In this document: positions 1 through 13,837 of the stretch, one piece after another
How positions within the stretch are numbered: position 1 is the first letter of the stretch
Layout: each line of letters opens with the position of its first letter
Assembly: GCA_938091905.1 (NCBI GenBank)
Contig: CALKOM010000037.1
Location: 1 to 13,837, forward strand
Direction of reading: 5' to 3'
Source: an uncultured Verrucomicrobiales bacterium
GTDB lineage: Bacteria > Verrucomicrobiota > Verrucomicrobiia > Verrucomicrobiales > DEV007
Length of the DNA: 13,837 nt
Notes under the pieces: model-generated
The model's input: only the letters and a program-made list of their open reading frames with translations
What the model was told of the DNA's origin: nothing
Databases searched by the model: none
Position numbers and translations under genes: made by a program

Positions 1-129
1 CGCATCACGTCGGGAAAGATTGAAGGATTCAACAATCTTGTTTCAAGAGTGGTGCATCGGGCCTGCGGAATCACTAACATGGATTACGCATGGTTGAAAT
101 TTCGGCAGCTCTCCATCCAGCAAACTTGA
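1..129 (+). CDS. ISL3-family transposase, C-terminal 42 aa (runs in from the left edge; not in the ORF track)
   Basis: Frame 1 reads RITSGKIEGFNNLVSRVVHRACGITNMDYAWLKFRQLSIQQT*, matching the ISL3 transposase C-terminal pattern T-x-G-x-x-E-G-x-N-N...R-A-x-G. Stop TGA at 127-129. Confidence 0.8.
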   Translation, partial: RITSGKIEGFNNLVSRVVHRACGITNMDYAWLKFRQLSIQQT

Positions 130-138
130 CGGAGCGCC
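1..138 (+). mobile_element. Right end of an ISL3-family insertion sequence
   Basis: The transposase stop is followed by ...GGAGCGCC (5'-GG terminus on the minus strand, as in ISL3) and then AT-rich AAACTAAA (139-146, candidate 8-bp target duplication), where symporter homology begins. Confidence 0.7.
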
Positions 139-611
139 AAACTAAAGAGCCCGTAAGAGAAGGGCTAGTAGCAATGCTCGGTCCAATCATTGATACGCTG
201 CTCATATGCACGGCGACTGCTCTAGCGATTTTAGTTTCAGGTGTATGGGAAAGTAGCTCGAACAATGGAGTAACTCTAACGGCAAATGCATTGTATGCCT
301 TACTGGGAGCACCAGGCCTCTTAGTCGTGGTAATATGTACCGTCTGTTTTTCAGTAACCACTATTATAACTTATTCATTCTATGGGAGTCAATGTGCGAG
401 CTACTTATTTGGCGCACGAAATGGTAGCAACTATCGCTGGGTATTTACCGGATTTATTGTGATTTCCAGCGTAATCTCCCTTGAAACAGCGATCAGCCTG
501 ATCGACATCGCGTTTGCATTAATGGCGATTCCAACCATGATTTCCTCGATGCTGTTGGCACCCAAAGTTAAAGCTGCTGCTGAGGACTATTTTTCGAGGC
601 TCCGGAGCTGA
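139..611 (+). pseudogene. 3' part of an alanine/glycine:cation symporter (AGCS/AlsT family), interrupted by ISL3
   Basis: TKEPVREGLVAMLGPIIDTLLICTATALAIL...FSVTTIITYSFYG...ALMAIPTMIS...LAPKV is the AGCS C-terminal third. The first 17 aa of ORF 90..611 are IS-derived and lack the expected GSAPIAHAAA motif. Confidence 0.85.
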
Positions 612-834
612 CGCTCGATTTTGTTCGTTGTCTTAAAATTATCCCAGGATGATGGGCATGGTTGTCCGCGTGTGCGGTGTCTGAAGTGGTTGCTCGAAAT
701 GCCGCGTTCTCCTACTGACTTATACGATCGCTGTGGAAACCATGAGGGTGAAGTGGTCTCCTTTTTGTAGCCAGTCTTTTCGTAGTTTTATTGTAGAGTA
801 TTCGTTAGACTCGTCGCGGTGCTTTGCGGCGGCG

Positions 835-1695
835 TTAGGCCGCCAGGGTTTGTGGTGAACCGTAGATTGACCACGGTGTCTGATACTTCAGATGCTGATG
901 TTTCCGCTGGTGGTTGTAGTAGCGTATCCATTCGTCAATGTGCGTCCTGAGCTCGGGGATGCTGTCGTAGCTCCAAAGCCTTGTTTTCTCAACCTTGAGG
1001 CTACGCCATAGGCGTTCGATGAAGACGTTGTCCATCCAACGCCCCTTACCGTCCATGCTCACCTTGATCCCTTTGGACTCTATCTCTTTCGTCCACTCTG
1101 CACTCGTGAACTGGCTTCCCTGGTCTGTGTTGAAGATCTTTGGCCGCCGCACGCTCCCAAGCGCCTTCGCCAGTGCTCGCAAGCACATCCCGGTATCCGC
1201 TGTGTTACTCAATTCCCAGCTCAGCACGGCTCGACTGTGCCAATCCATGACGGCAATTAAATAGGCGTGCCCTGTGGCCATTGGGATGTAGGTGATGTCC
1301 GTGCACCAGACCTCGTCCACCTTACTGACCTTTCGGTGACGCAGGAGATAAGGGTAGATTTTATGCCCTTTACCGGGCGCACTGAGCTGAGGCTTCGGAG
1401 CAATAGCTTCAATGCCCCTCGTTTTTATCAGACGACGTAGTCGCTTTCGTCCAATGGCGATGCCTTGATCTCGAAGCTCTCGGATAAGCTTCCGCTGTCC
1501 CAAGAATGGCCTGCGTGTGTGGAGTTCATCCAGACACTTCATCATCTTTCGATCCTTCAGCGAAGTCGGTGTTGGCTTCGATGTTAGGCGGTTGCAATTG
1601 ACTCCTGAAAGAGCACTATGCCTTCGTATCGAGAACTTGGAATGCTGGGTCTCGATCATGGCTTTTCGCTGAGATCGAGACCCAGCTCCTCGCAC
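835..1695 (-). CDS. IS3-family transposase OrfB (DDE integrase core)
   Basis: WCTDITYIPM, FNTDQGSQFTS and DNVFIERLWRSLK provide the D-D-E triad; C-terminal YYNHQRKHQHL. Probably expressed as the OrfAB frameshift fusion. Confidence 0.95.
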   Translation of the reverse strand: MRGAGSRSQRKAMIETQHSKFSIRRHSALSGVNCNRLTSKPTPTSLKDRKMMKCLDELHTRRPFLGQRKLIRELRDQGIAIGRKRLRRLIKTRGIEAIAPKPQLSAPGKGHKIYPYLLRHRKVSKVDEVWCTDITYIPMATGHAYLIAVMDWHSRAVLSWELSNTADTGMCLRALAKALGSVRRPKIFNTDQGSQFTSAEWTKEIESKGIKVSMDGKGRWMDNVFIERLWRSLKVEKTRLWSYDSIPELRTHIDEWIRYYNHQRKHQHLKYQTPWSIYGSPQTLAA

Positions 1696-2018
1696 TTTTT
1701 TTCGAGGAATTCCTTCTCGATGACGAACTGGCCAACTTTCTGCTCAAGGCGCTGTTCGTATTTTTCTTTGATCGCGAGCTCTGACTTTGCGTGATTCTTG
1801 TCCGCAAAGATTTCCGGCACGCGTCCCTCTAGCTCATTCTTCCATGGACTCACTTGCGTTGGGGCCAGCTCATTGGCTTGAGCAATCTCGTTGATCGTCT
1901 TGATGCCTTGGAGTGCTTCAATGGCAATTCGCGCGTTGAACTCAGGCGTGAGATGTCTTCTCTTTCCTTTCGTCTGTTTTGTGTGGGTTGACCACCACAG
2001 ACGGGTCTTCGAAATCAC
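1656..2018 (-). CDS. IS3-family transposase OrfA (HTH); true start uncertain, probably near 1973
   Basis: KRRHLTPEFNARIAIEALQGIKTINEIA...PTQVSPWK...LEQKVGQFVIEKEFLEKK is a typical OrfA HTH plus coiled-coil tail. Confidence 0.9.
   Translation of the reverse strand: MISKTRLWWSTHTKQTKGKRRHLTPEFNARIAIEALQGIKTINEIAQANELAPTQVSPWKNELEGRVPEIFADKNHAKSELAIKEKYEQRLEQKVGQFVIEKEFLEKKCEELGLDLSEKP
1695..1702 (-). promoter_or_regulatory. -1 programmed frameshift slippery site A7G
   Basis: The minus strand reads GAAAAAAAG at the orfA/orfB overlap (A_AAA_AAG heptamer), the established IS3-family recoding signal. Confidence 0.85.
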
Positions 2019-2055
2019 AATAACTACTTGGCTCCATCTGGGGCTACCACTTCAG

Positions 2056-2706
2056 TCAGGCCCGGTAGCCGACAATGTCGCCGCGCACCCCTTCTTTGCA
2101 AAAGTCTCCCGCGAATTCTGGAGGGGCTAGGACGGCAAGATTGGGGGATACTTTCCCCACATCGAGCCTGCCTTTCTACCGTTCTTTGAAGGCGTCCCAG
2201 AGTCGCTGTTTAATGGTCAGTTAGCTTCTCTATCCCACTGGGCTGAGGCGTTGGGACACAAGGAATCGGCAGACGACCCTCAAGCTTTTGCTAGAGTGGT
2301 TTTACAAGCCACGGCTCATGTGGATCCGTTGGCCCTTGGTTTGCATGAAGCCCTGCAGCGACCCAATTGCTATTGGGTTGACATTGATCCGCAGCAAGCG
2401 GCAGGACCTATTATTCCGCAGATCTCAGATTACAGAAATACCAAAAACGGATTAGTGTCTCTGTTATTAACGCGTGCAGTTGCCCACCTGGAATTGGACG
2501 ATAGTAAAGCGGCAACAAGAGAACTGCTCACAATGATCCAACTTAGCAAGATTCTTCCCTCTGATCTGAGCTTGGTCGGAGTATTGGTATCGACAACCAT
2601 CTCGCGAATTGCAGCAACTCACCTACCAGGGCTCTTGGTTCATCCAGGCCGGAGTGATCATGATTTGGCAAGGCTTGGAGAGGTTATCGAAACTTTTTCT
2701 CACTGA
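2056..2706 (+). pseudogene. Fragment of a hypothetical helical protein, cut by IS3 at the 5' side and by repeat copy A at the 3' side
   Basis: One frame runs from SGPVADNVAAHPFF through a single TAG (2128-2130) into GQLASLSHWAEAL and ORF 2251..2706 (LLTRAVAHLE...LSLVGVLVSTTISRIA). There is no start codon, and the stop overlaps the first base of the repeat. Confidence 0.65.
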
Positions 2707-2843
2707 CTCTTATGAAACTGGTTTGCACAACCCCGTTTCATCCATGTCTTTCCGAGGCCGTGGACTTGAGGGGCGCTGCTAGGAAATTGCTATTCTTCTA
2801 TGGGCTCAGATTCGCCGCATTGCCAGGGATTGGAGGGGGGTCA
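2706..2843 (+). repeat. Junction repeat copy A (72-bp left unit plus ~63-bp CTAG module)
   Basis: 2706-2777 is identical to 10979-11050. 2776-2838 matches 6424-6486 at 57/63 and 11049-11111 at 55/63 (manual count). Confidence 0.95.
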
Positions 2844-2875
2844 GCTCATCATGACCACGGAGTAGAGCCTTAGCC

Positions 2876-5143
2876 TTACTCGATAACGACGTCATCGATG
2901 TACCAGCCCGCTCCAACATTGTCGTCGCCATCTGCTAAGAGACGAAACTCAAGGATGATCTTCTGATTCCGAATCTCTAAGGGGAAGGTGATTTCGAGGG
3001 GAGTCCATGTCTCGGTGCGTCCTGAGAAGATCTCTTGGCGTGCGAAGATAGGTTCTCCGGCTTCGTTTAGAATCCGGAGTTGGCCCCCTTCCGCATCTTG
3101 AACGGAATCGATGTAATATTGAAAGCTCAGCTTTGGCCGTTTCACTTCGGTGAGATCGATCACAGGAGACCGCAGACTCGTCACCGAGTCGGGCGTGTAA
3201 TTGCCGGCAAGGTTCGTTCCCCAAGCATTCTCGCCGTTGGCTGCTGCCGTGAGCGTGTCTGTGTTAGGCGTTCCAAGTTCCCATTGGGTGTCACCTGCAG
3301 CCGTGTCCACAATCCACCCTTCGGCACCAGTCTCAAAGTCATCCGCATACGCAGCTGGAGGAGGGAAAATGGCCACTCGATAGTGTTGTTGGGGCTCCGC
3401 GCCGGCCGCAGTCGTGAATCGTAGTAGGCCATTATCGAATTCTGATAGGGAGGCGCTGTCATCGGCCACCCAATCGGTGAGATTCTCACTGCGTTGCAGC
3501 ACGTGGATGGCGTTTGCATCCAGTGTCACAAAATCGAACGTGTGTTCGGACGTGCCTACGTTTACACTGACAATCTCAAATGGCAAGGCAGGTCCGGCGG
3601 CCAAGTGATCCGTGCCTACCAGCTCCCATTGACCTGCTTCCACGTCACCGATCTTGGTGTCTTCGTCTGCGAGAAACTTGCCTTTTGCAAAGTACAATTC
3701 ACCATGCTTGCCACCACCGACGGCATCATACCAGAAGAACTCGATCGGGTAAGTGCCAGCCTCTGGGAAATTGACCACGGCGCGCGAGTTGGAGTCGTCG
3801 GTGACGCCTCGAAATCCGTACGTGTCAGGGGACAAGGCATCAACTTGCGCACGTCCAGCTTCTTCGCCAAATTCGACGCCATAAATTCGCAAGCCAAATC
3901 CATCAGCAGAATGCACGCCGAAGGTGTATTCTCCCGGCTCGGCAATGATAAGGTGACTTCTGTGTGAAACGATAAAATCTCTGCCAGTCCAAAGTAGGTC
4001 CTCGTCCAGCTCGACTTCTTCAGGCAACAGTTGCTGAGGCTCGAGGAATAATCCGCCATCCAAGTCGTTGACGACTGCTGCAAAGGTATCGAATACGCGG
4101 CCTGCAAAATCAGCATTGTCAGACGCCTGAAGTAAGGCAACGGCCGTATCGATGTCATCAGTGCTACCCGCTCCCCAAACATAGCGTACGCCCCACATCC
4201 CACCGATGCCATCGGGACCAACGAGCGGCGTATTGAACGGCATCAAGGTCGTATCCAGAACAAAGTTGCCATCGCCAGAGCGGGTCGCATCATTGCCATT
4301 CGTGTCTTTGGCGACCAGGTTGAAGGTGTGTGCCGTTCCGGGGTCCCAACTTTCAGTCGGCTCGTGGGCAATCAGAACCCCTCCTTCTAGATCAGTGATA
4401 GTAGGCACGACTTCGATCCCATCGACTGTGAGCACGACGGATTCCTTGTCGAGGATACTCTGACTAGAGTTCTGAATTTCGAAGCGCAATCCCTCTTGTG
4501 AACTTCTCGTAATCCGACTGACAAGCAGCAACTCAATGGCTCCGCCATCACCGGCTGTCTGCCTGATAATGATGCCACTGATACCACCACTGTTGTCTTC
4601 CAGATGCTTGTACCAAAGAGCCTCTCCGGCACTCACATTCACTTCTACCGTGGAACTGCCGCCCGCGAAACTTTCCGTATTCGCTTCGGCCGGTTCCTCA
4701 CCACTCCAAATCTTGGCGAACTGATCCGCATCCGTGGTTCGTCCTTCAAAAACCGTCACATTGTAAGTGCCTGCTGGTAAACCATCGATTCGCATCCGAG
4801 CTTCTGAGCCCGCGGCATCCGTATTCTTGAAAAAGTAGTCATCACGCGCTTCAACCGGCACTGTCACACTATCATACTCAGCGCCTTCATTGGGAGCCCC
4901 GCGATTGTTCGGTCCAAAGCCATCGTCCAGCGCGGTGATGGTGACACCCCCACCGAGTTCTACGGTCTCATCTTGATTCAACACATCAATCGAGGTCCAC
5001 GGTGCCCCAGGAGCTCCTGCGCCATTGCCTTCGTCCCCACCAAAGTCGATCAGGAAGTCAGCAGCTGGCGCAGCCTGAATCGCAAGGACTGCAAGCGCGG
5101 CGACGAGGCCGAGAGAAGAGCGAGATTGCTTGGTATGAGTCAT
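2876..5143 (-). CDS. Secreted multidomain protein (755 aa) with a PA14-like domain and a C-terminal MAM/immune-inhibitor-A-like jelly-roll domain
   Basis: ATG at 5143 gives a signal peptide MTHTKQSRSSLGLVAALAVLAIQAAPA-A. PA14-like GEYTFGVHSADGFGLRI...GTYPIEFFWY. C-terminal DDFETGAEGW...WELGTP...WGTNLAGNY...LRSPVIDL...GWYIDDV. Acidic composition. Confidence 0.8.
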   Translation of the reverse strand: MTHTKQSRSSLGLVAALAVLAIQAAPAADFLIDFGGDEGNGAGAPGAPWTSIDVLNQDETVELGGGVTITALDDGFGPNNRGAPNEGAEYDSVTVPVEARDDYFFKNTDAAGSEARMRIDGLPAGTYNVTVFEGRTTDADQFAKIWSGEEPAEANTESFAGGSSTVEVNVSAGEALWYKHLEDNSGGISGIIIRQTAGDGGAIELLLVSRITRSSQEGLRFEIQNSSQSILDKESVVLTVDGIEVVPTITDLEGGVLIAHEPTESWDPGTAHTFNLVAKDTNGNDATRSGDGNFVLDTTLMPFNTPLVGPDGIGGMWGVRYVWGAGSTDDIDTAVALLQASDNADFAGRVFDTFAAVVNDLDGGLFLEPQQLLPEEVELDEDLLWTGRDFIVSHRSHLIIAEPGEYTFGVHSADGFGLRIYGVEFGEEAGRAQVDALSPDTYGFRGVTDDSNSRAVVNFPEAGTYPIEFFWYDAVGGGKHGELYFAKGKFLADEDTKIGDVEAGQWELVGTDHLAAGPALPFEIVSVNVGTSEHTFDFVTLDANAIHVLQRSENLTDWVADDSASLSEFDNGLLRFTTAAGAEPQQHYRVAIFPPPAAYADDFETGAEGWIVDTAAGDTQWELGTPNTDTLTAAANGENAWGTNLAGNYTPDSVTSLRSPVIDLTEVKRPKLSFQYYIDSVQDAEGGQLRILNEAGEPIFARQEIFSGRTETWTPLEITFPLEIRNQKIILEFRLLADGDDNVGAGWYIDDVVIE

Positions 5144-5158
5144 GGTGGATTTGATAGT

Positions 5159-5213
5159 GATTATGATTATGATTATGATTGGGACTGACACTGACACTGG
5201 CACTGGCACTGAC
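5159..5213. repeat. Two adjacent hexamer tandem repeats, (GATTAT)3+GATT and (ACTGRC)5
   Basis: GATTAT x3 + GATT at 5159-5180; ACTGAC ACTGAC ACTGGC ACTGGC ACTGAC at 5184-5213, just upstream of the ATG at 5143. Confidence 0.9.
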
Positions 5214-5260
5214 GCACGGCACGCAAGAAAAGCACAGCCTGCGTTCACGACTGCATGATT

Positions 5261-5311
5261 GGAGTTCGCCTCAACTCCGACAAGAATTCTTGATCTCGAC
5301 CACTGTGGTCG
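5261..5311. promoter_or_regulatory. Cluster of three palindromes in a divergent intergenic region; candidate operators
   Basis: GGAGTT-N6-AACTCC (5261-5278), CAAGAATTCTTG (5281-5292) and CGACCAC-T-GTGGTCG (5297-5311), immediately upstream of the regulator ATG at 5333. Confidence 0.45.
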
Positions 5312-5332
5312 TTTGGGGTACAGATTGCCCAT

Positions 5333-6430
5333 ATGGATTCGATTCGTATTCACTCCCCGGCAGACCAGGTGGCCTCCCAATTACGGGAGCAGATTCTCAA
5401 GGGGAAACTGAGCGGAGAAATGCCAGGCATACACCAGATCGCGAAGGATCTGGCAATCGGCTCCAAGACCGTCATCGCGGCTTTAAAGATGCTAGAGCAC
5501 GATGGAGTGCTAGTGGGGCAGGGCCCGCGTCGACGGCGGCGAATAGTGTTGCCTGCGAGTTTCGCTCCACGTGCTCTACGGGTGGCAGTGCTACCCTTCG
5601 ATTCTCCGGCCCGAGGCACGGACTACTTCATTGAACTGCGTCACCTGCTTGAGGCAGCTGGGCACGCTCCCTTCTTTCCCGACAAGACCCTGACAGAATT
5701 TGGAATAAACATCGGCCGCGTCGCCCGCTTCGTTAAGAAGACCAAGGCAGATGCCTGGGTGGTTAGCGCCGGTGCACGGGAGGTGCTCGAATGGTTCGCG
5801 CAGCAAGAGACTCCTGCCTTCGCCCACTTTGGGCATCGCGTCGGCCTGCCGATCGCTGGCACCGGGCCGGACAAAGGGCCGGCCATCGCCGAGGCGACTC
5901 GCCGCTTACTTGCGATCGGACATCGCCGGATTTCATTCCTGTGTCGCCGTCAACTTCGTCTGCCGCAGCCTGTACTTGCCGTGCGCACCTTTCTTGGCGA
6001 GCTCGAGGCCGCCGGCGTCGCCACTGGCGCGTTCAACATGCCGGATTGGGAAGAGAGCAAAAAAGACTTCGGGAAACTCCTCGAATCGCTGTTCAGATCC
6101 ACGCCTCCCACGGCCCTAATCCTCGATGAACCGTTTCTCTACCATGCTGCTCATCACCACCTTGCCGGGTGGGGCCTACGAGTGCCACAGGACGTCTCGC
6201 TGATCTGCACTGACGCCGCCCCAGACTTCGCCTGGTGCCAGCCCTCAGTCGCCCACATCCGCTGGGATTACCGCATGGTGATACGTCGCATCGTGCGCTG
6301 GGCCAACAACGTCGCCCGAGGCAAGAACGACCGTCGGCAAACCTTCACCAAGGCCGAGTTTGTCGAGGGTGGCACGATTGGGCCCGCGCCAGTCCGAAAC
6401 CATCGTCCAAAGCGGACACGAAACTGCTAG
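5333..6430 (+). CDS. Transcriptional regulator with an N-terminal GntR-type wHTH and a LacI-like periplasmic-binding-protein effector domain
   Basis: ADQVASQLREQILKG...MPGIHQIAKDLAIGSKTVIAALKMLEHDGVL (GntR HTH); RRLLAIGHRRI, PPTALI, GLRVPQDVSLIC (LacI-type sensor); ends FVEGGTIGPAP. The stop codon is the TAG of repeat copy C. Confidence 0.9.
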   Translation: MDSIRIHSPADQVASQLREQILKGKLSGEMPGIHQIAKDLAIGSKTVIAALKMLEHDGVLVGQGPRRRRRIVLPASFAPRALRVAVLPFDSPARGTDYFIELRHLLEAAGHAPFFPDKTLTEFGINIGRVARFVKKTKADAWVVSAGAREVLEWFAQQETPAFAHFGHRVGLPIAGTGPDKGPAIAEATRRLLAIGHRRISFLCRRQLRLPQPVLAVRTFLGELEAAGVATGAFNMPDWEESKKDFGKLLESLFRSTPPTALILDEPFLYHAAHHHLAGWGLRVPQDVSLICTDAAPDFAWCQPSVAHIRWDYRMVIRRIVRWANNVARGKNDRRQTFTKAEFVEGGTIGPAPVRNHRPKRTRNC

Positions 6431-6494
6431 GAAATTGCTTTTCGTCCATGGGGTCAGATTCGCCGCATTGCTAGGAATTGGAGGGGCAATTTCT
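6424..6494 (+). repeat. Junction repeat copy C (CTAG module only)
   Basis: 59/63 identical to 11049-11111 and shares a trailing CAATTTCT with copy B. Contains TGCTAGGAA twice, with the CTAGs 44 bp apart (6427, 6471). Confidence 0.95.
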
Positions 6495-6620
6495 GCTTTC
6501 ATAGGTGTAATTATCGTGGATTTTTATTTTATGGGTGCTGAGATTGCTTTGCAGACTGCGCTTTTTGGTGCTTTATCTTGTGGGGCGTTCGTTCTGGCTT
6601 CTATAAGAGGTTGGCTATAG
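6495..6620 (+). pseudogene. Possible 3' fragment of a small membrane protein gene
   Basis: T-rich stretch reading AFIGVIIVDFYFMGAEIALQTALFGALSCGAFVLASIRGWL* (two hydrophobic segments), starting abruptly at the edge of repeat C. Confidence 0.35.
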
Positions 6621-6680
6621 CGAGGCAGCCATAAGCGACGAGGTGGCTCGTATTGGGTGGTAGGTTGGAACGGGAGCTTG

Positions 6681-6761
6681 GAGCCATTCTAGCTGGCCTT
6701 ACTCTCCCTTCTCCTCCTTGGATTAGCCTCCTTGTTCGCGGTGAGACGCCAACGCCGCTAA
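6681..6761 (+). pseudogene. Orphan PEP-CTERM-like sorting-signal remnant
   Basis: Translates as EPF*LALLSLLLLGLASLFAVRRQRR*: EP, then a transmembrane helix, an Arg cluster and a stop, with no upstream gene body. Confidence 0.6.
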
Positions 6762-6888
6762 CGCGATTCCAATTTTTCTTTTGGTAGGACGGAGGTGATG
6801 TTTATGACATCTACCCTTGAGAATCTGCACGCCAAATCGAGCAATGAGATGTTTGCGAATGTTAACATTAACAATATCGTATTAGAAA

Positions 6889-6937
6889 CTGCTAGAAACT
6901 TGCTTTTGGCGAGGGGGCTTTGAAGCCGGATTAGACC
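6889..6937 (+). repeat. Junction repeat copy D (diverged)
   Basis: CTGCTAGAAACTTGCTTTTGGCG...TTGAA..CG.ATT.GACC; 34/49 ungapped identity to copy E (9253-9301). Confidence 0.7.
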
Positions 6938-7061
6938 CAGAGGATAACAATCCAATCTAGGTCGAACCCATATTAGGGACAAAAAATCTCCCACCTATTT
7001 GATCAATCAAAAGCACGCTTTCGACCTAAATTCCTGGCCGCAACATCGCGAGTACCACGAG

Positions 7062-9248
7062 CTACTCGATTTCTAACAACAGCACTTCATGCACGTCCTC
7101 GATGAGCGCCGTGACTCCATGCTCGCTAAATTGAATATCTGTCCTTGCGCCAAACGCGAGGACTTGCTTCAAACGATCTTCACACTTGATGCGAACACGG
7201 TAGGGCGGAGTGTCCTCCATCATCGGCGGCAATACCGCAGTGCGCCCCTTGATGGGCGTGGTAGCAGAGGGTTCGATTCATGCGATAAAATGAACTCGTA
7301 AAGTGTTGCTTTCACGCGTGACCACAGATTCCACAAACGCTGGGGCTTCTACGGTGATCATCGGATCCGGTTGAAGGTAACGCATCGCGTTCGTCAAGAG
7401 ATGTCTCGCCTCAGAGATATGGAATTCACTCGTGGCTGCCTCGCCTGGAGAGCAGGCTAAGGTGACCACCTTACCACTCCCAATCTGATTGACTAGAATC
7501 GCAGGCACTAACAGCTTCGTTATATTCGCTGACATAGGAAAGTGCGTTCCCTCCTTACCCTCACGTTGCAACACGGCCCGATGCGGTGGAAGCAATTCGC
7601 CCCAGGCCTTGGCGGTGATCGGTTCGTAGACCACCGCGTTCCCATGGACTAGAAATGGCCAGTCAGCGGGAATACCTTTGGCGAAAGGTGAGTCACTCTC
7701 AGTTTTCTTGAAGCGGATATGACTATCCTTCGAATCCAGTGTTTGTTTCCAGCGACCTCCAATAAGCCTCTTCAGGGCCGACGCATCAAGCGGGTTGCCA
7801 TAGCGGTCATAAAGACCGGTTGCCCCAGTGATGATCGGGTCTCCTCCTGCTTCGACATACGCTGTGAGCGCGGCGACTTCGCTTTCTAACAGGATGCCGA
7901 TGTTAGGGAGCGTAACCACGGGGAACGACTGCAAACGTTCGAGCTTCGCGTTCTCATCGAGAACAATGCCCCAAGGAACATGGGCTTAGACGAATGCCTT
8001 GTGCGTTCCAAGGGCTCCTTGCCATGCCTTGGCCGCGTTTTCACGCCCCAACCAATCACGTGTGCGATGCGAGAAGTAGATCCCAACATCCGCATGCAAC
8101 GGTTGCCCAAAGTGCTTCCGCTTCTCGTCGGCTTCTTGGAACACCGTCGCGTGTCTTTGATAGAACACGGGATCAAGACAGCCATCATAGGCTGTCTTGT
8201 CGACCATGGTGCCAAACGCTCCGTGCGCCAACAAAGTCATGATTTCCCAGCGTAGGTCATTCAGAGGACGTGTTGTTTGGTCATGATAGTGACGCACGCC
8301 ACGCTGCATCACCACCTGCACGCGGCGCCCGTCAGCCGTCGCCCGATAGAACTCAGCGTTGAAGCCTACACCTAAGGCGCTGAAGGCCCACTGACCAGTT
8401 TCGCCGGTGATGAAATCCCCCGTCACGCCGTGCTGCACCGGTCGTTGTCCCACTTCAAAGGAGAATGGGGGATTGCCGTGATAGTTGAAATCAACTGACG
8501 TGTCCGGCCAATTCTCTTTCACATAGCGATCAAGCGCCGTTTCGAAAGCAGCACTGCTGTCATATCGAAACTCCATCACCTTCTCCCACTCTGCATCCCA
8601 ACTCAGTGCCTTAGGCATCGCATGCCCGTGCTTGTCTTTAAACCTAGCCTGACAATGTTCGCACCAGCATCCATAGGGAGGCCCAAAGCCTTGGTCGACC
8701 ATATCCAGGTGGAATCCATCAATCTCGTATGCCATCATTTCAGTTAGCAGTTGTTTCACATAGTCAATGTAAGGTGAGTTGAAACAGACTCGCTCAATGG
8801 GCTTCCCGTCCTTGTCGCGCATGCGCCAGTCTGGGTGTTCGTGTAGGGTGTGAGTCGGATACTGCAACACGCAATAGGCAATCACCGGCATCTGATAGGC
8901 CTTTGCGGATGCAACCGTTTCGCGTAGTAAATCGCGCTTACCCAACCCGGGAGCTTTGGGCTGAAGCTTCGAATTGTAGTAGGCGAAGACACCGTCTCTG
9001 GCCCAGATGACCATGTAATCGCAATGAGCAGCCGCCGCTTTCTCGATACATTCCTTTCCTTGGAATCTAGCCACGTAGCCAATGTCTGCGACATCACTTC
9101 CAAACTGGGCGACGGTTGGCCCCGTCTCGATCCCGACAAGTGCCTGCTCATACCAGGGGGCTTCTTGGCTGTAAGCTTGGGATAGACAGCTGCACCTGGG
9201 CGCAGCTCGGAATAAAGCTCCACTTACTCTCCTGACGCTAAACCTCGC
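7062..9248 (-). pseudogene. Glycoside hydrolase pseudogene (GHL6/alpha-L-fucosidase-like TIM barrel plus beta-galactosidase trimerisation-like domain)
   Basis: A single 729-codon frame: PWYEQALVGIETGPT...VIWARDG...CFNSPY...IDGFHLDM...GCWCEHC...; in-frame TAA at 7986-7988 and TGA at 7278-7280; resumes IEPSATTP...VLPPMMEDTPPYRV...EDVHEVLLLEIE* (7062). No in-frame start codon upstream of the conserved-looking N-terminus. Confidence 0.8.
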
Positions 9249-9252
9249 TCAG

Positions 9253-9313
9253 TTGCTAGGAAATAGCGTTTGGCGGGAAAGGGTTGAAATCGCATTGGAC
9301 CGGGGCGGAGGGG
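9253..9313 (+). repeat. Junction repeat copy E (diverged)
   Basis: TTGCTAGGAAATAGCGTTT...CGCATTG-N9-GGAGGGG aligns to copy C with one 2-bp gap and to copy D without gaps. Confidence 0.75.
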
Positions 9314-9452
9314 GTGAAAAGGGAGTTGATCACGTTCTTCCTCAACGATGGTGAGCACCTTTGACGACTCAAGCCTCCATGGATAGGCTGGGACGATCTC
9401 AGAAAATGAGCATTCCTCTACGCCGATGGAGACGCTATCGGTCGCCTTTCCC

Positions 9453-10943
9453 ATGCGTCCTTTCATCCCTCTACTGCTCGCCCTCCTGGTCACCTCGCTT
9501 GGCGCCGCCCCTCCACGCGATCACGTGCTCTTGATCACCATCGATGACCTCAATGACTGGATCGGGTGCCTGAGTGACAAGGACGCCACCGCAAAGAACG
9601 GCCGACTGACCGGTGAAGGGCATCCCCAAGCCTCCACTCCCCACATGGATCGTCTCACCAAACGCGGCGTGCTATTCACCAACGCCCATTGCCAGGCCCC
9701 CATCTGCCGGCCGTCGCGCAACAGCTTCATGTCCGGCCTACGCCCGACGACTTCAGGCGTCTATGGCAACCGGCCACAGTACGATGCGAAGGGCAAATAC
9801 CAACCCGGCAAGAGTCTGCCATGGATGACCCAGCGCTTTGAACAGGCCGGCTACAACGTCTTCACCGCCGGCAAGATCCTCCACGGCAGCCGAAACAAAA
9901 CGCTGGGCGGCACGCCCTGCTTCAAGACCGGCCAGGGCCCCTACCCTCCCAAGAAAATCGTGGTCCCAAAGGAAGTCACCCCCGCCAGCATCTGGGACAT
10001 CGGCGCCTACCCCGAAACTTCGGAACGCTACACCGACTTGCGCATCGCCAAATGGACCGCTGGCAACATCCGTAAGCCGCATCAACCGGAGGATGCTCCC
10101 CGCTTCATGGCCCTTGGCTTCTACAACCCGCACCTGCCCCTGTTCGCGCCGCAGAAGTGGTTCGACGCCGCACCGTCCAAAGGGGACGTGCTGCTTGGTG
10201 CCACCAAGGCCGACGACATGGACGACCTTTCGGCCATCGCCAAACGAATCGCCAGCCGGGTGTCTTTTCAAGCCCCTGCCGATTGGTCCCGTGAAAGCGG
10301 AGCAAACCTCCGCACCCTGACCCAGGCCTACCTCGCCTGCACTTCCGCCATGGACAACGCCCTCGGTGAAGTGATCGAGGCCCTCGATGAAAGCGACATG
10401 GCCGAGAACACCTGGATCGTCGTCTTCTCCGACCATGGCTGGCACCTCGGAGAAAAGGACCACGTTGCCAAACAAACCCTCTGGACCCGCTCAACCCGGG
10501 TCCCCCTGATCGTGGTGCCGCCCCAACGCATGAAGGACACCCCTCGCGGCCTACGCTGTGATCGCCCCGCCGAACTTTTGGACGTCTATCCCACCCTTGT
10601 GGATGCCGCAGGGCTCGACACCAAACCGACCGACGCCCGCCTCGACGGCTTGAGCCTGCTTCCGTGGATTGCCGAACCCTCGGCGGAAAAGGAACGCCCG
10701 GCCATCACCACCATCTACGCCCACAACCACAGCATCGTCGACAGCCGCTACCGCTACACCCGTTACGCCGAAGGCAGCGAAGAACTTTACGATCGCGAGA
10801 AGGACCCGCATGAGTTCGACAATCTGATCGCTCAAGCGAAAACCGATGAGGCCCTGCAAGGCGTCGTCAAAAAGCTCTCCGCATGGATCCCCAAGGACGA
10901 AGCCGGCAAGCCCGACCTGGTCGACGACCGGATCAAGCGTTAG
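9453..10943 (+). CDS. Secreted formylglycine-dependent (S1) sulfatase, iduronate-2-sulfatase/choline-sulfatase-like
   Basis: Signal peptide MRPFIPLLLALLVTSLGA; ITIDDLNDW; CxPxR motif CRPSRNSFMSG; GKILH; GFYNPHLP; FSDHGWHLGEK; ELYD. Visibly more GC-rich than its neighbours. Confidence 0.95.
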   Translation: MRPFIPLLLALLVTSLGAAPPRDHVLLITIDDLNDWIGCLSDKDATAKNGRLTGEGHPQASTPHMDRLTKRGVLFTNAHCQAPICRPSRNSFMSGLRPTTSGVYGNRPQYDAKGKYQPGKSLPWMTQRFEQAGYNVFTAGKILHGSRNKTLGGTPCFKTGQGPYPPKKIVVPKEVTPASIWDIGAYPETSERYTDLRIAKWTAGNIRKPHQPEDAPRFMALGFYNPHLPLFAPQKWFDAAPSKGDVLLGATKADDMDDLSAIAKRIASRVSFQAPADWSRESGANLRTLTQAYLACTSAMDNALGEVIEALDESDMAENTWIVVFSDHGWHLGEKDHVAKQTLWTRSTRVPLIVVPPQRMKDTPRGLRCDRPAELLDVYPTLVDAAGLDTKPTDARLDGLSLLPWIAEPSAEKERPAITTIYAHNHSIVDSRYRYTRYAEGSEELYDREKDPHEFDNLIAQAKTDEALQGVVKKLSAWIPKDEAGKPDLVDDRIKR

Positions 10944-10978
10944 GCAATCTCCACCCAGAGATCAGGCAACTGACTGCT

Positions 10979-11125
10979 ACTCTTATGAAACTGGTTTGCA
11001 CAACCCCGTTTCATCCATGTCTTTCCGAGGCCGTGGACTTGAGGGGCGCTACTAGGAAATTGCTTTTCGTCTACGGGGTCAAATTCGCCGCATTGCTAGG
11101 AATTGGAGGGGGTTCAACAATTTCT
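10979..11125 (+). repeat. Junction repeat copy B (72-bp left unit plus CTAG module)
   Basis: First 72 bp identical to 2706-2777; CTAG at 11052 and 11096; ends GGAGGGG-GTTCAA-CAATTTCT. Confidence 0.95.
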
Positions 11126-11160
11126 CTGGCTCCGCTTTGCGGGACCACTTAAGGGTTGAT

Positions 11161-13380
11161 CTATTTCGCGCTTTCACCCAGCACTTTGAAAAACTTCCGG
11201 GTCGTTTGCCATGGAATATAGGGATCAAAAACTTCCATTTTCTGAGAGTCCTCACGGATGTATTTTATTTCGCCGGGAAAGACGCTATACCAATTGACGT
11301 TGTCATCTGATGTTTACAACTGGAGTCTAAGATTGCCGGGATTCTCGACCCAAAACTGCTGGGGGTTGTTTGCTTGGTTGGTGGGTTGTGTGCTGATGTC
11401 TAGATGATGCACCGTCAAGGTCATATGTAGAGGCGCCGCGGCGAAGAACTCTGAGCCTAAATATGAGAAGGGTAGACTCTATGAGAAGGGTAGACTCTTC
11501 GCAGAAATCACGGCCTTCCCGGGACCAACAATCTGTATAGTGTCACGAGTGTCGCCGATCACCTTAGCCACACTAGGGTCGCTGCTCGTATAGTATACTC
11601 GCCCTTGAATAACGGATTGATTCCAGAAATCATCCGGGGGCACTAAAAGGGGCGCTAAATTGCCCGTCGAACGTGAATCGGTCTGCTAAGTTGCCTGACT
11701 CATCAAGGCCGCTCCAAAGCTCGATGGTTGGCATAAGACCCTCTCTCACTCCTACAACATCCCAAAGGCCCGCTACAAAGAGGCTGCCTAACACATAGTT
11801 TTTGCGATGTCTGATTGAGATTACTTGCTTTGGTCCAGGAAGGGAAGAATATGAAGGATCAGGCACTTCGGGCACCCCCACGTTACTAGCGGAATACGAA
11901 AACAGACCTTCCAATCGTATTCTGGAAAAGAATCATCGAGTTGATTCTTGAGCCGATCAGGATCTCCAACGTCGGGATTCGTATTGAAGATAAATCCATT
12001 AAGCGTCTCAAAGCCGCTGTCCACAATATTTTCAAAGTAATCCTGAACCTCAGAAACATTAAAGCTAGATTCGCTTGTGACATCATTGGAACCGAAGGTC
12101 ATCACGTGCAAGTCAGAATCTGGATAGCTCACTAATGTATCAAAGTTCCATGTGCTACTTTCACTCAACTTTACAGTCAATGGAGTAGCGCTGGGGCCTA
12201 TCGCAGGTGAGCTAAAGACAATAGTATCGATGTCTGCGTAATAGGGGGCCGCCACATTGTCGTAGATCGTGGCGAGGCGATTGGCTCGCGCCTGACCTGC
12301 ATCCGAGTTTGTAATGTCTAGAGCTGTGTTGCGAGCTAATTGGTAGAAATCGTCCTCCAAATCAGCAGGATTTGTCACGAATTTAAAATTCATTCCGATC
12401 AGTGTATCGATCAACCGTGGCCCAGGGCAATCCAACATAGCACTACCATACCTCCCCCAATCGGGCCCTCTAAAACGCTCGATGTAATCAATGGCCCATC
12501 GGTTTATATTACTAGCGTAATAACTGGGATTTTGAGCCCAAGTAGGCCCAAAAAGGACTATTAAATCAGTGGCTGCATTCAACCAAGTGAAATAGAATTT
12601 TCCCGGCGGACGATCATCTATAACCGGATACAGCCGCGACCAGTCTTCGTTCCACTTTGCATCCAGTGTCTTGGTTTCCGTTATTCTATAGTTGTCTTGG
12701 ACCGAAAAAACATCCGGGTAAAAACCAGCTTTGGAACCCGCCGGATATCCATAGGCAACCGCATCGGTTGGAACTGAATCCGGCCCCATAAATACGATCT
12801 TTCCACGAACTTCTGAAAGGGTAGGAATATACTTAATCAAAGAATCTTTCGTAACATCAAGCGCAATACCATTCCAGTAGGGAGCATCGATAGTTCTAAC
12901 TGCGTGAGCTGACGCTTTGCCGTCAGGTCGGAGGGTTTGTTCATTTGGCCAAATTCTTGTCCCCCCTGGAGGTTGATACAAGGCGTCATATTGTGCATGG
13001 ATCACTTTGAAAAGGACTTCAGCGGTAGTGGAGGGACTACCAGCGGTTTCAGAGAGCACCCTGCAATCAAGGATAATGGTTTCACCTGGGTGCAATGCTA
13101 GAACAAAAAACACTCGGCAACGAACTCCCTGTAGGTGCTGCCCATGTCATACTCACCATGGATGACATCGAACGTATCGCCGTCATGCTGAAGGCGCACG
13201 TCGAGGTGACGGATGCCGAAATTTAACATTTGGGTGATGCTGAGAACCTGTGTCTTGGCGAAATTTGCGAAGACTGTGACCTCAGCTTCTGAGGGAGTGG
13301 TCACAGATAAGGGTTTGTAGCCTCGTCCGGAGCCTATGTTTCAGCGCTCGCATTTCTGTCATCTTTGTCTCACGAGGCAC
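11161..13380 (-). pseudogene. Multidomain phosphatidylinositol-specific phospholipase C (PI-PLC X domain) protein with an Ig-like (Big_2) domain; multiply disrupted
   Basis: TQVLSITQMLNFGIRHLDVRL...HG, then after a frameshift (~13100) LALHPGETIIL...PTLSEVRGKIV...VQDNY (PI-PLC motifs). Further frame changes near 11900 and 11650 lead to YTSSDPSVAKV...IVGPGKAVISA (Big_2), FAAAPLHMTLTV and LQL*TSDDNVNW...RKFFKVLGESAK* (11161). 5' boundary approximate. Confidence 0.8.
11462..11497. repeat. Perfect 18-bp tandem duplication TATGAGAAGGGTAGACTC x2
   Basis: Copies at 11462-11479 and 11480-11497; the junction creates a minus-strand TAG (11479-11481) in the pseudogene frame. Confidence 0.95.
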
Positions 13381-13503
13381 TCATCGGTGAGAAACGAGTT
13401 TGCGGTGTAGTTGAATTTTAACTGCAATGAAACCATATTAATACGTAGTCAGACTTCCCTTGTCTATATCGAACCAGCCCCGTAATCTCCCTCACCTTAT
13501 CTC

Positions 13504-13837
13504 ATGAGCACTCGTCTCCTCGCTCTCTTCTTGGCTGCTGTCGCTTTGCCTGTTCAGGCCCGTGTCCTTCTCAATGAAGTGCATATCAACCCACCAAGTG
13601 CCTCAGACCAGACGCACCAGTACCTTGAGATCCTCACTGTTAGTGATTCGAATGTTCCCGAGGCGCAAACTCTGGGAAATTTGTCAGTGCTCTTTATTGA
13701 TTCCAATGGAATCACGGTGGGAGGTATCACTGAGCATGTGAATCTCAATGGATTGCAGACCGGTGCCAACGGTCTGTTGCTGGTTGGGTTGAATTTCGAT
13801 GCGGCCGTTCCATGGACGATTGCGGCGGAGACGGTCA
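13504..13837 (+). CDS. Secreted lamin-tail-domain (LTD)-like protein, N-terminal part (runs off the right edge; not in the ORF track)
   Basis: MSTRLLALFLAAVALPVQA signal peptide, then RVLLNEVHINPP..D..HQYLEI...LNGLQTGANGLLLVG; open to the window end. Confidence 0.8.
   Translation, partial: MSTRLLALFLAAVALPVQARVLLNEVHINPPSASDQTHQYLEILTVSDSNVPEAQTLGNLSVLFIDSNGITVGGITEHVNLNGLQTGANGLLLVGLNFDAAVPWTIAAETV

Follow-up and report, generated by a model that had tools for sequence, protein, structure and literature searches.

The window analysed here, a stretch of 13,837 nt from an uncultured Verrucomicrobiales bacterium, carries five co-oriented copies of a unit of about 68 nt, named A, C, D, E and B in their order along the sequence. 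They probably represent an undescribed family of oriented, hairpin-less interspersed repeats of marine Verrucomicrobiales, mobilised in trans, which piles up in a decaying accessory region and contributes to its rearrangement. The unit is found in many unrelated contexts and its copies show star-like divergence, which is the generic pattern of an interspersed repeat. The original prediction had read the layout as a candidate non-integron gene-cassette or capture array; a dedicated, integron-like capture array is not supported, while the breakpoints at the repeats are real.

Results

A repeat search of the window recovered the five predicted repeats at their expected places, all on the plus strand. 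Copies A (2706–2843) and B (10979–11116) form a 138-nt pair with 93% identity; a 63-nt core is common to A (2776–2838), C (6424–6486) and B (11049–11111), at 90–94%, and a 23-nt head is present in all five copies (2772, 6420, 6885, 9249 and 11045). The block CGCATTG-N9-GGAGGGG is found in A, C, E and B, as had been claimed. The copies are spaced by 3648, 465, 2364 and 1796 nt, which with a unit of 68 nt excludes a CRISPR, as already concluded from the sequence; CRISPR repeats measure 23–50 nt and alternate at regular distances with spacers of similar size. The unit comes in two forms, a short one of ~68 nt and a long one of ~138–139 nt, in which ~70–72 nt are added on the 5' side. The long form is seen in copy A, where a left part at ~2706–2775 precedes a unit (2776–2843) with 91% identity to the consensus, and in copy B, with its left part at 10979–11048 and its unit at 11049–11116. 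These left parts are identical in A and B, yet the units differ at 9 positions (p 0.0015), a hint that a further, site-specific event took place at the unit head. Copy C (6423–6490) is a short form with a shortened tail and is 98% identical, by blastn, to the L004 copies of another MAG. Two short sequences adjoin the long-form copies: ACTGA at 2701–2705 is a possible 5' extension of copy A and gives the truncated ORF its TGA stop, and ACTGACTGCTA (10968–10978), directly 5' of copy B, resembles a head remnant.

The proposal that all five copies belong to one family holds, with unequal strength. Using a profile built from A, B and C, these three copies score with E values of ~1e-25, copy D (6888–6955, plus strand) with 0.053 and copy E (9252–9316, plus strand) with 0.31. 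Identity to the consensus is 51% for D, in which the 23-nt head alone is well kept, and 59% for E, which lies in the divergent gap between a broken glycosidase gene and a sulfatase gene. Both are above chance, with local alignment scores of 15–20 against a mean of 7–8 in 300 shuffles (sd ~1.5, maximum 11–16); the pairs D–E and C–D score 20 and 19, while the pair A–D just ties with its shuffle maximum (16). The motif TGCTAGR occurs 9 times in the window, always on the plus strand, where 2.2 are expected, and 9 was reached in 0 of 200 shuffles. The ~68-nt unit is strongly represented in A, B and C, whereas D and E are old, diverged copies of it. Out of 68 positions, A, B and C depart from the consensus at 6, 5 and 6, respectively, and just 0–1 of these differences are shared. 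The window copies thus diverge independently from the consensus, which is the pattern of decaying insertions and is unlike that of maintained recombination sites.

Within the unit lie two direct TGCTAGG boxes ~44 nt apart. It forms no hairpin on either strand (fold z-scores −0.5 to +1.6), and the consensus fold of the aligned copies obtained with RNAalifold reached −1.8 kcal/mol, without covariation; an Rfam scan of the whole window gave a single match, at chance level (E 0.89). Terminal inverted repeats are absent, the repeat search having returned no inverted pair inside or at the ends of any copy, and the same search detected no similarity between the repeat and the ends of the IS3 element of the window. 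A target duplication of at least 2 nt is not visible in the copy flanks read. A promoter and terminator scan of 2600–11300 placed no site inside the copies, and its counts did not exceed those of shuffles. The exclusion of attC sites was sound: there is no attC fold, R and L boxes of the RYYYAAC and GTTRRRY type are absent from the copies on reading, and no intI, attI or Pc is adjacent. By reading, the unit ends have just a TG...CA-type dinucleotide in common. The minus-strand transcript of the unit is C-rich by direct count, and the unit is without coding capacity of its own.

The window starts with the 3' end of an ISL3-type transposase gene (1–129, plus strand), a weak match (transpos_ISL3, E 0.015, model positions 335–366 of 370), followed up to 611 by a 5'-truncated sodium:alanine symporter gene whose Na_Ala_symp match covers just profile positions 236–383 of 392. 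An IS3-family insertion sequence occupies 678–2058 on the minus strand, with orfA at 1659–2018, orfB at 838–1695 and 24-nt inverted ends; rve, HTH_Tnp_1 and transpos_IS3 (E 7e-72) support it, and no direct duplication is read at its flanks (CGG / GGC). Apart from this element and the ISL3 remnant, the 13.8-kb window has no recombinase-type gene, IS110 included. Between IS3 and copy A lies an ORF (2059–2705, plus strand) that had been called a hypothetical fragment and is a true internal fragment of a gene of ~500 codons, which IS3 has cut on the left and copy A on the right. In a phmmer search 24 of the 25 matches align at about residues 100–290 of the target, and 18 of these 24 targets are 414–563 aa long; the 25th match is the window's own ORF (P0010, 99% identical). 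By tblastn, homology extends from ~2056–2068 to ~2676–2700, and the rest of the window has no match to the truncated gene at E < 0.04. Since its missing 3' part was not found after A, C, D, E or B, the stretch from A to B is no simple insertion into the truncated gene.

The remaining gene layout stands for the most part. A secreted PA14-like protein (2879–5143, minus strand) and a GntR/LacI-type regulator (5333–6427, plus strand) are encoded between A and C, and the sulfatase gene between E and B is intact. The glycoside-hydrolase-like gene (7062–9223, minus strand; GHL6 and GH42M, a GH42 trimerisation domain) is a pseudogene, broken into at least three ORFs in at least three frames. The gene at 11161–13113 (minus strand) has several frameshifts and an 18-nt tandem duplication (11462–11498); its earlier PI-PLC label finds no Pfam, NCBIfam or PDB-sequence support, and its Atlas match is weak (0.79). 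Altogether, at least four genes of the window are broken. The modules differ in composition, as had been noted, with GC of 0.45–0.63 and steps at C, E and B, but GC also shifts inside the module A–C, between the PA14-like gene and the regulator gene, where there is no copy. Modules that are largely pseudogenes or fragments beside insertion sequences argue for loss and rearrangement rather than capture.

Copies favour gaps between convergent genes: nine gene gaps at copies are classifiable, six being convergent, two tandem and one divergent. The genes that follow A, D and B are on the minus strand, and the copies do face their 3' ends, at ~33, ~110–125 and 45 nt, respectively. At three sites (C, A and L004b) a stop codon comes from the unit; in copy C the head gives the TAG stop (6428–6430) of the GntR/LacI-type regulator gene. 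The original prediction placed the repeats at module junctions, and some are indeed true breakpoints. Directly at copy A a gene is truncated on one side, at about residue 290 of ~500. At L002 an IS110 transposase gene is truncated directly at the copy, leaving a 3' fragment that spans model positions 225–342 of 343; in P0037 the same is seen for a sulfatase (E 1e-12), and L004 has a weak one-sided truncation (E 0.0014). Related contigs show alternative flanks: P0001 and P0002 have one flank of a copy in common and differ in the other, and likewise P0036/P0005 when compared to P0035. The junction of copy C recurs with both flanks in the independent contig P0039 (94%), and the junction of the sulfatase gene, copy B and its right flank recurs in P0001 at 98% (2 contigs). 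Filled and empty versions of one same site were not seen.

Outside the window, a scan of a representative genome set for the three-box pattern identified four contigs (L002, L003, L004 and L006) of two other Verrucomicrobia MAGs, which carry the unit at six loci. The scanned set does not include the source genome of the window, none of whose own copies were returned. A fifth pattern match, in Clostridium, was taken as chance, as the profile did not recover it. In the other MAGs the unit is 93–100% identical to a common consensus, and the L004 copy at 9998–10065 equals it; by blastn, the window and the MAG loci match in the repeat unit and in nothing beyond. Neighbouring genes at these loci include an RND efflux operon, an ion channel, a HAD hydrolase, a sulfatase, Hsp70-like genes with DUF3731/DUF2760, a multihaem cytochrome and a beta-lactamase-like gene. 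Public protein predictions that read through the unit provided ~20 further flank contexts. A dedicated capture array at one hotspot, as predicted, does not fit with six other loci in ordinary chromosomal contexts and these additional flanks. Nor was an integrase or a tRNA encountered: the 31 ORFs scanned at the MAG loci, some of them overlapping or spurious, include no integrase and a single transposase-type match, the truncated IS110 gene of L002; L003, L004 and L006 have no recombinase-type gene, and there is no tRNA in the window or at the four loci. Plasmid and phage collections gave no blastn match with copy A as query. The fetched MAG loci lack the left part shared by A and B, except that 14 nt of it recur where the IS110 gene fragment of L002 ends; this match is perhaps due to chance (our estimate, ~0.04).

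Three of the four MAG contigs carry a copy less than 300 nt from the contig end, which is the expected outcome when assemblies break at a multicopy repeat. The majority of copies are single; L004, L006 and L002, as well as P0006 and P0040, contain units that are partial or in tandem, with nested partial copies at the L004 contig end. Differences in unit number among strains were not seen. A second locus lies less than 4 kb away in two of the four other contigs, an apparent clustering that could stem from an extremely large number of copies or from genuine local arrays. By profile search, copies are co-oriented within every multi-copy contig (five loci in the window, two in L004 and two in L002) despite flanking genes that alternate strand, and the chance of this is ~1 in 64. 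Copies scattered in random orientation had been named as the result that would speak against the array: scatter is largely what is observed, with one orientation shared by the copies of each multi-copy contig. The GC skew of the element strand is inconsistent in sign among the five contigs, with no consistent link to replication direction.

Discussion

Short interspersed repeats are common in bacteria, and those of the REP, BIME and REPIN types are known as intergenic, mosaic and rearrangement-seeding. The unit resembles REP/BIME sequences of enterobacteria and REPINs of Pseudomonas in being short, non-coding, multicopy and intergenic after gene 3' ends, in forming mosaics with other short motifs and in its presumed ability to seed rearrangements. 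REPs are 20–40-nt imperfect palindromes, often in inverted pairs and linked to RAYT transposases, whereas the unit has no palindrome and is repeated directly within each contig. The unit also lacks the GTAG or CGTC tag by which REPs are defined in a study that reports them in the verrucomicrobium Opitutus terrae (PMC3733652). MITEs (Correia/NEMIS, ERIC, RUP) share with the unit a length of ~70–140 nt, the lack of coding capacity, decaying copies centred on a consensus, and short and long forms; however, they have terminal inverted repeats and target-site duplications, and neither is seen here. BOX elements of Streptococcus pneumoniae and MIRUs of Mycobacterium tuberculosis are modular or tandem units of 40–100 nt that vary in number, follow the orientation of adjacent genes and in some cases overlap their stop codons. 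Comparable features of the unit are its tandem and partial forms (L004, L006, L002) and the stops that it supplies at C, A and L004b; in contrast, it has no sequence relation to them, is mostly single and often lies in convergent gaps, not within operons, and it lacks inverted ends such as boxA and boxC of BOX. Our search of the literature on intergenic interspersed or miniature inverted repeats of Verrucomicrobia found no description of the unit.

The co-orientation of copies on every multi-copy contig is what an oriented site-specific capture array would produce, with the unit or its TGCTAGG head as crossover site, a recombinase elsewhere and modules of 1–3 genes inserted serially. Such modules also lie between copies in L004 and L002, GC differs between modules, new and partial copies begin sharply at the head, the long form resembles a 70-nt insert set exactly there, related contigs have alternative flanks and an IS110-family transposase fragment adjoins one copy. 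We nevertheless regard this array as unlikely, given that elsewhere copies are mostly single amid ordinary chromosomal genes, that no recombinase lies within 13.8 kb here nor, on three of the four MAG contigs, within distances of up to 10 kb, and that D and E have decayed to 51–59%, which means that sites are not maintained. Genes are moreover cut mid-sequence at copies, unlike in a clean site-specific exchange, modules are mostly pseudogenes, and the GC shift between the PA14-like gene and the regulator gene has no copy at it. Co-oriented repeats between small unrelated gene modules do recall integron attC arrays; yet the window has no attC fold or R/L boxes and no IntI, attI or Pc, its genes are on both strands, and the unit occurs as single dispersed chromosomal copies that decay. 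On present evidence, the window is no new integron-like system. IS110-family transposases are RNA-guided, site-specific DEDD enzymes. IS110/IS1111 elements insert in one orientation into a particular short target, which in many cases belongs to a repeat, and they neither have inverted repeats nor cause long duplications. The long form recalls such a target, as its left part is joined to the unit head at one constant position; however, no intact element or bridge-RNA region is at hand, and the L002 IS fragment follows a complete, unsplit unit. It is quite improbable that the TGCTAGG-headed unit is the landing or crossover site of an oriented, possibly RNA-guided IS110-type system inserting 70-nt pieces and 1–3-gene modules. 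If true, marine Verrucomicrobiales would possess, in co-oriented site-module-site arrays such as this window, a platform for gene shuffling distinct from integrons.

Selection for a function at gene 3' ends, as a factor-dependent terminator or insulator or as a paired TGCTAGG protein-binding site, would account for 93–100% consensus identity in two other species and many metagenome contexts, for the enrichment in convergent gaps and for the nearness to stop codons. The RNA of either strand also has unusually little structure (z up to +1.6), and the minus-strand transcript is C-rich, as are Rho-loading sites. Such a cis element is nonetheless improbable: copies in the window are free to decay, some lie within dead genes or beside truncated ones, tandem and partial copies exist, no terminator- or promoter-like site lies within copies and one copy occupies a divergent promoter gap. 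Joining of pieces of different genomes by the assembler, at a repeat common to co-occurring species, would explain unrelated modules of differing GC with steps at C, E and B; the unit is nearly unchanged between species, contigs break at it, and the nested partial copies at the L004 contig end resemble graph tangles. Such a chimera is very unlikely, as the C junction (P0039, 94%) and the B junction (P0001, 98%, 2 contigs) recur with both flanks in other assemblies, D and E are unique sequences at which mis-joining is impossible, and, where the truncated gene meets A, the gene side of the junction has to be genuine.

The dispersed, trans-mobilised repeat family that we favour would operate as follows. 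An enzyme whose gene lies at another place in the genome would most likely generate new copies close to one consensus; these would persist mainly at sites where their cost is low, in dead genes or in gaps at which convergent genes end, and then decay. Several co-oriented, near-identical copies may provide portable homology or promote transposition-type adjacent deletions, which would leave copies at junctions of unrelated or truncated genes; deletion by recombination or transposition is here the presumed step. The window would be an accessory region under relaxed selection, as suggested by its insertion sequences, IS3 and what is left of an ISL3, and by its broken genes, at least four in number. 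Some observations weigh against this reading of a dispersed family. Neither a filled and empty site pair nor a target duplication or candidate transposase was found; co-orientation per contig (chance ~1 in 64) is not explained by it; copies look clustered, and the left parts of A and B are identical though their units differ. Near-perfect conservation of the unit over many contexts could also reflect selection for function.

To our knowledge, nearly all described bacterial families of short interspersed repeats are palindromic (REP) or have inverted ends (MITEs). Verrucomicrobia are a phylum important in marine polysaccharide turnover. In practical terms, the unit breaks metagenome assemblies and creates spurious ORFs. 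A strictly oriented, unstructured and near-invariant family located at one-sided truncations and strain-specific breakpoints would suggest an unrecognised mode of spreading or of genome reshaping.

Results

A repeat search of the window recovered all five proposed copies (A to E) of a repeat whose unit measures about 68 nt; all of them share one strand, as originally noted, namely the + strand. A (2706-2843) and B (10979-11116) form a 138-nt direct pair with 93% identity, a 63-nt unit is common to A, C (6424-6486) and B at 90-94%, and a 23-nt head occurs five times (2772, 6420, 6885, 9249 and 11045). The CGCATTG-N9-GGAGGGG block noted for A, B, C and E was likewise confirmed in those four copies. 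Within the unit, a pair of direct TGCTAGG boxes is separated by about 44 nt, and TGCTAGR is found nine times in the window, always on the + strand, versus 2.2 expected. A profile of the A, B and C copies gives E-values of ~1e-25 for these three, 0.053 for D and 0.31 for copy E. D and E are weaker but belong to the family by local alignment, with scores of 15-20 versus 300 shuffles (mean 7-8, sd ~1.5, maxima 11-16); A-D is the sole pair that only equals the shuffle maximum, and D and E are alike each other too. Over the 68 unit columns, identity to the family consensus is 91% for A, 93% for B, 91% for C, 59% for E and 51% for D. A and B are extended on the 5' side (long form): they agree throughout their first 72 nt, and all nine mismatches between them fall within the last 66 nt (p ~0.0015 if mismatches were evenly spread).

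Beyond the window, 185,579 species-representative genomes were scanned with a three-box pattern. The scan gave six loci, of which L001 and L004 overlap on a single contig and one, in Clostridium, was not recovered by the profile and was taken as chance; the others make up four contigs from two Verrucomicrobia MAGs. The window's own copies are missing from the output, so the source genome lies outside the scanned set. When the whole window was compared with the other loci by blastn, the repeat unit was the only match. Copies at these loci are 93-100% identical to the consensus, which places C nearer to another species' copies than to A or B. The copies had been suspected of a link to a recombinase; their Pfam neighbours at the other loci are varied chromosomal genes (an RND efflux operon, an ion channel, a HAD hydrolase, a sulfatase, Hsp70-like genes with DUF3731/DUF2760, a multihaem cytochrome, an S41 peptidase, an alcohol dehydrogenase, a sensor domain and a beta-lactamase-like gene), and mobile elements are represented by a single gene, for a truncated IS110-family transposase in L002. 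Neither a tRNA nor an integrase was found in the window. On three of the four MAG contigs a copy lies <300 nt from the contig end. Tandem or partial copies occur at L004 13539-13792, L006 292-446 and L002 3092-3214; the duplicated period in L006 takes in 13 nt of flank, which argues for slippage or unequal exchange and not transposition. At L004 13539-13792, a contig end, nested truncated heads precede complete units at a period of 82 nt, a pattern that could reflect either a true minisatellite or a tangle in the assembly.

Public protein predictions that read through the unit supplied further contexts. We obtained 8 matches with the ORF across B, 4 between the repeat-encoded part and longer proteins, and 13 with the ORF across C (12 examined). 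After dropping the window's own junctions (P0001 and P0039) and duplicates, about 20 distinct flank combinations were left; the reading of the unit is unchanged in most, and several of them contain the long form, its left part joined to the unit in the same way. Read in one frame, the unit gives a hydrophobic stretch resembling a signal peptide (P0038, P0049), and in P0038 this continues directly into a lipobox-like ITAC motif.

The window opens with the end of an ISL3-type transposase gene (1-129; weak match, E 0.015) and a 5'-truncated sodium:alanine symporter gene (to 611), followed by an IS3-family element (678-2058) with 24-nt inverted ends and differing flank triplets (CGG / GGC). The symporter fragment ends at its left flank and the right flank opens at about residue 60-80 of another gene; with the triplet mismatch, these pieces indicate that the IS3, too, marks the junction of a deletion or rearrangement. 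A gene fragment (2059-2705) then leads to A. Beyond A lie a secreted PA14-like protein gene (2879-5143, -) and a GntR/LacI-type regulator gene (5333-6427, +) whose TAG stop falls within the head of C. Scraps including D (about 6490-7060, ~0.6 kb) precede a GHL6/GH42M glycosidase gene split into at least three frames (7062-9223, -). Copy E (9252-9316) occupies the divergent gap before an intact sulfatase gene (9426-10940, +), and B precedes a gene with several frameshifts (11161-13113, -). The PI-PLC label proposed for the latter has no Pfam, NCBIfam or PDB-sequence support and retains a weak Atlas lead (PI-PLC-X), and the gene is assigned to no family; a perfect 18-nt tandem duplication lies inside it (11462-11498). 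Another secreted protein with a signal-peptide-like N-terminus begins at 13504-13836, with no Pfam or NCBIfam match over its 111 available residues. The window includes a run of secreted or glycan-related genes. Two hexamer microsatellites, perfect or near-perfect (TGATTA x3.8 and ACTGAC x5; 5158-5213), adjoin each other in the divergent gap that separates the PA14-like gene from the regulator gene; they begin directly upstream of the PA14-like start codon and could form a slippage-prone, phase-variable promoter or leader. Base composition had been thought to mark modules: GC does range from 0.45 to 0.63 between genes, but it also shifts from the PA14-like gene to the regulator, across a gap without a repeat.

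Several junctions at the repeats are real breakpoints. The 2059-2705 fragment aligns to about residues 100-290 of its homologues (phmmer; 24 of 25 matches, the other being the window's own ORF P0010), 18 of the 24 being 414-563 aa long. By tblastn its homology sets in at the IS3 boundary (~2056-2068 in most alignments) and ends at ~2676-2700, just short of A; the 3' third that the gene lacks does not occur elsewhere in the window. A complete unit in L002 runs directly into the last third of the IS110 transposase gene (positions 225-342 of the 343-position model), and in P0037 two units are immediately followed by homology to the window's sulfatase from residue 348 (E 1e-12). More weakly, the unit in L004 has a signal-peptide-like scrap on one side and, on the other, the final ~45 residues of a polysaccharide-synthesis-type membrane protein (E 0.0014). 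Alternative flanks were also seen: P0002 keeps the right flank of B with a different left side, while P0036/P0005 and P0035 have the left flank and long form in common and differ in the continuation (contigs of 43.6 and 104.9 kb for the latter two). The sulfatase/B/right-flank junction recurs in P0001 (98%, on two contigs) and the C junction is reproduced with both flanks in P0039, which argues against chimeric assembly at B and C.

Discussion

The unit does not fall into the classes that it recalls. No fold emerged: single sequences gave z-scores of -0.5 to +1.6 on both strands, the alignment fold reached -1.8 kcal/mol with zero covariation, and Rfam returned no match. The repeat search found no inverted ends on the unit, no flank duplication was visible on reading the copies, and plasmid and phage collections held no match. 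Thus attC and CRISPR, as originally argued, and also REP/REPIN and classical MITE each fail on the tested defining features. The unit is like REP/BIME, MITE and BOX/MIRU-type interspersed repeats in being small, non-coding, intergenic, modular and recombinogenic, but belongs to none of them by their defining features. Palindromic REPs, including those of Opitutus terrae, are the subject of PMC3733652.

The original prediction placed the repeats at the junctions of a non-integron gene-cassette or capture array. The breakpoints stand, as shown by the truncations and alternative flanks; the array reading is not supported. Dispersed copies, a consensus-centred pattern, independent decay, copies in dead genes and a preference for convergent gaps (six of nine classifiable gaps, versus about one quarter expected under random gene orientation) are hallmarks of a selfish interspersed repeat and not of a specialised recombination platform. 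Four features that this reading does not explain leave a small probability that an oriented, possibly RNA-guided, recombination system acts at the unit. On every contig with more than one copy, all copies point the same way while neighbouring genes alternate (a chance of about 1 in 64 for the three contigs), a pattern for which no link with GC skew was found, and they seem locally clustered. A site-specific event at the unit's head is suggested by the sharpness of that head and by the left part being identical in A and B. In addition, the last codons of the truncated IS110-family gene (L002 1487-1960) share 14 nt with the reverse complement of the long-form start (window 2705-2718 / 10978-10991); with a chance of ~0.04 by our own estimate, this is either coincidence or a clue that an IS110-type end gave rise to the left part.

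Because it combines five copies of the repeat with two IS remnants and no fewer than four broken or truncated genes, the window reads as an accessory region under relaxed selection where repeats accumulate. In the selfish-repeat interpretation, copies would be laid down by a trans-acting enzyme, as we infer, would build up in such a region and, through their shared orientation and near-identical sequence, would promote deletions there. Neither such an enzyme nor a matched pair of filled and empty sites was seen. The literature searched held no description of the unit. Its signal-peptide-like reading leads gene callers to extend real genes through it, making read-through of the unit a source of mis-annotated N-termini.
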